Shown piece after piece: positions 1 through 64,000 of a DNA stretch of 64,000 bases. Within the stretch, counting starts at the first letter, position 1; the number at the start of each line of letters is the position of its first letter. The stretch is taken from contig JAGWPW010000056.1 in the NCBI GenBank assembly GCA_028870315.1, forward strand, positions 8,683 through 72,682, written 5' to 3'. Position numbers and translations under genes: made by a program. The notes under the pieces are model-generated. The model ran no database searches and had not been told where the DNA came from. It worked only from the letters and a program-made list of their open reading frames with translations. Source of the DNA: Sphingomonadales bacterium (lineage in GTDB: Bacteria > Pseudomonadota > Alphaproteobacteria > Sphingomonadales > Sphingomonadaceae).

Positions 1-1
1 G

Positions 2-310
2 CGCAGCCCCTGGCCGCCGGCGCGCGACGCGCCGCTGTTTCGCGGCGCCCGCGGCGGACCGCTGTCGCAGGGCATGGTGCAAAAGGCGATGGCGCGCGCG
101 CGCATCGCGCTTGGCCTCCCGGCAAGCGCGACCCCGCATGCGCTGCGCCACAGCTTCGCGACGCATCTGCTGGGCGCCGGTGCGGATTTGCGCAGCCTTC
201 AGGAACTGCTCGGCCACGCCAGCCTGTCCTCGACGCAGATCTACACCAGGGTTGATGCGGCGGTGCTGCTCGACGTCTATCGCAGCGCGCACCCGCGCGA
301 GCAGGTTTAG
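2..310 (+). CDS. xerC: Tyrosine recombinase XerC-type, C-terminal part (5' end lies outside the window)
   Basis: [12 protein letters not shown]...[20 protein letters not shown] carries the H-x-x-R, H and catalytic Y motifs of Xer recombinases. XerC versus XerD is inferred. Confidence 0.8.
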
Positions 311-990
311 GCTTGCGCTGTCGCATCGCCTTTTGCCGAGGCGAAGGTCATCGAAGATGAAAGCCGGTGCCCGCCTTGCGGCGCGATGTTCTGATCCTGC
401 GGCTGCCAATGCGTCACCCGCCACAGCCAGACGCCGATGATCGTGAGCAGGACCGCGTCCAGCCCCCAGACGATCGCGCGATGCCAGGCGTGGATATGCG
501 GCGCCAGCCCGTCGCCGCCGGCGATCCACAGCCCGTTCCATACCGCGGTCCCGGCAAGCGTCACCAGCGCGAACAGCGTGCGGTTCATATGCGCGAGCCC
601 GGCGGGCACCGAGATCATCGTGCGCATCACCGGCGAGACGCGGACCAGCCCGACCATCCAGTGCCCGTGGCTGCGCAGTAACCGGGTGCCGCGCTCGACG
701 TCGCGCCACTCGATCGTCAGCCAGCGCCCGTGGCGGTGGACCAGGGGCTTCAGCCGTTCATGACCGAGCCGGTGGCCGAGCGTGTGCCAGGCGAAATTGC
801 CGAGCGTTGCCCCGATCGCGCAGACCGCGAGGAGCGGCCAGAAGGCGAGCCGGTGGTGCGCGACCGCGACGCCCGCCGCCGCCATGATCACCTCGGAAGG
901 GACGATCGGACAAATCGTCTCGACGAGAACCAGCAGCAGAATGCCGCCATAGCCGGCCGAAACCACCGAAAGGACGATCGCGCGGATCAT
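307..990 (-). CDS. DedA family membrane protein
   Basis: [29 protein letters not shown] motifs and several hydrophobic segments. Confidence 0.85.
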
Positions 991-1025
991 TCGCCTGTCG
1001 GGTTACGCAGGGGTGCGCGTCTGGT

Positions 1026-1991
1026 TCATGACCCGGCCATCGCGGTGTGGCGCCGCTCGATCGCCGTCCAGATCACGGCACCGGTGTCGGTGCCGTTGAA
1101 GCGGTCGATGGCGACGATGCCGGTGGGCGAGGTGACGTTGATCTCGGTCAGCCATTGCCCGGCGATGACGTCGATGCCGACGAAGATGAGGCCGCGCTTC
1201 TTCAGTTCCGGCCCCAGCGCGGCGCAGATCTCCGCCTCGCGCGCGGTCAGGCTTGCGGCCTCCGCCGAACCGCCGACCGCGAGATTGCTGCGGAATTCGC
1301 CCGCGCCCGGCCGACGGTTGATCGCGCCCGCAACCTCGCCATCGACGAGGACGATGCGCTTGTCGCCGTCGGCAACGCCGGGAAGGAAGGGCTGGACCAT
1401 GAAGGGCTCGCGCCAGACCTGGCCGAACAGTTCGACAAGCGCGCCGAGATTGCTGCCATCGGCGGGAATGCGGAACACCGCCTTGCCGCCGTTGCCATGG
1501 AGCGGCTTGACCACGAGATCGCCGGGATGGCGCGCGTGGAAGGCGCACACATCCTCGATCCGACGCGCGACCAGCGTTGGCGGCATGAAACGCGCAAAAT
1601 CCAGCACGAAGACCTTTTCTGGGGCGTTGCGCACGCTTTCGGGGTCGTTGACCACCAGCGTGCGGCCCTTCAGCCTTTCGAGGATATGCGCGGCGGTGAT
1701 ATAGCCAAGGTCGAAGGGCGGGTCCTGACGCATCAGCACCACGTCGATATCTTCGCCGAGATCGAGACGGGTGAAGGCGCCCAGCGTGAAATGATCGCCC
1801 TCGACGCGCCGCACGGTGAGCGGCGCCGCCCGGGCGAACACCCGCCCCTCGTCCCAGCCGAGCGTCGCGACATCGTAATACCACAGCGCATGGCCGCGCG
1901 CCTGCGCCGCGAGCAGCAGCGCGAAGGTCGAGTCGCCCGCGATATTGATCGAGGGCAGCGGGTCCATCTGCACTGCAACCCTGAGACTCAT
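1026..1991 (-). CDS. gshB: Glutathione synthetase
   Basis: QMDP, MRQDPPFD, NAPEK, GDKRI, EINVTSPTG. The ATG at 1991 overlaps the yraN stop (ATGA). Confidence 0.95.
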   Translation of the reverse strand: MSLRVAVQMDPLPSINIAGDSTFALLLAAQARGHALWYYDVATLGWDEGRVFARAAPLTVRRVEGDHFTLGAFTRLDLGEDIDVVLMRQDPPFDLGYITAAHILERLKGRTLVVNDPESVRNAPEKVFVLDFARFMPPTLVARRIEDVCAFHARHPGDLVVKPLHGNGGKAVFRIPADGSNLGALVELFGQVWREPFMVQPFLPGVADGDKRIVLVDGEVAGAINRRPGAGEFRSNLAVGGSAEAASLTAREAEICAALGPELKKRGLIFVGIDVIAGQWLTEINVTSPTGIVAIDRFNGTDTGAVIWTAIERRHTAMAGS

Positions 1992-2356
1992 GACATTCCT
2001 TCCACCGGCATCCACGCGTTGGCGATGTGGCGCGGCCAGCGGCGCGGCGCAAGCAGCAGCACGTCGATGCGCATCGCGTCGCCCGGCCGGCAATAGCGAT
2101 GCGCCGCTGCCTCGGCGGCGGCGGCGACGCGGCGCAGCCGGCGCCCGTCGATCGCCGCATCGAGCCCGCCATCGCCCCGCCACTTGACCTCGACGAAGGC
2201 GACCATCCGTCCGCGCCGCGCGACCAGGTCGATCTCGCCGCGCGGATTGCGCAGCCGCCGGGCCAGGATCGCCCAGCCATGGAGCCGCAGGAACCAGGCG
2301 GCGAGCGTCTCGCCGCGCCGGCCGCGCCGTTCGGCATGCTGGCGGCTGCGGCTCAT
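1988..2356 (-). CDS. yraN: YraN family (UPF0102) PD-(D/E)xK nuclease-like protein
   Basis: G..GE..AA.FL..HG..IL, GEIDLVA, FVEVK, RIDV. Canonical position downstream of rsmI. Confidence 0.9.
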   Translation of the reverse strand: MSRSRQHAERRGRRGETLAAWFLRLHGWAILARRLRNPRGEIDLVARRGRMVAFVEVKWRGDGGLDAAIDGRRLRRVAAAAEAAAHRYCRPGDAMRIDVLLLAPRRWPRHIANAWMPVEGMS

Positions 2357-3180
2357 TTCAGTGCCAGCGCCCTTGCGTAAAGCGCGCGGCGATCGAGCCC
2401 GGTCGCTTTCGCCACCGCGGCCGCCGCCTGCGAAGGCGAACCCGTGGCCAGCGCCGCGCGCAGCAGGGCATCGGCATCCTCGGCGCTGGCGCGCAAATCG
2501 GCCGGTGGACCGACGAGCAGCACGATCTCGCCCCGGGGCGGATGCGCGCGGTAATGCCCGGCAAGCGCGGCGGCGCTGCCGCTGCGGCATTCCTCATGCA
2601 GCTTGGTGAGTTCGCGCGCCACCGCGATCTCGCGATCGGGCAGATGTTCGCCAAGCGCGGCGAGCGTCGCGATCAGTCGTGGCCCGGTTTCGTAGAACAC
2701 CAAAGTCGCGCGCAAGGGCGCAAGCTCGGCGAACAGATCGGCGCGCGCTTTGTCCTTGGCCGGAAGGAAGCCTGCGAAGAGGAAGCGGTCGGTCGGCAGG
2801 CCAGCAAGCGTCAGCGCGGTGATCGCCGCATTGGCCCCGGGGATGCTGGTCACCGCCAGCCCGCGCGTGCGGGCCATGCGCACCAGCCGATAGCCGGGAT
2901 CGGAAATCAGCGGGGTGCCGGCATCGCAGGCCAGCGCCACCGGCTCGACCGCGATCCGCGCGAGCAGCGCCTCGCGCGCTGCCGCATCCGCGTGATCGTC
3001 GTAGCGGATCAGCTTCTGGCGGATGCCGAGGTGGTGCAGCAGCTTTCCCGTGACCCGCGTATCTTCGCAGGCGACCGCCGCAACCGCGCGCAGCACGTCG
3101 GTCGCCCGTCCCGATATGTCGCCGAGATTGCCAATAGGGGTGGCGACAATATAGAGCCCGGGTTCGAGCGGCATGGTCAT
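2353..3180 (-). CDS. rsmI: 16S rRNA C1402 2'-O-methyltransferase
   Basis: LYIVATPIGNLGDIS, CEDTR, DAGTPLISDPG, RELTKLHEE. Start is 3180 or 3174. Confidence 0.95.
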   Translation of the reverse strand: MTMPLEPGLYIVATPIGNLGDISGRATDVLRAVAAVACEDTRVTGKLLHHLGIRQKLIRYDDHADAAAREALLARIAVEPVALACDAGTPLISDPGYRLVRMARTRGLAVTSIPGANAAITALTLAGLPTDRFLFAGFLPAKDKARADLFAELAPLRATLVFYETGPRLIATLAALGEHLPDREIAVARELTKLHEECRSGSAAALAGHYRAHPPRGEIVLLVGPPADLRASAEDADALLRAALATGSPSQAAAAVAKATGLDRRALYARALALK

Positions 3181-3219
3181 GACCGGCTCATGGACCAGCG
3201 GGACGGGGAGTCGCAAGCG

Positions 3220-4392
3220 ATGTTGGTGCGCGCAATCGGCCCGAATCAGAGCCGGGGGCCGGGCTGGCGGATGCTCGCCGGCGCGGCGGCGATGCTGCTC
3301 GCCGCCTGCCAGGTCATCCCCAAGGCACCGCCCCCGCCGCCCCCGCCGCCGCCCGTCGCGCGACCAGCCGCGCTGCCCGCCGATTCGGATCGGCATCGGG
3401 TCGCGCTGCTGGTCCCGCTTTCGGGGGCGAATGCGCCGGTCGGGCGCTCGATCGCCAATGCCGCGACCATGGCGCTGCTCGACACCAACGCGACCAATCT
3501 CCGCATCACCACCTATGACACCGCCGAGGGCGCGCCGGCCGCGGCCGAACATGCGATCGCCGACGGCAACCGGCTGATCCTCGGGCCGCTGCTCGGCGAG
3601 GAGGCGCTGGCGGTGGCGCGGATCGCGCGCAGCGCGCATCTCGCGGTGATTTCCTATTCGAACGACAGCGCTGCTGCCGGCCATGACGTGTTCATCATGG
3701 GCAATGTTCCCGGCCAGGCGATCGCGCGCGTGGTCCACGAGGCGCGCGACCAGGGCGCCAGCCGCTTTGCGGCGCTGATCCCGGTGGGCACCTTCGGCGA
3801 GCGCGCCTCGAACGCGGTGCTGGCCGCGGTGCGAGCCAGCGGCGGCACGATGGTCGGCATGGAAAGCTATGACCGGCATGGCAGCACGCTGACGCTCGCC
3901 GTGCAGCGGCTGAAGGCGCATTGCCCCTGCGATGCGGTGCTGATCGCCGATACCGGCGCGCTCGCCGCGCAGGCGGCGTCGGCGCTGCACGCCAACGGCC
4001 TTACCCCGCGCATCCTCGGCACCGAATTGTGGAGCGGCGAGGCCAGCGTGGTGAACAGCCCGGCGCTGCGCGGCGCCGAATTCGCCGCGCTTTCCGACCA
4101 GCGCTTCCCCCGCTTCGCGCAGAGCTACCGCACCCGCTTCGGCGCCGCGCCCTACCGCATCGCCACGCTGGGCTATGACAGCGTGCTGCTGACCTTGCGG
4201 ATTGCCCGCGACTGGCTGCCCGGCCAGCCGTTCCCGACCGCGCGCATGTTTGATCGCGGCGGCTTTCTCGGCCTCGATGGTCCGTTCCGCTTCGATTCGG
4301 ACGGTGTGGTCGAACGTGCGCTCGAAGTGCGCGAGCTGCGCGGCGGTGGCGCCGTGGTGATCAGCCCGGCCCCCACCCGCTTTGCCGAATAA
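3220..4392 (+). CDS. Penicillin-binding protein activator (LpoA-like) lipoprotein
   Basis: Lipobox LLAAC, Pro-rich linker, VALLVPLSG, ILGPL, LGYD. Divergent from rsmI as in the usual lpoA-rsmI layout. Start uncertain (3190, 3220 or 3270). Confidence 0.8.
   Translation: MLVRAIGPNQSRGPGWRMLAGAAAMLLAACQVIPKAPPPPPPPPPVARPAALPADSDRHRVALLVPLSGANAPVGRSIANAATMALLDTNATNLRITTYDTAEGAPAAAEHAIADGNRLILGPLLGEEALAVARIARSAHLAVISYSNDSAAAGHDVFIMGNVPGQAIARVVHEARDQGASRFAALIPVGTFGERASNAVLAAVRASGGTMVGMESYDRHGSTLTLAVQRLKAHCPCDAVLIADTGALAAQAASALHANGLTPRILGTELWSGEASVVNSPALRGAEFAALSDQRFPRFAQSYRTRFGAAPYRIATLGYDSVLLTLRIARDWLPGQPFPTARMFDRGGFLGLDGPFRFDSDGVVERALEVRELRGGGAVVISPAPTRFAE
3328..3354 (+). repeat. CCG/CCC low-complexity run encoding a poly-proline linker
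   Basis: ccgcccccgccgcccccgccgccgccc encodes PPPPPPPPP right after the lipobox. Confidence 0.8.
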
Positions 4393-4463
4393 CCCGGGGA
4401 CCGCTGCGGAAAAGCGCGCTTGCCGGCTTGCCGCACGGATTCCCCGCCCCCTATAGGCCAGCC

Positions 4464-6449
4464 ATGGCCGAGGATCTCTTCCAGTCCGCGCCGATCGGCG
4501 CCAGCGATGCCTATGACGGCTCGGCGATCGAGGTGCTCGAAGGGCTGGAGCCGGTGCGCCGCCGCCCCGGCATGTATATCGGCGGCATCGACGAGCGCGC
4601 GCTGCACCACCTTGCCGCCGAAGTGCTCGACAATGCCATGGACGAGGCGGTGGCCGGGCATGCGAACCGCATCGAGGTGACGCTGGATGAAGGCAATCGC
4701 CTCACCATCACCGACAACGGCCGCGGCATCCCGATTGACGAGCACCCAAAGTTTCCGGGCAAATCAGCGCTCGAAGTGATCCTGACGACGTTGCATTCGG
4801 GCGGCAAGTTCTCGGGCAAGGCCTATGCGACCAGCGGCGGGCTGCATGGGGTCGGGGTCAGCGTGGTCAATGCGCTGTCCAGCCACACAAGGGTCGAAGT
4901 CGCCCGCAATCGCGAGCTTTATGCGCAGGAATTTGCCCGCGGGCTGCCGATGGGCGATCTGCGCAGGCTTGGCGCGGCGCCGAACCGGCGCGGCACGACG
5001 GTGAGCTTCATCCCCGATGCCGAGATCTTCGGCGCCGAGGCCGCGTTCAAGCCCTTGCGGCTATTCCGCCTCGCGCGCTCGAAGGCCTATCTCTATGCCG
5101 GGGTCGAGATCCGCTGGAAATGCGCGCCCGCGCTCACCGGCGACGAGGTTCCGGCAGACGCGCTGTTCCAGTTCCCTGGCGGGCTTGCCGATCACCTCGC
5201 CGAGCAGATCGGCACGCGCGAATGCGTCACCACCAGCTTCTTTGCCGGCAAGCAGGATTTCCCCGGCGAGGCGCAGGGCCGCGTCGAATGGGCGATCGCC
5301 TGGCCCTTGTGGTCCGACGGCGCCTACAGCTGGTATTGCAACACCATTCCCACGCCGGATGGCGGCACGCATGAGGCGGGGCTGCGCGCCGCCCTCACCC
5401 GCGGCATCCGCGCCTTTGCCGAACTCGTCGGGCAGAAGAAGGCGAAGGACATCATCCCCGAGGACATCGTCACCGGTTGCGAGGCGATGCTTTCGGTGTT
5501 CATCCGCGAGCCACAGTTCCAGAGCCAGACCAAGGATCGCCTCACCAGCCCCGAGGCGGCGCGGCTGGTCGAGAACGCGCTGCGCGACCATTTCGACCAT
5601 TTCCTTACCAGCAACATGGACCGCGGCCGCGCGCTGCTCGGCCATGTCCTCGAACGCATGGACGAGCGCCTGCGCCGCAAGGCCGAGCGCGAGATAAAGC
5701 GCAAGTCGGCAACCAATGCGCGCAAGCTGCGGCTTCCCGGCAAGCTCACCGATTGCAGCGGCGAGGGCGACGGCGACACCGAGCTGTTCATCGTCGAGGG
5801 CGATTCGGCCGGAGGCAGCGCCAAGCAGGCGCGCAACCGCAAGACGCAGGCGATCCTGCCGATCCGCGGCAAGATCCTGAACGTCGCCAGCGCCACCGCC
5901 GACAAGATCCGCGCCAATTCCGAGATCGCCGATCTCGCGCTGGCGCTCGGTTGCGGCATGCGCAAGGACTGCAACCCCGACAACATCCGCTACGACCGCA
6001 TCATCATCATGACCGATGCCGATGTCGATGGCGCGCATATCGCGACGCTGTTGATGACCTTCTTCTTCCAGGAAATGACCGAAGTGGTGCGGCGCGGGCA
6101 CCTTTATCTGGCGCAGCCGCCGCTCTATCGCCTCACCGCGGGCAAGGACAGCGCCTATGCCCGCGACGACGCCCACCGCGCCGAGCTGGAAGCCGGCAGG
6201 TTCAAGGGCAGGAAGGTCGAGGTCAGCCGCTTCAAGGGTCTCGGCGAAATGAACCCGGCGCAATTGCGCGAAACCACCATGGACCCTGGCACCCGCGGGC
6301 TGCTGCGCATAACCCTGCCGCCCGAATATGAAGCGCGGGCACAGGTGAAGGACCTCGTCGAACGGCTGATGGGCCGCAACCCCGAGCACCGCTTCATGTT
6401 CATCCAGAACCGCGCGGGCGACCTCGATCCCGAGATGATCGATGCCTGA
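4464..6449 (+). CDS. parE: DNA topoisomerase IV subunit B
   Basis: LEPVRRRPGMYIG, EVLDNAMDE, GGLHGVG, VEGDSAGGSAKQAR, IIMTDADVDG, RFKGLGEM. It lacks the GyrB insert and has the alphaproteobacterial ParE C-terminus. Confidence 0.92.
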   Translation: MAEDLFQSAPIGASDAYDGSAIEVLEGLEPVRRRPGMYIGGIDERALHHLAAEVLDNAMDEAVAGHANRIEVTLDEGNRLTITDNGRGIPIDEHPKFPGKSALEVILTTLHSGGKFSGKAYATSGGLHGVGVSVVNALSSHTRVEVARNRELYAQEFARGLPMGDLRRLGAAPNRRGTTVSFIPDAEIFGAEAAFKPLRLFRLARSKAYLYAGVEIRWKCAPALTGDEVPADALFQFPGGLADHLAEQIGTRECVTTSFFAGKQDFPGEAQGRVEWAIAWPLWSDGAYSWYCNTIPTPDGGTHEAGLRAALTRGIRAFAELVGQKKAKDIIPEDIVTGCEAMLSVFIREPQFQSQTKDRLTSPEAARLVENALRDHFDHFLTSNMDRGRALLGHVLERMDERLRRKAEREIKRKSATNARKLRLPGKLTDCSGEGDGDTELFIVEGDSAGGSAKQARNRKTQAILPIRGKILNVASATADKIRANSEIADLALALGCGMRKDCNPDNIRYDRIIIMTDADVDGAHIATLLMTFFFQEMTEVVRRGHLYLAQPPLYRLTAGKDSAYARDDAHRAELEAGRFKGRKVEVSRFKGLGEMNPAQLRETTMDPGTRGLLRITLPPEYEARAQVKDLVERLMGRNPEHRFMFIQNRAGDLDPEMIDA

Positions 6450-6487
6450 GACCGGGGCACGGCCCTGATGACGGGGCGGCGACGGGC

Positions 6488-6922
6488 TCAGCCGGTCGTC
6501 ACATCCATCTGGAGATATTTGAGCACCTGGTGGCTGATGCGCCACTTGCCATCGGCGCCCTTCGTGTAGCGCTCGAAATAATGGCCCCAGCCGGTGTGCC
6601 CCTTGTGCCCGCCAAGGGCGCGGTCCTCACCCATGCGGACGCGGTCCTGCATCGCCCAGATAACCTCGGCGCCCTCGGCGTCGAAGCGGATTTCGGGGTT
6701 GTGGACGTGGTGCGTGGTGACCGCGGTCTCTATGCAGCTGCGCACATAGGCGACAACCGCGTCACGCCCCCTGGTCACCTGCCCGCCGCATTGGCTGCCG
6801 TCCATCACCATGTCGGCGGTGAAGACGTCGGCCCAGCCCGCCCAGTCCTTGGTGTCCATCAGCCGGCAATAGCGCGCCTTGGTCTCGCAGATCGCCAGCC
6901 AGTCGGAAAAATCGCCGCTCAT
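6488..6922 (-). CDS. SnoaL-like / NTF2-fold protein
   Basis: KARYCRLMDTKDW, T.HHVHNPEI, A.VIWAM.D, G.GHY.E.Y....G.WRI. A GGAG RBS lies upstream of the ATG at 6922. Confidence 0.85.
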   Translation of the reverse strand: MSGDFSDWLAICETKARYCRLMDTKDWAGWADVFTADMVMDGSQCGGQVTRGRDAVVAYVRSCIETAVTTHHVHNPEIRFDAEGAEVIWAMQDRVRMGEDRALGGHKGHTGWGHYFERYTKGADGKWRISHQVLKYLQMDVTTG

Positions 6923-7097
6923 TGCACCTCTCCCATGCTCCTGGCCCTCATGCCGCGATCGCGCATCGGGCGCAAAGCCGCGCGCGGAACCATCGCTGCG
7001 GCGCGGCGCCCGGCGGCGAAATCGGCGCGTGGCGCTTGCCTCGCTTGCCAAGCGCACCTATCCGCTCGGGTTTCCGCACGTATGGGATAGGCAGGCG

Positions 7098-7943
<846 letters not shown>

Positions 7944-8115
7944 GGAAAAACGGAAGGCGGGGACCAGAAGCCCTCGCGCTCCCGGCAAGTCTGGCAGCGT
8001 GAGGGCAATTGGGCAGCGCCGTTTCGCGGCTCCTCCTCGTCACAAGGCATTTCGGGGTGTGGGGACACTGGCCCCGGAAATGTTCCATTTTGCCTTTTGC
8101 AAAAACACTTAGGAC

Positions 8116-9297
8116 ATGTTTTTCAACTTCCTCGACGAATTGCGCGCCGCGGGCATTCCCGCCTCGATCAAGGAGCATCTCGTGCTCCTCGAAGCGCTCG
8201 ATCGTGACGTCATCGAAGCGACCCCCGAAGCCTTCTACTATCTCAGCCGCGCGATCTTCGTGAAGGACGAAGCGCTGCTCGATCGCTTCGATCAGGTCTT
8301 CGCGCATGTGTTCAAGGGGATCATCACCGATTACGGACAGGCGCCGGTCGAGATCCCCGAGGATTGGCTGAAAGCCATCGCCGAGCGCTATTTCTCCGAA
8401 GAGGAAATGGAAAAGATCAAGGCGCTGGGCAGCTGGGACGAGATCATGGAGACGCTCAAGAAGCGCCTCGAAGAACAGGAAAAACGTCACAACGGCGGCA
8501 ACAAATGGATCGGCGCCAACGGCACCAGCCCGTTCGGCAATTCGGGCTACAACCCCGAGGGCATCCGCATCGGCGGCAAAAGCACCCATGGCCGGGCGAT
8601 CAAGGTCTGGGAAAAGCGCGAATTCGCCAATCTCGACAATCAGGTCGAACTGGGCACGCGCAACATCAAGCTGGCGTTGCGCCGGCTGCGCCGCTTCGCG
8701 CGCGAGGGCGCGGCCGAGGAACTCGATCTCGATGCCACCATCCATGGCACCGCGCGCCAGGGCTGGCTCGACATCCATATGCGCCCGCTCCGGCACAATG
8801 CGGTGAAGGTGCTGCTGTTCCTCGATGTCGGCGGCTCGATGGACCCGCATGTCCGCCTGGTCGAGGAACTGTTCAGCGCCGCCACCGCCGAGTTCAAGAA
8901 CCTCGAATTCTTCTATTTCCACAACTGCCTTTACGAAGGCGTGTGGAAGGACAACCGCCGCCGCTTTGCCGAGCGCACCCCGACCTGGGACATTCTTCAC
9001 AAATACGGCCATGACTACAAGGTGGTGTTCGTCGGCGATGCGGCGATGAGCCCCTATGAGGTCAGCCATCCGGGCGGCTCGGTCGAGCATTTCAACGAGG
9101 AAGCCGGCGCGGTCTGGCTGCACCGCGTCACCAGCACCTATCCGGCGACGGTCTGGCTGAACCCGGTGGCCGAGCGGCAATGGCAGTATTCGGCATCGAC
9201 CAAGCTGATCCACGAGGCGATGGCCGGCGCGATGTATCCGCTGACATTGAGCGGGCTCGATGGGGCGATGCGCGAACTGACGCGCAAGAAGCATTGA
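8116..9297 (+). CDS. vWA domain protein (CoxE-like), partner of the MoxR ATPase
   Basis: MIDAS-like LDVGGSMD, FYFHNC, VGDA.MSPYE, WLNP. Adjacent to the MoxR gene. Confidence 0.88.
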   Translation: MFFNFLDELRAAGIPASIKEHLVLLEALDRDVIEATPEAFYYLSRAIFVKDEALLDRFDQVFAHVFKGIITDYGQAPVEIPEDWLKAIAERYFSEEEMEKIKALGSWDEIMETLKKRLEEQEKRHNGGNKWIGANGTSPFGNSGYNPEGIRIGGKSTHGRAIKVWEKREFANLDNQVELGTRNIKLALRRLRRFAREGAAEELDLDATIHGTARQGWLDIHMRPLRHNAVKVLLFLDVGGSMDPHVRLVEELFSAATAEFKNLEFFYFHNCLYEGVWKDNRRRFAERTPTWDILHKYGHDYKVVFVGDAAMSPYEVSHPGGSVEHFNEEAGAVWLHRVTSTYPATVWLNPVAERQWQYSASTKLIHEAMAGAMYPLTLSGLDGAMRELTRKKH

Positions 9298-9304
9298 GCG
9301 GCGT

Positions 9305-10507
9305 TCAGCGGTAAAGCAGCAGCGGCGCGATTTCCTCCCGCCAGGCCGTCTCGTCGCGCGCTGCCGCGGCATCAAGATCACCCGGTTCGGCAGCGCCATC
9401 CTCGACCCATTCGCGCAAGCTAGGCCCGCCGTTGATGACGTCGATCGCCAGCCGCTCGAACTCATATTCGTAAGCGAAATCGCGCCACAGTGGATAATCG
9501 GGATACAGGCGCCGGATGGCCTTCAACGCCAGCGCCTGCAGCCGCCACGGGCGGAAGCGGTGATGGTCGTAGGCCGGCCCCTCGGCATGGATCATCAGCG
9601 CGCTGCACAACCGCCCGGCGTGCTTGTGGAAGGTCGGCTCGAACCAGCATTCGCGGATCGCGCAGCCGTCAAGCCAGTCGGGCGCAAGGCACGCCATTTC
9701 GCCGAGCACGCGGTGCGCATCGAGATCGGGCGCGCCGAACAGCACTTCGAGCGGGCGCGTCGTGCCGCGGCCTTCGGAGAGCGTGGTGCCCTCGAGCATG
9801 ACCGTGCCGGCATAGCAGCGCGCCATGTTGAGGTTGGCGGCATTGGGGCTGGGATTGACCCAGACGCGCGCCTGCGGCCAGCCATGCCCCTCGCGCTGCG
9901 GATGCCAGCCCGCCATGGTGATCACCCGGTAATCGACGTCGAGCCCGAAGTGACGGATGAACCAGGCGCCCATCTCGCCCATGGTGAGGCCGTGGCGCAT
10001 CGGCATCGGCGCGGCGCCGACGAAACTTTCCTGCCCCGGGCGCAGCAGCGTCCCTTCGACCGGGCGCCCCGCCGGGTTGGGCCGGTCGAGCACCCACACG
10101 CTCTTGCCCGTGGCCGCCGCGGCTTCGAGAAGATAGAGAAGTGTTGTGACAAAGGTGTAGATACGACAACCAAGATCCTGAAGATCGAAGAGAAACACAT
10201 CGGCGCTGTCGATCATCACCGCGCTTGGCCGGCGCACCGTGCCATAGAGGCTGAACACCGGGATGCCATGGACCGGATCGCGGGTGTCCGCGCTCTCCAC
10301 CATGTTGTCCTGCTTGTCGCCCTTGAGGCCATGCTGCGGGCCGAAGGCGGCGGTGAGCGTGAGATCCGGGCAGGCGGCCAGGGCATCGAGCGCATGGCCA
10401 AGGCTGGCGGTCACCGAGGCGGGATGCGCAACCAGCGCGATCCGCCGGCCGGCGAGCGGCTTGCGCAGCCCGGGCTCTTCGAGCAGTCGATCTATGCCGC
10501 ATTTCAT
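9305..10507 (-). CDS. DUF1343 / NamZ-like exo-beta-N-acetylmuramidase, no signal peptide
   Basis: GIDRL, FGPQHG, PVFSLYG, FDLQDLGCRIYTF, VLDRPNP, P.RHGLT.GE, PSPN, SEGRGTTRP. Confidence 0.88.
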   Translation of the reverse strand: MKCGIDRLLEEPGLRKPLAGRRIALVAHPASVTASLGHALDALAACPDLTLTAAFGPQHGLKGDKQDNMVESADTRDPVHGIPVFSLYGTVRRPSAVMIDSADVFLFDLQDLGCRIYTFVTTLLYLLEAAAATGKSVWVLDRPNPAGRPVEGTLLRPGQESFVGAAPMPMRHGLTMGEMGAWFIRHFGLDVDYRVITMAGWHPQREGHGWPQARVWVNPSPNAANLNMARCYAGTVMLEGTTLSEGRGTTRPLEVLFGAPDLDAHRVLGEMACLAPDWLDGCAIRECWFEPTFHKHAGRLCSALMIHAEGPAYDHHRFRPWRLQALALKAIRRLYPDYPLWRDFAYEYEFERLAIDVINGGPSLREWVEDGAAEPGDLDAAAARDETAWREEIAPLLLYR

Positions 10508-11046
10508 CGGCTCGCCGCTGCCGGAATGGCGAGCGTGAGGCAAGCAGGATCATGGAAATCAGGTGGCCCTGCGCGATGCGCAGCGGCCCACAAGGATTTC
10601 ACCCCGCCCGCCTCCTCGATCACCGCGGTCAGCCCCGCGCGCCAGGGCAGCGGCGGCAGCGCGACAAGCGGCACCGCGGCATCGAAGATCAACCGGTTGC
10701 GCCCGCGCCGCAGCGTGCAGACCGGTGCGCGCGCCATCGCGCGGGCGGTCATGCCGGCGCGATAACCGCTGAAATCATAGGCCGCCCAGGCCTCGCCCGG
10801 CGAAAGATTGATCTCGACATAGCCAACCCCGCCCGCAGGCTGCACGAAAAGCTCGAAGCAGGTGGTGCGCCACAGCCCGTCGGCGCGGCGGCTGCCGGTG
10901 AAGGCGGGGATCATGATTTCGCGGCTGTCCTCGATACTCCAGCGCAGCATCAGCCAGTCCGGGGTGAGCCCGGCGACGCGGGCCGCCACTGCGGATACCG
11001 TCTGTGGCGGATGATCGGGATGTGCGATCAGCCTGTCCGTTTCCAA
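10504..11046 (-). CDS. DOMON-like (DOMON_murB-type) domain protein
   Basis: [15 protein letters not shown]...WAAYDF..YR, S.WA..H....PDFH. TTG start, and its stop overlaps the namZ-like ATG. Confidence 0.75.
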
Positions 11047-11093
11047 GCGCGCATCCCCGTGCTAACCGGCCGCTTTCTTGCGCGATCCGGGCC

Positions 11094-12320
11094 ATGACCT
11101 ATCAATCCACCCTGCTCCGCCTGCTCGACGAGCGTGGCTATATCCACCAGCTGACCGATGCGACGGGGCTCGACGCGCTTGCCGCGCGGCAGGTGGTGCC
11201 GGCCTATATCGGCTTCGATGCGACCGCGCCATCGCTGCATGTCGGCAGCCTCGTCCAGATCATGATGCTGCGCCGGCTTCAGCAGGCGGGGCACAAGCCG
11301 ATCGTGGTGATGGGCGGCGGCACCACCAAGGTCGGCGATCCTTCGGGCAAGGACGAGAGCAGGAAGCTGCTGACCGGCGCGGTCATCAAGGCGAACATCG
11401 CCTCGATCCGCCGCATCTTCGAACGCCTGCTGACCTTCGGCGACGGCCCCACCGACGCGGTGATGGTCGATAATGGCGACTGGCTCGATGCGCTCGGCTA
11501 TGTCGAGCTGCTGCGCGAGGTCGGCCCGCATTTCACCATAAACCGCATGCTCACCTTCGATTCGGTGCGCCTCAGGCTCGATCGCGAGCAGCCGCTGACC
11601 TTTCTCGAATTCAACTACATGATCCTCCAGGCCTATGATTTCCGCGAATTGTCGCGGCGCGCGGGCTGCCGCTTGCAGATGGGCGGATCGGACCAATGGG
11701 GCAATATCGTCAACGGCATCGAACTTGCCCGCCGCTGCGACGGCGCCGAGCTCTACGGCCTGACCACCCCACTCCTGACCACCGCCGATGGCGCCAAGAT
11801 GGGCAAGACCGCCGCGGGCGCGGTGTGGCTCAACGAGGATGCGCTGCCGGCCTATGATTTCTGGCAATATTGGCGCAATTGCGACGATCGCGATGTCGGC
11901 CGCTTCCTGCGGCTGTTCACCGATCTTCCGCTCGCCGAGATCGCCCGGCTCGAAGCGCTCGAAGGCCAGGACATCAATCGCGCCAAGATCGCGCTCGCCG
12001 ATGCAGTGACCACGCTGTGCCGCGGCGAGGATGCGGCGCGCGCCGCGGCGGCAACCGCGGCGGCGACCTTCGATGCCGGCGGCCTCGGCGCCGACCTCCC
12101 GGTGCTCGCACTCCCCGCTTCGGGGATGAGCATCGTCGATGCGCTCGTCGGTATCGGATTTGCGGCGAGCCGTGGCGAAGCCAAGCGGCTTGTCGCCGGC
12201 GGCGGCGCGCGGATCGATGGCGAAGCGGTCGGCGACGAAGCCTTCCACATTGCTGCCGATCGCGGAGAACGGAGGATTTCCGCAGGGAAAAAGCGTCACG
12301 GCGTGCTGCGTCCGGCGTGA
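11094..12320 (+). CDS. tyrS: Tyrosyl-tRNA synthetase
   Basis: [37 protein letters not shown]-terminal S4-like domain. Confidence 0.97.
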
Positions 12321-12419
12321 TCCTGCCGCCGCGCCGGCAACCGCTTGCAGCTTTTACCGAATATTCGGCAATTTCGCGCAGATTGCGCGCCTTCGTTGCG
12401 AAACAAGGATACATTGCCC

Positions 12420-12758
12420 ATGCGAGGGGGAGCCCAGCTCTCGGTCACCGACCTCAGGCGGTCGAACCGTCATCCGGTCGATACGCAGATGCTTGCCGAG
12501 CATCGCAGCCGCGGCGACATCGCGCTGCATATCGTCAATATCTCGGCGCATGGCTTCATGACCCGCACCGAAACCGGCCTCAGCCGTGGCGAGCGGGTGA
12601 TCATCCGCCTTCCCCATGTCGGACGGATCGAGGCGCATCTCATCTGGGCGGTGGACAACCGCGCCGGCTTCCAGTTCGAGCGGATCATCCGCATGGATGA
12701 ATTCAACCGGCTCATCGAATCGCTGCAACCCAACCAGCGGCTGCGCCGGACGCGCTGA
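12420..12758 (+). CDS. PilZ-domain protein (sphingomonad type)
   Basis: RRSNR (RxxxR) followed by NISAHG (D/NxSxxG), and a W....AGFQF beta-barrel pattern. Confidence 0.8.
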   Translation: MRGGAQLSVTDLRRSNRHPVDTQMLAEHRSRGDIALHIVNISAHGFMTRTETGLSRGERVIIRLPHVGRIEAHLIWAVDNRAGFQFERIIRMDEFNRLIESLQPNQRLRRTR

Positions 12759-12837
12759 GCGACGCCAGGCGCTGCGATTTCCGCGCGATCGGCCATCGCG
12801 CCTTGGCAAGCGGCGGCGGCGCTGCCATGCGAGGCGC

Positions 12838-14133
12838 GTGCCCCGCTTGCCGTCCCCGCTTCGCATCACCGGCTTTCGCGCTTTCTGGTTCGCGCGCTTC
12901 GCCTCGGTGATGGCGACCTCGGGCACGGTCGTGGTCATGGGCTACCAGATCTACGATGTCGCGCGCGGCCGCTATGGCATGAGCATCGGTGCCGCCTCGT
13001 TCCAGCTCGGCTTGATGGGGCTGGTGCAGTTCCTGCCGTTTCTGGTTATGACCCCGGTCGCGGGCGTCGCCGCCGACCGGCTCGACCGGCGGCTGGTGAC
13101 CGCGGGCGCGATGGCGGTCGATCTCGCCATCGCGGTCTTGCTGGCGCTCGCCACCGCCGGGCATCGCCTCAGCCTGCCGCTGCTCTTCGGGCTGGGCGGC
13201 GCGCATGGCGTCGCCCGGGTGTTCTTCGGCCCGGCGATGAGCGCGATCACCCCCAATATCGTCCCGTCGGACGCCTTGCCGAAGGCGATCGCACTGTCGT
13301 CGATGGCGATGCAGGCCGGCTCGATCCTCGGCCCGGCGATCGCCGGGCTGGTCTTCGCGATCTATGCGCCGCTCGCCTATGCCGGCGCCGCGCTGCTGCT
13401 TGTCGCCGCGCTCGCGACCATGCTTTGCCTGCGCCCGCTGCCGCCGCCGCCGGGCAACCGCCGCAGCCACCCCTTCCGGATGATGCGCGAAGGCTTCGAC
13501 TATGTCCGCCACCAGCGCTTCCTGCTCGGCTGCGTGACGCTCGATCTCTTCGCGGTGCTGCTGGGCGGGGCGACCGCGCTGCTCCCGGTCTATGCCCGCG
13601 ACCTCCTGTTCTGGAACGGCGCTGCGGTCGGCGCGCATGGGCTGGGGCTGATGCGCGCGGCGCCGGCGCTGGGTGCGGCGCTGACCGCACTCGCGCTTTC
13701 CCGGCGTCCGCTCGTCCATGACGTCGGCGCGAAGATGCTGGTCGCGGTTGCCGCCTATGGCGCAGCAACGCTGGCCTTCGGCCTGTCGCGCAATTTCATC
13801 TTGTCGCTGGCGCTGCTCGCCGCGCTTGGCGCGGCGGACATGATCTCGGTCTATGTCCGCAACAGCCTCGTCCAGCTCAGCACCCCCGATGACCGGCGCG
13901 GTCGGGTCTCGGCGCTCTCGGGGCTGGCGGTGTCCGCCTCGAACGAACTGGGCGAAATGGAATCGGGCACCCTTGCGGCGCTGGTCGGCGCCCCCGCCGC
14001 GGTTGTCATCGGGGGGGTCGGCGCGATAATCGTCACATTGGTCTGGGCATGGCTGTTTCCCGAGATTCGGCGGGCACGCAGCTTCACCCCGCAGATCGCC
14101 CCGCAGATCGCACAGTCGGAGAGCGTGCTATGA
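12838..14133 (+). CDS. MFS transporter (EntS/MFS_3-like)
   Basis: G..ADRLDRR motif A, about 12 hydrophobic segments, RGRV. GTG start estimated. Confidence 0.88.
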
Positions 14134-15047
14134 AGGCAGAATCCATTCTCGCCACTATCGGCCAGACCCCGCATGTCCGCCTCGCGCGGCTGTTTCCCGA
14201 CCGCGAGGTCTGGGTGAAATGCGAAAGGGCGAACCCCGGCGGTTCGATCAAGGACCGCATCGCGCTTGCCATGATCGAGGACGCGGAGTCGAACGGCAGC
14301 CTCAAGCCGGGCGGCACCATCGTCGAGCCGACCTCGGGGAACACCGGTATCGGGCTTGCCATGGTCGCGGCGGTCAAGGGCTACCGGCTGGTGCTGGTAA
14401 TGCCCGATTCGATGTCGATCGAACGCCGCCGGCTGATGCTTGCCTATGGCGCCAGCTTCGACCTCACCCCGCGCGAAAAGGGCATGAAAGGCGCGATCGA
14501 GCGCGCGCAGCAGATCCTTGCCGAAACCCCCGGCGCGTGGATGCCGCAGCAGTTCGACAATCCCGCGAACATCACTGTCCACCAGCGCGCCACCGCTGCC
14601 GAAATCCTTGCCGATTTTACCGAGACGCCGATCGACGTCCTCATCACCGGGGTCGGGACCGGCGGGCATCTCACCGGCTGCGCCGAGGTGCTCAAGGCGC
14701 GATGGCCCGCGCTCCGGGCCTATGCGGTCGAACCCACGCTTTCGCCGGTGATTTCGGGCGGGCAGCCGGGGCCGCATCCGATTCAGGGAATCGGCGCCGG
14801 CTTCATTCCCGCGAACCTTCACACCCAGGCGATCGACGGTGCGATTCAGGTCGAGGCCGGCGATGCCCGCGAATGGGCGCGGCGCGCGGCGCGCGAGGAA
14901 GGGCTGCTCGTCGGCATCAGCTCGGGCGCGACCCTTGCCGCGATCGCGCAGAAGCTGCCCGAGCTCGACCCCGCGGCACGGGTGCTCGGCTTCAACTATG
15001 ACACCGGCGAGCGCTATCTCTCGGTGCCCGATTTCCTGCCCGAGTGA
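14130..15047 (+). CDS. cysK: Cysteine synthase A
   Basis: [11 protein letters not shown] (PLP lysine), [31 protein letters not shown]. Confidence 0.95.
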
Positions 15048-15760
15048 CCGGGGTGCCCACGCTCGAACCGCTCTCCTACCGCGACGGCGCGCTGGCGCTG
15101 ACCGGCTGGCTCGCCCGGCCGGACGGACCACCGCGCGCCGGCGTCGTGATCTATCCGACGATCACCAATGTCACCCCCCATGTCGAGGAACGCGCGCGCC
15201 GCATGGCGGCGGCGGGCTATCTCGCGCTGGTCGCCGATTTCTATGGCGAGCCGGTCGCCGATTTCGCCGCCTCGCGCCCGCTCGCCGAAAGCTTGCGCTG
15301 CGATCCGGCGCGATACCGGCAGCGCCTGCTTGCCGCGCTCGAAGCGCTGCGCGCGCACGGCGGCAGGCTGCCGCTCGCGGCGATGGGCTTCTGCATGGGC
15401 GGGCAGGCTGCGCTTGAGGTCGCGCGCAGCGGCGCGGCGATCGGCGCGGCGGTCAGCTTTCACGGGCTTCTCGACACCGCGCTTCCCGCCGAGCCGGGCG
15501 CGATCCGCGCGCGCCTGCTGATCTGCCACGGCGATGCCGACCCGATGGTGCCACGCGACCAGGTTGGCCGCTTCCAGGCGGAGATGGACCACGCCGGCGC
15601 GCATTGGCACCTGCATGCCTATAGCGGCGTCCGGCATGGCTTCACCGATCCGGGCAGCGACGCGCGCGGGCTCGCCGCGATCGCCTATGACCGCAGCGCC
15701 GACCGCCAGAGCTGGGCGGCGATGCATGGTTTTCTCGACGAGATTCTCGGCGAGGGTTGA
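15044..15760 (+). CDS. Dienelactone hydrolase family protein
   Basis: GFCMGG nucleophile elbow, HGDADP, HGF. GTGA overlap with cysK. Confidence 0.88.
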
Positions 15761-15782
15761 GCACGGCGCGGCGCGCCCCGGC

Positions 15783-16157
15783 TCAGCGTTCGATCCGCTC
15801 CAGCCCATCGCCCGTCAGGCTTCGGTAGAAGCAGCTGACCGCGCCGGTGTGGCAAGCTGGGCCTTCGGGCACCACGCACAGCAGCAGCGCGTCCTGATCG
15901 CAATCGACGCGGATCTCCTCCACCCGCAGCACATGGCCCGAAGTCTCGCCCTTCATCCACAGCCGCCCGCGCGAGCGCGAATGGAAATGGGCAAGCCCGG
16001 TCTCGCGGGTTTTCGCAAGCGCTTCGGCATCCATCCACGCCAGCATCAGCACCTCGCGCGAGCGCGAATCGACCGCAATCGCCGCGATCAGTCCCTTGTC
16101 GTCGAAACGCGGCAGGAAGTCCCTTCCCTGCTCGCGCGCTGCCCCTGCCTCATTCAT
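15783..16157 (-). CDS. hisI: Phosphoribosyl-AMP cyclohydrolase
   Basis: SRSR..LW.KGETSG, DCDQD, ACHTG..SCF. Confidence 0.95.
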   Translation of the reverse strand: MNEAGAAREQGRDFLPRFDDKGLIAAIAVDSRSREVLMLAWMDAEALAKTRETGLAHFHSRSRGRLWMKGETSGHVLRVEEIRVDCDQDALLLCVVPEGPACHTGAVSCFYRSLTGDGLERIER

Positions 16158-16282
16158 TCATCGCTGCCTGATGGTAAGCTGCCAGTTGTTGCACGATAAC
16201 CACATATGATGACCAAAATCCACCGATCGCGGCAATCAAGCTTTATCTTGGCGCGGATTCGGGCGAAAAAAATTTCACGGTC

Positions 16283-16483
16283 TTGAGGGAGGTCGCATCC
16301 GCGCAAGCCGGATCGGAGACGGGGCCGCTGGCCTCAATCCGGTTTGGCAAAGCCATGGTTCAGGGTAAAAGTCGGCAGCTTCCGGGGCCGATTTCAGGAA
16401 AGGCACAAAGCCTTTCACCAAGCCGCACAGGCGGACAGTTTCGTCACGAAGGCGCCCGGGCTTCACGCCCGGGCGTTCTTTTT
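16283..16483 (+). ncRNA. Putative structured non-coding RNA, family not recognised
   Basis: Intergenic and free of a credible ORF. It has a series of perfect or near-perfect hairpins (ttgagg/cctcaa enclosing atccg/cggat; ggc-aaa-gcc; aagtcggc/gccgattt; gaaaggc/gcctttc; ccgc/gcgg; ttcg/cgaa) and ends in a 10-bp stem plus T-tract. The 5' end is uncertain. Confidence 0.6.
16452..16483 (+). terminator. Rho-independent terminator
   Basis: gcgcccgggc-ttcac-gcccgggcgt followed by tcttttt. Confidence 0.85.
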
Positions 16484-16512
16484 GGTCAAGGCCGCAGCCA
16501 GGCTGAAAGCGC

Positions 16513-17133
16513 TCAACCCGGAAGGCCCGGAGAATCGCTTTCGAGCCACAGCGCATCGACCAGCGAATCGACCAGCGTGAAGTCGGCGGTGTCATGGCCC
16601 GGGTCGAAGCGGCTGAGCGCGAGCTTCCTGGAACGCGGGTCGATCAGCCGGCGGCGCAAGGCGCGCTGGAGGAGGGTCAGCCCGGCGATCGCATCGCCCT
16701 GCGCACCCTGCGGCCGCCGGCCGCGGTTGAGCGACCAATAGGCTTCGAGCTGGCCGACACGCTCGATCACCATCGAATTGTAATCGCGGTGCGGCCCGCG
16801 ATGCAGCGGCAGGCCGCTGCGCAACGCGGCGTCTTCTTCGGCGGGGAGCAGCAGCCCGTTGCTGCGAAAATCCTCAATACCCGGCCAGTCGCCATCGAGC
16901 GCGGCGAACAGCGGTGCGAAACATTTGCGCCGCAGCAGCTCACGCGGCAGGAGATGATGGCGTTGCAATTGCGGGTCGTAGCCGGGATGCTCGGGGCGGT
17001 TCACGGTGCGGAATGGAAGCTCCTTGCGCCGCGCCGCCGCCTTCGCGATCAGCCCGTCATGGAGCTGCGCGACGCGTGCCGGCCGGCGCGGCTTTCGACG
17101 CACGGCAACGGCGGTGGTCAGCGCGGACGGCAT
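16513..17133 (-). CDS. Stand-alone AHH-family HNH/EndoVII nuclease
   Basis: QRHHLLP (AHH-like), FRSNGLLLP, LHRGPHRDYN. Start estimated (ATG 17133). Confidence 0.8.
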   Translation of the reverse strand: MPSALTTAVAVRRKPRRPARVAQLHDGLIAKAAARRKELPFRTVNRPEHPGYDPQLQRHHLLPRELLRRKCFAPLFAALDGDWPGIEDFRSNGLLLPAEEDAALRSGLPLHRGPHRDYNSMVIERVGQLEAYWSLNRGRRPQGAQGDAIAGLTLLQRALRRRLIDPRSRKLALSRFDPGHDTADFTLVDSLVDALWLESDSPGLPG

Positions 17134-17858
17134 ACCATGAGCATCGTCTTGTCCCCCTGCGGGGCGATACGCAAGCGTTCGCCATCGACGCCGCCAATAT
17201 CGATTGCATCGTCTAGGCGGCCAGATTCTACCAATTGGTGAATGAGCCGGGTGGCCAGCCGGGCTTCCTCGCGCGGGCTGTCGCAGGTTCCGGGCGCGAT
17301 GGTCAATTCCTGCCCGGTGAAGAAGGCCAGCCCCTCGCTCTCGATCGCGCCTTGCGCATTGCGCGCCAGCGCGGCGAGCCCGAGCGCCGGAAACGCCCCG
17401 CCGCCAAGCCAGCCGCGGATCGCGGCGATGAAGATCGCCGGCGCCATCGCCGAGCGGGCGGGCTCCCAGCACACCGCCACAATCCCGTCGAGCGCGGCAA
17501 GCGCCGCCGCGATTGCCGCGCCGGCCCGCACCACCGGCAACATGCGTTCACCCCCGGCGAGATGCACCGTCGGGGCGAGCGCGACGGCTTCGCCGACAAG
17601 GCTTGCATCCGCCGCCAAGCCGAAGCGATGCGCGATGCGCGGCGCTGGCGCGGGCTTGCCCGGCGCCAGCCCGGTGAGATCGAAGGTGAGGCCGGTCTGG
17701 ATGACTTCGAGCCAGCCCTGATCGCCGGCTGGCGCGTGGCTGATCGCAAAGCCGGGCAGACCTGCGGCGCGGGCCGCCACCTGCGCGACCGCATCGGCGC
17801 GCGGCCGCGAGCCGGCAGGGAACAGGAACGAAAAACCCGATGGCATTCTTGCATCCAT
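17118..17858 (-). CDS. Hypothetical protein, weakly DUF4261-like at the C-terminus (possible immunity-type protein)
   Basis: The ORF overlaps the AHH gene start by 16 nt. C-terminal SEGLAFFTGQEL...LIHQLV..G resembles the T.GL..F...E pattern of DUF4261. The family call is tentative. Confidence 0.55.
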   Translation of the reverse strand: MDARMPSGFSFLFPAGSRPRADAVAQVAARAAGLPGFAISHAPAGDQGWLEVIQTGLTFDLTGLAPGKPAPAPRIAHRFGLAADASLVGEAVALAPTVHLAGGERMLPVVRAGAAIAAALAALDGIVAVCWEPARSAMAPAIFIAAIRGWLGGGAFPALGLAALARNAQGAIESEGLAFFTGQELTIAPGTCDSPREEARLATRLIHQLVESGRLDDAIDIGGVDGERLRIAPQGDKTMLMVCRPR

Positions 17859-18089
17859 CCTGTCTTCGGGCGTGGAGTTGCGCACCATGTCCTTGTCAGG
17901 TTTCGGCCTTGGCCTGCGCTTTTGCCATGGATTCGTCGAGCCTCGTAGTGGTGATTGCTCCGGAACGGGACGAGATGCGAGCCTGTGCCGGAAGGCGCGA
18001 AAGCGCGCTGCCGGGGTGGGCAATGGCCAAATTTCGCCGTTTTCGGCGGGTCGAAGGCCAGCTAAGGCGATTTTCGCACGGATTCGCCC

Positions 18090-18584
18090 TCAGAAAACCC
18101 CCATGGCGAGCCCCGCCATCAGCGTCGCGCCAAGCTCGCGGCTGCGCGCGAGATCGGCCGCGCAGACGTGCTTGGGCGCGAGGATTTGCGCCGGGGTCTG
18201 CGCATCGAGGCACACGATCAGGCTTTCAGCGACCCGGCGCAGCCGCCAGCCCGTGACGATGCGGTCGATTTGCGCCTCGGCGCCGCGTCCGTCGCTGCCC
18301 GCCGCGATCGCGGTCGCATAGGGCCGGCCCTCGATTCGGCCGAGCAGCGGATAATAGGCGCGGTCGAACATCTCCTTCATCGCGCCCGACAGGCTGCCGA
18401 GATTTTCGGGGCAGACGAAAAGATAGCCGGTGGCGGCGGCGAGTTCGTCGGGCCGGACCCTGGCCGCGGCGAGCAGACGCACGGCCGGCGCGACCGCGCG
18501 CGCGCCGGCCGCCGCTGCGCGCGCCATCGCTTGGGCGGCACCCGTGCGGCTGTGCCAGACGATCGCCAGGGTCGCCGCGCTCAT
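18090..18584 (-). CDS. Flavodoxin-like / NADPH-dependent FMN reductase family protein
   Basis: HSRTG FMN loop, PENLGSLSGAMKEMFDR, AGSDG. Confidence 0.85.
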   Translation of the reverse strand: MSAATLAIVWHSRTGAAQAMARAAAAGARAVAPAVRLLAAARVRPDELAAATGYLFVCPENLGSLSGAMKEMFDRAYYPLLGRIEGRPYATAIAAGSDGRGAEAQIDRIVTGWRLRRVAESLIVCLDAQTPAQILAPKHVCAADLARSRELGATLMAGLAMGVF

Positions 18585-18668
18585 GCGGCGTCGCCGCGAG
18601 GATCGAGCGACCGTGGACAGCGCCGCCCGCGCGATAGCCGGCGGCGCGGCGCTCGGTTAGAAGGCGCC

Positions 18669-20447
18669 ATGGCGTCGCATCCGCATTCCATTCTCGGGCT
18701 CGGGCCGTCGCTGGGCGGGCGCAGCTGGCGCTGGCGCGGCAGCAACATGGATCTGGGCGAAAACGGACCCGATCTTGCCGATGATCTCGTCACCCGGATG
18801 TATCTTGCCCGCGGCGTCGCGCGCGAGCACGTCGAACGGCACCACCGGCCGACGTTGCGCGCCTTTCTGCCCGACCCGTCGGCGTTTCGCGACATGGAGG
18901 CCGCCGCCGACCGGCTCGCGCAGGCGGTGCTGACGCGCGAGACGGTCACCATCTATGGCGATTACGACGTCGATGGCGCGACCAGCGCAGCGCTGCTCAT
19001 CCGTCTGCTGCGGATGCTGGGTCACGACGCCAGGGCCTATATCCCCGACCGGCTGCTCGAAGGCTATGGCCCGAGCGGGGCGGCGCTGCTGCGTCTGGCC
19101 GAGGATGGCAGCAGCCTCGTCGTCACCGTCGATTGCGGCGCCATGGCGCATGAGGCGCTGGCGATGGCGCATGCCGCCGGGGTCGATGTGATCGTTGTCG
19201 ATCATCACAAATGCGCTGCGGAACTGCCGCGCGCGGTGGCGATGGTCAACCCCAATCGGCTCGACGAGGGCGAGATCGCCGCCGCGCAGGGCCATCTCGC
19301 CGCGGTGGGCGTCGCCTTTCTGCTGGCCGTGGCGACGGTACGCACGCTGCGCCGGCGCGGTTGGGACGGGCCGGAACCCGACCTGTTCGGACTGCTCGAT
19401 CTCGTCGCGCTCGGCACCGTCGCCGATGTCGCCGCGCTCCATGGGGTCAACCGCGCTTTCGTCGCGCAGGGCCTGAAGGTGATGGCGCGCCGCGCCAATA
19501 TCGGCCTTGCCGCGTTGGTCGACGCGAGCCGCCTGACCCGCGCGCCGACATGCAGCGATCTCGGTTTCGCGCTCGGGCCCAGGGTCAACGCCGGCGGCCG
19601 CGTCGGCGAGGCCTCGCTCGGGGTGCGGCTGCTCACCACCAAAAGTCCCGAGGAGGCGCAGGCGATCGCCGCCGAGCTGTCGCGGCTCAACGAGGAACGC
19701 CGCGCGATCGAGGCTGTGGTCCAGAGCGAGGCCGAGGCACAGGTCGCCGGCCAGCACAACCGCGCGGTTCTGGTGCTCGCCGGCCGGGGCTGGCATCCGG
19801 GAGTGATCGGCATCGTCGCCGGCCGGATCAAGGAGGCGACCGGCAAGCCGACGCTGGTGATCGCGCTCGGTGGCGATGGCGGCGATGCCAAGGGGTCGGG
19901 GCGCTCGATCGCCGGGGTCGATCTCGGCGCGGCGATCATCACCGCGCGCGACGAGGGGCTGCTGCTCGCGGGCGGCGGCCATGCCATGGCGGCCGGGCTG
20001 ACCATCGCCCCGCAGGCGATCGAAACCTTCGCCGCCTGGCTCGACAACAGGCTCGCCCGCGATGTCGCGGCGGCGCGGATCGGCCAGGCGCTGACCCTCG
20101 ATCTTGCGCTCGCGCCGCGCGGGCTCACCCCCGATCTCGTCGATCTTCTCGACAGCATCGGCCCGTTCGGGGTCGGCTGGCCGGCGCCGCGGCTGGCGGT
20201 TGGTCCGGTGCGACTGGTGCGGGCAGAGCCGGTCGGCCGCGATCACGTCCGGGTCATCGCCAGCGGGCTTGATGGCGCCAGCTTCAAGGCGATCGCCTTT
20301 CGCGCCGCGGATAGCCCGCTCGGCCAGGCGCTGCTCCATGGCGGGCGCGAGCGTCGGCTGTGGCTTGCCGGCCGCGCGCGCCGCGACGACTGGGGCGCAA
20401 GGCCCGCGGCCGAACTCCACATCGAGGATGCCGCCTTCCTCGACTGA
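18669..20447 (+). CDS. recJ: Single-stranded DNA exonuclease RecJ
   Basis: GDYDVDG, TVDCG, DHH, DLVALGTVADV, GSGRS, GGHAMAAG. Confidence 0.96.
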   Translation: MASHPHSILGLGPSLGGRSWRWRGSNMDLGENGPDLADDLVTRMYLARGVAREHVERHHRPTLRAFLPDPSAFRDMEAAADRLAQAVLTRETVTIYGDYDVDGATSAALLIRLLRMLGHDARAYIPDRLLEGYGPSGAALLRLAEDGSSLVVTVDCGAMAHEALAMAHAAGVDVIVVDHHKCAAELPRAVAMVNPNRLDEGEIAAAQGHLAAVGVAFLLAVATVRTLRRRGWDGPEPDLFGLLDLVALGTVADVAALHGVNRAFVAQGLKVMARRANIGLAALVDASRLTRAPTCSDLGFALGPRVNAGGRVGEASLGVRLLTTKSPEEAQAIAAELSRLNEERRAIEAVVQSEAEAQVAGQHNRAVLVLAGRGWHPGVIGIVAGRIKEATGKPTLVIALGGDGGDAKGSGRSIAGVDLGAAIITARDEGLLLAGGGHAMAAGLTIAPQAIETFAAWLDNRLARDVAAARIGQALTLDLALAPRGLTPDLVDLLDSIGPFGVGWPAPRLAVGPVRLVRAEPVGRDHVRVIASGLDGASFKAIAFRAADSPLGQALLHGGRERRLWLAGRARRDDWGARPAAELHIEDAAFLD

Positions 20448-20542
20448 GGCGATCGGCGCCGGCTCGCGCGCGCCCGCGCGGGGCTTGACCCCCCGCCCCG
20501 CCCCGCTTACAGGCGCGGCCTTGCCAAGCCGCCTGGCGGCAT

Positions 20543-20617
20543 GGCCCCTTCGTCTAGCGGTCAGGACGCGGCCCTTTCACGGCTGAAACACGGGTTCGAT
20601 TCCCGTAGGGGTCACCA
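20543..20617 (+). tRNA. tRNA-Glu, anticodon UUC
   Basis: 75-nt cloverleaf with acceptor GGCCCCT/AGGGGTC, loop CTTTCAC (TTC at 20576-20578), GGTTCGATTCC and an encoded CCA. Confidence 0.97.
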
Positions 20618-20688
20618 GCCAGGCGGTCGGGCAGCAATCACTATGGTTTCTGGCAGGGGCTGTGCTATGCGGCCGGTCTCCCGCTTGC

Positions 20689-20763
20689 GGCCCCTTCGTC
20701 TAGCGGTCAGGACGCGGCCCTCTCACGGCTGAAACACGGGTTCGATTCCCGTAGGGGTCACCA
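20689..20763 (+). tRNA. tRNA-Glu, anticodon CUC
   Basis: Identical to the upstream tRNA except the wobble base (CTC at 20722-20724). Encoded CCA. Confidence 0.97.
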
Positions 20764-20783
20764 GTTCGGCGCCACCGGCGCGG

Positions 20784-20801
20784 TTGACACAGATTTGTCA
20801 C
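20784..20801 (+). promoter_or_regulatory. Candidate Pho box upstream of phoR
   Basis: TTGACAC-AGAT-TTGTCAC: two half-sites at 11-bp period resembling CTGTCAT-N4-CTGTCAY. Confidence 0.5.
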
Positions 20802-20878
20802 AAGCGACATTCATGGCCCTGTCTGGCGTACCGCGGCATCGTGCCGGCGGGCGTGACGTGGAGCGCGAAATCATAACG

Positions 20879-22099
20879 ATGTCTGGCAAACCTCCGATTC
20901 CCTGGCCGGGCATGGCCATGGCGTTGCTGGCCGCTCTGGCGCTCGCCGCCACCGTCGGCGAGCCGGGGCTGGCGATCGCGCTGTTGCTTGCATGGGTCGC
21001 CAGCTTGTGGATCGAATGGCGACGGCGGCCGGTTGCGGCGGAACCGCCGGCGACCGGGCCCCGCGTCGATATCGATGCGGTGATGCGCGGCGCGATGTGC
21101 GCGGCGATCGAACCGCTCGATGCGCCGCTGCTGCTCGCCCATGCGCATCGCATCCTTGCCGCCAATGCCGCGGCGCGCACCGCGCTCGGCGGGCATATCG
21201 TCGGGCAGGACGCGCGGGTGGCGCTGCGCCATCCCGATGCGGTAACACTGCTCGACCTTGCCGACGGCGGATCGGCGACGATCCGCGGGCTGACCGGCGC
21301 GCGCAGCCTGTGGCAGCTCACCCGGCGGCGGATCGATGCCACCCACTGGATCATCGAACTGCGCGATCGCAGCCCCGAGGCCGATCTCAGCCGCGCGCAC
21401 ACCGATTTCGTCGCCAATGCGAGCCACGAACTGCGCACCCCGCTGTCCTCGATCATCGGCTATGTCGAAACGCTGGCGGACGCGCCGGGCGCGCTCGATC
21501 CCGAGACCACCGCGCGATTCCTGGCGACGGTGCTGCGCGAGGCGCGCCGCATGCAGAACCTTGTCGCCGACCTCATGTCGCTGTCGCAACTCGAAGCGGA
21601 AAAGCACGACATCCCGACCGATAGCGTCGATCTCGGCGCGCTGGCGGCGCGGGTGGTCAATGAATTCACGCATGGCGAGAGCGAGGGGCGGGTGCGGCTC
21701 GCCCCCTCGCCCGAGCCGATGCGGGTAACCGGCGACATGAGCCAGATCGAGCAATTGCTGCGCAATCTGGTCGATAATGCACTGAAATACGGCGATGCCG
21801 GCCAGCCCGTCGATGTCGGCCTGTCTATCGAGGGCACGCAACTCGCGCTGGTGACGATCACCGATCATGGCCCGGGCATCGCCTCGGACCATCTTCCCCA
21901 TCTGACGCGGCGCTTCTACCGCGCCGATGCCGGGCGCAGCCGGGCCGCGGGCGGCACCGGGCTGGGGCTTGCGATCGTCAAGCACATCGTTGAGCGGCAC
22001 CGCGGCAAGCTCGATATCACGAGCGCGATCGGCGTCGGCACGCAGGTTTCGGTGCGGTTGCCACTGGTCCCCGCGCCAGCGGCGCTGACGCCCGCCTGA
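20879..22099 (+). CDS. phoR: Phosphate regulon sensor histidine kinase
   Basis: FVANASHELRTP, NLVDNALKYG, DHGPGI, GGTGLGLAIVKH, N-terminal TM plus PAS-like region. Adjacent to phoU-phoB. Confidence 0.88.
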   Translation: MSGKPPIPWPGMAMALLAALALAATVGEPGLAIALLLAWVASLWIEWRRRPVAAEPPATGPRVDIDAVMRGAMCAAIEPLDAPLLLAHAHRILAANAAARTALGGHIVGQDARVALRHPDAVTLLDLADGGSATIRGLTGARSLWQLTRRRIDATHWIIELRDRSPEADLSRAHTDFVANASHELRTPLSSIIGYVETLADAPGALDPETTARFLATVLREARRMQNLVADLMSLSQLEAEKHDIPTDSVDLGALAARVVNEFTHGESEGRVRLAPSPEPMRVTGDMSQIEQLLRNLVDNALKYGDAGQPVDVGLSIEGTQLALVTITDHGPGIASDHLPHLTRRFYRADAGRSRAAGGTGLGLAIVKHIVERHRGKLDITSAIGVGTQVSVRLPLVPAPAALTPA

Positions 22100-22125
22100 C
22101 CGGCGATCCGGTCCCGGCCGCAAGG

Positions 22126-22154
22126 TCGTCACGGATTTGTCACGATTTTGTCAT
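22126..22154 (+). promoter_or_regulatory. Triple Pho box (PhoB site) upstream of phoU
   Basis: GTCAC at 22128, GTCAC at 22139 and GTCAT at 22150, an exact 11-bp period. Confidence 0.8.
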
Positions 22155-22291
22155 GCTGGGGCGGCAGAGCAGGCGCAGGACCGGAACTCCCCGCCGCGCC
22201 ATGCGCTTTTGCTAGGCGAGCGGAGGCCGGCGCTGCATAACCGATCGCATCCGGCGTCCGTTTGCGGATGGCGGGCCGATGGAGAGTGGAC

Positions 22292-22972
22292 ATGGTTGCG
22301 CAACATACCGTCAAGGCCTTCGACGAGGACATCATCAGTCTGCGCGGGCTCATCAGCGAGATGGGCGGGCTGGCGGAGCTGGCGATCAGCGAGGCGATGG
22401 AAGCGCTGGTGAAGGGTTCGCCGACCCAGGCCGCCGCGGTCGTCGCCCGCGACCGGCGGATCGACGCGCTCGAACAGGAGGTCGATCGCCTGACCGTGCG
22501 CATCCTCGCGCTGCGCGCGCCGCTTGCCGATGATCTGCGCGAGGTGATCGCCGCACTCAAGATCGCCGGCATGCTCGAGCGCGTCGGCGATTATGCCAAG
22601 AACATCGCCAAGCGCGCCGACAGCATCGACGGGCGCGAAGCCTTCGAGCCGCTGACCCTGATCCCGGCGATGGCCGAGATCGCCGGCGAAATGGTTCACG
22701 ACGTACTCACCGCCTATGCCGCGCGCGATCCCGCGCTCGCGGTCGAGATTGTCGATCGCGATGCCAGGGTCGATGCGTTCTACGAAAGCATCTTTCGCAA
22801 TCTCGTGTCGCATATGGTCGAAAATCCGAAGACCATCGGCAGCGCCGCGCAATTGCTGTTCGTCGCGCGCAATCTCGAAAGGATCGGCGACCAGGCGACC
22901 AATATCGCTGAAATGGTCTATTACTCGGCCACCGCCGAATATCTGCAAGAACGCGCCGAACGGCCGGGCTGA
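22292..22972 (+). CDS. phoU: Phosphate signalling complex protein PhoU
   Basis: D..ID.LE, P.A.DLR, ERVGDYAKNIA, D..VD..Y, ERIGDQATNIAE. Confidence 0.95.
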   Translation: MVAQHTVKAFDEDIISLRGLISEMGGLAELAISEAMEALVKGSPTQAAAVVARDRRIDALEQEVDRLTVRILALRAPLADDLREVIAALKIAGMLERVGDYAKNIAKRADSIDGREAFEPLTLIPAMAEIAGEMVHDVLTAYAARDPALAVEIVDRDARVDAFYESIFRNLVSHMVENPKTIGSAAQLLFVARNLERIGDQATNIAEMVYYSATAEYLQERAERPG

Positions 22973-23013
22973 CGGATCGCGGCACCATGCTTCGAGGGGC
23001 AACCAGCACTTCC

Positions 23014-23703
23014 ATGACCACGCCGCGCCTGCTGCTCGTCGAGGATGATCCCGCGCTCGCCGAACTGCTCGAATTCCGGTTCCGGGCCGAGGGCTACAAT
23101 ATCTCGGTCACCGCCGATGGCGATGAGGCGCTGCTGCGCGCCAATGAGGACGTGCCCGACCTGGTGCTGCTCGACTGGATGATCGAGGGCACCAGCGGCA
23201 TCGAGGTGTGCCGGCGCCTGCGCCGCGGCAAGGCCACAGCGCATGTCCCTATCGTCATGCTGACCGCGCGCGGTGCCGAGGATGACCTGATCCGCGGGCT
23301 GGAGACGGGCGCCGACGATTACATCACCAAGCCGTTCAGCCCGCGCGAGCTGATTGCCCGGGTCGCGGCGATCATGCGGCGGATTCGCCCGGCGCTGGCA
23401 GGCGAGATGCTCAGCGTCGGCGACCTCACGCTCGATGCCGTCGCGCATCGCGTCACCCGGCGCGAGCAGACGCTGCAACTGGGGCCGACCGAATTCCGCC
23501 TGCTGCGCTTCTTCATGGAGCATCCCAGCCGGGTGTTCAGCCGTGGCCAGTTGCTCGATGCGGTCTGGGGCACCGAGAGCGACATCGAACTGCGCACGGT
23601 CGATGTCCATATCCGCCGGCTGCGCAAGGCGATCGAGATCGATGGCGCGCCCGACCCGGTGCGCACCGTGCGCTCGGCCGGCTACGCGCTCGAACCGGTC
23701 TGA
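23014..23703 (+). CDS. phoB: Phosphate regulon response regulator
   Basis: LLVEDD, DLVLLDWM, KPFS, LGPTEFRLL, RTVDVHIRRLRK, RTVRSAGY. Confidence 0.95.
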   Translation: MTTPRLLLVEDDPALAELLEFRFRAEGYNISVTADGDEALLRANEDVPDLVLLDWMIEGTSGIEVCRRLRRGKATAHVPIVMLTARGAEDDLIRGLETGADDYITKPFSPRELIARVAAIMRRIRPALAGEMLSVGDLTLDAVAHRVTRREQTLQLGPTEFRLLRFFMEHPSRVFSRGQLLDAVWGTESDIELRTVDVHIRRLRKAIEIDGAPDPVRTVRSAGYALEPV

Positions 23704-24365
23704 AGCGCCAGGCGCGCCTGCCAGCGCGCATAGGCGGCATCGCCGACGAAGGGATTGCTGCGTCGTTCCTCGCCGAAGCGCGATTCGGGACCATGGCCGG
23801 GAACGAAGGCGACGTCATCGCCCAGCGCGAACAGCCGGTTGCGGATCGTGTCGATCAGTGTCGCCAGATCGCCATCGGCATGCTCCCAGGCGCCGATCGT
23901 GCCGCGAAACAGGATATCCCCGACGAAGGCCTGCCGCCGCCCCTCGTGAAAATAGGCGACATGGCCGCGGCAATGCCCCGGGCAATGCAGCACCGACAGC
24001 GTGACGTCACCGAAATGCACGCTGTCGCCATGGTCGAGCCAGCGCGCGGGCGTGAAGCTTTGCGCGGGAACGCCATATTGCGCCCCGAGATCGCCGAGCC
24101 TGGCGAGCAGATGCGCATCGCCGCGATGCGGCCCCTCGATGCGTGCGCCGGTCTGCGCGGCAAAGCGCGCGGCGCCGCCGGCATGGTCGAAATGGCCATG
24201 CGTCACCAGCGCCAGCTCGGGGGTGAGGTCCATCAGCTCGCAGAAGTTGAGGATTTCGTCGAGGTCGCCGCCCGGATCGATCACCGCCGCGCGCAGCGTC
24301 TGCTCGCACCACAGGATCGAGCAGTTCATCTTGTAGCGGGTGACGGGCAGCACCGCGAAATCCAT
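23682..24365 (-). CDS. MBL-fold metallo-hydrolase (YcbL/GloC-like)
   Basis: NCSILWC, THGHFDH, PGH..GH, GDILF, PGHG. Confidence 0.9.
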   Translation of the reverse strand: MDFAVLPVTRYKMNCSILWCEQTLRAAVIDPGGDLDEILNFCELMDLTPELALVTHGHFDHAGGAARFAAQTGARIEGPHRGDAHLLARLGDLGAQYGVPAQSFTPARWLDHGDSVHFGDVTLSVLHCPGHCRGHVAYFHEGRRQAFVGDILFRGTIGAWEHADGDLATLIDTIRNRLFALGDDVAFVPGHGPESRFGEERRSNPFVGDAAYARWQARLALQTGSSA

Positions 24366-24405
24366 GCCGCCACCATGCCATGGCGCGCGCACTGGTCAAA
24401 ACGCT

Positions 24406-25962
24406 TTACAGCCTGGAGACCGGCAGATGCGGCGCATCGGCATCGAGCTCATGGACCTCGACATGGCCGCGCCCGACATGGCTGCGGCTGCGGCTGTAGC
24501 CGAAATAGACGAAAAACCCGAGGACCTGCCAGGCAAGGAAGGCGACCTTGGTCAGCCCCGAAAGGCTGACGAACAGATAGCCGCAGCCGAACACCGCGAG
24601 CGGCGCCACCACCCATACCGCCGGGGTGCGGAACGGGCGATGGCGCCCGGGCGCGCTGATCCTCAGCACCATCACCCCCAGCGCCACCGCGACGAAGGCG
24701 AAAAGCGTTCCCGAATTGGAGAAATCGGCCAGCTGATCGACCGGAAAGATGCCGGCGAACAGCGCGCAGAACACGCCGGTCACCGCGGTCACCACATGCG
24801 GCGTATGGAAGCGCGGATGCACCCTGGCGAAAGCCGGTGGCAACAGCCCATCGCGCGCCATGACGAAGAAGATGCGCGTCTGGCCGTAGATCATCATCAG
24901 GATCACCGAAGGCAGCGCCAGCCCCGCGGCAAGGCGGATGGCGAGCGCCACCGCCGGATGGCCGATCGTCTGCATCACATAGGCGAGCGGGTCCTTGGCC
25001 TGCGCGAAGCCGCCGGCGGGATCGGCCCCCACCGCGCCGATCGCGCCGGCGGCAATCACCAGATAGAGCACGGTGCAGATCGCCAGGCTGCCGATGAGGC
25101 CGATCGGGATGTTGCGGTTGGGGTTCTCGGTTTCCTCGGCGGCGGTCGAGACCGCATCGAAGCCGACGAAGGCGAAGAAGATCGACGCCGCCGCCGCGCT
25201 CACCCCCATCCCCGAGCCGAAGAAGCCGGTGGGCATGAAGCCCGAAACCCCGTTCGGCAACGGCGGGTCGAAGCGCGCGGCATCGAACACCGCATAGGCA
25301 AAGGCGATGAACACGAACAGCGCCACCACCTTGATGATGACGAGGAACGAGGTGAAGCGCGCGCTCTCTTTCGTGCCGCGGATGAGAAGCGCGGTGCAGG
25401 CGAGTGCGATCACCACCGCCGGCAGGTTGACGACCCCCGCGGTGGGCTTGGCTTCGAGGAATTCCCTGGGGATGCCGACCCCCCAGCGCATGAGCGGCCC
25501 GGCGATGCGGCGCAGATCGATATAGGGGCCTTCTATCAGCCTTGCCGGCAGGAAAATGTGGAACTGTTCCATCAGCTTGACGAAATAGCCCGCCCAGCCG
25601 ACCGAGACGGTCGAGGCGGCTATCGCATATTCGAGCACCAGCGCCCAGCCGACGGTCCACGCCGCAAGCTCGCCGAAGGTCGCATAGCTGAAGGTATAGG
25701 CCGAGCCCGAGACCGGCAGCATCGCCGCCAGTTCCGAATAGGCCAGCGCCGCCAGCCCGCAGACCACCGCGCAGATGACGAAGGAGATCATCATCGCCGG
25801 CCCGGCCTTGCTCGCCGCGACCGCCGACAGCACGAAGATGCCGGTGCCGATGATGCCGCCGATGCCCATCATGGTCAGCTGGAAGGCGCCGAGCGAGCGG
25901 TGCAGGCTTTTCCGTTCGGCGGTCGCGAGAATCGCGTCCAACGGCTTGATGCGACCCAGCAT
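24406..25962 (-). CDS. APC-family amino acid permease
   Basis: GIGGIIGTGIF, YSEL..MLPVSGSAY, FFAFVGFDAVST.AEE, MARDGLLP. Confidence 0.92.
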   Translation of the reverse strand: MLGRIKPLDAILATAERKSLHRSLGAFQLTMMGIGGIIGTGIFVLSAVAASKAGPAMMISFVICAVVCGLAALAYSELAAMLPVSGSAYTFSYATFGELAAWTVGWALVLEYAIAASTVSVGWAGYFVKLMEQFHIFLPARLIEGPYIDLRRIAGPLMRWGVGIPREFLEAKPTAGVVNLPAVVIALACTALLIRGTKESARFTSFLVIIKVVALFVFIAFAYAVFDAARFDPPLPNGVSGFMPTGFFGSGMGVSAAAASIFFAFVGFDAVSTAAEETENPNRNIPIGLIGSLAICTVLYLVIAAGAIGAVGADPAGGFAQAKDPLAYVMQTIGHPAVALAIRLAAGLALPSVILMMIYGQTRIFFVMARDGLLPPAFARVHPRFHTPHVVTAVTGVFCALFAGIFPVDQLADFSNSGTLFAFVAVALGVMVLRISAPGRHRPFRTPAVWVVAPLAVFGCGYLFVSLSGLTKVAFLAWQVLGFFVYFGYSRSRSHVGRGHVEVHELDADAPHLPVSRL

Positions 25963-26077
25963 TCCCCAACCCTCGATACAAGAAAGCCGGGACGCTAGAA
26001 GATTGGGCGGCATTGGCAAGCCGGACGGTCGAGATTGCCAGGGATGACGCGGCGCGACGCGGGAGCTAGAAGGCGCC

Positions 26078-26947
26078 ATGTCCACGACCTTCCAGCTCGA
26101 TACCGCGACCAGCCGCGCGCATCCCACCCCCGCCCCGCTGCGCCGCCGCACCGTGCCCGCGCTGCGGGCGCGCAAGGTGGATGGCGTGACCACGGAGCCG
26201 ATCGTCTGCCTCACCGCCTATACCGCGCGCCAGGCGCAATTGCTCGACGCGCATTGCGACCTGCTGCTCGTCGGCGATTCGCTTGGCCAGGTGATCTATG
26301 GCCTGCCGTCGAGCGTGCCGGTCACGCTCGCGATGATGGCGGCGCATGGCGCGGCGGTGGTGCGCGGCAGCTATCGCGCGGTGGTGATCGTCGATATGCC
26401 GTTCGGCAGCTATGAAGCCTCGCCCGAGCAGGCCTTCGCCAATGCCGCGCATCTCCTCAAGGAAACCGGCTGTGCCGGCGTCAAGCTCGAAGGCGGCGCG
26501 GCGATGGCGCCGACCGTCGCCTTCCTTTGCGAGCGCGGCATTCCGGTGGTCGGCCATGTCGGCCTCACCCCGCAGGCGGTGAATGCGCTTGGCGGCTATG
26601 GCGCGCGCGGGCGAAGCGAGGCCGAGGCGGCGAAGATCGTCAGCGATGCCCGTGCGCTCGACGCGGCCGGCGCCTTCGCGATCGTCGTCGAGGGCGTGGT
26701 CGAGCCGATCGCGGTTGCGGTGACCGGCGCCGCCCGCTGCCCGGTGATCGGCATCGGCGGCTCGGCGCGATGCGACGGGCAGATCCTCGTCGCCGAGGAC
26801 ATGCTGGGCATGTTCGAGCGGGTGCCGCGCTTCGTCAAACGCTATGGCGAGATCGCCGGGCTGATCTCCGAGGCGGCCGGGCGGTACGCGGCGGACGTGC
26901 GCGCGCGCAGCTTTCCGGGGCCGGAACAGACCTATCAGCCGAAGTGA
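26078..26947 (+). CDS. panB: 3-methyl-2-oxobutanoate hydroxymethyltransferase
   Basis: [36 protein letters not shown]. Confidence 0.96.
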
Positions 26948-26980
26948 GTGGCGCATGCTTGCTCCTCCCGCACCGCAGCC

Positions 26981-28003
26981 ATGATCATGCAACGTCGCTT
27001 CGCCGGCCCGGCGCTGTTCGCCGGCATCTGTCTCGCGCTTGCCGGTGTCTATGGCTGGCACGAGACCGGCGCGGCCGGCGCGACGCTCAGGATGCTCTGG
27101 CTGGTGCTGCTGCTGGCGGTGCTCGAGGTGTCGCTGTCGTTCGACAATGCGGTGGTCAACGCCGCGGTGCTGACCGGCATGGCGCCGCGCTGGCGGCACC
27201 GCTTCCTCACCTGGGGTATGGCGTTCGCGGTATTCGGCACGCGGATCGCCTTTCCGCTGGTGATCGTCGGCATCACCGCCGGGTTGGGGCCGATCGATGC
27301 GGTGGCGCTATCCCTCAACGATCCGGCGCGGTACGAGGCGATCGTCGGTGCCGCGCATGGGCCGATCGCCGGCTTCGGCGGGGCGTTCCTGACGCTCGTC
27401 GGCCTCGCCTTCTTCACCGACGGGGGCAAGGAGCTGCACTGGCTCGGCTGGATCGAGCGGCACCTCACGAAGATCACCTTCGGCCGCGGCGTGGCGGTCG
27501 CGCTGGTGCTGGCGGTGGCGCTGCTCGTCGCGCGCGGGCTGCCGGCGGGCGAGGCGCGCGACTATCTCCTTGCGGCGGCGGTGGGAATCGCCGGCTTCGT
27601 CGCGGTCGAAGCGCTGACCGCGACGATGCGCGGCCGGAGCGCCGGGCCACCGCGATCGGGGCTTGGCGCTTTCCTCTATCTCAACGTGCTCGACGCCTCG
27701 TTCAGCCTCGATGGCGTCATCGGCGCCTTCGCATTGACCCGCAACATGGTGATCATCGCCATCGGCCTGTCGATCGGCGCGGTTTTCGTGCGCTCGCTGA
27801 CCATGGTGATGGTCGAACGCCAGACGCTTGCCACCTATCGCTATCTCGAACATGGCGCCTTCTGGGCGATCCTTGTCCTCGGCCTCATCATGCTGCTTTC
27901 GGCGAGCGTGCCGGTGCCCGAGCCGGTGACCGCGCTGATCGGCGCGGTGCTGATCGGCGGCGGGTGGTGGAGCAGCCGGAACAAGCCCCTCAGCGGGCCT
28001 TGA
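26981..28003 (+). CDS. DUF475 (TerC-like) membrane protein
   Basis: LEVSLSFDNAVVNA, LDASFSLDGVIGAFA, YLEHGAFWAI. Start is 26948 (GTG) or 26981. Confidence 0.85.
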   Translation: MIMQRRFAGPALFAGICLALAGVYGWHETGAAGATLRMLWLVLLLAVLEVSLSFDNAVVNAAVLTGMAPRWRHRFLTWGMAFAVFGTRIAFPLVIVGITAGLGPIDAVALSLNDPARYEAIVGAAHGPIAGFGGAFLTLVGLAFFTDGGKELHWLGWIERHLTKITFGRGVAVALVLAVALLVARGLPAGEARDYLLAAAVGIAGFVAVEALTATMRGRSAGPPRSGLGAFLYLNVLDASFSLDGVIGAFALTRNMVIIAIGLSIGAVFVRSLTMVMVERQTLATYRYLEHGAFWAILVLGLIMLLSASVPVPEPVTALIGAVLIGGGWWSSRNKPLSGP

Positions 28004-29438
28004 ACGAGACGTTCTTCACCACCGTATAGGCCTGCAAGCCCTCGATCGCGCCCTCGCGGCCATAGCCGCTGTCCTTGACCCCGCCGAACGGCGTCTCGGG
28101 GAGCGAGGCGACATAGTGGTTGATCGAGAGATTGCCGCATTCGATGCCGTCGATCAGCCGGTCGGCCTCGGCCGCGCTGTCGGTGAAGGCATAGGCGGCA
28201 AGCCCGAAAGGCAGGCTGTTGGCCATCGCGATCGCCTCGTCGAGATCGGAAAAGCGCTGGATGAGCACCAGCGGGCCGAACGGCTCCTCGTGCAGCACGC
28301 GCGCGTCGCGCGGGATGTCGGCGATCACCGTCACCGGATAGAAGCAGCCCTTGCCCACCGGCCGCTCGCCACCCGCAAGAATGCGCGCGCCGCAGGCGCG
28401 TGCATCCGCGACCAGCGCGTCGACCGCATCGACCCGGCGCGCATTGGCGAGCGGGCCGATCTCGGTCGCGGGATCGAGCCCGCTGCCCATGCGCAGGCTC
28501 GCCGCGCGTTCGGCTGCCGCCGCGACGAAGGCCTCGTAAAGGCTGTCATGGACGATCCAGCGCGTCGGCGAGATGCAGATCTGTCCGGCGTTGCGCGTCT
28601 TCATCACCGCCGCGCCCGCGCCCAGCGCCTGCGCATCGCTGCTTGCGCAGACGATCACCGGGGCATGGCCGCCCAGTTCCATCACCGCGGGCTTCATATG
28701 CGCGCCGGCGAGCGCGGCGAGATGCTTGCCCACCGGCACCGAGCCGGTGAAATGGACCATGCGCACCGAAGGATGCGCGATCAACGCCTCGGAAATCCGC
28801 GCCGGCTCGCCATAGAGAAGGTTGAGCACGCCCGCCGGCAGCCCGGCATCGATCAGCGCCTGCGCCATCTGGATCGAGCCCGCCGGCGTCTCCTCGGACG
28901 GCTTCAGGATGATCGCGCAGCCCGCGGCGAGCGCGCCGGCGATCTTGCGCGCGGGCGAGCTCACCGGGAAATTCCACGGCGAGAAGGCGGCAACGATGCC
29001 CACCGGCTCGCGCAGCACGAGATGGCGCATGCCGGGCTCGGCGGGAACCACCCGGCCATAGAGGCGCAGCGCCTCGTTCGCGTCCCATTCGAACAGCCCG
29101 GCGGCGCGCAGCACCTCGGGCAGCGATTGTGCCAGCGGCTTGCCCTGCTCCAGCGTCGAGGCATGCGCGATCGCGTCGGCACGCTCGCGCAGCAGCGCCG
29201 CCGCCCGCAGCAGGATCCGCGCGCGTTCGGCGGGCGGGGTGCTGCGCCATAGCGTGAAGCCCCGCTCGGCGGCGGCGATGGCAGCGGCGATCTCGCCCGC
29301 GCCGGCCACCGGCAACGCGCCCAGCGTGCTGCCATCGGAAGGGTTCAGCACCGGCAGGCTCGCGGCGGTGCGCCGCCATTCGCCGTCGATCAGCAGGGCC
29401 AGGTCGGGATAGGCGGTGTCAGGATAGACAGTCATCAT
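27990..29438 (-). CDS. NAD(P)-dependent aldehyde dehydrogenase, succinate-semialdehyde dehydrogenase-like
   Basis: PWNFP, KPSEETP, FTGS, ELGGH, GQICIS, EEPFGP, PFGGVKDSG.GREG. Confidence 0.9.
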   Translation of the reverse strand: MMTVYPDTAYPDLALLIDGEWRRTAASLPVLNPSDGSTLGALPVAGAGEIAAAIAAAERGFTLWRSTPPAERARILLRAAALLRERADAIAHASTLEQGKPLAQSLPEVLRAAGLFEWDANEALRLYGRVVPAEPGMRHLVLREPVGIVAAFSPWNFPVSSPARKIAGALAAGCAIILKPSEETPAGSIQMAQALIDAGLPAGVLNLLYGEPARISEALIAHPSVRMVHFTGSVPVGKHLAALAGAHMKPAVMELGGHAPVIVCASSDAQALGAGAAVMKTRNAGQICISPTRWIVHDSLYEAFVAAAAERAASLRMGSGLDPATEIGPLANARRVDAVDALVADARACGARILAGGERPVGKGCFYPVTVIADIPRDARVLHEEPFGPLVLIQRFSDLDEAIAMANSLPFGLAAYAFTDSAAEADRLIDGIECGNLSINHYVASLPETPFGGVKDSGYGREGAIEGLQAYTVVKNVSFKAR

Positions 29439-29542
29439 CGGCTCGCTCGCGCGGCGAAAGGCGCCGCGCGCAGCCTGTCTGCCCGTGATCACGCCGGGCT
29501 GGCAAGCGGTTTGAAGCCGGCCAGCCCGATGCGGGACCGCGC

Positions 29543-32032
29543 TCAATCCCCGAAATGGACCTTCGCGCGCAAGCCGAACATCCGCGGCAGATTGGGATGC
29601 CCGCCCTCGGCGCCGATCGTGGTGTAGGCGCCATCGGGGAACAGGATGTGATGCTCGTTGGTGACATTGGTCATGAAGAAGGACAGGTCGAGCGGCCTGC
29701 CGAACACGCCCTTCCAGTCGACGTTGATGTTGAGATCGTCGGTCGCCGGGATTTCATAGAGATAGGGCGAGGTGATCGGTGCGACCGCGCGGTTGGCATC
29801 GGTATGGGTGAAGGTCGCGCCCAGCGAGACCTCGCCATAGCTGCGATCGAGCGGCAGCGTGTAGGTGCCGGTCAGCGTCACCTTGTTCTTCGGCGAGAGT
29901 TCGAGCGGCCCGCCAACCTGCGCCGCAGCGGTCAGCGAGGAGAAATAGACCGGCGGGGCGGGGGGATTGAACGATTCGAGCTTGGTGTTCAGATAGGCGT
30001 AGCTGAGATCGAGATGGAAGCCCTCGAACGGGCGGATCGCCGCATCGACCTCGGCGCCAAAGATGCGCGACTTGCCGGCGTTGAGGATCAGCTGCTGCGG
30101 CGGCACGACCCCGGCATAGGCCGGCGCGATCACCGCATTCACCGAGAGTTGCTGGGCGGTGAAATTGTTGTAGAAGGCAGCGAAGTTGAAGAAGCCAGGC
30201 ATCGCGCCGTGCCAGCTGAACTTCGAACCGGCCTCGTAGGTGTCGACCTTTTCCGGCCCCCAGCTCGGGAAGCCGAGATTGTTGGGGTTGATCCCGCCCT
30301 CCCGATAGCCACGCGCCCATTTGGCATAGACCATGGCATCATGGGAAATGTCATATTGCGCGTTGAGCAGCCATGTTGGCCGTCCGGTGCTTTGGGTCGT
30401 TTCGATGAAGCACCCCGGCGACAGCGAATTGGCGACCATCTTGTTGGGATAGGCGAGAATGTTCTGGCAGTAATAGGTACCGCCAGTGCCCGTGGCATTG
30501 GGGATGCCGTCGGTGTTGATATCGTCGTCCTTGAGGTAATCATGGGTGTAGCGGATGCCGCCGGTCAGGATCAGACGGTCGGTCAGCTTGTAGTCGATCT
30601 GGGCATAGATGCCCTTGTCGTTGAAGTAATCCTTGATGCTGTAGTCCGAAACGGTCCCGAATCCGAGCGGGTTGCTGCACTGAAGCGCCACCGCATTCGG
30701 ACAATTGGCGAAAATCGAGGCAGCGCCCGAACTGTAACCAAGCGGGTTGCTGAGTTCGAGATAAAGACCCGCTTGCCAATGCAGCCGGTCATTGGCCGTG
30801 CGGCCCTGCAACTGGAATTCCTCGGTGAAGGTCGATTCGGCGGCGTTGTAGCCCGAAGGACCGGGATCAAGCTGGATCGTCGGTACCGGGATCGTGTAGC
30901 CGGGAGCGGGGTTCAACTGAAGATTGGTGCCCCACAGGCTGAACGAGGACGCTTCATAATATTCGGCATAGGAGATGATGTTCTTGACCGTGAGGGTGTC
31001 TGACTCCTTCCAGGTCGTCGTATTGATCACCTGCCACTGCGTCACCCGCTCATAGGGATGGGGATCGGTGCTGTTGACCGTGTAGAAATTGCCGCCATTG
31101 GCCTTCTGCTGGGCGATCTGGTTGCAGGCGGCCGGACCGGTGATGGTGGTAAGGCCAAGCAGCGGCTGGCTGGGATTGCTGCCATTGTTGCAAACCAGCA
31201 GATTGGGCACCACCCCGTTGTCGTTCGAACGGCTGTAGCTGAAGATCGTGTAGTTTTCGAGGTTCGGGGTCAGATCGCCGACCATGCTGAGGCGACCGGC
31301 GAAATAATTGGTATTGCCGAACTTGTCCGGCCCGATCCCCGAGACATTGTTGAGATAGCCGTCACGCTGGTTCCAGTCGAAGGCACCGCGAACACGGAAG
31401 TTGTCGGAAAGCGGAACGTTGAGCATGCCCTGGACGCGGTGCATGTTGTAATCGCCAACCGAACCTTCGAGCGAGCCCTGGAACTTGTCCGTCGGCTTGG
31501 CCGGCACCAGCAGGATCGCGCCGCCGGTGGTGTTGCGCCCGAACAGCGTGCCCTGCGGCCCTTTGAGCACCTGCACATCCTGGAGGTCGAACATGCTGCC
31601 AGGGCCGGCGCCATTGCCCGAAGTGGTGCCGCCATTGGCGCGCGGGGCGACGACATCGGCGAAATAGACCGCAACCGACGGTGCGGTCTTGCCCTCCTGC
31701 GTGAAGCCGCGGATCGAGAAGCTGCTCTTTTCCGGGCCGAAATTGGCATTCGACGACAGCGACGGCACATAGATCGCCAGATCGGTCGCGTTGTAGATGT
31801 CGCGCTTGGTGAGCGCATCCTGGCTGAGCACGGTGATCGAGATCGGAACGTCCTGCAACCGCTCCTCGGTGCGGCGGGCGGTGACGATGATGTCGCCGGC
31901 GTTGCTGTCTGCTGCGCCCGCCTTGGCCTCGGCCGGCGCGGGCGTTGTCTGGGCGAGCGCGGGTGCCGCGGCGGCGGCGAGGATCATCGTCGTGTCGAGC
32001 AACAGGCCAACGCGTAGCGTGGATGCCATCAT
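29543..32032 (-). CDS. TonB-dependent receptor
   Basis: Signal peptide, TonB box DIIVTARR, V.VLKGPQGTLFGRNTTGG plug motif, C-terminal aromatic ending (VHFGD). Confidence 0.93.
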   Translation of the reverse strand: MMASTLRVGLLLDTTMILAAAAAPALAQTTPAPAEAKAGAADSNAGDIIVTARRTEERLQDVPISITVLSQDALTKRDIYNATDLAIYVPSLSSNANFGPEKSSFSIRGFTQEGKTAPSVAVYFADVVAPRANGGTTSGNGAGPGSMFDLQDVQVLKGPQGTLFGRNTTGGAILLVPAKPTDKFQGSLEGSVGDYNMHRVQGMLNVPLSDNFRVRGAFDWNQRDGYLNNVSGIGPDKFGNTNYFAGRLSMVGDLTPNLENYTIFSYSRSNDNGVVPNLLVCNNGSNPSQPLLGLTTITGPAACNQIAQQKANGGNFYTVNSTDPHPYERVTQWQVINTTTWKESDTLTVKNIISYAEYYEASSFSLWGTNLQLNPAPGYTIPVPTIQLDPGPSGYNAAESTFTEEFQLQGRTANDRLHWQAGLYLELSNPLGYSSGAASIFANCPNAVALQCSNPLGFGTVSDYSIKDYFNDKGIYAQIDYKLTDRLILTGGIRYTHDYLKDDDINTDGIPNATGTGGTYYCQNILAYPNKMVANSLSPGCFIETTQSTGRPTWLLNAQYDISHDAMVYAKWARGYREGGINPNNLGFPSWGPEKVDTYEAGSKFSWHGAMPGFFNFAAFYNNFTAQQLSVNAVIAPAYAGVVPPQQLILNAGKSRIFGAEVDAAIRPFEGFHLDLSYAYLNTKLESFNPPAPPVYFSSLTAAAQVGGPLELSPKNKVTLTGTYTLPLDRSYGEVSLGATFTHTDANRAVAPITSPYLYEIPATDDLNINVDWKGVFGRPLDLSFFMTNVTNEHHILFPDGAYTTIGAEGGHPNLPRMFGLRAKVHFGD

Positions 32033-32357
32033 ATATCCCTTCCCTGGAAATCGCGGACTGCTCTTCGACAGCTCCTGTCATCCAAGCTTTCAGAAAACCG
32101 CCGTCTTCGCAACGGCAAATTGCAAACGCGCGGGTATCATAACGCTCCGCCGGCGGGCCGGCGCGGAATGGACCGCCGCGCGCGCCGCACGCCTTGCTGC
32201 CATCGGCCGGCACCGCTTCGCACCGGCGGTATTGTCCGGCCGCGCCGCTTGCCGTCCGGGCACAGTGTCCTGGCGCCTGCGGGCAAAGGTCGATTTGCGC
32301 TGGCCATCGTCCGGCACGCGGCCGATAGTTCCGGCGCAAAGGCAAGAGGCGGCGCCG

Positions 32358-33188
32358 ATGTGGGACGAGCAGGACGGGTTGCGCTGGCGGATTGTGGCGC
32401 CCTTCGGCGTCGAGATCGACGCCGATCTCGCTCAGCCGCTGGCGCCTGCGGCGGCCGGGCGCCTTTGCGCGTTGTTTGCCGGCCATGGGCTGGTCCTCGC
32501 GCGCCGCCAGCGGCTCGACCGTGCCCGCCATGAAGCGCTGCTCACGCTGCTCGGCCCGATCATCGCCCATCGCGAGGGCGAGGCGGGCTTCATCACCAGC
32601 CATGGCGATGCCGGCGGCGCGGGCTCGGAACTCGCCTTCCATGCCGATGCCGCCTATACCGAGACGCCGTTTGCCGCATTGTCGCTGCACGCGGTCGATG
32701 TGGTCGATGGCGCCTCCTCGACCCGCTTTGTCGATGCCGCAGCCGCGCTCGATCGGCTGGCGCCCGAATGGCAGGCGCTGCTCGCCCGGCACGCGGCCGA
32801 AATGCTGCCCGGTGCGCTCGACAACCTCGGTGCCCGGCTGTGCGAGGATCCGCGCCATCGCCACGCGCCGGCAATCCGCCGCCTGCCCGCGATCCGCAGG
32901 CACCCGGCGAGCGGGCGCGCCTGTCTCGCGGTCAGCGCGATGCATACCGCCGGGCTTGCCGGGCTCGACGATGGCGCGAGCCATGAGGCGCTCGCCGCGG
33001 TGTTCGCCACGCTTTACGCGCCTGCGCATATCCATGAACATGTCTGGCATGGTGGCGATCTGCTGATCTGGGACAATATCCGCCTTCAGCACGCGCGCGG
33101 CTCGCTGGTGGGCAAGGGGCGGCGCATTCTCCAGCGGGTGATCGTGGGCGAACACGCGCATGCCACGCCGCATATCCGCGCGGCCTGA
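32358..33188 (+). CDS. TauD/TfdA-family Fe(II)/2-oxoglutarate dioxygenase
   Basis: PFGVEI, FHAD (HxD), W..GDLLIWDNIRLQHARG, R.LQR. Confidence 0.88.
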   Translation: MWDEQDGLRWRIVAPFGVEIDADLAQPLAPAAAGRLCALFAGHGLVLARRQRLDRARHEALLTLLGPIIAHREGEAGFITSHGDAGGAGSELAFHADAAYTETPFAALSLHAVDVVDGASSTRFVDAAAALDRLAPEWQALLARHAAEMLPGALDNLGARLCEDPRHRHAPAIRRLPAIRRHPASGRACLAVSAMHTAGLAGLDDGASHEALAAVFATLYAPAHIHEHVWHGGDLLIWDNIRLQHARGSLVGKGRRILQRVIVGEHAHATPHIRAA

Positions 33189-33257
33189 TAACGCTGCACC
33201 GGATTTGCAAGCCTGGCGCAGTTATGCGACAGAGGCTCTCATAACCCGGCTCATGGA

Positions 33258-34049
33258 ATGGTCATGCCCGCCCTGCTCCCGACGCTTGCCAGCCACTACC
33301 ATCCTCTGCTTTCGCTGTACGCCGGGCTCGGCATCATCGCGCTGAGCCTGCTTGCCCGCGCGGCATTCCGGCTGGTGCCGGTGATGCGCGAAGCACAGGA
33401 TCTCAACGCGGCGACCTTTCGCGAAAAGATGACCAGGCCCCATTACGCGGCGAACCAGGCGTGGAACCGGCGGTGGTCGCTCCTTTTCCTGGTGGTGATC
33501 TTCGGCGGCATCCTGCCCTTCTGCCTCACCGCGGCGCCGCAGCCATGGTGGCGGCTGCCGCGCGATGGCTTCGTGATCCTGATGGTCTATGATTTCGTCT
33601 ATTACCTCACCCACCGCTTCGTGTTCCACGACAGCGCCGGGATAAAAGGCCCGCTGATGTGGATGCACGCGGTGCATCACCGCCAGCACAACCCGTGCCG
33701 CTGGGATGCAAGCTATATCCACCCGCTCGAAGTGGCGATCGGGCTGGGGCTCTATGTCCTGACGATCTTCGTGCTGGCGCGCGTGCTCGGCGCATTCCAG
33801 GTGCCGACGATCGTCCTCACCTGGTTCGCCTTCACCGAAATCAACCTTCACAATCACGATCTGTGGGAGGTCGATCGTTTTCCGTTCCGCACCATGGCAA
33901 CCATGGCGCGGATGCACCACAACCATCACGCGAGCTTTACCGGCGGCAATTACGCAACGATCTCGCTGCTTTACGACTGGATGTTCGGCACGCTCGACCA
34001 TGGCGACGGCGCGGTGAAGCGCCACCGTGCGCCGGCGCGCCCCGGCTGA
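33258..34049 (+). CDS. Sterol desaturase / fatty-acid hydroxylase family membrane di-iron enzyme
   Basis: His boxes HRFVFH, HAVHH and HHNHH, plus YIHPLE and NYA....YDWMFGT. Confidence 0.88.
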   Translation: MVMPALLPTLASHYHPLLSLYAGLGIIALSLLARAAFRLVPVMREAQDLNAATFREKMTRPHYAANQAWNRRWSLLFLVVIFGGILPFCLTAAPQPWWRLPRDGFVILMVYDFVYYLTHRFVFHDSAGIKGPLMWMHAVHHRQHNPCRWDASYIHPLEVAIGLGLYVLTIFVLARVLGAFQVPTIVLTWFAFTEINLHNHDLWEVDRFPFRTMATMARMHHNHHASFTGGNYATISLLYDWMFGTLDHGDGAVKRHRAPARPG

Positions 34050-34559
34050 GTGCTCGCGCGCATCCGCCCCGCGCGCATCGAGGACGCAGCCGCGATCGCG
34101 GCGATCTATGCCCATCACGTTCGCCATGGCACCGCAAGCTTCGACGAGGTCCCGCGCTCGCTCGCCGAGACCGAGGCGAAGATCGCCGAATGCGAAGCGC
34201 AAGGCTGGCCGTTCCTCGTCGCCGAACACGGACAGGATCTCGTCGGCTATAGCTATGCGATGCGGTTTCGCGATCGGGCCGCCTATGCGTTCACCTGCGA
34301 GAACGCGATCTATCTCCACCCCGACTGGCTCGGCCGCGGCATCGGCACCCTGCTGCTTTGCGAGCTTGTCGCCTGCGCGCGTTCCTGCGGCTTTCGCCAG
34401 ATGATCGCGGTGATCGGCGGCGCCGGGCCGGCGTCGGCCGCGCTGCATGCCAAATGCGGGTTTCGCGAGGCGGGTCGGCTGAAGGCGGTCGGCTATAAAT
34501 TCGGCCGCTGGCTCGATACGATCTACATGCAGATCGCGCTCGACGCGCCCGAGGCCTGA
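34050..34559 (+). CDS. GNAT acetyltransferase, YncA/MddA/Pat (phosphinothricin/methionine-sulfoximine) type
   Basis: IYAHHV..GTASF, R.AY..T.E..IYL, GRGIG, LH.KCGF...G, GYKFGRWLD. GTG start immediately after the upstream stop. Confidence 0.88.
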   Translation: MLARIRPARIEDAAAIAAIYAHHVRHGTASFDEVPRSLAETEAKIAECEAQGWPFLVAEHGQDLVGYSYAMRFRDRAAYAFTCENAIYLHPDWLGRGIGTLLLCELVACARSCGFRQMIAVIGGAGPASAALHAKCGFREAGRLKAVGYKFGRWLDTIYMQIALDAPEA

Positions 34560-34601
34560 ACCACCGGCGATGCGGCAGGCTTGTCTCCCATCGCCGCCTG
34601 C

Positions 34602-34624
34602 CAAAAAGCGGTATCCTCTTTTTG
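34602..34624. promoter_or_regulatory. Inverted repeat, candidate TetR operator
   Basis: CAAAAAG-N9-CTTTTTG just upstream of the TetR gene, overlapping a TTGACG hexamer. Confidence 0.4.
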
Positions 34625-34685
34625 ACGCGATGGTCTAAAGCATCGCATGTGCAGCCGCACGAACCGGAGCGCCGATCGAGACGAC

Positions 34686-35384
34686 ATGGCCAGCAGCCTT
34701 TCCGCCAGATCCCGCAGCTTCACCGGCCCGCGCCCGGCAGCGAGCGCACGGCAGGTGCGCCGTGGACGCCCGCCTCTGGAAGCGGCGCCGCGCCGCCAGC
34801 GCATTCTCGATGCCGCCGCCGAGCTGTTCTTCCGCCATGGCTATGACGGCACCACGCTCGATGCCGTCGCCCGCGCCGGGGGGGTGACGAAACGGGCGAT
34901 CTACGAGCTGGTCGGCGACAAGCTGGCGCTGTTTCGAGCGGTCTGCAAACATACCTTCGCGCATCGCGAGGCGTTCCGCCCGCAACTGCCCGCCCGCGCC
35001 GAGGAGTTGCCGGCGCGGCTGGAGGAAATCGCGGCGCGGCTGGTCGCGCATTCGCTTTCGGACGGTATCCTCAATGTCGCGCGCGCCATGGTGATCGAGG
35101 GCATCCGCTTCCCCGAACTCGCGCTCGACGTCATCGACGCCGGCAAGCGCCAGCTGATCGACGACATTCTGTCGCATTATTTCGCCGATCTGGCGAAATG
35201 CCATTTCGTCGGCGCGCTCGATCCGGTTGAGGCATCGGAGCTGTTCTACGATCTTGCCGTCGGCAACCGCGGCTTCCGCAAGGCGATGGGCTATCGCGAG
35301 CCGACCCCCGACGCGGCGATGATCCGCGGGCGAATCAAGGTCTTCATCACCGGCTACCTCGCGCCGCTCACCCGCTCGGCCTGA
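34686..35384 (+). CDS. TetR/AcrR-family regulator
   Basis: RILDAAAELFFRHGYDGTTLDAVARAGGVTKRAIY helix-turn-helix. Start is 34647 (GTG) or 34686. Confidence 0.92.
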   Translation: MASSLSARSRSFTGPRPAASARQVRRGRPPLEAAPRRQRILDAAAELFFRHGYDGTTLDAVARAGGVTKRAIYELVGDKLALFRAVCKHTFAHREAFRPQLPARAEELPARLEEIAARLVAHSLSDGILNVARAMVIEGIRFPELALDVIDAGKRQLIDDILSHYFADLAKCHFVGALDPVEASELFYDLAVGNRGFRKAMGYREPTPDAAMIRGRIKVFITGYLAPLTRSA

Positions 35385-35388
35385 GTGC

Positions 35389-35425
35389 CGCCGGGCGGGG
35401 CGGACCAGGTCCGCTCCACCCGGCG
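35389..35425. terminator. GC-rich hairpin between convergent genes (possible bidirectional terminator)
   Basis: cgccggg...gcggacc-a-ggtccgc...cccggcg long inverted repeat with no clear T-tract. Confidence 0.45.
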
Positions 35426-35430
35426 ATTGC

Positions 35431-38055
35431 TTAGCTGAACGGCCGCAGCGTCAGGCGGATCCAGAGCTCGCGGCCCGGATCCATGTAGCACGAACCCTCG
35501 TCGGTGCCGGCAGGGCCGGCGGTGGTGCCGCCGGTGAATTCGCCGCCGAGCAGGCCGTTGGCGGTGTTCGACGAACTGCAATTGCCCGCGGTATATTCGC
35601 CGGTGATGTTCTTGCCGATCAGCGCCAGTTCCCAGCGCCGGTCATTGGCCGCGAGCGTCACCCCAAGGTCGGCCTTGATGAAGGCGCTTTGATAATAGGC
35701 GGGCAGCGGCTCGAGCGCGGTCAGATAGCGGCTGGTGAAATGATTGGCCTCGGAAAAGGTCAGCGTCATGCTGTTGCCCACCGGCAGCGCGTAGTTGAAG
35801 CCGAGATTGACCTGCCAGTCGGGCGCGCGGATCAGCGGCGATCCGGTGAGGCCCTGCGCGAAGTAATTGCCGGTGACGCCCTTCACCACGATCGATCCCG
35901 CCGACGCCGGCGTCGGCGTGCCCGGCGAGGCGACGAAGGGGGTGAATTCCTGGTTGCAGCCGGCCTGAACCGTCTGGCCGCCATAGCAGGGCACGCCGTT
36001 GAGATCGGTGAAGCGGGCGTGGGTATAGGCAAGATTGGCGGTGATCGTCAGCCCCTTGACCTGTTCAGGCTGGTAATCGACATCGGCTTCCAGCCCGTAG
36101 ACCTTGGCCTTGCCGGCGTTGATCGTGGTGATGACCGGGGTGGAACCAACGGTCGGGATGATCGAGCCGACCTGCAGGCCGGTATAGACATAATAGAAGC
36201 CGGACATGTCGAAATGCAGTTGCCGGTCCGCGGTCCGGCCCTTCAGCCCAAGCTCGCCGCCCTGCACCTTTTCATCGCCGAAGCTGTTGTCGAGATAGCG
36301 GCACGGATTGGCGGTGCCATAGGCGCAACCGGCGGTGACGATGAGCGACTGGGGTGTGGCGATGCTGAACGAGCCCGATTTGTTGCCCTGCTTGTAGGAG
36401 GCGAACAGGGTCATGTTTTCATCGGGCTTGTAGGTCAGCGTCACTTCGGGCGAAACCGGCGAGGAGTGGATGCGCGGCGTTACCACCGGCACCACCTCGG
36501 TCTGCGCCGCATAGGCGGGATTGATCTGGGCGCCGCCCGGCGCAAAGACATAGCCAAGCTGGTCGAGCGAGGGATAGAGCAGCGGCGTCTGCACCCGCGT
36601 CTCGTCGGTCCAGCGCGCGCCGGCGGCAAGTTCGAGCCTGGGTGTGATCTTGTAGCGAAGCTGCCCGAACAGCGAGTAGCTGTCGATGGTGAACTGGTTC
36701 AATCCATCCTGGATCGGGCCGTTGGCGAAGGCGGCGTTGATCGCTTCATTGCCAAGGATCGTCACGCGGTCCGACACCTTGCCGTGCTGGTAGAAGCCAC
36801 CGACGGTGAAGTTGAACGGGGTTGCGTAATCGCTGTTCAGCCGCACTTCCTCGGTGATGTCGTCGCGGCGGAAATTGGGGTTGTTGGCGGCGATCAGCGG
36901 CCCGGCCGCCTGCGAGGCGGACGCATTGAACACGCTGTTCTCGCGCAGGATGTAAAGGCCGGTCACCGAAGTGGCGGTAAGGTTGGGGCTGAAATGATAG
37001 TTCATTTCCAGCGAGCCGTAATACTGGTTCGAATCGACGTAGGATTCACCGCCATTGGGCAATCCGCCGTAGAAATCGGCCGGGTTCATATCGACGACAT
37101 AGCCGACCCGGTTCTTCTGGCAGCTGAGATTGGGGTTGAGGAAGGGAATGCCGTAAGGCGCGCCGGTGCCGTCAGGGCAATAGGTCACCTCGTAGTTTTC
37201 GGCATTGTCATGGAAATCATGGACGAGATTGACCTTGAGCCGGGCATCGAAATTGCCCGAATTATACAGCACCGTGCCGCGGATCTGGTAGTCGTCGCCA
37301 TAACCCATGCGATTGTGCTGCGGGGTCAGGCCGCCCAGTGCCGGGATGCCGATGGCGTTGTTGTAGTAATAGCCGTCGGTCGCCTCGTACATGCCAGCAA
37401 GCCGCACCTTGAGCCCGTCGGCGATCGGCCCCGAGATGATCAGTTCGCCGCGCTTGGTATGCGCCTCGCCCTCATAGCCGAACGAGCCGATCACCTCGGT
37501 CTTGTCGGTCGGATCGGCGGTGCGCAGCGAGATCACTCCGCCCGGGCTCGACTTGCCATAGAACAGCGACTGCGGCCCCTTGAGCACCTCGACCTGGCCG
37601 ATGTCGAACATGCCCGAGGAATAGGCGAGCCCCTGCCCGAGCGAGAGCCCGTCGATATTGAGCGAAACCGACTGGTCGATGCCAGGATCGAAGCTGGTCG
37701 TGCCGACCCCGCGAATGCTGACCTGCTGGCCGATCGACAGAACGGTTGTGCCGATCATCAGCCCCGGCGTGATCTCGGTCAGATCCTTGAGGTCCACGGT
37801 CTGACGCTGCGCCAATTCGCTGCCGGTGACGACCTGCTCGATCACCGGGACGTTGAGCAGCGATTCCTGGCGCTTGCGCGCGGTAACGATGATCTCGCCG
37901 TTGTCGAAGCCGGTCGCCGCCTGCGGCGGCGCGGGCGCATCGGCGGGCGGCGGCTGGTCCGCATCGGACCGGGCGCTTGCCGATTGCCCATAAGCCAGAA
38001 TCGCCAGCGCCGATGCGGCACTGGCCAGAACGCGAAGGTGCCGCGTGCTCGCCAT
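35431..38055 (-). CDS. TonB-dependent receptor
   Basis: Signal peptide, EIIVTARKRQE, QVEVLKGPQSLFYGK, C-terminal LTLRPFS. Confidence 0.93.
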   Translation of the reverse strand: MASTRHLRVLASAASALAILAYGQSASARSDADQPPPADAPAPPQAATGFDNGEIIVTARKRQESLLNVPVIEQVVTGSELAQRQTVDLKDLTEITPGLMIGTTVLSIGQQVSIRGVGTTSFDPGIDQSVSLNIDGLSLGQGLAYSSGMFDIGQVEVLKGPQSLFYGKSSPGGVISLRTADPTDKTEVIGSFGYEGEAHTKRGELIISGPIADGLKVRLAGMYEATDGYYYNNAIGIPALGGLTPQHNRMGYGDDYQIRGTVLYNSGNFDARLKVNLVHDFHDNAENYEVTYCPDGTGAPYGIPFLNPNLSCQKNRVGYVVDMNPADFYGGLPNGGESYVDSNQYYGSLEMNYHFSPNLTATSVTGLYILRENSVFNASASQAAGPLIAANNPNFRRDDITEEVRLNSDYATPFNFTVGGFYQHGKVSDRVTILGNEAINAAFANGPIQDGLNQFTIDSYSLFGQLRYKITPRLELAAGARWTDETRVQTPLLYPSLDQLGYVFAPGGAQINPAYAAQTEVVPVVTPRIHSSPVSPEVTLTYKPDENMTLFASYKQGNKSGSFSIATPQSLIVTAGCAYGTANPCRYLDNSFGDEKVQGGELGLKGRTADRQLHFDMSGFYYVYTGLQVGSIIPTVGSTPVITTINAGKAKVYGLEADVDYQPEQVKGLTITANLAYTHARFTDLNGVPCYGGQTVQAGCNQEFTPFVASPGTPTPASAGSIVVKGVTGNYFAQGLTGSPLIRAPDWQVNLGFNYALPVGNSMTLTFSEANHFTSRYLTALEPLPAYYQSAFIKADLGVTLAANDRRWELALIGKNITGEYTAGNCSSSNTANGLLGGEFTGGTTAGPAGTDEGSCYMDPGRELWIRLTLRPFS

Positions 38056-38140
38056 GCTTGCTCTCCCTGTTGCCGGGCCGGAATTCCGGCTAAATCTCCC
38101 CTGCTGCCCGACGGCAACTTTTTTGGAGACCGGTGAGTTT

Positions 38141-38169
38141 TTTTATGAACCCGCCACCGCGCATGTCAA
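38141..38169 (-). promoter_or_regulatory. Sigma70-like promoter for the 35431-38055 receptor
   Basis: Minus strand TTGACA-17 nt-ATAAAA. Confidence 0.5.
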
Positions 38170-38246
38170 TAAGCTCACAGGCGATGGCCGACGACCGCGC
38201 GCCGGGGAGCAAAAACAATTGCCTGCGCAGGCTTGTCCTGTGCCAA

Positions 38247-38271
38247 GGAACAGCGGAAACAGAGGAGCGTT
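38247..38271 (+). promoter_or_regulatory. EcfG/SigT general-stress promoter
   Basis: GGAAC-N16-CGTT exact match, 36 nt before the VIT1 ATG. Confidence 0.7.
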
Positions 38272-38307
38272 GCACCAGACGCGTGCGCCACAGGAGGAGC
38301 CGTCCGA

Positions 38308-39042
38308 ATGGCCGAAGCCGATAGCCATCCCGCCAACCCCGACAAGGGTCATGACGTCGTGGGCGAAGGCCATTACGTCAATCGCACCGGCTGGCTGCGC
38401 GCCGCGGTTCTGGGCGCCAATGACGGGCTGCTGTCGACCGGCAGCCTGATGGCCGGGGTCGCCGCGGCGGCGATCGCGCCTTCGCAGCTGATGCTCACCG
38501 GTGTTGCCGGCGTCGTGGCCGGCGCGATGTCGATGGCGGCTGGCGAATTCGTCTCGGTATCGAGTCAGGCCGACAGCGAGCGCGCCGACCGCTACCGCGA
38601 GGCGACCGCGCTGCGCGAAAATCCGCATGGTGAACTCGGCGAACTGGCCGAAATCTACAAGCAGCGCGGGCTGGACCACGGTCTCGCGCATGAGGTGGCA
38701 CGGCAGCTATCTGAAAATGACGCGCTCGATGCGCATATGCGCGACGAGCTCGGCGTCACCGAAACCGGCAGCGCGCGGCCGTTCGAAGCGGCGATCGCCT
38801 CGGCGGCGGCCTTCGTCAGCGGCGGGATGGCGCCGCTCGCGGTCGCCTGGTTCCTGCCGGGTCCGCATGTGCTGGTCGCAATCGCCACCGTCACCGTGGT
38901 CATGCTCGCCATTCTCGGCGCGGCGGGCGCGAAGGCGGGTGGCGCGCCGATCCTGCGGGGCACGCTGCGGGTCATCGTCTTCGGTGCGATTGCCATGGGG
39001 GTGACGACGCTGGTCGGACTTCAGTTCCACGCCCACGGCTGA
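38308..39042 (+). CDS. VIT1/CCC1 Fe/Mn transporter family protein
   Basis: WLRAAVLGANDGLLS, GAMSMAAGEFVSVSSQ.D.E, AH..DELG. RBS aggagg. Confidence 0.92.
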   Translation: MAEADSHPANPDKGHDVVGEGHYVNRTGWLRAAVLGANDGLLSTGSLMAGVAAAAIAPSQLMLTGVAGVVAGAMSMAAGEFVSVSSQADSERADRYREATALRENPHGELGELAEIYKQRGLDHGLAHEVARQLSENDALDAHMRDELGVTETGSARPFEAAIASAAAFVSGGMAPLAVAWFLPGPHVLVAIATVTVVMLAILGAAGAKAGGAPILRGTLRVIVFGAIAMGVTTLVGLQFHAHG

Positions 39043-39051
39043 TCGGGCGAT

Positions 39052-39477
39052 TCAGCCCGGCACGATCAGCACACTGCACGGCGGCCGGGTCAGCATCGAG
39101 CGGCTTACCGAGCCTTCGAACCAGCGGGCGATCATCCCGCGGCCGGTGTGCCCCAGCACGAGAAGATCATAGCCGGACCGGCGCGCCTGCGCATGGATTT
39201 CAGCCGCCGGATCGCCCTCGGCTATGGTGAAGCCGGCATCGATTCCCTGCGCCTCAAGCGCCGCGACAGCGTCCTTGAGCGTCGCTTCGAGGCTGCGGCG
39301 TTCCATCCCCCACAAATCGATGCCAAAGCCTTCGGCGAGCGCATTGAAGCCGCTGGTGGCGATGATTCCCAACAGGCACAGGCGCGCGCCGCACAGCCGC
39401 GCCAGCTCGGCGCTGGCGTTGAGCGCCGCCTGCCCCGAGGGCGTGCCATCGAAGGCCAGCAGAATTTTCCTGTACAT
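39052..39477 (-). CDS. Universal stress protein
   Basis: YRKILLAFDGT, GDPA.EI, DLLVLG..G.......GSVS..ML...PCSVLIV. Confidence 0.92.
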   Translation of the reverse strand: MYRKILLAFDGTPSGQAALNASAELARLCGARLCLLGIIATSGFNALAEGFGIDLWGMERRSLEATLKDAVAALEAQGIDAGFTIAEGDPAAEIHAQARRSGYDLLVLGHTGRGMIARWFEGSVSRSMLTRPPCSVLIVPG

Positions 39478-39496
39478 GCCCCCGCCCTGCCCGGTT

Positions 39497-39829
39497 CTAT
39501 TGCTGACAGGCGGAATAATCGCCCGACCGGCAGGCAGCAACCGCGCGGCGCCATTCGGCCATCGCCTGGTCGTAATTGCTGCGGCTTTGCTGATAGGTCG
39601 CCATGTCCTGGCGATTGTACTGCCGGTTTGCCTGCCAGCCCTGCGCATAGCGGGCATCGCGCGCGCGGGTCGTCGCATCCTCGTGCATGTTCAGGCGGCG
39701 CACGATCGCCCGGTCGCGCGCGCGCGCGGCCGAATCTTTCATGGCTGGATCATGCGGATCGTCGGCGAAAGCACTGACGGGGACGAGCGCGCAAAGCAGA
39801 GCCGCGCAAACCATTGGTCGAACCCGCAT
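39497..39829 (-). CDS. Small secreted hypothetical protein
   Basis: RBS ggaga, signal peptide ending VSAFA, helical Arg/Gln-rich body, C-terminal AC..GDYSAC. Confidence 0.7.
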   Translation of the reverse strand: MRVRPMVCAALLCALVPVSAFADDPHDPAMKDSAARARDRAIVRRLNMHEDATTRARDARYAQGWQANRQYNRQDMATYQQSRSNYDQAMAEWRRAVAACRSGDYSACQQ

Positions 39830-39947
39830 CCCGTATCTCCCGTTTCGCGCAGCAACCGCTTTAGCCGCATCACGCAGCATTCCGCAAATCGGTTGCGAAA
39901 TCGTTCTCGTCGCCCGGCGCATCGCGGGGGCAGACGGGCGCGTGCTT

Positions 39948-40409
39948 CTAGTCCCGCTTGCGCGCGGCAGCCCCGACGGCGAGCGGATCGGCGAGCGGCG
40001 CCGAGGCGCCGAGCATCGGCCCCACCACCTCGATGACATGGCCTTCGGGATCGCAGATCACCGCGGCCCGGACACCGTGTTCGGGCCGGTCCTCGCCCGC
40101 GCGCAGCACGCGCCCGCCCGCCGCAACAGCGCCTGCGAGCAGCGCCTCGACATCGGCGACGTTGAAGGCAAGCCAGCATTCGCCCGGCCAGGCAGGCAGT
40201 GGCGGGGCCGGCGCCTCGGGAAACTGGCTGAGGATGAGCATATGGTCGCGGCTGTCACCACTCACCGAAAACCACGCCTGGCGCTGATGGACATCGCCCT
40301 CGCCGCCCTCGTTGCGCGCGACAAGGCGAAGACCGATCGCCCGATAGAAAGCCTCCGCCGCGCCGAGATCGGCAACGACAAGCTTGGTGGCGTGGAAACC
40401 GACGATCAT
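39948..40409 (-). CDS. VOC / glyoxalase-like protein
   Basis: KLVVADL.AAE.FY..IG, LAFNVADV, DPEGHVIEVV. Confidence 0.85.
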   Translation of the reverse strand: MIVGFHATKLVVADLGAAEAFYRAIGLRLVARNEGGEGDVHQRQAWFSVSGDSRDHMLILSQFPEAPAPPLPAWPGECWLAFNVADVEALLAGAVAAGGRVLRAGEDRPEHGVRAAVICDPEGHVIEVVGPMLGASAPLADPLAVGAAARKRD

Positions 40410-41254
40410 CGCTGCTTCTCCTTTCGTGCCGTATCGAGCAGCCGCCGTGCGGCGACAACACAGGGCGCCAGCCGTTCGCGCGGGCCGACGCCCGCTTCGG
40501 CGAGCGCACGCCGCGGAATTTCGAGCGAGACGGTGACGTCTTCGGGCAGCAGCGCGATGAATCCGGCAAGCGGCAGTTCGCCCTCGCCCGGCACCATGCG
40601 CTCATACATCGCTTCCTCGATATAGGTCGAAAAACGCGGCGCGAGCGGCGCATCGCAAAGCTGGACATAGCCGATCTGCGCGGGGTCGAGCGCGGCGAAA
40701 TCGGCAAGGCTGTTGCCCAGGCGGAAGAAATGCATGGCATCGATCAGCAGCGTGAAGGCGGGATGCGCGACCGCCGCGAGCAGTTCCTTTGCGGCGGCGA
40801 CCGAGGCGATCGGCCCGAGCGAGCCCATCTCGCCGCTGACCACAAGACCGCGCTCGACGGCAAGCGCGGTGAAGCGCGCGAAGGCCGCGGCGGTCGCGCC
40901 CATGTCCTTGTCGAGGCTGACGAGGTTGATCCGCTGCCCGCCAAGTTCGTGAACCAGATCGAGGTCGCGCGCGAAGCGTTCGATCGGCTGGCCGGGGACA
41001 TGCGCGAAGCCTTCGAACAGCGCGAAGGCAACCCCCGTCGCGCGCGCCGCGGCCATGCAGTCGCGGCGCAGCGCGGGATCGTCCCTCAACGACCAGCCGC
41101 GATAGCCATGCGGATTGTAGTTGCCGGTCGGCGCGAGCGACAGCGCGACGCTGGTGCAGGCGAGCGAGGCGGCAAGTCCGATGAATTCGACCGGCGGCAT
41201 GGCGAACACCGAAAGCCGGTCGATGCCGAGCGGTGGCTCCCTGCCTGCGACCAT
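40406..41254 (-). CDS. Sugar-phosphate isomerase/epimerase (xylose-isomerase-like TIM barrel)
   Basis: metal-ligand pattern E, D.MH, Q.CD, R.VPGEGELP, SLEIP. Confidence 0.85.
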   Translation of the reverse strand: MVAGREPPLGIDRLSVFAMPPVEFIGLAASLACTSVALSLAPTGNYNPHGYRGWSLRDDPALRRDCMAAARATGVAFALFEGFAHVPGQPIERFARDLDLVHELGGQRINLVSLDKDMGATAAAFARFTALAVERGLVVSGEMGSLGPIASVAAAKELLAAVAHPAFTLLIDAMHFFRLGNSLADFAALDPAQIGYVQLCDAPLAPRFSTYIEEAMYERMVPGEGELPLAGFIALLPEDVTVSLEIPRRALAEAGVGPRERLAPCVVAARRLLDTARKEKQR

Positions 41255-41311
41255 GCCCTCACCCCCCTTCCCCCGCGACTATCGCGAGGCGCGCCGCGTG
41301 GCGCAATCGCC

Positions 41312-41905
41312 TCAGCGATCGGCGGCGCGGCAAAAGGCGTAAACCGCAACCCGCGACAGCGTGGCAAGGCGGCGGGTTCCCGGCGCGCCGCCCGGAATTG
41401 CCGCCGCATCGGCCGCGATCGCCGCGCAAAATCGCGAATCGAGCGCATCGCGCAATTCCGCCGCCTCCTCAAAGCCGACGCGAATGACGCGCAATCGCTT
41501 GCGATGCGCCCAGCGATCGAGCGCGCCGTCGGCTGGGTCGGCGATGAGGAAACAGACCCGCCGGCCGGAAAGATCACCGACCCCGCCCGCGCGCGCCGAC
41601 GCGTAAAGCGCGACCATGCGCCGCGCAAGCGGCTCGTGGCTGCGGGTCCAGCCGTGCAGCCCTGCCGCTGCCGCCTCGGCAAGGCTCAGCACCGCGAGAT
41701 CGTCGCCGCGCGCGGCGCGCAGGTCGTCCGTCGTGCGATAGGGATGGAAGGCAAAGCCGATACCCCGCGCGCCGGCCTCGGCGCGGCACAGCGCGACCGC
41801 CGCCCCCTGCCATGCGCCGTCCGCGCCGCGCAGCGCGATCCCCGGCGCCTCGACCGCGCCGCAGCGCAGCAGCAGCGCCGAGGCGAGCGCCAGCCCGGCG
41901 GTCAC
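41312..41905 (-). CDS. Hypothetical protein resembling a shortened amino-acid ABC solute-binding protein (AapJ-like)
   Basis: LRCG...PG.....DG.W.G..V.LCRA, DL.G.RVC, R.CAA..D. GTG start overlapping the phosphoesterase stop. Confidence 0.5.
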   Translation of the reverse strand: MTAGLALASALLLRCGAVEAPGIALRGADGAWQGAAVALCRAEAGARGIGFAFHPYRTTDDLRAARGDDLAVLSLAEAAAAGLHGWTRSHEPLARRMVALYASARAGGVGDLSGRRVCFLIADPADGALDRWAHRKRLRVIRVGFEEAAELRDALDSRFCAAIAADAAAIPGGAPGTRRLATLSRVAVYAFCRAADR

Positions 41906-43989
41906 GGCGCCGGGCGGTTATAGGCGGGCAGCGTCGCGGGCAGCGGATTGAAACCGGCTGGCGGCGCGCGACGCCGGCCGAGCCGCAGATCCTCGGGCGT
42001 CATGCCGAGCGCAGCGCAACCCTTCGCACCGAAATGCGGCAGGGCGGCCACCACATCCTCGGGGATCGCCGCATAACCCGCAGGCAGGATCGGCGCGGCG
42101 CCGCTCAGCCGCGCCGGGTCGAAGCCGGCGAGCAGGCTGTCGGTGATGGCCGAATTGATGTCGCGCGGACCAAGGTATTTCTGGTGGAAGCCGGCGGGCG
42201 CGAAGGCGTTGAAGGCGGCGCTGTCGCCCTGTTCGAGCGCCTCTTTCTCCTCGGGCAGGCTGGCGAGCGGCATGAGTCCGAATACATCCTCGATGGTCTC
42301 GATCACCGCATTGTGATCGCCTTCACCATGCGCGATCGCATGCGCGCGGGCATAGGGCGAGATCAGCAGCAACGGCACCCGCACCCCGCGCGAAAGCGGC
42401 AGCCCGTCCGGCCCCCACGAAAGGATGCGCGGCGGCACATGGTCGTAAAAGCCATCGGATTCGTCATAGGTGATGATGATCGCGCTCTGCGCCCACAGCG
42501 CGGGGCGCGCGGCGATGGCGTTGATCACGCGCGCGGCCATCGCCTCGCTGATCTGGTGGTCCGAATAGGCGGGATGATCGTCATCGCCCGCCTTGCCCAT
42601 GGTGATCGCTTTGACGTCATCGCGGGTCAGCGCGCGCGGGAAGGCGGGGTTCTCGATCGGCGGCTTCAGGCCGGCGATATTGGCAAAGCCGCCGCGGATA
42701 TAGATGATGCCGCCGCCCTGCGGCAGCTTTCCGGCGGCGATGTCGGCAAAGAAATCGCCCTCGCCGCGCAGCGCCGGCAGGCTGTTCGCATTATCCGCCA
42801 GATAGCCGAAATATTGCGGTCCCTGGTGATGCGCGACGTAATGGTCGTGGGTGGCAACCCCCGGCGGATCGCCCGGCTCGTGGTCATAGCCGTTCTGGTA
42901 CCAGCGCCAGGCGACCGCGCCATGGCCGCTGGCGGCGATTGCGGCGATATCGCGGCGGATGTCGGCCTCATTGGCAGCCGGGTGGCGATCGCCCGCGAGG
43001 ATATGCGCGATATCGGCGCCCATCGCGGTCAGCGGCACGCTGGCGAAGGTGAGATTGGCAGCGATGTTGAACGACCCGCCGCGCGCGCCATAATTCTCGT
43101 GCGGCGAAGCGGGATCGCGCAGGCCATCGGGATTGGGATCGAACTGCGAGCCCCAGAAGGGGTTGGGGTCCGAGGTGAGCGGCACGCCGGCGGTCGTCCC
43201 CTGCCCGGCATAGGCTTGCGCCTCGACAACCCCGCGCATTGCACCGGTCTCGCCGCTGGCGCCATGCTTCACCCATTGCGTTTCGCCCGCCTGGCCGGCG
43301 ATCATGGCGATGGCATTGGGCGTCGAAGGCGTGTCCTCGGTCGCGAAAATCCGGTCGAACAGGGTGAAGCGGCTGGCATAGCGCCAGAAGAAGGGAATGG
43401 TGTCGCAATCGATATAGGACATCACCAGATTGGCGCGCTGGCGCCCGGCAGCGATCTCCCCCGGCGATTTGACCGGGCCGGTGTGGCCATCGAACTCGAC
43501 CTGCGCGAAGCCATCCATCCGTGGCATCGCGTCGCGCACGTCGAGTTTGCGGGCGAGCGCCTCATGGCCGTGATCGACGCTGTCCATCACCGTCGCGTTC
43601 TGTTCGGGACCGAGCCGGAAGGGCTGGACCTCGCGCATCGTGCCGGCGGCGTCGCGATAATGCTGGACAAAGCCCGGCGTCGCCCCGGCCGCGCGCGCGG
43701 TGCCGCGGTTCGAAAACAGGCCGTCGGCACCCGGAAAGCTGCCATATTCGTGATCGAAGCTCTCGTTCTCGTTGAAGATCACGAAGACATAGCGGATGCG
43801 CTGCCGCAGCAGCGCGATCAGCGCGGCGCGATCGAGCCGTGGCTCATGCGCCGCATCGATCACCATCGGCGTGATCGCGCGATCGCGGGCGGGCGGTTGC
43901 AGGGTGACCGTATCGGCGGGCACATCGGCAAGCGCGGCCGAAGCGATTGCCCCGGCGAGCAGCGCTGGCAGCAAACCCGCGTTGCGCAT
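41902..43989 (-). CDS. Secreted phosphoesterase (AcpA / phospholipase C superfamily)
   Basis: Signal peptide, IRYVFVIFNENESFDH, PSTPNA nucleophile region, DDHP, ITYDESDGFYDHVPP. Confidence 0.88.
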   Translation of the reverse strand: MRNAGLLPALLAGAIASAALADVPADTVTLQPPARDRAITPMVIDAAHEPRLDRAALIALLRQRIRYVFVIFNENESFDHEYGSFPGADGLFSNRGTARAAGATPGFVQHYRDAAGTMREVQPFRLGPEQNATVMDSVDHGHEALARKLDVRDAMPRMDGFAQVEFDGHTGPVKSPGEIAAGRQRANLVMSYIDCDTIPFFWRYASRFTLFDRIFATEDTPSTPNAIAMIAGQAGETQWVKHGASGETGAMRGVVEAQAYAGQGTTAGVPLTSDPNPFWGSQFDPNPDGLRDPASPHENYGARGGSFNIAANLTFASVPLTAMGADIAHILAGDRHPAANEADIRRDIAAIAASGHGAVAWRWYQNGYDHEPGDPPGVATHDHYVAHHQGPQYFGYLADNANSLPALRGEGDFFADIAAGKLPQGGGIIYIRGGFANIAGLKPPIENPAFPRALTRDDVKAITMGKAGDDDHPAYSDHQISEAMAARVINAIAARPALWAQSAIIITYDESDGFYDHVPPRILSWGPDGLPLSRGVRVPLLLISPYARAHAIAHGEGDHNAVIETIEDVFGLMPLASLPEEKEALEQGDSAAFNAFAPAGFHQKYLGPRDINSAITDSLLAGFDPARLSGAAPILPAGYAAIPEDVVAALPHFGAKGCAALGMTPEDLRLGRRRAPPAGFNPLPATLPAYNRPAP

Positions 43990-44041
43990 GGCTCTCCCTC
44001 TCCCCCGTTCCGTCGCCGCTCGCGCTCGCTATCGTCGCGTC

Positions 44042-44059
44042 ATGACGAAGGTGTGTCAG
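44042..44059 (-). promoter_or_regulatory. Candidate Pho box upstream of the phosphoesterase
   Basis: Minus strand CTGACAC-ACCT-TCGTCAT, 11-bp period, 53-70 nt before the ATG. Confidence 0.5.
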
Positions 44060-44111
44060 GATGCGCGCGCCGCGCAAGCGCTGGTGAGCATGCCCGGTGA
44101 ACCGGGCGTTG

Positions 44112-46559
44112 TCAGAACTTCCTGCCGACCTTCAAGCCGAATTCGCGCGGCAGTGTCGGATAGGCGCGGGCGAATTGCGCGCAGGTGGAAGGGATACAGG
44201 TCGTGTTGAGGCTGAGGATGCCGCGTTCGTCGAAGGCGTTGGTGACATAGGCCTCCCAGTGCCACAGCCCGAGCTGCTCCCCGAGCGAGAAATCGACCGT
44301 GGTGAAGCCGGCGGTCTGGAACGGCACCGGGGTTGCCGGTTGCGGCTGCACGAAATAGGCATCGGTGCCCGACTGGTGGTTGACCGAAGCCTGGAGATAG
44401 GGCTTGGCGCCTTTCCATTCCCAGTGATAGCGCGCGGTGAGATTGCCCTTGAACTGCGGCTGCACCGGCAGCCGCGTCCCCGACGGAATATAGATGCCCA
44501 GCGCGCAATTGGGATTGCCGGTGGTGTCGATATTGCAGAAATCGGTCTTGGTGCGCGCATCGGTATAGGCCGCCGATCCCGAGAAGGTCAGGTGATCGAG
44601 TGCGAGGTTGAAATCGCCCTCGACCCCGCGCGAATTTGCCCGGCCGACGTTGTAGATGCTGAGCACGCCGTTCGAATTCGGCGTCGTCAGGCTGATCTGC
44701 ACATTGTGCCATTCCTCGTCGAACAGCGCGAGGTTGACGGTCAGCTTGCGGTCGAACCACTGCGTCTTTGTCCCGATTTCGTAATTGATGATCGTGTCGG
44801 GGCTGTAGGGGTTTACCTGGGGCAGCCGGTTGATGCCGCCGGGACGATAGCCGGTCGAATAGGTGGCATAGACGAGCTTGGTCGGGTCGATCTTGTAGGT
44901 CAGGGTGAGGCGGTGGGTTTCGCCCGATTCATCGGCGATCTTGTAATATTGCGCGCAAGGCAGGTTGGGATCGGCGCTCACCGGGCAGTTCGCCAACCGG
45001 CCGGCGGTTCCCGAGAAGCCCTGCGATGAGTTCTTGGCGATGAACAGCCGCAGCCCCGCCTCGAAGGTCAGATTGTCGAGAATGTCATAGGCAGCGTCGG
45101 CGAAGGCGGCGTAATCGCGATCGACGCGAAATTCGCGCGAGCAGAAGATGTCGCTGTCCTGTCCCTGATACTGGCAGCGCGGCACCGGCACGCTGCCATC
45201 GCCGGTGACGAAATTGGGGATGTAATAGTCGGCGGAAATGCGGTCGGTCTGGCGCTGCATGAACAGCCCCGCGGTCAGCCGGAACGGTTCGCTTGCCGGC
45301 GAGGACATGCGAAGCTCGTGCGAGACCTTCGTGTAATGATGGTGGACGTGATAGACCTGGCTCGGATCGACGTTCTGGCCATTGGCGTTGTAGAAGCTGG
45401 TGTAGGCCGGCCCCAGCGATTCAAAATAGCTGACCGTGTAGCCCGAATAATCCTGCTCGGTATCGACCTCGCGGTCGAAATAGCCGCCGGCATAGGTCAC
45501 GTCCCAGTTGCCCAGCTTGCCATGGACGGTCAGCGCCGCCTGCACCCAGGAATCGTCGTTGTGCTCGGGCGTATAGTCCTGGACCCTGAGGTCGCCCGCC
45601 GGCGGATAGAGCGGATCATTGCCCGTCAGCGGCCCGTAGAGGAAGGTGCCATGCGCGCGCTGGTCCTGGTAGATCACGCTTGGCGTCACCGTCCAGCTGT
45701 CGTCGAGATCGATGCCGAGCGCAGCGCGCCCGCCATAGGTCTCGGTATCGTTGAAGTTCTTCTTCACATAAGGGGCGTTGCTGACCGCGACCGTGGTCGC
45801 ATTGCCGTTGACGTCGAGCGCCGGATAGGCACGGGTGCCGGGGATATTGCTGATATAGCCGCCGTCGCGCTCGTAGAAGGCCGAGGCGCGGAACGCCAGC
45901 CAGTCGTTGATCGGAATATTGACGAAGCCGTCCAAATTCGTCCCGAAGGAGTTCGAACCCTTGCCGAAGGTCGTGCCCGAGGCATCGACCCCGGCCTCGA
46001 ACTTGTGCGTCGGCTGGTTGGTGATGAGCCGCAAGGTGCCCGACAGCGAACTCGCCCCGAACAAGGTCCCCTGCGGCCCGGCCAGCGCCTCGATGCGGCT
46101 CATGTCGTAGAGATGGACATCGACCGCGCCGCCGATCGTGGTCAGCGGCACCTCGTCGAGGAACAGCGCGCTTGTCGGTTGCGAGCCGGCGAAGGCGCCG
46201 TTGTAATCGCTGCCCGAGGTGATGCCGCGGAAATAGATCTGCGCCTGGCTTGGCCCATAGGACTGGAACGAGACGCTGGGCAGCAGCTTGGCGTAATCGT
46301 CGAAATTCTCGACCTCATGCTGTTCGAGCTTGGCCGCGGTCAGCGCCTGGATGCTGATCGGAACCTTCTCAATATTCTCCTCGCGCTTGTTCGCGGTGAC
46401 GACGATTTCGGAACTGTTGGCGGCGCTCGCATCGGTGGCGGCGGGCGGGGCCTGCTGCGCGAGTGCCGAAGTTCCTGAAAGCGCCGTGCCCGAAAGCAGC
46501 GCCGCCATCGCGCCCGCCTGCCAAAACCCGATGCCGCGCGTTGCGAACCCCTTGCGCAT
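44112..46559 (-). CDS. TonB-dependent receptor
   Basis: Signal peptide, EIVVTANKREE, RIEALAGPQGTLFGASSLSG, C-terminal Phe (GRKF). Confidence 0.93.
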   Translation of the reverse strand: MRKGFATRGIGFWQAGAMAALLSGTALSGTSALAQQAPPAATDASAANSSEIVVTANKREENIEKVPISIQALTAAKLEQHEVENFDDYAKLLPSVSFQSYGPSQAQIYFRGITSGSDYNGAFAGSQPTSALFLDEVPLTTIGGAVDVHLYDMSRIEALAGPQGTLFGASSLSGTLRLITNQPTHKFEAGVDASGTTFGKGSNSFGTNLDGFVNIPINDWLAFRASAFYERDGGYISNIPGTRAYPALDVNGNATTVAVSNAPYVKKNFNDTETYGGRAALGIDLDDSWTVTPSVIYQDQRAHGTFLYGPLTGNDPLYPPAGDLRVQDYTPEHNDDSWVQAALTVHGKLGNWDVTYAGGYFDREVDTEQDYSGYTVSYFESLGPAYTSFYNANGQNVDPSQVYHVHHHYTKVSHELRMSSPASEPFRLTAGLFMQRQTDRISADYYIPNFVTGDGSVPVPRCQYQGQDSDIFCSREFRVDRDYAAFADAAYDILDNLTFEAGLRLFIAKNSSQGFSGTAGRLANCPVSADPNLPCAQYYKIADESGETHRLTLTYKIDPTKLVYATYSTGYRPGGINRLPQVNPYSPDTIINYEIGTKTQWFDRKLTVNLALFDEEWHNVQISLTTPNSNGVLSIYNVGRANSRGVEGDFNLALDHLTFSGSAAYTDARTKTDFCNIDTTGNPNCALGIYIPSGTRLPVQPQFKGNLTARYHWEWKGAKPYLQASVNHQSGTDAYFVQPQPATPVPFQTAGFTTVDFSLGEQLGLWHWEAYVTNAFDERGILSLNTTCIPSTCAQFARAYPTLPREFGLKVGRKF

Positions 46560-46724
46560 TTCGTCTTGCCCCCCTGAAAATTTGCTCCCTCAACCAGCAT
46601 ACTGCGCGGCCGCCAGGATTTATGCAAGCCGCTTGCTGCACTGCAACAACGCTTGCCCCCACGTTGTTTCCTTCGGGCCACAGCCGCGGTTTGGACCGCC
46701 CGGCAAAAAGCGCTAGCAAGCGGC

Positions 46725-48302
46725 ATGTCCCGCGATGCGCTCGACGCCCGGCTTGCCGCCGCCACCCGCAATCCGCAGTTGATGCGCGCAGCCCTGGCGC
46801 TGCATCGCGACCGGCTGGCCGAAGCCGAGCCGCTTCTGCGCGCCTGCCTCAGATCCGACCCCTTCGATGTCGCGGCCATCCGCCTTATGGCCGAACTCGC
46901 CGCCCGGCTCGGACGGCTCGATGATGCCGAGACGCTGCTGCGCCGCACGCTCGAACTCGCGCCGGGCTTCGGGGCCGCGCGGATCAATCTCGCCACCGTG
47001 CTTTTGCGCCGCAACCGCCCGACCGAGGCGCTGGAGATGCTCGATTCGCTCGATCTCGCGCATGACGAGGACAACCCCAACCTGCGCGCCGCGCTGCATG
47101 GCCGGCTCGGTGATTTCACGGAAGCGGCAGCGCTTTACGCAGCGACGCTCGCACGCTTTCCCGATACTCCCAAGGTCTGGCTGTCGTATGGTCATGTGCT
47201 GAAGACGATCGGCCGTTTCGACGAGGCGGTCGCCGCCTATCGCCGTGCGCTGGCGCTGGCGCCCGCTTTCGGCGAGGCTTGGTGGTCGCTTGCCAATCTC
47301 AAGACGCTGCGCTTTGCCGACGAGGATCGCGAGGCGATGGAGGTGGCGCTCGCCCGTGGCGGGCTTGCCGCCGAGGACCGCTTCCACCTCGAATTCGCGC
47401 TTGCCCGTGCGCTGGAAGATGCGGGCGAGCATGCCGCCGCCTTCGCGCGCTATGCCGCAGCGAACGCGCATCGCCGCGCGCTCGTCCGCTACGATGCCGC
47501 CGATACCACCCGCCGCGCCGCACGCATGGCGGAATGCTTCGATGCCGCCTATTGGGCGGCGCATGACGGCGGCTGCCCGGCGCCCGATCCGATCTTCATC
47601 GTCGGCCTGCCGCGCGCCGGATCGACGCTGATCGAGCAGATCCTCGCCAGCCACAGCCAGGTCGAGGCGATCACCGAACTGCCCGACATTCCCGAACTGT
47701 GGGGACGGCTGGGCGACGATCGCTTCAACCAGGCGCGCGGGCTCGATGCCGCGGCGCGCGGCGCGATCGGCGCGGAATATCTTCGCCGCATCGCCCCGCA
47801 GCGCAGGACCGACCGCCCGTTCTTCATCGACAAGCTGCCGAACAACTGGCTCTACATCGGCTTCATCAAGGCGATCCTGCCGCGCGCGAAGATCATCGAT
47901 GCCCGCCGGCATCCGCTGTCGGCGGGCATCGCCAATTTCCGCCAGCATTTCGCGCGCGGCCAGCACTTTACCTATGACCTTGCCGATCTTGGCCATTATT
48001 ACCGTGATTACGTCGCGCTCACCGCGCATTTCGACGCGGTGCTGCCGGGCGCGGTCCATCGCGTGTCCTACGAACGCATGGTCGAGGACAGCGAGCGCGA
48101 GATCCGCGCGCTGCTTGGCGCACTCGCGCTGCCGTTCGAGCCCGGCTGCCTTGCCTTTCACGCGACCGAGCGGCCGGTGCGCACGCCGTCTTCCGAACAG
48201 GTGCGCAGCCCGATCTATCGCGAGGGCACCGCGAACTGGCAGCCCTATGCCGCCTGGCTCGGCCCGCTGCGCGCGGCGCTCGGCGATCTCGACCAGTCAT
48301 AG
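46725..48302 (+). CDS. TPR-containing sulfotransferase (Sulfotransfer_3 / TPST-like)
   Basis: N-terminal TPR repeats, PIFIVGLPRAGSTL (5'-PSB loop), FIDKLP.N, RRHPL, VSYE, RTPSSEQVR. Confidence 0.9.
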   Translation: MSRDALDARLAAATRNPQLMRAALALHRDRLAEAEPLLRACLRSDPFDVAAIRLMAELAARLGRLDDAETLLRRTLELAPGFGAARINLATVLLRRNRPTEALEMLDSLDLAHDEDNPNLRAALHGRLGDFTEAAALYAATLARFPDTPKVWLSYGHVLKTIGRFDEAVAAYRRALALAPAFGEAWWSLANLKTLRFADEDREAMEVALARGGLAAEDRFHLEFALARALEDAGEHAAAFARYAAANAHRRALVRYDAADTTRRAARMAECFDAAYWAAHDGGCPAPDPIFIVGLPRAGSTLIEQILASHSQVEAITELPDIPELWGRLGDDRFNQARGLDAAARGAIGAEYLRRIAPQRRTDRPFFIDKLPNNWLYIGFIKAILPRAKIIDARRHPLSAGIANFRQHFARGQHFTYDLADLGHYYRDYVALTAHFDAVLPGAVHRVSYERMVEDSEREIRALLGALALPFEPGCLAFHATERPVRTPSSEQVRSPIYREGTANWQPYAAWLGPLRAALGDLDQS

Positions 48303-48316
48303 GCAAATCGAATGAC
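48296..48316. promoter_or_regulatory. LysR-type dyad (T-N11-A) upstream of the luxE-like gene
   Basis: GTCAT-N11-ATGAC perfect arms about 75-95 nt upstream of ATG 48391. A LysR gene lies in the same unit. Confidence 0.55.
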
Positions 48317-48390
48317 CGCGAGCCGGCGATCGGCTTTGCAGCGCCGGCCGCGCGGCGTAGCCTTCGGGCAAACCGCCAGAGGAGCCTGCC

Positions 48391-49779
48391 ATGAGCCTGT
48401 CGTTGCTGCCCGACAATCCGGGCGCCTGGACCTATCGCACCTGGGCCGACCTGATGGCGATCACGCGCGAGGAGCGCGAGCGGCTGCAACTGGAGGCTGT
48501 GCGCATTTCCTTCGCGCGACTGCGCGGGCGCATTCCGGCGCTGACGAAGCTCGCCGAGCGCCAGGGCGTCGAGCGGATCGATCGAATCGAGGACGTGCTG
48601 CCGGTGTGCTTCGACCATCGCGTGCTCAAGAACTATCCGATCCAGATCATCGAGAACCGCGATTTCGCCAGGCTGACGAGCTGGCTCGACCGGCTTACCG
48701 CGCATGATCTCAGCCGTATCGACCTGACCGGGCTCACTACCATCGAGCAATGGCTGGCGCGGCTCGAAGCCTTCGGCATGCTTGTCACCTATTCGAGCGG
48801 CACCACCGGCAAGCTGTCGTTCGTGCCGCGCTCGCGCGATGAGCTGGGGCCGTGGAAGTTCCATTTCTTCAACGTCAATTACGCGGCGAACGGGGTCGAT
48901 CCCTGGACCACCCGGCTGCCGACCTTCTTTCCCGGCTATCGCGGCGGCTATCAGACGATGCTCAAGATGATGAGCCTGTTCAACGTCGAGATGGCCGGCG
49001 GCGAGGAGCATTACTACACGCTTTACGACAGCCATATCCCCGCCGACCTGATGGCGCTGTCGGGCCGGCTGCAATCGGCCGAGGACCGCGGCGAGCTGCG
49101 CGAGCTGGGGCTCGACCCGGCGCTGCTCGAACAGCGCCAGCGCATGCTCGAACAGGGCCGCCGACGCGAGGCCGACATGGAGGCGTGGTTTTCCAGGCTG
49201 ATCGACGAATTTCGCGGACGGCGGGTAAAGATCGGCGGCACCTTCGCCGATCTTTACCGGGTGGCGCGCGCCGGGCTAGACAAGGGGCTGAGTTGCGCCT
49301 TCGCGCCGGGCTCGATCGTGGCCGGCGGCGGCGGGATGAAGGGCTACAAGGACGCGCCCGACGACTGGGAGGAGCAGGTCAGGCACTTCTTCGGCGTCGA
49401 TCGCCTCGGCAATCAATACGGCTTTTCCGAATGCATCGGCAATGCGCCGCTGTGCGAACACGACTTCTTCCACCTTCCGCCCTATTCGGTGCCGCTGCTG
49501 ATGGATGCGAACGGCGCCGCGCTGCCGCGCGAGGGGGTGCAGAAGGGGCGGCTGGTGCTGGTCGATCCGATCCCGCAAAGCTATTGGGGTGGCTTCACTT
49601 CGGGCGACGAGGTGACGATGCATTGGGAAGAGGATTGCGCCTGCGGCTGGAAAAGCCCGCGCATCGCCAAGACCATCCGCCGCTTCGCCGAGAACGAGGG
49701 CGGCGACGACAAGATCACCTGCGCCGGCAGCCAGGCAGCCTATAATGAATTCATGGCCTTCGTTTCGGGAGAAGGATGA
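48391..49779 (+). CDS. LuxE-like acyl-protein synthetase (ANL superfamily)
   Basis: YSSGTTG ATP loop, GGGMKG, YGFSE, FTSGD, C.CG near the C-terminus. RBS gagga. Confidence 0.72.
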   Translation: MSLSLLPDNPGAWTYRTWADLMAITREERERLQLEAVRISFARLRGRIPALTKLAERQGVERIDRIEDVLPVCFDHRVLKNYPIQIIENRDFARLTSWLDRLTAHDLSRIDLTGLTTIEQWLARLEAFGMLVTYSSGTTGKLSFVPRSRDELGPWKFHFFNVNYAANGVDPWTTRLPTFFPGYRGGYQTMLKMMSLFNVEMAGGEEHYYTLYDSHIPADLMALSGRLQSAEDRGELRELGLDPALLEQRQRMLEQGRRREADMEAWFSRLIDEFRGRRVKIGGTFADLYRVARAGLDKGLSCAFAPGSIVAGGGGMKGYKDAPDDWEEQVRHFFGVDRLGNQYGFSECIGNAPLCEHDFFHLPPYSVPLLMDANGAALPREGVQKGRLVLVDPIPQSYWGGFTSGDEVTMHWEEDCACGWKSPRIAKTIRRFAENEGGDDKITCAGSQAAYNEFMAFVSGEG

Positions 49780-51257
49780 TGGACACCGCGCTCGACATCC
49801 CGATCATCGCCCGCGGCCGGATCATCATGCCGGGCGAGCATGGTGTCATCTACAAGGGGCGCGGCGGCGCCGATTTCCGCCAGGCCGATCCGCATCGCCA
49901 TATCCATGACCTCGTGCTCGGCGATCCGACCCGGCTGCGCGATCTCCACGAGACGCCGATCGCCGAGGTGATCGAACTGCTCGCCGAACTCGGCGGCCGG
50001 TTGCATCTCGACGACAATGCGCTGCTTCAGGAAAGCTTTGCGCTGGCGCTGGCGGCGGGCGGGCTGGCCGAGCCGATCCTGCGCGGCGTCTATGATGGCT
50101 TGCCCGCGATGTTCGAACGTGAGGCGATGCGCGCACTGGCCGACCGGACGATCGGGCTTGCCTGTCTCGACGGCTGGGTGCCCGCGCCCGCCCCGCACGA
50201 AAGCGTGAGCCTGCGCGCGGTCGGCACGCGCCAGCTCCATATCACCGCGGGCAATGTGCCGGTGGTTGCCGCGCTGACCGTGATCCGCGCCGGGCTCACC
50301 AAATCCGACATTCTCATCAAGAGCCCGTCGAACGATCCGCTTACCGCCAATGCCATCGCGCGCACGCTGATCGGGCTCGCGCCCGAGCATCCGCTGACCC
50401 GGCACATCGCGGTCGCCTACTGGAAAGGCGGCGATGAATTGATGGATTCGCAGATCGTCCGCATCGGCCGCATCGACAAGATCACCGCCTGGGGCGGGAT
50501 GAGCTCGGTGCGCCATATCCAGAAATTCCTCACTCCCGGGATCGATCTCACCGCGCTCCACCCGAAATATTCCTTCTCGCTGATCGGCCGCGACACCTTC
50601 GCCAGCGAGGAGGCGATCGCGGAGGCGGCGATCGGGCTGGCGACACTCGCCGGCTTCTACAACCAGACCGCCTGCGCCAACACCCGCATCGTCTATGTCG
50701 AAAGCGGCACCGACGAGGCGGCGCTGGAGCGGGTGATCGCGCTCGGCCGCCGGATGCTGCGCGGCTTTGCCGATCTGCCACCGCTGCTGTCGGTGCCGTT
50801 CGCGAGCCCCAACCGCGAGCTTGAAGCCGAACTCGCGGCGATCGCGCTCGAAGAGGATTTCTATCACGTCGAAGGCGATACCTGCGCCGGCGGCTTCATC
50901 GTCTCGAAGTTCAACGGCCGCGTCGAATTCCATGACAAGCTCGCCAACCGGGTGGTCAATTTCGTTCCCGTCGATGACCTTGCCGATGCGCTGCGCTGGT
51001 GCGACGACACCAGCCAGACGGTGGGCATCTATCCCGAAAGCGACCGCGCACGGCTGCGCGATGCCTTCGCGCTTGCAGGCGTGCAGCGGCTCGTCCCGCT
51101 CGCCGGCGGCGATGCGCTGACGGTCTATGCGAATGCGCATCACATGCCGCCCGGATCGCCGCATGACGGGATCGAGCCGATGCGCCGGGCGATGCGCTGG
51201 GTGATCGACATGCGCCCGCCCGCGCATCACGCCGCGCTCAGCATCGCGGCGGAGTGA
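49776..51257 (+). CDS. LuxC-like acyl-CoA / acyl-protein reductase
   Basis: HITAGNVP, IKSPSNDP, YWKGGD, AWGG, NQTAC (catalytic Cys region), HDG..P.R. Confidence 0.85.
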   Translation: MMDTALDIPIIARGRIIMPGEHGVIYKGRGGADFRQADPHRHIHDLVLGDPTRLRDLHETPIAEVIELLAELGGRLHLDDNALLQESFALALAAGGLAEPILRGVYDGLPAMFEREAMRALADRTIGLACLDGWVPAPAPHESVSLRAVGTRQLHITAGNVPVVAALTVIRAGLTKSDILIKSPSNDPLTANAIARTLIGLAPEHPLTRHIAVAYWKGGDELMDSQIVRIGRIDKITAWGGMSSVRHIQKFLTPGIDLTALHPKYSFSLIGRDTFASEEAIAEAAIGLATLAGFYNQTACANTRIVYVESGTDEAALERVIALGRRMLRGFADLPPLLSVPFASPNRELEAELAAIALEEDFYHVEGDTCAGGFIVSKFNGRVEFHDKLANRVVNFVPVDDLADALRWCDDTSQTVGIYPESDRARLRDAFALAGVQRLVPLAGGDALTVYANAHHMPPGSPHDGIEPMRRAMRWVIDMRPPAHHAALSIAAE

Positions 51258-51266
51258 GCGCGGGGG

Positions 51267-52199
51267 GTGGACACCGCGCAGCTGCGGGCCTTCGTCAAGA
51301 TCGCCGAGGCGGGCTCGATCAGCCGCGCGGCGGTCTCGCTCGGCATCGCGCAGCCCTCGCTCAGCCAGCAATTGCTGCGGCTGGAGGACGAAATCGGCAT
51401 GCGGCTGTTCGACCGCACCCGCCGCGGCGTCACCCTGACCGAGGGCGGGACGGTGTTTCTCGAACACGCGCGCCATCTTCTCCATGCAACCGAGCTGGCG
51501 ATCGCCGAGACCCGCCACGCGCGCGGCGAGGTGCGCGGCCGGGTGGTGCTGGCGATGCCGCCATCGCTCGTCCGGCTGGTCGGCGCGGCGCTGCTCGATG
51601 CGATCGCCCGCGATACGCCAGGGGTGGGCTTGCGGCTGGTCGAAGCCTGGTCGGGAAGCATTCGCGGCTGGATCGAGGCGGAAAAGATCGACCTCGGCGT
51701 GATCTATAATACCGGCCCGCTGCCGCAATTGCTGGCACGCCCGCTGATGAGCGACGCGCTGGTCGTCGCCCGCCCGCCCGGCGACGGCGCGCAAGCCCTC
51801 GCCTTTGCCGCGCTTGCCAGGGCGCGCCTGATCGCTCCGGGGCCGCAGCACGGGCTGCGCCAGCTGCTCGACCAAGCGGCGGCGCGCGCGGGGGTCGCGC
51901 TGGCGATCGTCGAGGAAATCGATTCGCTTGACGTCACCTTCGAACGCGTCAGCCAGGGTGCGGGGCTCGCGGTGCTGCCGCAGGGCATCGCCGAAGCCGC
52001 GGCCGCTGCGGGCCTGGTCGCGCTTGCGGCGCTCGAAGAGCCCGGATTGCAACGCAGGCTGATGGTGATCCGCAATCCGGGGCATGTGCTGACCCATGCC
52101 TCGGTGTCGGTCGAAAAGGCGTTGCGCAAGGTTCTGGCGCAGGCGATCGCGCGCGGCGGCTGGCCGGCAAGCATGGAGGGTCCAGGCGATGGCGAATGA
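51267..52199 (+). CDS. LysR-family regulator (Nac/TcuR-like)
   Basis: QLRAFVKIAEAGSISRAA..L.IAQPSLSQQ...LE, LFDRT.RGV.LT. Confidence 0.93.
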   Translation: MDTAQLRAFVKIAEAGSISRAAVSLGIAQPSLSQQLLRLEDEIGMRLFDRTRRGVTLTEGGTVFLEHARHLLHATELAIAETRHARGEVRGRVVLAMPPSLVRLVGAALLDAIARDTPGVGLRLVEAWSGSIRGWIEAEKIDLGVIYNTGPLPQLLARPLMSDALVVARPPGDGAQALAFAALARARLIAPGPQHGLRQLLDQAAARAGVALAIVEEIDSLDVTFERVSQGAGLAVLPQGIAEAAAAAGLVALAALEEPGLQRRLMVIRNPGHVLTHASVSVEKALRKVLAQAIARGGWPASMEGPGDGE

Positions 52200-52941
52200 A
52201 GGCATGGCGCTTGCCGGCAGGGTCGCGCTGGTCACGGGCGCCGGGCGCGGCATCGGCCGGGCGATCGCGCTGCGGCTGGCGCGCGACGGCGCGCGTCTCA
52301 TCGTCCATCACAGCGCGAGCGCGGCGGGCGCCGCCGAAAGCTGCGCGATGATCGCCGATGCCGGCGGCGAGGCGATCGCGCTGCGCGCCGACATCGCCCG
52401 GCGCGAAGACGTAAAGGCGATGTTCGCGGCGATCGACCACGGCTTCGGCCGGCTCGACATCGTCGTCAACAGTGCCGGAGTCAGCGCGGGCGGCCCGCTC
52501 GAACAGGTCGAGGAAGACCAGCTCGAATGGCTGCTCGGGGTCAATCTGCGCGGGCCGCTGTTCGTGGCGAGCGAGGCGGCGCGGCGCCTTGGCGAAGGCG
52601 GGCGGATCATCAATCTTTCCTCTAGCCTCGCCAAATTCCCGATCGCCGGATCGGGAATCTATTCGGCGACCAAGGCCGCGCTCGAAAGCTTCACCGAAAG
52701 CTGGGCGAAGGAGCTGGGCGCGCGCGGCATCACCGTCAACACCGTCATCCCGGGCGCGACCGCACCGGGCATGGCCGAGCGCACGCTCGCCCAATGGCGC
52801 GCGATATTCGAGAAAGCCTCGCCCTTCGGCCGCATCGGCACCGCCGTCGAGATCGCCGAGGTGGTCGCCTTTCTCGCCTCGCCGGCGGCAAGCTGGGTTT
52901 CGGGCGCGCATATCCTGGCGAATGGTGCAGCGAACGCCTGA
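52189..52941 (+). CDS. Short-chain dehydrogenase/reductase
   Basis: TGAGRGIG, NSAG, YSATK. Confidence 0.93.
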   Translation: MANEGMALAGRVALVTGAGRGIGRAIALRLARDGARLIVHHSASAAGAAESCAMIADAGGEAIALRADIARREDVKAMFAAIDHGFGRLDIVVNSAGVSAGGPLEQVEEDQLEWLLGVNLRGPLFVASEAARRLGEGGRIINLSSSLAKFPIAGSGIYSATKAALESFTESWAKELGARGITVNTVIPGATAPGMAERTLAQWRAIFEKASPFGRIGTAVEIAEVVAFLASPAASWVSGAHILANGAANA

Positions 52942-53171
52942 GAGCCCGCTTCAAAGCGCGCGAAACGCCGTCTTGCGCCACCGTTCATGCGCGAACCGCG
53001 GCAGCACCGCTGCCTGGCGATGCCGACGCGTTGGCAAGCCATGGGCCGTGGCACCGGGCGTCTATGGATGTTATGACGGCAACCTCGGGCCGACGCGGGC
53101 GCCCGATCAGCTGGTCCTGATCAGCCAAGACCCGCTCCACCTTGCGAAAGCAGGTCGCGGAGCGTTGTCTG

Positions 53172-54851
53172 ATGTCCTGGAACCCATTTTCCGTTGCCCG
53201 CAAGCGCTGGCTCCTTGCCGGTGCCACCGGCCTGTTGGTCCTTGCGCTGCTGGGCTTTCAATGGATTGTGCCAGGGCTTTCGGTCGCGCGGCACGAGCCA
53301 CCCCGCATCGAGGTGGTGGCGGCGACCTGGCTGCTGCACCACAGTGTCCCCGCCTCGGCCAGGGCCAGGGCAAACCCGCTGGGCGCGCACCCCGATCCGG
53401 CGGCGGTTGCCGCCGGGCACGATCTATTCGTGCAAAAATGCGCAACCTGCCATGCCTATGACGGCGGCGGAAAAACCGAAATGGGCGCGGGCGAATATCC
53501 ACGGCCACCGGCCCTGCGCGCCCTGCTTCCCGCAATCAGCGACGGCGAGATTTTTTACCATATCCGCAATGGCATTCGCAACACCGCCATGCCCGCATGG
53601 AACATGCCGGACGACCAGATCTGGCGCCTGGTTGCCTATCTGCGCTCGCTGCCGCTTGTCGTTCCGCAGTTGCCTGGCGCAATCGCGCCGCAGCAGGAAG
53701 CGGCGGTCCGCGAGGCCCATTATGTTGGCTCGGCAAGCTGCCGGCCCTGCCATCAGGAGATCTATGCGCGCTGGGCCAGGACGCGGATGGCCAATGTAGT
53801 GCGCGACCCGCGGACGCACCCCGACGCCATCATTCCCGACTTCTCGAAGCCCGATGCGCTGGTGAAATTCAAGGTTGGCGACATCGCGCTGGTCTATGGC
53901 AGTCACTGGAAGCAGCGGTATTTCAGGAAATCCGGCGACAGCTATACGCCGTTTCCGGTCCAGTGGGACATCACCAGCAAAAAATGGCTCCCCTATCATG
54001 TTCCCGACAAGGGCGGCGACTGGTGGGCCAAATTCTATCCCGATACGGGCGATAATTCGAACCGCCCCACCGGCCCGCTTTGCGATGGCTGCCATTCGGT
54101 GAACTACAACATTGCCACAGGGGCGGTCGCCGAGTGGAATGTCGGATGCGAAATGTGTCACGGCGCGGGCAGCGCGCATGTCGCCAATCCGGCGATGGTC
54201 AACATCCTCAACCCGGCGCGACAAGGCTATGTGAAGGCGAACGACACCTGCATCCAGTGTCATTCGCAGGGACGGCCGCTCAAAAACCCGATCGCGGGAA
54301 AATATTACGACTGGCCGGTGGGTTACCATGCAGGGCTGAAACTGCAGGATTTCTGGAAGCTGGAGGATCACAAGCCTGGCGAGGTAAGTTTCACCCATTT
54401 CCCGGACGGCACGGCCCACAAGAATCGCATGCAAGGCAATGATTTCGTGCAGAGCCTCATGTATACCCGAGGAGTAACCTGCTTCAGTTGCCACGACCCG
54501 CATGGCAGCAGCAATGAGGCGATGCTGCGCAAGCCAGTGACCGAAATCTGCCTGTCATGCCACGGCCCCAACACGCAAAACGGGCCGCACACCGATACGA
54601 TCGCGGCCCATACGCATCATCTGCCGGGCAGCCCGGGCAGCCAATGCGTCGCCTGCCATATGCCGAAGATCGCCCAGACGCTGGGCAAGGTGAACGTAGC
54701 CAGCCATACGTTCCGTTTCGTCATGCCGGCGCAGACCGAGAAGCTGGGCATCCCGAATGCCTGCAATGTCTGTCATGCCGACAAGAGCCCGGCCTGGGCT
54801 ACCACCGCGATCAAGGGATGGGCGGATCGGTCCCCGTGGCGCGCGGATTAG
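53172..54851 (+). CDS. Membrane-anchored multiheme cytochrome c, 9 CxxCH motifs
   Basis: N-terminal TM. CATCH with distal AMPAW in a monoheme domain, then CRPCH, CDGCH, CEMCH, CIQCH, CFSCH, CLSCH, CVACH and CNVCH. Confidence 0.9.
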   Translation: MSWNPFSVARKRWLLAGATGLLVLALLGFQWIVPGLSVARHEPPRIEVVAATWLLHHSVPASARARANPLGAHPDPAAVAAGHDLFVQKCATCHAYDGGGKTEMGAGEYPRPPALRALLPAISDGEIFYHIRNGIRNTAMPAWNMPDDQIWRLVAYLRSLPLVVPQLPGAIAPQQEAAVREAHYVGSASCRPCHQEIYARWARTRMANVVRDPRTHPDAIIPDFSKPDALVKFKVGDIALVYGSHWKQRYFRKSGDSYTPFPVQWDITSKKWLPYHVPDKGGDWWAKFYPDTGDNSNRPTGPLCDGCHSVNYNIATGAVAEWNVGCEMCHGAGSAHVANPAMVNILNPARQGYVKANDTCIQCHSQGRPLKNPIAGKYYDWPVGYHAGLKLQDFWKLEDHKPGEVSFTHFPDGTAHKNRMQGNDFVQSLMYTRGVTCFSCHDPHGSSNEAMLRKPVTEICLSCHGPNTQNGPHTDTIAAHTHHLPGSPGSQCVACHMPKIAQTLGKVNVASHTFRFVMPAQTEKLGIPNACNVCHADKSPAWATTAIKGWADRSPWRAD

Positions 54852-55008
54852 ACTGTCGCGACATTTTGGAGCGATTTCCGCTCAGGCTGGCACGAGCGCA
54901 AGAGCAGCGCTGAAGCGCCGCCACGGCAAGGCGTCCGGAAACCGGCGCCCGTCGTTGCGCGGCCGGCGCCCGCCCTTGCGCCCACCAGGCAAAACCTCGC
55001 GCAGCCGT

Positions 55009-56799
55009 TCAGAAATCCTCGGCGGCGAGCGCCATCATCGAGCCCTTGCCCGCCTTGATCGCCCCGAACGCCGCCGACACCTGCGGCAGCAGCCGATCGA
55101 AGAAGAAGCGCGCGGTGACGAGCTTCGCCCTGTAGAAGCCCGGCTCGGCGCTGCCGGCGGCAATGCGGTCGCGGGCGACGAACGCTGCCTTGGCAAAGCA
55201 GAAGCCGATCGCCACCAGCCCCAGCAGGCGCGTGTAATCGGTCGCGGCGGCGGCGGCCTCCTCGGGATCGGCCATGCCCTTCTCGGCGATCGTCGCGGTG
55301 GCGAGTTGCAGCGCGCCGAACGCCTTTTCCAACCCCTCGACCAGCTTGCCGAGTTCGGCATCGCCCTTCCTTTCTGCGATGAAACCGCTCACCGGGTGGA
55401 AGAAACTGCGCAGATAGCGCCCCATGTGCGCGGGCAGCTTGCGTCCGACGAGATCGAGCGCCTGGATACCGTTGGTGCCTTCATAGATCATCGCGATCCG
55501 CGCATCGCGGACATATTGCTCGACCCCGCTTTCGGCGATGTAGCCATGCCCGCCATAGACCTGCACCGCGAGATTGGCGGTCTCGAAGCCGAGGTCGGTG
55601 AACACCGCCTTCACCACCGGGGTCATCAACGCGACGAAATCGGCGGCGCGCTGCTTCACCTCGGGGTCCGCGGCATGTTTTTCGGCATCGAGCGCGCGGC
55701 TGACCCAGCCGCAGAGCGCGCGGCAGCCCTCGTTCCAGGCGCGCATCGTCATCAGCATCCGCCGCACATCGGGGTGGACGATGATCGGATCGGCCGGGCC
55801 GGTCGGGTTCTTCGTTCCCGAGAGCGCGCGGCCCTGCAACCGCTCCTTCGCATACCACACCGCCGACTGATAGGCGGCCTCGCCGATGCCCAGCCCCTGC
55901 ACGCCCACCGAGACGCGCTCGGTGTTCATCATGGTGAACATCGCCTCCATCCCCTTGTGGGGCGCGCCGATCAGCCAGCCGGTCGAATCCTCGAAATTGA
56001 GCTGGCAGGTCGCCGAGCCCTTCAGCCCCATCTTGTGCTCGATCGCGCCGACCGAAACCCCGTTCGACGGCCCCGGCGTGCCGTCGTCATTCGGCAGGAA
56101 TTTGGGGACGAGGAACAGGCTGATCCCCTTCACCCCCGGCGGCGCATCGGGCATCCGCGCCAGCACGAGATGAATGATGTTCGCGGTCAGGTCATGCTCG
56201 CCCGCCGAGATGAAGATCTTGCCGCCGGTCAGCCTGTAGCTGCCATCCGCCTGCGGCACCGCGCGGGTGCGCAGCAGCCCCAGGTCGGTGCCGCAATGCG
56301 CCTCGGTCAGGCACATCGTCCCCGACCATTCGCCCGACACCAGCCGTGGCAGGTAGCGCTGCTTCAGCGCGTCGCTGCCATGGCTTTCGAGTGCCGTCGT
56401 CGCGCCATGCGTCAGCCCGGGATACAGGCTGAACGACACATTGGCGGCAACGATCATCTCCTCGGTGAGCTTGTTGACGCTTTCGGGCAATCCCTGCCCG
56501 CCCCACTCCGGCGCCGAGGCGAGCGCACACCAGCCCCCCTCGCGGAACCGGTCATAGGCCTGTTTGAACCCCTTGGGGGTGCGCACCACCCCGTTCTCCA
56601 GCGTGCAGCCCTCGATGTCGCCGCTGTGGTTGAGCGGCAGCAGCACCTCCTGCGCGACCTTCGCCGCCTCATCGAGCACCGCATCGATGAGATCGGGGGT
56701 GAATTCGGCAAGCGCCGGCAGATCGCCGAAGCCATCGTCGGCATGAAGCTCATGCGCGACGAATTTCATGTCACGCAAGGGGGCTTGATAGACTTGCAT
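55009..56799 (-). CDS. Acyl-CoA dehydrogenase (about 600-aa type)
   Basis: GTMCLTE..CGTDLG, G.KIFIS.GE, EHKMG..GSAT, IYEGTNGIQALDL. Confidence 0.95.
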   Translation of the reverse strand: MQVYQAPLRDMKFVAHELHADDGFGDLPALAEFTPDLIDAVLDEAAKVAQEVLLPLNHSGDIEGCTLENGVVRTPKGFKQAYDRFREGGWCALASAPEWGGQGLPESVNKLTEEMIVAANVSFSLYPGLTHGATTALESHGSDALKQRYLPRLVSGEWSGTMCLTEAHCGTDLGLLRTRAVPQADGSYRLTGGKIFISAGEHDLTANIIHLVLARMPDAPPGVKGISLFLVPKFLPNDDGTPGPSNGVSVGAIEHKMGLKGSATCQLNFEDSTGWLIGAPHKGMEAMFTMMNTERVSVGVQGLGIGEAAYQSAVWYAKERLQGRALSGTKNPTGPADPIIVHPDVRRMLMTMRAWNEGCRALCGWVSRALDAEKHAADPEVKQRAADFVALMTPVVKAVFTDLGFETANLAVQVYGGHGYIAESGVEQYVRDARIAMIYEGTNGIQALDLVGRKLPAHMGRYLRSFFHPVSGFIAERKGDAELGKLVEGLEKAFGALQLATATIAEKGMADPEEAAAAATDYTRLLGLVAIGFCFAKAAFVARDRIAAGSAEPGFYRAKLVTARFFFDRLLPQVSAAFGAIKAGKGSMMALAAEDF

Positions 56800-56828
56800 T
56801 GCTGGCGCTCCTCTGGCGGCTTCGCCGT

Positions 56829-59138
56829 TCAATTCCTCAAAGGTTTTCCGGTTTCGAGCATATGTTCGACCCGGGCGATGCTGCGCGGCTCGTGCAGCAG
56901 GCGCATGAAGGTTTCGCGTTCGAGCGTGAGCAGCTGCTCCTCGCTCACCGTTTCGGCGGGATCGGCGCCGCCGCCCGACAGCACCGTGGCGAGCGCGTCG
57001 GAGACGACCATGTCGTAGTCGGTGGCCAGCCCGCGCTTGTGAAAGCCTTGCGCCGCCATGCCGAGCGCGACGCGCCCGCTTTCTCCGGGCAGGCGAAATT
57101 CGGGCCTTGCCGGCGGGGTGTAGCCTTCGGCCAGCGCCAGCGCCCTGGCGCGCGCGTCGAACAGCAGCCGGTCGCGGTTCATGCTGATGCCGTCGCCGGG
57201 GCGCAGGAACAGCAGCGCCTTCGCTTCGGCAGCGGATTTGGAGACGGTGGCGACCGAGACCGTCTCGAACACCCTGGCGATCGCGGGCATCGGCCCCCGG
57301 GGCAGGCCGGGCGCCGCCTGCCAGCGCGCCAGCATCTCGCCATTGCCACCCCAGCCGGGGATGAGGCCGACGCCGCATTCGACGAGACCGGTGTACAGCT
57401 CGGCATGCGCCTGGATCGCGTCGCAATGGAGCAGGATCTCGCAGCCGCCACCCACCGCCAGCCCCGCGGGCGCGCCAACCACCGGGAAGGGCGCGTATTT
57501 GAGCGCCTTGTAAGCCGCCTGCCCGCCGGCGATGAGCTTCTCGATCTCGCCCCAGGCGGCGATGTTGAGCGCGAACAGCGCCAGCCCCAGATTGGCGCCC
57601 GCCGAGAAATTGTCGGCATCGGTATAGAGGACCAGCGCCTTGAAGCGGCTGGCGACGAGCGGGATCGCCTCGCCCAGCAATGCCATCACCTCGCCGTCGA
57701 GCGTGTTCATCTTGGCCGTGAATTCAAGCGCGGCCACCCCCTCGCCGACGTCCCACAGCGCCGCCGAGGCGCGCTTCAGGAGCGGCTTTGTGCCGAGCTT
57801 GATATCGGCGAGCCGCAGCACGCCTTCGGGCCGGACGATGTCGTGATAGGCGCCATCAAGGCCCAGAAACTGCCGCCTGCCGCCCTCGACCCGATAGAAG
57901 CTGCGATCGCCCGCCAGCGCCAGCAAGCGCGGCACCGCGCGGCCCTCGGCGGCAAGGCGTTCGGCAAGATAGCGCGCGCCAAGCTGGTCGATCATCGCGA
58001 AAGGGCCGGCTTTCCAGTTGTAGCCGAGGCTCATCGCATCATCGATCGCGACCACGTCCGCCGCGGCTTCGGGCAGCAGCGAGGCGGCATAGGCAAGCGT
58101 GTGCGAGAGCAGCGCCCAGGCGTATTCGCCGAGCTTGCCCTTGCTCTCGACCAGCGCCTTCAAAACGCCCCTGACCGGCGGGGGCTTTGCCTGCGGGCGG
58201 TATTCCCCGCTGGCAAGATCGATCGCCTCGCGCCGCTTTCCGGCCTCGCGGTTGACGCGGTAGAAGCCGCCCTTGCCCTTGCGGCCGGTATAGCCCCGGG
58301 CGATCATGTTCCCGATCAGCGCGATGTCGCGCGCGATCGCCTGATAGGGATCATCGCTTGCCAGCGTCGCGGTCAGGCTGTCCTTCAGATGCGGCATGAG
58401 GTCGATGCCGACAAGATCGACAAGTCCGAAGATGCCGGTCCTGGGCACCCCCATCGGCGGCCCGGCGACCGCATCGGCCTCCTCGACGGTGAGGCCGCGG
58501 TCGATCGCCTCGTTGATCCCGAGCTGAATCCAGAAGGTGCCGATGCGGTTGGCGATGAAGCCTGGCGTGTCGTGCGCGCGCACCACGCTCTTGCCCATGC
58601 CGACATCGGCGAAGTGGGCGATGCGCCCGGCGAGCGCGGCATCGGTGTCGGGCCCGGTGACCACTTCGAGCAGCCGCATAGAGCGCGGCGGATTGAAGAA
58701 ATGGGTGATGAGGAAGCTCTTGCGGAAGGCTTCGGAGCGGCCTGCGACGAGCTGCGCCAGCGGGATCGTCGAGGTGTTCGACGACACCGCGCAATCGGCG
58801 CGCTTCACCGCCTCCAGCTTCGCATAAAGCCCCTGCTTGATGTCGAGCCGCTCGATCACCGCCTCGATCACCCAGTCGCATTCGGCAACGCGCGCGAGAT
58901 CGTCCTCGATATTGCCGGGTTCGACGAGCTTCGCCGCGGCGGCGCTCATGAAGGGCGCAGGCTCGGTCTTGAGCATCTTCGCGACCGCACCGCTGGCAAT
59001 CGCGCTGCGATCACCGTCCCTGGCCGGAACGTCCAGCAAAAGCACCGGCACGCCGGCATTGGCCACCTGCGCGGCAATGCCCGCGCCCATGGTGCCTGCG
59101 CCGATCACGCAGACCTTCCTGATGGGCTCTGCGGTCAT
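56829..59138 (-). CDS. 3-hydroxyacyl-CoA dehydrogenase / enoyl-CoA hydratase (FadN-like, dehydrogenase domain first)
   Basis: VIGAGTMGAGIA, IEAVIE, SNTS, THFFNPPR, GFIANRIG, then crotonase FSAGANL, GGGCE, GL.P.WGG. Confidence 0.93.
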   Translation of the reverse strand: MTAEPIRKVCVIGAGTMGAGIAAQVANAGVPVLLLDVPARDGDRSAIASGAVAKMLKTEPAPFMSAAAAKLVEPGNIEDDLARVAECDWVIEAVIERLDIKQGLYAKLEAVKRADCAVSSNTSTIPLAQLVAGRSEAFRKSFLITHFFNPPRSMRLLEVVTGPDTDAALAGRIAHFADVGMGKSVVRAHDTPGFIANRIGTFWIQLGINEAIDRGLTVEEADAVAGPPMGVPRTGIFGLVDLVGIDLMPHLKDSLTATLASDDPYQAIARDIALIGNMIARGYTGRKGKGGFYRVNREAGKRREAIDLASGEYRPQAKPPPVRGVLKALVESKGKLGEYAWALLSHTLAYAASLLPEAAADVVAIDDAMSLGYNWKAGPFAMIDQLGARYLAERLAAEGRAVPRLLALAGDRSFYRVEGGRRQFLGLDGAYHDIVRPEGVLRLADIKLGTKPLLKRASAALWDVGEGVAALEFTAKMNTLDGEVMALLGEAIPLVASRFKALVLYTDADNFSAGANLGLALFALNIAAWGEIEKLIAGGQAAYKALKYAPFPVVGAPAGLAVGGGCEILLHCDAIQAHAELYTGLVECGVGLIPGWGGNGEMLARWQAAPGLPRGPMPAIARVFETVSVATVSKSAAEAKALLFLRPGDGISMNRDRLLFDARARALALAEGYTPPARPEFRLPGESGRVALGMAAQGFHKRGLATDYDMVVSDALATVLSGGGADPAETVSEEQLLTLERETFMRLLHEPRSIARVEHMLETGKPLRN

Positions 59139-60271
59139 TCCACCGCCTCCAGCACGGTGGCGATGCCCTGCCCGCCGCCGATGCATTGCGTGGCAAGCGC
59201 ATAGCGGCCGCCGCCGCGTTTGAGGAGCTGCGCCGCCTTGCCGACGATGCGCGCGCCGGTTGCGCCCAGCGGATGGCCAAGCGCGATCGCGCCGCCGTCG
59301 ATGTTCGTCCTTTCGCGATCGAGCCCCAGCTCGCCGATGCAGGCGAGCGCCTGGCTGGCGAAGGCCTCGTTGAGTTCGACCACGTCGAGATCGCCGACCG
59401 CCAGGCCTGCGCGCGCCAGCGCCTTGCGGCTGGCGACGATCGGCCCCAGCCCCATCACCTCGGGCGCGCAACCCGAGATCGCCACCGCCTTTATCCGCGC
59501 CAGCACCGGCAGGCCATGCGCCTTCGCGTAATCCTCGCTCGTCACCAACACCGCGCTCGCGCCGTCGGTCAGCGGCGAGGAGGTGCCGGCGGTGACCGTG
59601 CCCGCCGCATCGAAGGCGGGCTTGAGCGCTCCGAGCGCCTCGGCGGTGGTCTCGCCGCGGATGGTGCCGTCCCGGTCCACCGTCCCCGCCTTGCCCGCAA
59701 TCGCCACGATCTCCCCGGCGAACCGGCCGTCGGCTTGCGCGGCGGCGGCGCGCTGCTGGCTCGTCACCGCCAGCGCTTCCTGCTCGGCGCGGGGAATCTT
59801 GTACTGCCGCGCGACATTCTCGGCGGTTTCGCCCATGCTCATATAGGCGGCGCTTTTCTTCGCCAGCACCGGATTGGGCAGCGGATTGAAGCCCATCATC
59901 GGCACCCGGCTCATCGATTCGACACCCGCGCAGACGAACACCTCACCCGCGCCGACCGCGATCTGGCCCATGGCGATGTGTACCGCGCTCATCGACGAGC
60001 CGCAGAAGCGGTTGACGGTCATGCCGCCAACCGAAAGCGGCAGGTCGGCGAGCAGGGCGACCAGCCGGGCGACGTTGAGCCCCTGTTCGCCCTCCGGAAA
60101 GGCGCAGCCGAGGATCACATCCTCGATGTCGGCCGGGGCCACCCCGGTCTTGCCGATCAGTCCGCGAATCACCTGCGCGGCAAGATCGTCGGGCCGCACC
60201 CGCGCAAGCGCGCCCTTGCCGGCGAGGGTAAATGGCGAGCGGACAAAGCCAGTGATCACGGCCGATTTCAT
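59135..60271 (-). CDS. Acetyl-CoA C-acyltransferase (thiolase)
   Basis: NRFCGSS, NEAFA, GHPLGATG, CIGGGQG. Confidence 0.95.
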   Translation of the reverse strand: MKSAVITGFVRSPFTLAGKGALARVRPDDLAAQVIRGLIGKTGVAPADIEDVILGCAFPEGEQGLNVARLVALLADLPLSVGGMTVNRFCGSSMSAVHIAMGQIAVGAGEVFVCAGVESMSRVPMMGFNPLPNPVLAKKSAAYMSMGETAENVARQYKIPRAEQEALAVTSQQRAAAAQADGRFAGEIVAIAGKAGTVDRDGTIRGETTAEALGALKPAFDAAGTVTAGTSSPLTDGASAVLVTSEDYAKAHGLPVLARIKAVAISGCAPEVMGLGPIVASRKALARAGLAVGDLDVVELNEAFASQALACIGELGLDRERTNIDGGAIALGHPLGATGARIVGKAAQLLKRGGGRYALATQCIGGGQGIATVLEAVE

Positions 60272-60325
60272 GCAATCCTCCACATGGCAGTCTGTTGCCC
60301 CGGCAAACCGTCCTGCCCTATTTCC

Positions 60326-60356
60326 CTAATGGTGCAATTCTTTCCCTATACGTCAA
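60326..60356 (-). promoter_or_regulatory. Candidate long-spacer (MerR/LiuR-type) promoter-operator for the thiolase operon
   Basis: Minus strand TTGACG-19 nt-CATTAG. TTGACGTATAGGGAAA loosely resembles the LiuR palindrome, and TAGGGAAA is repeated at 20-bp spacing. Confidence 0.35.
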
Positions 60357-60425
60357 GAAAAATCTCGGCTAAGGATGCGGTCAGGCGGCCGTCGAGGCGG
60401 ACCGCCAGAAGAGAGGATAGGCCGA

Positions 60426-60860
60426 ATGAAGCCTGTGTCACCCCGCGTCGTCGCCGTTCTGACGCTGATGCTCGCCGCCGCGCCGGCGCGCGCGGCCCCT
60501 GCCGATGCGGTGCTCGGCCGCTGGGCGACGCCGTCGAAGCATGGCGTGGTCGAAATCACCCGCTGCGGCGCCTCGATCTGCGGCCGGCTGGTCAATGGCG
60601 ACGACATCCGCGCCAATGCCGATGCCCGTGACGTCAACAACCGCAACGTCGCGCAGCGCACAAGGCGGCTCAAGGATTTGACGATCATCCAGGGGTTCCG
60701 GCCCGATGGCGACAAATGGACCGACGGCAGCGTCTACAATCCCGAGGATGGCGGCACCTATCACGGTACGATCACCATCGACGGCGCCGATGCGCTGCGG
60801 CTCAAGGGCTGCATCTTCTGGCCCTTGTGCAAGACCCAGACCTGGACGCGGCTGCGCTGA
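60426..60860 (+). CDS. DUF2147 secreted protein
   Basis: Signal peptide, G.W, CGRL, G.VYNPEDG.TY, L..KGC......K.QTW.R. Confidence 0.9.
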   Translation: MKPVSPRVVAVLTLMLAAAPARAAPADAVLGRWATPSKHGVVEITRCGASICGRLVNGDDIRANADARDVNNRNVAQRTRRLKDLTIIQGFRPDGDKWTDGSVYNPEDGGTYHGTITIDGADALRLKGCIFWPLCKTQTWTRLR

Positions 60861-60925
60861 CGGCTGCGCCATGTTTTTAATTGTTGCGCGGTAAACCATA
60901 ATCATTCCGGTCAAAGGAGAGCGAA

Positions 60926-62224
60926 GTGACCGACACCAGAACCCGCCTGCTGATCGCAGGCACCGCCAGTGCCCTTGCCATGGGCTGGGCGGCCAGCGCC
61001 CGTGCGCAGGCCTTCTATATCCAGGAACAGTCGGTTCGCGGCCAGGGCCGTGCCTTCTCGGGCGAGGCGGCCGACACCGGGGTCGATTCCATGTGGTGGA
61101 ACCCCGCGGCGATCGGCGGCACCCAGGGGGTCGATGCCGCGCTCAACGCCAGCGCGATCCTGCCGCGCGGCGAGGTGGTGGATACCGGCTCGACGATCGC
61201 GCGCCCATTCCAGCCGGCAGCGCCCGTCGGCGGCAATGGCGTGATCCACAACCCGATCAGGAACGGCATCGTGCCTTCGGGCGCCATCGCGGTGGGCCGC
61301 GGCCGGATCGCTGTCGGGCTGGCGATCACCGCGCCCTACAATTTCACCACCAATTACGACGACAACAGCTTCACCCGCTACACCGCCGGGCATACCAGCC
61401 TGCGCACGATCGACATCCAGCCGTCGATCGCCTTCATGCCCACCGCCAATGTCAGCATCGGCGCGGGGGTGAATGTCGAGCATGTCAGCGCGAGCCTTGG
61501 CAATTTCCTGCCCAATTTCAGCGCCGCGCTGCCCGACGGCCAGGAAACGCTCGAAGGCAAGGGCTGGGATGTCGGCTGGTCGGCGGGTGTGCAATATCGC
61601 ACCCCGGTGGTCGAGCTGGGCCTTGCCTACAAGTCCTCGATCCGCCACAATATCAATGGTATGGTGACGGTCAGCGGGCTGCTGTTCCCGCTCGGCAGCG
61701 GCAATATGGCGACCGCGACCTCGGCAAGCTTCCGCACCCCCTGGCAGGCGATCGGCAGCATGCGGCTGCATGTCGGGCCGGGAGTGACGCTCGATGCGCA
61801 GATCACCCGACAGGGCTGGAGCAACTTCGACCAGATCACCCTCGGCGCCCCGCTCGGCACGGCAATCCCCGAGAATTACCGCGACATCACCACCTGGGCG
61901 ATCGGCGCCGATTACGAGCTGACCCGGCGCCTCGTATGGCGCGTCGGACTGCAACACGGCGACACCCCGACGCAGAACGGGCTGCGCGATGCAAGGGTGC
62001 CCGACGCGAACCGCTGGAACATCTCGACCGGCACCAGCTACAGCGTGTCGCATCGTCTGACGCTTGACGGCGCCTTCAGCTTCGTCTCGTTCAACGATGC
62101 GCCGATCAGCCGGCCCGAGGCGGCCTATGCCGGCACGCTGCTCCAGACCGGGATCTATCCCAACGGCTATATCAAGGACGCCTATGCGCTGGTCGCCTCG
62201 GTGGGCGGACGGATCCACTTCTGA
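60926..62224 (+). CDS. FadL/TodX-family outer-membrane long-chain fatty acid channel
   Basis: AFYIQEQS...GRAFSG, WWNPA, R.PDA.R, C-terminal Phe. GTG start with RBS aggag. Confidence 0.9.
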   Translation: MTDTRTRLLIAGTASALAMGWAASARAQAFYIQEQSVRGQGRAFSGEAADTGVDSMWWNPAAIGGTQGVDAALNASAILPRGEVVDTGSTIARPFQPAAPVGGNGVIHNPIRNGIVPSGAIAVGRGRIAVGLAITAPYNFTTNYDDNSFTRYTAGHTSLRTIDIQPSIAFMPTANVSIGAGVNVEHVSASLGNFLPNFSAALPDGQETLEGKGWDVGWSAGVQYRTPVVELGLAYKSSIRHNINGMVTVSGLLFPLGSGNMATATSASFRTPWQAIGSMRLHVGPGVTLDAQITRQGWSNFDQITLGAPLGTAIPENYRDITTWAIGADYELTRRLVWRVGLQHGDTPTQNGLRDARVPDANRWNISTGTSYSVSHRLTLDGAFSFVSFNDAPISRPEAAYAGTLLQTGIYPNGYIKDAYALVASVGGRIHF

Positions 62225-63930
62225 TGACAGTGGCGGCACGAAGCGATGGCGGCGGCGCGCAGGACGGGGGGCCGGATGGCGCCCCCCCGGCAACCGAGCC
62301 GATTCCGGGCTTCGCGCCGCGCCTGCTGACCGCGATGCTCGACACCGCGATCGCCCGGCATGGCGATTGGCCGGCAATCGACTTCATGGCGCGCAAATGG
62401 AGCTGGCGCGAACTTGGCGCGCTGGTCGATCGCGCCGCGCGCGGGCTTCAGGACCTCGGGATCCGGCCCGGCGCACGGGTGGCGCTGTGCCTGCCCAACA
62501 CGCCCTATTATGTCGCCGCCTATTTCGCGGTGCTGAAAATCGGCGCGGTGGTGGTCAATCTCAACCCGCTTTATACCGAACGCGAGCTTGAGCAGCTTAT
62601 CCGCGATTCGGGCGCCGACACGCTCATCGCCGCCGATCTGGCGATGGTGCTGCCCAAGCTCGAACCGCTGATCGGGCGCACGCCGCTCACGCGTGTTGTC
62701 GTCTGCCCGATCGCCGATGCTCTGCCGGTACTGAAGCGCGGCGCCTATCGCCTGTTCAAGCGCCACGATATCGCGGCGGTCCCCCATGATCTGCGCTTCA
62801 TTGGCTGGGCCGGGCTGACCGAGCGCGATGCCGCCCCCGATCCGGTGCCGCTCGATCCGCATGGCCTTGCGGTGCTGCAATATACCGGTGGCACCACCGG
62901 GCTTCCCAAGGGGGCGATGCTCAGCCACGCCAACCTCGCCGCCAATTCGGCGCAGATGGTCGCGCATGTCGGCCACATGCCCGATCGCCAGGAACGCACG
63001 CTCGGCGTGCTGCCGCTGTTCCATGTCTTCGCGCTGACGACGGTGCTCAATTACTCGGTCGATACCGCCGCCGAAATGATCCTGCTGCCGCGCTTCGAGA
63101 TGGCGAGCTTCCTCGACACCGTGCGGCGCACCCGGCCGACGCAGTTCTTCGGCGTGCCCACGCTTTATACCGCGCTCAATGGCGAGGCGATTGGCGGGCT
63201 GTTCGACGAGGTGCGCGTCTGCGTCTCGGGTGGCGCGCCGCTGCCGCTCGATGTCCGCCAGAATTTCGAGGCCAAGACCGGGCGGCGGGTGGTCGAGGGC
63301 TACGGCCTTTCCGAAGCCAGCCCGATCATCGCCTGCAACCCCATCGAAGGCGTGGTCAAGGACAACAGCTGTGGCCCCGCCTTTCCCGGCACGGCCATCG
63401 AAATCCGCGATCCCGAGGACATCAACCGGCTGATGAAGCAGGGCGAGAAGGGCGAGGTCTGCGCGCGCGGACCGCAGGTGATGAAGGCCTATTGGAACCG
63501 GCCGCAGGAAACCGAAGACGCCTTCGTCTATGGCGCGCTGCGCACCGGCGACATCGGCTATCTCGATGCCGACGGCTATCTGTTCCTCGTCGATCGCATC
63601 AAGGACATGATCCTTGCCGGCGGCTACAACGTCTATCCGCGGATCATCGAGGATGCGATCTACGAGCATCCCGCCGTCGCCGAGGCGGTGGTGATCGGCA
63701 TTCCCGATCCCTATCGCGGGCAGACGCCCAAGGCCTTCGTCGCGCTGCGCCCCGGCCGGCATCTGGGCGCCGATGAGCTGCTCGCCTTCCTTGGCGAAAG
63801 GCTCAACAAGATCGAGATGCCGACCGCGGTCGAATTCCGCGACAGCCTGCCCAAGACGCTGATCGGCAAGCTTTCAAAGAAGGAGCTCGTCGAGGAAGAG
63901 GCGGCGCGCGCCGCCGCTGCGGGCGCGTGA
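62224..63930 (+). CDS. Long-chain fatty-acid-CoA ligase (FadD-like)
   Basis: YTGGTTGLPKG, EGYGLSE, RTGDIG, DR.KDMI..GG.NVYP, KTLIGK. Confidence 0.93.
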   Translation: MTVAARSDGGGAQDGGPDGAPPATEPIPGFAPRLLTAMLDTAIARHGDWPAIDFMARKWSWRELGALVDRAARGLQDLGIRPGARVALCLPNTPYYVAAYFAVLKIGAVVVNLNPLYTERELEQLIRDSGADTLIAADLAMVLPKLEPLIGRTPLTRVVVCPIADALPVLKRGAYRLFKRHDIAAVPHDLRFIGWAGLTERDAAPDPVPLDPHGLAVLQYTGGTTGLPKGAMLSHANLAANSAQMVAHVGHMPDRQERTLGVLPLFHVFALTTVLNYSVDTAAEMILLPRFEMASFLDTVRRTRPTQFFGVPTLYTALNGEAIGGLFDEVRVCVSGGAPLPLDVRQNFEAKTGRRVVEGYGLSEASPIIACNPIEGVVKDNSCGPAFPGTAIEIRDPEDINRLMKQGEKGEVCARGPQVMKAYWNRPQETEDAFVYGALRTGDIGYLDADGYLFLVDRIKDMILAGGYNVYPRIIEDAIYEHPAVAEAVVIGIPDPYRGQTPKAFVALRPGRHLGADELLAFLGERLNKIEMPTAVEFRDSLPKTLIGKLSKKELVEEEAARAAAAGA

Positions 63931-64000
63931 GCGGACCGCCAAGCCGCACCCGCCGCCCCGCCCCCGGCGAGCTGATGGGCATCCAGGAGGCGGCGAGCAC
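63927..64000 (+). CDS. Start of a truncated ORF, possibly a MerR-family regulator
   Basis: GTGA overlap with the ligase stop. ...ELMGIQEAAS resembles a MerR HTH start, but only 24 codons are visible. Confidence 0.35.
   Translation, partial: MSGPPSRTRRPAPGELMGIQEAAS

Follow-up and report, generated by a model that had tools for sequence, protein, structure and literature searches.

What lies in the 355-nt gap between the start of hisI and the stop of an AHH-nuclease gene (window coordinates 16157-16513) in the draft genome of a sphingomonad? The window is the 64,000-nt stretch of DNA analysed here, taken from contig JAGWPW010000056.1 of a Sphingomonadales bacterium of the family Sphingomonadaceae. 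A first-pass annotation, made from the letters alone, had placed in this gap a highly structured, RNA-like element of about 200 nt and had proposed an independent sRNA or structured non-coding RNA (ncRNA). Sphingomonads play an important part in the breakdown of aromatic pollutants and lignin, and little of their RNA regulation has been mapped. The window's own genome is 99.6% complete in 170 contigs, a MAG-like draft in which no 16S/23S rRNA signature sequences were found. Here we ask whether the element is an RNA gene, how widely it is kept and on which partner it might act.

The RNA element in the hisI-AHH gap

The + strand of 16270-16485 folds at -93.6 kcal/mol, compared with -78.0 +/- 4.6 for 200 dinucleotide shuffles (z = -3.37; 0 of 200 shuffles as good), and the - strand is weaker in the same test (z = -2.2). 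This bears out the high degree of structure seen at first, and the terminator that had been read on the + strand was also recovered, as a one-directional intrinsic terminator that runs into CUUUUU (Table 1). Downstream of it no + strand gene follows, as the first-pass annotation had noted; the next gene is that of the AHH nuclease, on the - strand and tail-to-tail with the element. Given this orientation and the terminator at its end, a riboswitch or 5' leader is excluded, again as first argued. A small ORF was also rejected, since copies from close relatives differ by a 1-nt indel that disrupts any reading frame. The interval ~16277-16483 (+) is thus predicted to be a stand-alone gene for a structured sRNA of ~205 nt with its own terminator. 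The 3' end proposed originally has been kept, whereas the 5' end most likely lies near 16277, a few bases upstream of the earlier 16283, judging from where the conserved 5' hairpin and the promoter-like blocks lie in relatives. There, the counterpart of the window's blocks is CTTTYC-N16-GNGATT, with the same spacing, ~10 nt upstream of the 5' hairpin P0. We infer that these blocks are promoter-like; their consensus was not matched to a named one, and a sigma-70 scan gave no consensus promoter at the sRNA locus.

Table 1 Features at and around the sRNA, in window coordinates
Feature	Coordinates	Strand	Basis or remark
hisI	15783-16157	-	PRA-CH, PF01502
Promoter-like blocks CTTTAT (16241-16246)-N16-GCGAAA (16263-16268)	16241-16268	+	Conserved spacing
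Whole predicted sRNA, ~205 nt, from 5' hairpin to U tail	16277-16483	+	Fold z, R1 match
5' hairpin P0, CGGUCU/AGGUCG, loop UGAGGG (16284-16289)	16278-16295	+	Homologous hairpins of relatives
Long hairpin, private insert of the window copy	16307-16347	+	MFE and centroid structures
Site A, GCCAUGGUUCAGGG, most conserved unpaired block of the family	16352-16365	+	Comparison of relatives
Hairpin P2, aagtcggc/gccgattt	16369-16394	+	MFE and centroid; position of the family's variable hairpin
Hairpin P3, GAAAGGC-ACAAA-GCCUUUC	16398-16416	+	R1 alignment
Hairpin P4, CCGC-ACAG-GCGG	16423-16434	+	R1 alignment
Block D, GUUUCGUCACGA, directly 5' of the terminator	16438-16449	+	Invariant stretch
Terminator stem-loop (16451-16477) and U tail	16451-16483	+	Terminator scan; upper stem covaries in relatives
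AHH-nuclease gene	16513-17133	-	PF14412; stop at 16513
Two tRNA genes	20543-20614 and 20689-20760	+	Sole Rfam gathering-level matches in the window

The first-pass annotation could not assign the element to a known RNA family, and neither could Rfam 15, which at gathering thresholds gave no match at the sRNA in the window or in the loci of 16 relatives. A permissive scan of 16100-16600 returned only sub-threshold matches, to SorX (21.4 of 46.6 bits) and suhB (15.8 of 41 bits), both at the terminator end. Literature searches found no description of a hisI-adjacent sRNA family. The family is uncatalogued, being absent from Rfam 15.

Parts of the secondary structure had to be revised. Three of the six hairpins drawn initially were retained as the conserved helices P2, P3 and P4, and the rest were redrawn. 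In place of ttgagg/cctcaa around atccg/cggat, relatives support CGGUCU-UGAGGG-AGGUCG, that is P0, which in many of them has changed stems around the same loop (GCGGUU-UGAGGG-AACCGC; GCAGCU-UUGAGGG-AGGCUGC). The small hairpin ggc-aaa-gcc gives way in the minimum-energy fold to the window-specific hairpin 16307-16347, the columns of which are gaps in all six relatives of the first alignment (A1), and ttcg-tca-cgaa falls inside the invariant, apparently unpaired block D. A pairing of tggt with acca that was to close a multiloop found no comparative support.

On the other side of the gap, a near-invariant box, TTGTTGCAnGATAACCACA...CAAAATCCA (16186-16222), lies against the start codon of hisI, both within the genus and beyond it in further genera. 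The box perhaps serves hisI as its promoter, in which case TGGTTATCG on the - strand would be an extended -10, and/or as a regulator site; ATAACCACA and AAATCCAC resemble DnaA boxes.

Conservation, covariation and synteny of the family

BLAST against 40 relatives at first matched only the last ~45 nt, the terminator end, and the flanks of these matches held a syntenic element beside hisI with shared blocks. Scanning one genome per species for the exact pattern GTTTCGTCACGANNNCGCCCGG gave at least 120 stretches; further family motifs were present in 117 loci among the matches listed, the named ones being mostly Novosphingobium or unclassified Sphingomonadaceae, and the window's genome is accordingly placed in Novosphingobium. 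The pattern scan and BLAST gave more than 100 syntenic homologues. An alignment of 90 non-identical homologues (A4), with the window copy left out, was used to build a covariance model (R1), which is therefore also without the window copy.

In A4, RNAalifold finds 31 pairs, 18 of them with compensatory changes. Standard pairs make up 96.1% of cells as opposed to 87.2% in shuffles (0 of 500 as high), and both sides have changed in 340 cells compared with 99 +/- 11 in shuffles and 13-56 after displacement of the 3' partners by 1-3 columns. Strong covariation is seen in three internal helices and in the terminator; the pairs seen in relatives include GC:46 and AU:29 in the junction stem, CG:33, UA:29 and AU:8 at one pair of P3, CG:49 and UA:36 in P4, and AU:51, GC:28 and GU:10 in the upper terminator stem. 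G-U pairs are frequent (83 of 90 sequences at one terminator pair) and fit the + strand only. A GGUUC/GAAC pseudoknot at the P3-P4 junction was discarded, the junction varying without compensation in A4 as judged by eye.

The confinement of the first BLAST matches to the terminator end would suit a region that encodes no functional RNA and is merely conserved intergenic sequence with a shared terminator. This reading is hardly credible in view of the compensatory changes in three internal helices, the universal retention of a single copy and the invariance of unpaired blocks across genera. Covariation well beyond the shuffled and slid controls, conservation of the interval across genus and family in covariance-model scans, and absence from Rfam 15 instead support the independent ncRNA of the first-pass annotation, and we are highly confident that the functional ncRNA family is real.

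Canonical members are ordered, from 5' to 3', as P0 with a variable P1, GCCA-N-GGUUCAGGG(A), the variable P2, site B, a junction, block D and the terminator. The P0 loop is often G-rich (GCGGUU-UGAGGG-AACCGC or GCAGC-UGGGGGG-CUGC), and P2 varies in both length and sequence. The GGUUCAGGG part of site A (16357-16365 in the window) is invariant or nearly so in the 90 sequences. Site B is the block CAUGAGGGAU, which contains CAUGAGGG, listed also as AUGAGGGAU. A three-way junction, closed by GGRCG/CGYCC, holds P3 with its GGGGG loop and P4 with an often GNRA-like loop, and canonical block D, just before the terminator, reads GUUUCGUCACGAGG. Short forms of the family have no P0 and some species carry extra GAGGG blocks; typically there are 3-5 G-rich blocks per RNA, with a mean of 3.8 compared with 1.9 in shuffles.

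R1 scores the window copy (16349-16479, model positions 1-160) at 60.9 bits (E = 3.7e-17), and this is the only full-length match in its own genome; canonical members score 120-149 bits. The window copy retains P0 with its UGAGGG loop, site A, P2, P3, P4, block D and the terminator. It has UUUCAGGAAAGG in place of AUGAGGGAU, an ACAAA loop on P3 in place of GGGGG, and deletions at the junction-closing stem GGRCG/CGYCC in the R1 alignment. The low score is due to the lack of site B, junction stem and GGGGG loop. Classed by its motifs, the window copy is a divergent subtype of the family, and comparable divergent copies occur in other genomes of the genus (E = 1e-8 to 1e-20).

Within Novosphingobium the family is a core gene present in one copy, and it occurs widely in Sphingomonadaceae. 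R1 matches were found in 291 of 301 Novosphingobium genomes and in all 202 of those that are at least 90% complete and at most 5% contaminated, and the ten genomes without a match are all at most 87% complete. An order-wide scan gave full-length matches of 30-71 bits in ~15 further genera of the same GTDB family. Outside Sphingomonadaceae, R1 gave only terminator-only or tRNA-plus-terminator false matches among 251 alphaproteobacterial genomes. The blocks that recur in other genera are GGUUCAGGG, AUGAGGGAU, the GGGG loop and UUUCGUCACG; the last, part of block D, is kept even in genera that were found by the model and not by the pattern.

Synteny bears on the possibility that the element is cis-acting or otherwise tied to its locus, as a regulator of hisI or as an RNA partner of the AHH nuclease. 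The hisI linkage is indeed tight across the family, with hisI divergent upstream of the sRNA, as in the window, in 87 of 97 related loci with enough flank, and in the window the sRNA stands tail-to-tail with the AHH gene. However, the sRNA gene points away from hisI and carries a terminator of its own, and the hisI strand is excluded by the many G-U pairs. The AHH gene is beside the sRNA in none of the 97 related loci, so this neighbour is peculiar to the window's genome and the AHH link was dropped; a convergent ComF-like gene (DZR_2 and Pribosyltran domains) lies downstream instead, in 83 of the 97. A locus-linked role, already weakened by these counts, is very unlikely. The AHH gene itself overlaps an upstream 301-aa ORF without a Pfam match (16513-18023, - strand), and this pair stands where the ComF-like gene follows the sRNA in those 83 loci; it therefore looks like a local insertion or rearrangement.

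Complementarity to a SuhB homologue

For a partner search, the window's own genome was scanned for reverse complements of the invariant blocks of the family. That of site A, CCCUGAACC, occurs in the unpaired seed of a terminator-bearing intergenic element outside the window (contig C134, ~4470-4590, - strand; locus L173:1472-1551, - strand). The element matches RF00519 (suhB/MmgR, alphaR8) over its full length with 34.2 bits, which is below the cut-off of 41, and hence annotation pipelines would miss it. It adjoins a gene for N-formylglutamate amidohydrolase (FGase; PF05013, 204 bits), and FGase linkage is a hallmark reported for alphaR8 sRNAs (PMC12559287). The homologue carries CCCUCAUGG in the loop of an additional 5' hairpin and has the seed CCUCCUCCCUGAACCUUGGCC; it is nearly invariant in 26 genomes from six genera, seed and loop being invariant in all 26. 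In Sphingopyxis, SuhB is an Hfq-dependent global regulator that acts on thnR, phbB, TonB receptors and stress tolerance and has no known antagonist; it is described as the only sRNA characterised so far in Sphingopyxis granuli TFA (2025 preprint, 10.64898/2025.12.09.693200).

Elements resembling CTTGAA-N16-17-CCCAAATA or CTATTT precede the SuhB homologues (L176-L199). Other Sphingomonadaceae genera (L215, L216, L218, L219, L221-L227, L229, L230, L232 and L233) also have a second type of alphaR8-like sRNA, with the seed AUCCUCUCCUAAAACUU; upstream of it are the conserved palindrome TTGCA-N6-TGCAA and TTCGCACTTGCACAA, a pattern suggestive of sibling alphaR8 sRNAs that have a regulator site of their own.

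The match to the SuhB homologue extends over more than one site. Site A is perfectly complementary to the SuhB seed over 9 nt everywhere in the family; with its GCCA extension, 14 of 15 positions pair in the family, and 14 without mismatch in species with CCAAGGUUCAGGGA. For the window's GCCAUGGUUCAGGG and the seed CCCUGAACCUUGGC of the same genome, 13 of 14 positions are complementary. Site B, through CAUGAGGG, is complementary to the SuhB 5' loop CCCUCAUG over 8 nt. The window's P0-loop sequence GAGGGAGG is complementary to CCUCCCUC of the alphaR8 seed, and the P0 loop UGAGGGA and P3 loop GGGGGAG give 6-7-nt matches to CCUCCC and CUCCUCC. The order A, B on the family RNA and B', A' on SuhB is co-linear, as a single antiparallel complex requires. 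Of the sequence variants, GGUUCGGGG and GGUUUGGGG keep the SuhB pairing by G-U wobble, but GGUGCAGGG and GAUUCAGGG do not. By our own estimate, the chance of a joint perfect 9-mer and 8-mer match within ~40 nt of conserved unpaired sequence in one particular RNA is of the order of 1e-7, or 1e-4 to 1e-5 once the numbers of motifs and of possible partner RNAs are taken into account.

These matches suggest, tentatively, that the hisI-adjacent sRNA is a decoy (sponge) or reciprocal partner of SuhB/MmgR, a reading that we judge plausible and a little short of probable. The sRNA would act by base-pairing, probably on Hfq, with its exposed G-rich blocks mimicking SuhB target sites. Site A would pair with the SuhB seed, site B with the loop of the SuhB 5' hairpin, and the P0 and P3 loops would add their shorter matches. 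Sequestration of SuhB would then de-repress its regulon, that is carbon use, PHB synthesis, TonB receptors and stress tolerance. In the divergent window copy, site A and the P0 loop would be available for such pairing, but not site B or the GGGGG loop.

Thermodynamic measures did not single out the SuhB site. By duplex energy, the window's site ranks ~3700th genome-wide (65% GC), and SuhB duplex energies are not distinctive relative to shuffled RNAs (mean z of -2.0 for the seed and -1.0 for the loop). In single-sequence partition functions, sites A, B and D are no more open than the rest (0.36, 0.44 and 0.36 vs 0.34). For the window RNA, the predicted unpaired probability is 0.60 at site A, 0.36 at the P0 loop and 0.36 over the whole RNA. 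Covariation between the sRNA and SuhB had to be given up as a line of evidence, because SuhB shows no variation in seed or loop in any of the 26 genomes, which leaves no room for compensatory changes between the two RNAs. Conservation of complementarity is thus the only comparative signal for the putative pairing. The CCCUGAAC part of the alphaR8 seed is also found in Sphingomonadales families without an R1 match, and the alphaR8 sRNAs of other Sphingomonadales families carry CCUCCCUGAAC but no CCCUCAUGG loop.

Block D is the most conserved element of the family and the sponge model leaves it unexplained. It sits where many sRNAs carry a seed or an Hfq module and is kept in other genera, as might be expected of an ordinary trans-acting Hfq-type sRNA that regulates mRNAs through block D and in which the G-rich blocks are structural or secondary. 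Such an sRNA deserves consideration but is unlikely, given that complements of block D occur in the genome at chance frequency (4-5 vs 6 expected). Only one complement lies at a start codon, in an rlmB-like gene; it lacks conservation (present in 13 of 81 genomes, vs 16 matches of a reversed-pattern control) and was rejected as a target. Block D can, moreover, pair with site B (UGAGGGAUC/GUUUCGUCA) and may thereby close the junction domain; this predicted helix is invariant and hence lies outside the covariation evidence. A seed, an Hfq module or the site B partner in a closing helix may each be the role of block D.

The G-rich blocks could also titrate a protein. In a sponge of the CsrB/RsmZ type, AGGGA/GGGGA motifs in loops and linkers would bind an RNA-binding protein, and the 3-6 motifs of this type per RNA, their varying number between species, the terminator and the extensive structure all fit. 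The motif UCAGGGA also fits the RsmA/CsrA consensus A/UCANGGANGU/A. Repeated U(C/G)AGGGA had first suggested a CsrA sponge, and this candidate was abandoned when the genome proved to have no CsrA gene: a six-frame search of the 99.6%-complete genome for CsrA (PF02599) gave 0 matches, with E. coli, B. subtilis and T. maritima controls positive. The conserved blocks GGUUCAGGG and CAUGAGGG also extend well past GGA and match a specific RNA, and no candidate protein is known, so we regard a protein sponge of this type as improbable. Slightly more doubtful still is a sponge for an RNA-binding global regulator other than CsrA, for which the 3-6 U(C/G)AGGGA/GGGGG motifs would be the protein sites and the SuhB match would be secondary or competitive.

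Relation to known sRNAs and significance

If the SuhB decoy reading holds, the closest parallel is CrfA of Caulobacter crescentus (NC_011916.1:3781372-3781500, - strand), which sponges the alphaR8 sRNAs SisA-D via a G/A-rich loop, assisted by Hfq, and thereby reprograms gene expression during carbon starvation (Vogt et al. 2025, PMC12559287). Both are stand-alone genes with an intrinsic terminator and G/A-rich motifs complementary to the anti-Shine-Dalgarno core of alphaR8, and the outcome would be the same, sequestration of a global carbon and stress sRNA, which for the hisI-adjacent sRNA is a prediction from sequence. In contrast to CrfA, with which it was compared by description only, the hisI-adjacent sRNA is longer (150-230 vs 129 nt), has several G-rich sites, carries a second, lineage-specific complementarity to the 5' loop of sphingomonad alphaR8 and is fixed beside hisI.

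Other known sRNAs are less similar. CsrB, RsmY and RsmZ share the repeated GGA-type motifs in loops and linkers, in variable number, the terminator and the stand-alone gene, but the window's genome has no CsrA, the conserved blocks are longer than the GGA motif and Rfam gives no match. The alphaproteobacterial sRNAs suhB/MmgR (alphaR8, RF00519) and SorX (RF02784) likewise have a short single-stranded block ahead of a GC-rich terminator; the matches to them are weak (15.8/41 and 21.4/46.6 bits, respectively) and at the terminator end only. Where suhB/MmgR has a C/U-rich UUUCCUCCCU core, the sRNA carries G-rich blocks, and it looks like a complement of alphaR8, not a member. QrrX of Vibrio and RosA of Bacillus (PMC8216469) are dedicated sponge sRNAs, each with a transcript of its own that base-pairs with a global sRNA at its seed; their sequences and hosts are unrelated, and the function of the hisI-adjacent sRNA is a prediction. 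In kind, then, it belongs to the known bacterial regulatory sRNAs, probably to the sponges, and the family itself was previously uncatalogued.

Whatever the mechanism, A4 and R1 can be used directly to set up a new Rfam family and to annotate genomes. Retention by all complete Novosphingobium genomes, and across the family, makes it likely that this single-copy structured sRNA is a central regulator. Should it antagonise SuhB, it would provide the off-switch so far missing from a global regulon of carbon, PHB, transporter and stress functions, and sponging of alphaR8 sRNAs, so far represented only by CrfA in Caulobacter, would be a recurrent and possibly independently evolved theme in Alphaproteobacteria.

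Follow-up and report, generated by a model that had tools for sequence, protein, structure and literature searches.

Within the window, by which we mean the whole 64,000-nucleotide stretch of Sphingomonadaceae DNA that we analyzed, positions 48391-52941 on the plus strand hold four same-strand genes for a LuxE-like protein, a LuxC-family protein, a LysR-type regulator, and a classical SDR. The first gene (48391..49779; P0001) encodes a predicted LuxE-like adenylate-forming acyl-protein synthetase of 462 aa, an assignment that draws on a family profile, an AlphaFold model, fold matches, and residue conservation. Its stop codon shares an ATGA overlap with the start of the second gene (49776..51257; P0002), which encodes a predicted LuxC-family acyl-thioester reductase of 493 aa, assigned by Pfam LuxC and PDB 7xc6_A. 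The gene for the LysR-type transcriptional regulator (51267..52199; 310 aa) begins with a GTG codon 9 nt past the LuxC stop, and the SDR gene (52189..52941; ~246-250 aa) probably starts at ATG 52189 or 52204 rather than at 52096, which makes it overlap the LysR stop or adjoin it. GC3 is 0.84-0.85 in all four genes, as is usual for coding sequence here, and a search of the window for Rfam families matched two tRNAs and nothing else. Genes of β-oxidation, for an acyl-CoA dehydrogenase and a FadB-like protein, lie on the opposite strand 2-6 kb downstream of the operon.

We found the LuxE-LuxC-LysR order in the loci of 14 other species, with the SDR next in ~12 of them, and since the gene order recurs so widely, the arrangement is not a matter of chance. 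The original prediction had described an overlapping LuxE-LuxC pair with the LysR and SDR close behind it, and both the open reading frames and this conserved unit bear it out. The LysR protein, whose gene holds the equivalent position in the 14 other loci, matched Pfam HTH_1 (77.8 bits) and LysR_substrate (100.4 bits) and reached no NCBIfam equivalog, the top one being NAC at 146 bits versus 309. The SDR matched adh_short (164 bits) and adh_short_C2 (188 bits), carries the motifs TGAGRGIG, NSAG, and S...YSATK, and likewise reached no NCBIfam equivalog.

The operon is preceded by an 88-nt promoter and leader region (48303..48390, plus strand) with a ribosome-binding site, AGAGGAG, at 48378-48384. 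Upstream of the orthologous loci, the conserved blocks are a box, TTCT, a TATCCT-like block, and GAGAGGA. The box, ATAGG-N5-CCTAT (T-N11-A), is common to the aligned upstream regions of 14 orthologous loci, where it sits at an equivalent position. Its candidate counterpart in the window is a degenerate LysR-type box (ATAGGCAAATCGAAT; 48299..48313, plus strand), which shares bases with the stop codon that ends the sulfotransferase gene upstream and has two mismatches, with CGAAT replacing CCTAT. Matches with two mismatches number 10 in the window versus 6.7 expected, which is not above chance, and the case for this putative box would lie in its positional conservation and not in the match count.

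Membership of the reductase in the LuxC family is solid by sequence comparison and agrees with the original prediction: Pfam LuxC PF05893 matched at 146.6 bits (cut-off 21) over profile positions 2-401 of 401, and at E<=0.01 the PDB yielded a single sequence match, LuxC 7xc6_A (E=8.7e-27). The catalytic residue of LuxC is Cys296 in the numbering of the structural paper, or Cys286 in V. harveyi (PMC9157457). In our alignment, Cys300 of the motif YNQTAC falls on YDQQAC of 7xc6_A, the Cys of which has chain index 285 in a numbering that differs from the paper's, and Cys300 is thus the candidate catalytic residue. The cofactor-binding motif ITAGNVP lies at residue 156. On the other hand, the protein scored 133.1 bits against the NCBIfam LuxC equivalog NF052251, far below the cut-off of 750, which indicates that it is not a canonical lux enzyme. 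The phosphopantetheine carrier and the terminal SDR-type reductase domains of carboxylic acid reductases (CAR), PP-binding and NAD_binding_4 in Pfam, were matched in neither the LuxC nor the LuxE-like protein.

The LuxE-like protein scored 19 bits against Pfam LuxE PF04443, below the cut-off of 24.9 and over its C-terminal half only, and an NCBIfam search returned no match; among 43 diverse family members, 13 matched Pfam LuxE at E<=0.01. When the family profile was compared with the PDB, LuxE 7xc6_E came top (E=1.3e-10), followed by PaaK2 at 1.7e-9. These comparisons suggest a separate, unannotated family roughly equidistant from LuxE and PaaK, so that the LuxE identity originally given to this protein holds for its LuxE-type design but not as a close family assignment. 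LuxE uses Lys238 and Arg355 as its catalytic pair (PMC9157457), and the equivalents here are K317, since GGGMK317 falls on GGGWK238 of 7xc6_E in the profile alignment, and R431, which is kept in 40 of the 43 members. Together with G140, E347, and D406, these adenylation residues are invariant or near-invariant across the 43. YSSGTTGK occupies residues 134-141 and DCACGW residues 415-420, and with YNQTAC of the reductase these account for the SSGTTG, C.CG, and NQTAC motifs named in the original prediction. A cluster of Cys355, His361, Cys416, and Cys418 is near-invariant.

The profile alignment leaves ~41 residues past the aligned core versus 35 in LuxE, a short remainder from which we conclude that the protein, as LuxE, has no ANL C-terminal subdomain. 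We also considered a PaaK-type CoA ligase, an identity at odds with this missing subdomain, with 68 residues past query position 394 versus ~150 in PaaK2. In the AlphaFold model (pLDDT 89.4), residues 441-446 are disordered; PaaK1 and BT_0428 are its nearest fold matches, and EhpF is another. The tail GGDDKITC(444)AG carries Cys444 13 residues past R431, with pLDDT <50, in the sole disordered stretch near the C-terminus, and a tail Cys occurs as DDK[ILV]xC in 35 of the 43 diverse members. Since the acylated Cys of LuxE sits in TRxxKGCxLS (PMC9157457), acylation probably does not take place at C.CG, and Cys444 in the DDKITC tail that the model predicts to be disordered is probably the better candidate. 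The C.CG motif named in the original prediction is nevertheless conserved in this family (41-42 of 43 members).

The genes luxA, luxB, and luxD are absent from the genome, as originally claimed for the locus. Across the whole 99.6%-complete genome, the LuxD family PF02273 had zero matches, and the luciferase alpha model NF052254 peaked at 103 bits, where the cut-off is 600, in a gene that has TauD-like and Rieske-like neighbors. The genome's 16 luciferase-like monooxygenase (LLM) genes all lie on contigs other than those bearing LuxE or LuxC.

The LuxE-like family is patchy and has many paralogues, occurring in 11 of 121 Sphingomonadaceae genomes with at most four copies per genome in that sample. 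A cultured strain that carries the pair is Novosphingobium aquae AS3R-12. Of 81 LuxE-like genes in sphingomonad loci, 43 are followed immediately by LuxC, and the pair co-occurs across phyla, down to 27-38% identity. LuxC adjoins a LuxE-like gene in 3/3 distant plasmid relatives and in 3/4 distant metagenomic relatives that retain the tail Cys, versus 0/6 recoverable contexts of LuxE-like genes that lack it, a comparison made on few, short, and phylogenetically non-independent contigs. Roughly 40% of the sampled family members have no LuxC within three genes, and one clade of LuxE-like proteins, ~80% identical to that of the window and nested in the LuxC-linked clade, is free of LuxC. In more than 10 Novosphingobium genomes, this LuxC-free operon reads Amidohydro_2, cupin, SDR, SDR, LLM, Abhydrolase_3 (an esterase), LuxE, SDR, SDR; certain of these genomes have a LuxC a few genes off. 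Together, the LuxC-free operon and the members without a nearby LuxC indicate that the synthetase is evidently able to work without LuxC in cis. The coupling of the pair implied by the ATGA overlap and the conserved unit is real at this locus but not obligatory.

Based on homology to the Photobacterium LuxC-LuxE complex, we infer the chemical steps, their direction, the cofactor, and the effector of a possible pathway, and we hypothesize that the locus is an accessory, LysR-controlled operon combining a LuxE/LuxC-type two-component carboxylic-acid reductase with an aldehyde/alcohol oxidoreductase, a reading to which we give somewhat better than even chances. The LuxE-like enzyme would use ATP to adenylate a free carboxylic acid, and the acyl group would then shift to its own Cys444 on the flexible C-terminal arm GGDDKITCAG. 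From this arm the thioester would pass to Cys300 in the partner of the LuxC type, where reduction with NADPH would release a free aldehyde, which the SDR most likely would convert to an alcohol. The in-operon LysR would bind the ATAGG-N5-CCTAT-type box before luxE, with the substrate or an intermediate turning the operon on. Such a route would do without carrier protein, phosphopantetheinyl transferase, CoA, luciferase, and LuxD.

The ATGA translational coupling, the wide co-occurrence of the pair, and the conserved box and ribosome-binding site all favor this reading. Next to such pairs there is repeatedly an alcohol dehydrogenase, though not always of the same fold: an SDR in the window, at the genome's second LuxE/LuxC locus (C152), and in M. 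avium, and a zinc-type ADH in Caballeronia. This fits the acid-to-aldehyde-to-alcohol sequence first proposed. Close paralogues keep company of a catabolic type, namely TetR, TauD, P450, PQQ-ADH, ALDH, LLM, and Amidohydro_2. Since they do, the substrate is probably a non-fatty acid, aromatic or alicyclic and from secondary catabolism, rather than myristate, and the non-fatty or xenobiotic substrate of the original prediction is plausible. Reduction of an acid would, however, be an odd step within a catabolic cluster, and since several of these paralogue neighbors make aldehydes (TauD family) or oxidize them or alcohols (PQQ-ADH, ALDH), it is uncertain in which direction the pathway runs in the cell. 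In the searchable literature, we found no biochemical evidence on any LuxE-like family member or luciferase-free LuxC/LuxE pair.

[quoted passage not shown] Acyl-CoA is accepted by LuxC in vitro (PMC9157457; bioRxiv 10.1101/2025.08.11.669332), the ALDH-like TabE, placed with LuxC by sequence similarity network analysis, is a stand-alone acyl-thioester reductase (bioRxiv 10.1101/2025.08.11.669332), and numerous LuxE-like genes have no LuxC. We nevertheless consider this unlikely: the two genes overlap and persist together over great sequence distances and across phyla, an ATP-using adenylating partner would be left without a role, and the conserved four-gene unit holds no CoA ligase, ACP, or thioesterase. 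In addition, of the catalytic residues of ALDH, enzymes of the LuxC type keep the Cys alone, and a review counts them among the reductive or reversible subfamilies (PMC12041015).

The LuxC-free Novosphingobium operon, with its closely similar LuxE, raises the idea that the LuxE-like protein is mainly a self-acylating shuttle or ligase, the Cys-arm of which has several partners: LuxC in the window, and SDRs, LLM enzymes, or dioxygenases of the TauD type at other loci. An aldehyde would then be one outcome of several. LuxE-TauD and LuxE-LLM neighbors without LuxC are consistent with this, as is one distant tail-Cys-bearing member that lies beside Amidohydro_2, an SDR, CoA-transferases, and a P450 without LuxC. 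We judge it a little less probable still, given that LuxC is translationally coupled to LuxE in the window and may act in trans for the LuxC-free operons, a few of which have one nearby; to our knowledge, no LuxE-type arm has been described that acts with other enzymes. Least probable, and in our view quite improbable, is an ordinary fatty-acid reductase that supplies long-chain aldehydes or alcohols for lipids, wax, or a luciferase encoded elsewhere. Myristate is the substrate of the canonical LuxC/LuxE (PMC9157457) and β-oxidation genes lie downstream, but these are non-conserved neighbors, and this nearly complete genome offers no luxA, luxB, or luxD. The low score of LuxC against its equivalog and the regulators and xenobiotic-type oxidoreductases nearby, with no lipid genes, argue in the same direction, and the patchy occurrence and copy number of the family are atypical of lipid housekeeping.

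The proposed two-component carboxylic-acid reductase can be set against several known systems, the closest being LuxC-LuxE of Photobacterium phosphoreum (PDB 7XC6; PMC9157457). In both, an ALDH-fold reductase is paired with an adenylating enzyme that has no ANL C-terminal subdomain, and they share the Lys238/Arg355 pair (K317/R431 here), an aligned LuxC Cys, and adjacent overlapping genes; a Cys on a C-terminal tail, predicted to be flexible here, is a further likeness. In contrast, the LuxE-like protein here is ~90 residues longer, falls below the Pfam threshold, has the extra C355/H361/C416/C418 cluster, and bears DDKIxC in its tail in place of TRxxKGCxLS. Compared to canonical lux, the gene order here is E-C, LysR and the SDR join the operon, luciferase and LuxD are missing, and a fatty acid is probably not what the enzymes act on. 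The design appears plausible and widespread, with relatives of luciferase feeders residing in a genome that has no luciferase.

PaaK-type phenylacetate-CoA ligases (PDB 2Y27, 2Y4O, 4R1L) have the SSGTTGK loop in common with the LuxE-like protein, match its profile at nearly the LuxE level, and give the best overall fold match (Foldseek E ~1e-12, TM 0.54-0.60). PaaK, however, has a ~100-residue C-terminal subdomain for CoA thioesterification that is absent here, where the part of CoA would fall to the tail with its Cys and to the LuxC partner. EhpF of the Pantoea agglomerans D-alanylgriseoluteic acid phenazine pathway (PDB 3HGU, 3HGV, 3L2K; Bera et al. 2010, reference B15 of PMC3175449) is likewise an ANL enzyme without the C-terminal domain, but it has ~350 aa and belongs to a biosynthetic phenazine cluster, and no phenazine genes occur here. 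Its structural match is weaker than that of PaaK, with TM normalized to the target of 0.46-0.55. Bera et al. reportedly proposed in 2010 that the EhpF/EhpG pair reduces phenazine-1,6-dicarboxylate to the 6-formyl compound, and if that proposal holds, such a design would already have one example of reducing an aromatic acid. EhpG, beside EhpF, is an aldehyde-dehydrogenase-family gene by annotation (PMC11278526).

Luciferase-free pairs are already in the literature, which lessens the novelty implied by the original prediction: luxE and luxC occur without luciferase, beside an SDR of the 3-oxoacyl-ACP-reductase type, in glycosylation islands for the polar flagellin of Aeromonas and Enterobacteriaceae (PMC7874193, PMC4875605). 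Those islands differ in holding an ACP, an AMP-dependent synthetase, and glycosyltransferases, none of which is found here, and they are thought to make a lipid-like glycan decoration. CAR carries out the same net reaction that we propose, from acid, ATP, and NADPH to aldehyde, with adenylation, carrier, and reductase domains in one protein that is activated by a phosphopantetheinyl transferase, whereas the system here would divide the work between two subunits, the reductase having an ALDH fold, with a protein Cys in place of phosphopantetheine.

Four tightly packed plus-strand genes make up the operon: a LuxE-like gene at 48391-49779, a LuxC gene at 49776-51257, a LysR regulator gene at 51267-52199, and a classical SDR gene at about 52189-52941. 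Pfam matched LuxC over its full length (146.6 bits) and also identified the LysR and SDR genes, while the LuxE match of the first gene was sub-threshold (19 bits vs a cut-off of 24.9). The LuxE-like and LuxC genes overlap by ATGA, the LysR start lies 9 nt past the LuxC stop, and the SDR gene overlaps or abuts LysR. Open reading frames and Pfam matches thus confirm the predicted four-gene unit, and all of the sequence motifs quoted in the original prediction were found in the operon proteins. With the GC content of the window at ~67%, the real genes around the operon were picked by third-position GC. Upstream are a TonB-dependent receptor gene (44112-46559, minus strand) and a TPR-sulfotransferase gene (46653-48302, plus strand); downstream, after a 200-nt gap, comes a multihaem cytochrome c gene (53142-54851), followed by beta-oxidation genes on the minus strand. 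We ruled out the receptor, sulfotransferase, and cytochrome genes as operon parts because none is a conserved neighbor in other genomes, and the sulfotransferase gene also because a putative LysR box and leader stand between it and the operon. The cytochrome gene has no homologue in a same-genus genome (G050), and an empty-site comparison with that genome offered no usable synteny.

Orthologues of the LuxE-like protein (77-89% identity) occur in many Novosphingobium genomes and in assemblies labeled Sphingomonas palustris, Phenylobacterium, and Rhizomicrobium. The LuxE-LuxC-LysR order was found in 14 orthologous loci, with an alpha/beta-hydrolase gene inserted in some, and the SDR gene comes next in about 12. 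Since the flanking genes vary from genome to genome, the unit consists of these four or five genes, and the module is real and conserved. Among 121 sampled Sphingomonadaceae genomes, only 11 hold members of the LuxE-like family and none holds an orthologue above 57% identity, while the only member in the same-genus genome is a paralogue at 39% identity; the family is accessory. When upstream regions of the orthologous loci were aligned, they shared ATAGG-N5-CCTAT, further conserved blocks, and a GAGAGGA ribosome-binding site. ATAGG-N5-CCTAT is a T-N11-A inverted repeat such as LysR proteins bind and is a putative LysR box; the orthologous locus in L011 has a perfect copy. The window copy (48299-48313) runs across the sulfotransferase stop codon, is degenerate in its second half, and alone is not above chance, so that support for the putative box comes from positional conservation and not from this copy alone. 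Riboswitch control was discarded, as no Rfam family was matched in the window apart from two tRNAs.

The claim that luxA, luxB, and luxD are missing was borne out across the genome, which is 99.6% complete. The LuxD family (PF02273) had no match, the contigs that bear LuxE or LuxC hold none of the 16 luciferase-like monooxygenase genes, and the luciferase alpha-subunit model, whose cut-off is 600 bits, was matched at 103 bits at best, so the genome has no true luciferase. The same searches rule out a luciferase encoded elsewhere in the genome and served by the operon. The best luciferase-alpha-like gene (~103-111 bits) sits between TauD-like and Rieske-type oxygenase genes on another contig (C5:26924-30298), and two luciferase-like monooxygenase genes stand in tandem on a third contig of the genome, outside the window (C137:12721-15041); neither is true luxAB. 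For the LuxC protein, the sole solved structure matched by sequence was LuxC of Photobacterium phosphoreum, solved as part of its LuxC-LuxE complex (7xc6_A, E=8.7e-27). In this alignment HITAGNVP falls on HLLAGNVP and YNQTAC on YDQQAC, which places Cys300 at the position of the acyl-accepting cysteine. The NCBI LuxC equivalog model gave 133 bits vs a cut-off of 750. Judged by its sequence, the protein is a genuine LuxC family member, and this assignment is robust, but it is not a canonical lux enzyme.

Searched singly against the PDB, the LuxE-like sequence returned only noise and matched no solved structure, and an NCBIfam search gave no match. We scanned the contigs of the genome for LuxE-like loci with an alignment of 8 closer sequences and represented the family by a profile of 43 diverse members, which found LuxE (7xc6_E) at 1.3e-10, slightly ahead of PaaK phenylacetate-CoA ligases at 1.7e-9. 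The nearest folds to the AlphaFold model (pLDDT 89.4) were PaaK1 and BT_0428; EhpF, an ANL enzyme likewise without the C-terminal domain, was also matched. Since the chain ends ~41 residues beyond the conserved core, the ANL C-terminal subdomain is absent, as in LuxE and unlike in PaaK. The features that define LuxE include Lys238, Arg355, and a TRxxKGCxLS tail, as described from cryo-EM (PMC9157457). The GGGxK lysine Lys238 aligns with the near-invariant Lys317 of the LuxE-like family, and R431, conserved in 40 of the 43 members, lies ahead of the tail in the manner of Arg355 in LuxE. The proposed LuxE homology holds for the shared design but not at the Pfam cut-off, and the LuxE-like partner is a distinct sister family of LuxE. 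The family is sizeable: clustering at 50% identity gives 862 clusters, and species-representative genomes contribute 511 loci. Its members are labeled "hypothetical protein" in RefSeq.

The C.CG motif (Cys416/Cys418) on which the original prediction relied is indeed conserved in the family, and together with Cys355 and His361 it is better conserved than Cys444. However, it sits in the folded part and has no correspondence to the TRxxKGCxLS tail of LuxE; these four residues probably form a structural or metal site, a putative Cys3His. A likely candidate for the acyl carrier is instead Cys444 of the tail GGDDKITC444AG; it falls in the one stretch near the model's C-terminus that is disordered, and 35 of the 43 members keep it. 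LuxC was absent from all six recoverable contexts of family members lacking the tail cysteine, and a rough one-sided Fisher estimate for the link gave p ~0.01, with short contigs and samples that are not independent. One tail-Cys-less gene (locus L098:1-3913, with no LuxC present) lies behind a 108-aa open reading frame and a large protein whose C-terminal region resembles a polymorphic-toxin tip, and ahead of a FliR-family flagellar export gene.

The genome of the window carries three further LuxE-like and two further LuxC genes. In its second system (C152:13421-23013), two LuxE-like genes flank a 1.5-kb insert. A TetR gene on the minus strand precedes them, and after them come LuxC (Pfam, 177 bits), an SDR gene, and an acyl-CoA-synthetase-like gene; the SDR and synthetase-like genes were identified by eye from motifs. 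The insert holds reverse-strand open reading frames, one of them MarR-like in appearance, and the tandem LuxE-like genes look like a duplication split by insertion. Across 80 related loci, paralogues of ~56% identity are found with TetR, TauD-family dioxygenases, P450s, PQQ alcohol dehydrogenases, aldehyde dehydrogenases, and luciferase-like monooxygenases. LuxC is immediately downstream of 43 of 81 LuxE-like genes and within three genes of 48. More distant relatives (27-38% identity) adjoin LuxC in Caballeronia, Mycobacterium avium, Novosphingobium pentaromativorans plasmids, and metagenomes, often near an alcohol dehydrogenase (zinc-type or SDR) or an aldehyde:ferredoxin oxidoreductase. In one metagenome assembly (L103:3153-11431), a TPP enzyme, LuxE-like, LuxC, a second LuxE-like without the Cys tail, aldehyde:ferredoxin oxidoreductase, and ferredoxin follow each other, another aldehyde-centered setting of the family in what is apparently an anaerobe. 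RefSeq plasmid records (L092, L093, L094) call the LuxE-like partner a "hypothetical protein" and tag the adjacent LuxC homologue with the GO term "bioluminescence," which in non-luminous Novosphingobium, Caballeronia, and Mycobacterium avium is a systematic annotation artifact. Sulfate-ester enzymes recur beside LuxE/LuxC pairs: the TPR-sulfotransferase of the window, a sulfotransferase divergent from a LuxE-LuxC pair elsewhere in the genome (C110:16039-19140), and, on a Caballeronia plasmid (L093:3464-10919), a sulfatase and formylglycine-generating enzyme upstream of LuxE-LuxC-ADH. TauD-family genes are frequent partners of the window paralogues, and relatives in this family include sulfonate and alkyl-sulfate dioxygenases. 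The recurrence may be chance or a hint at the substrate.

We infer the chemistry of the operon from homology and gene context alone. The synthetase would adenylate a carboxylic acid and self-thioesterify the acyl group onto Cys444, from which it would pass to Cys300 of LuxC; LuxC would free the aldehyde in an NADPH-dependent step, the SDR would reduce this to the alcohol, and LysR would induce the whole unit. The identity of LuxC, the LuxE design of its partner, and the recurring aldehyde and alcohol partners favor this acid-to-aldehyde-to-alcohol pathway. Since these partners recur but belong to different folds, the link to aldehyde chemistry appears functional and not merely historical, and the neighbors of the paralogues, like the patchy distribution in multiple copies, suggest that non-fatty acids are handled in secondary catabolism. 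We judge it slightly better than an even bet that the core mechanism is LuxE/LuxC chemistry moved to another substrate; its main uncertainties are the physiological direction and a LuxC-free operon built around near-identical LuxE-like proteins.

This operon, found in Novosphingobium (L016:1468-11042, L021:1105-10896, L023, L012, L014, L002, L038, and L041), runs AraC, Amidohydro_2, (cupin), SDR, (SDR), luciferase-like monooxygenase, Abhydrolase_3, LuxE-like, SDR, SDR, with the LuxE-like gene duplicated in L038 and L041. Its LuxE-like protein is ~80% identical to that of the window, and its clade is nested inside the LuxC-linked orthologue group. The synthetase can therefore act for some other purpose, or for a LuxC encoded in trans, which counts against the pathway as predicted. 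A broader and rather improbable reading makes the family a general acyl shuttle of aerobic secondary catabolism that needs no carrier protein. The C-terminal Cys-arm would bear an acyl group of non-fatty type, aromatic or alicyclic, in a protein thioester and pass it to LuxC for reduction to the aldehyde or, in LuxC-free operons, to luciferase-like monooxygenases, TauD-type dioxygenases, or SDRs. Sphingomonads would then reduce carboxylates, perhaps with Baeyer-Villiger-type oxidation and hydrolysis of the ester as later steps, and so eliminate or remodel carboxyls that are beyond beta-oxidation or decarboxylases.

If the LuxE-like/LuxC pair works as a reductase, it would be a compact two-protein carboxylic-acid reductase without a carrier domain or phosphopantetheinyl transferase. 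Supplied with its own inducer-responsive regulator and matching aldehyde reductase, it would be of use in biocatalysis and as a component of biosensors, and a function would be assigned to many "hypothetical proteins" beside an "acyl-CoA reductase" with a misleading GO term. One would also have to ask why ATP and NADPH are spent on acid reduction by aerobic degraders, a question that can be tested directly in cultured Novosphingobium strains with this operon, such as Novosphingobium aquae AS3R-12 (locus L001) and Novosphingobium sp. BL-8H or PhB165. EhpF and EhpG were reportedly proposed by Bera et al. in 2010 to reduce an aromatic dicarboxylate. We found no paper in the searchable literature on the sphingomonad LuxE-like family or its LysR-linked operon. 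TabE, an ALDH-like enzyme that a sequence similarity network placed with LuxC, acts alone on acyl thioesters (bioRxiv 10.1101/2025.08.11.669332), and LuxA-like genes with luxC-, luxD-, and luxE-like neighbors occur outside the classic luminous clades (bioRxiv 10.1101/2023.02.27.530324). Uncharacterized luxC/luxE pairs without luciferase are present in flagellin glycosylation islands (PMC7874193; PMC4875605). Luciferase-free LuxE/LuxC pairs are thus already known, and what is undescribed here is their conserved, LysR-linked operon layout.
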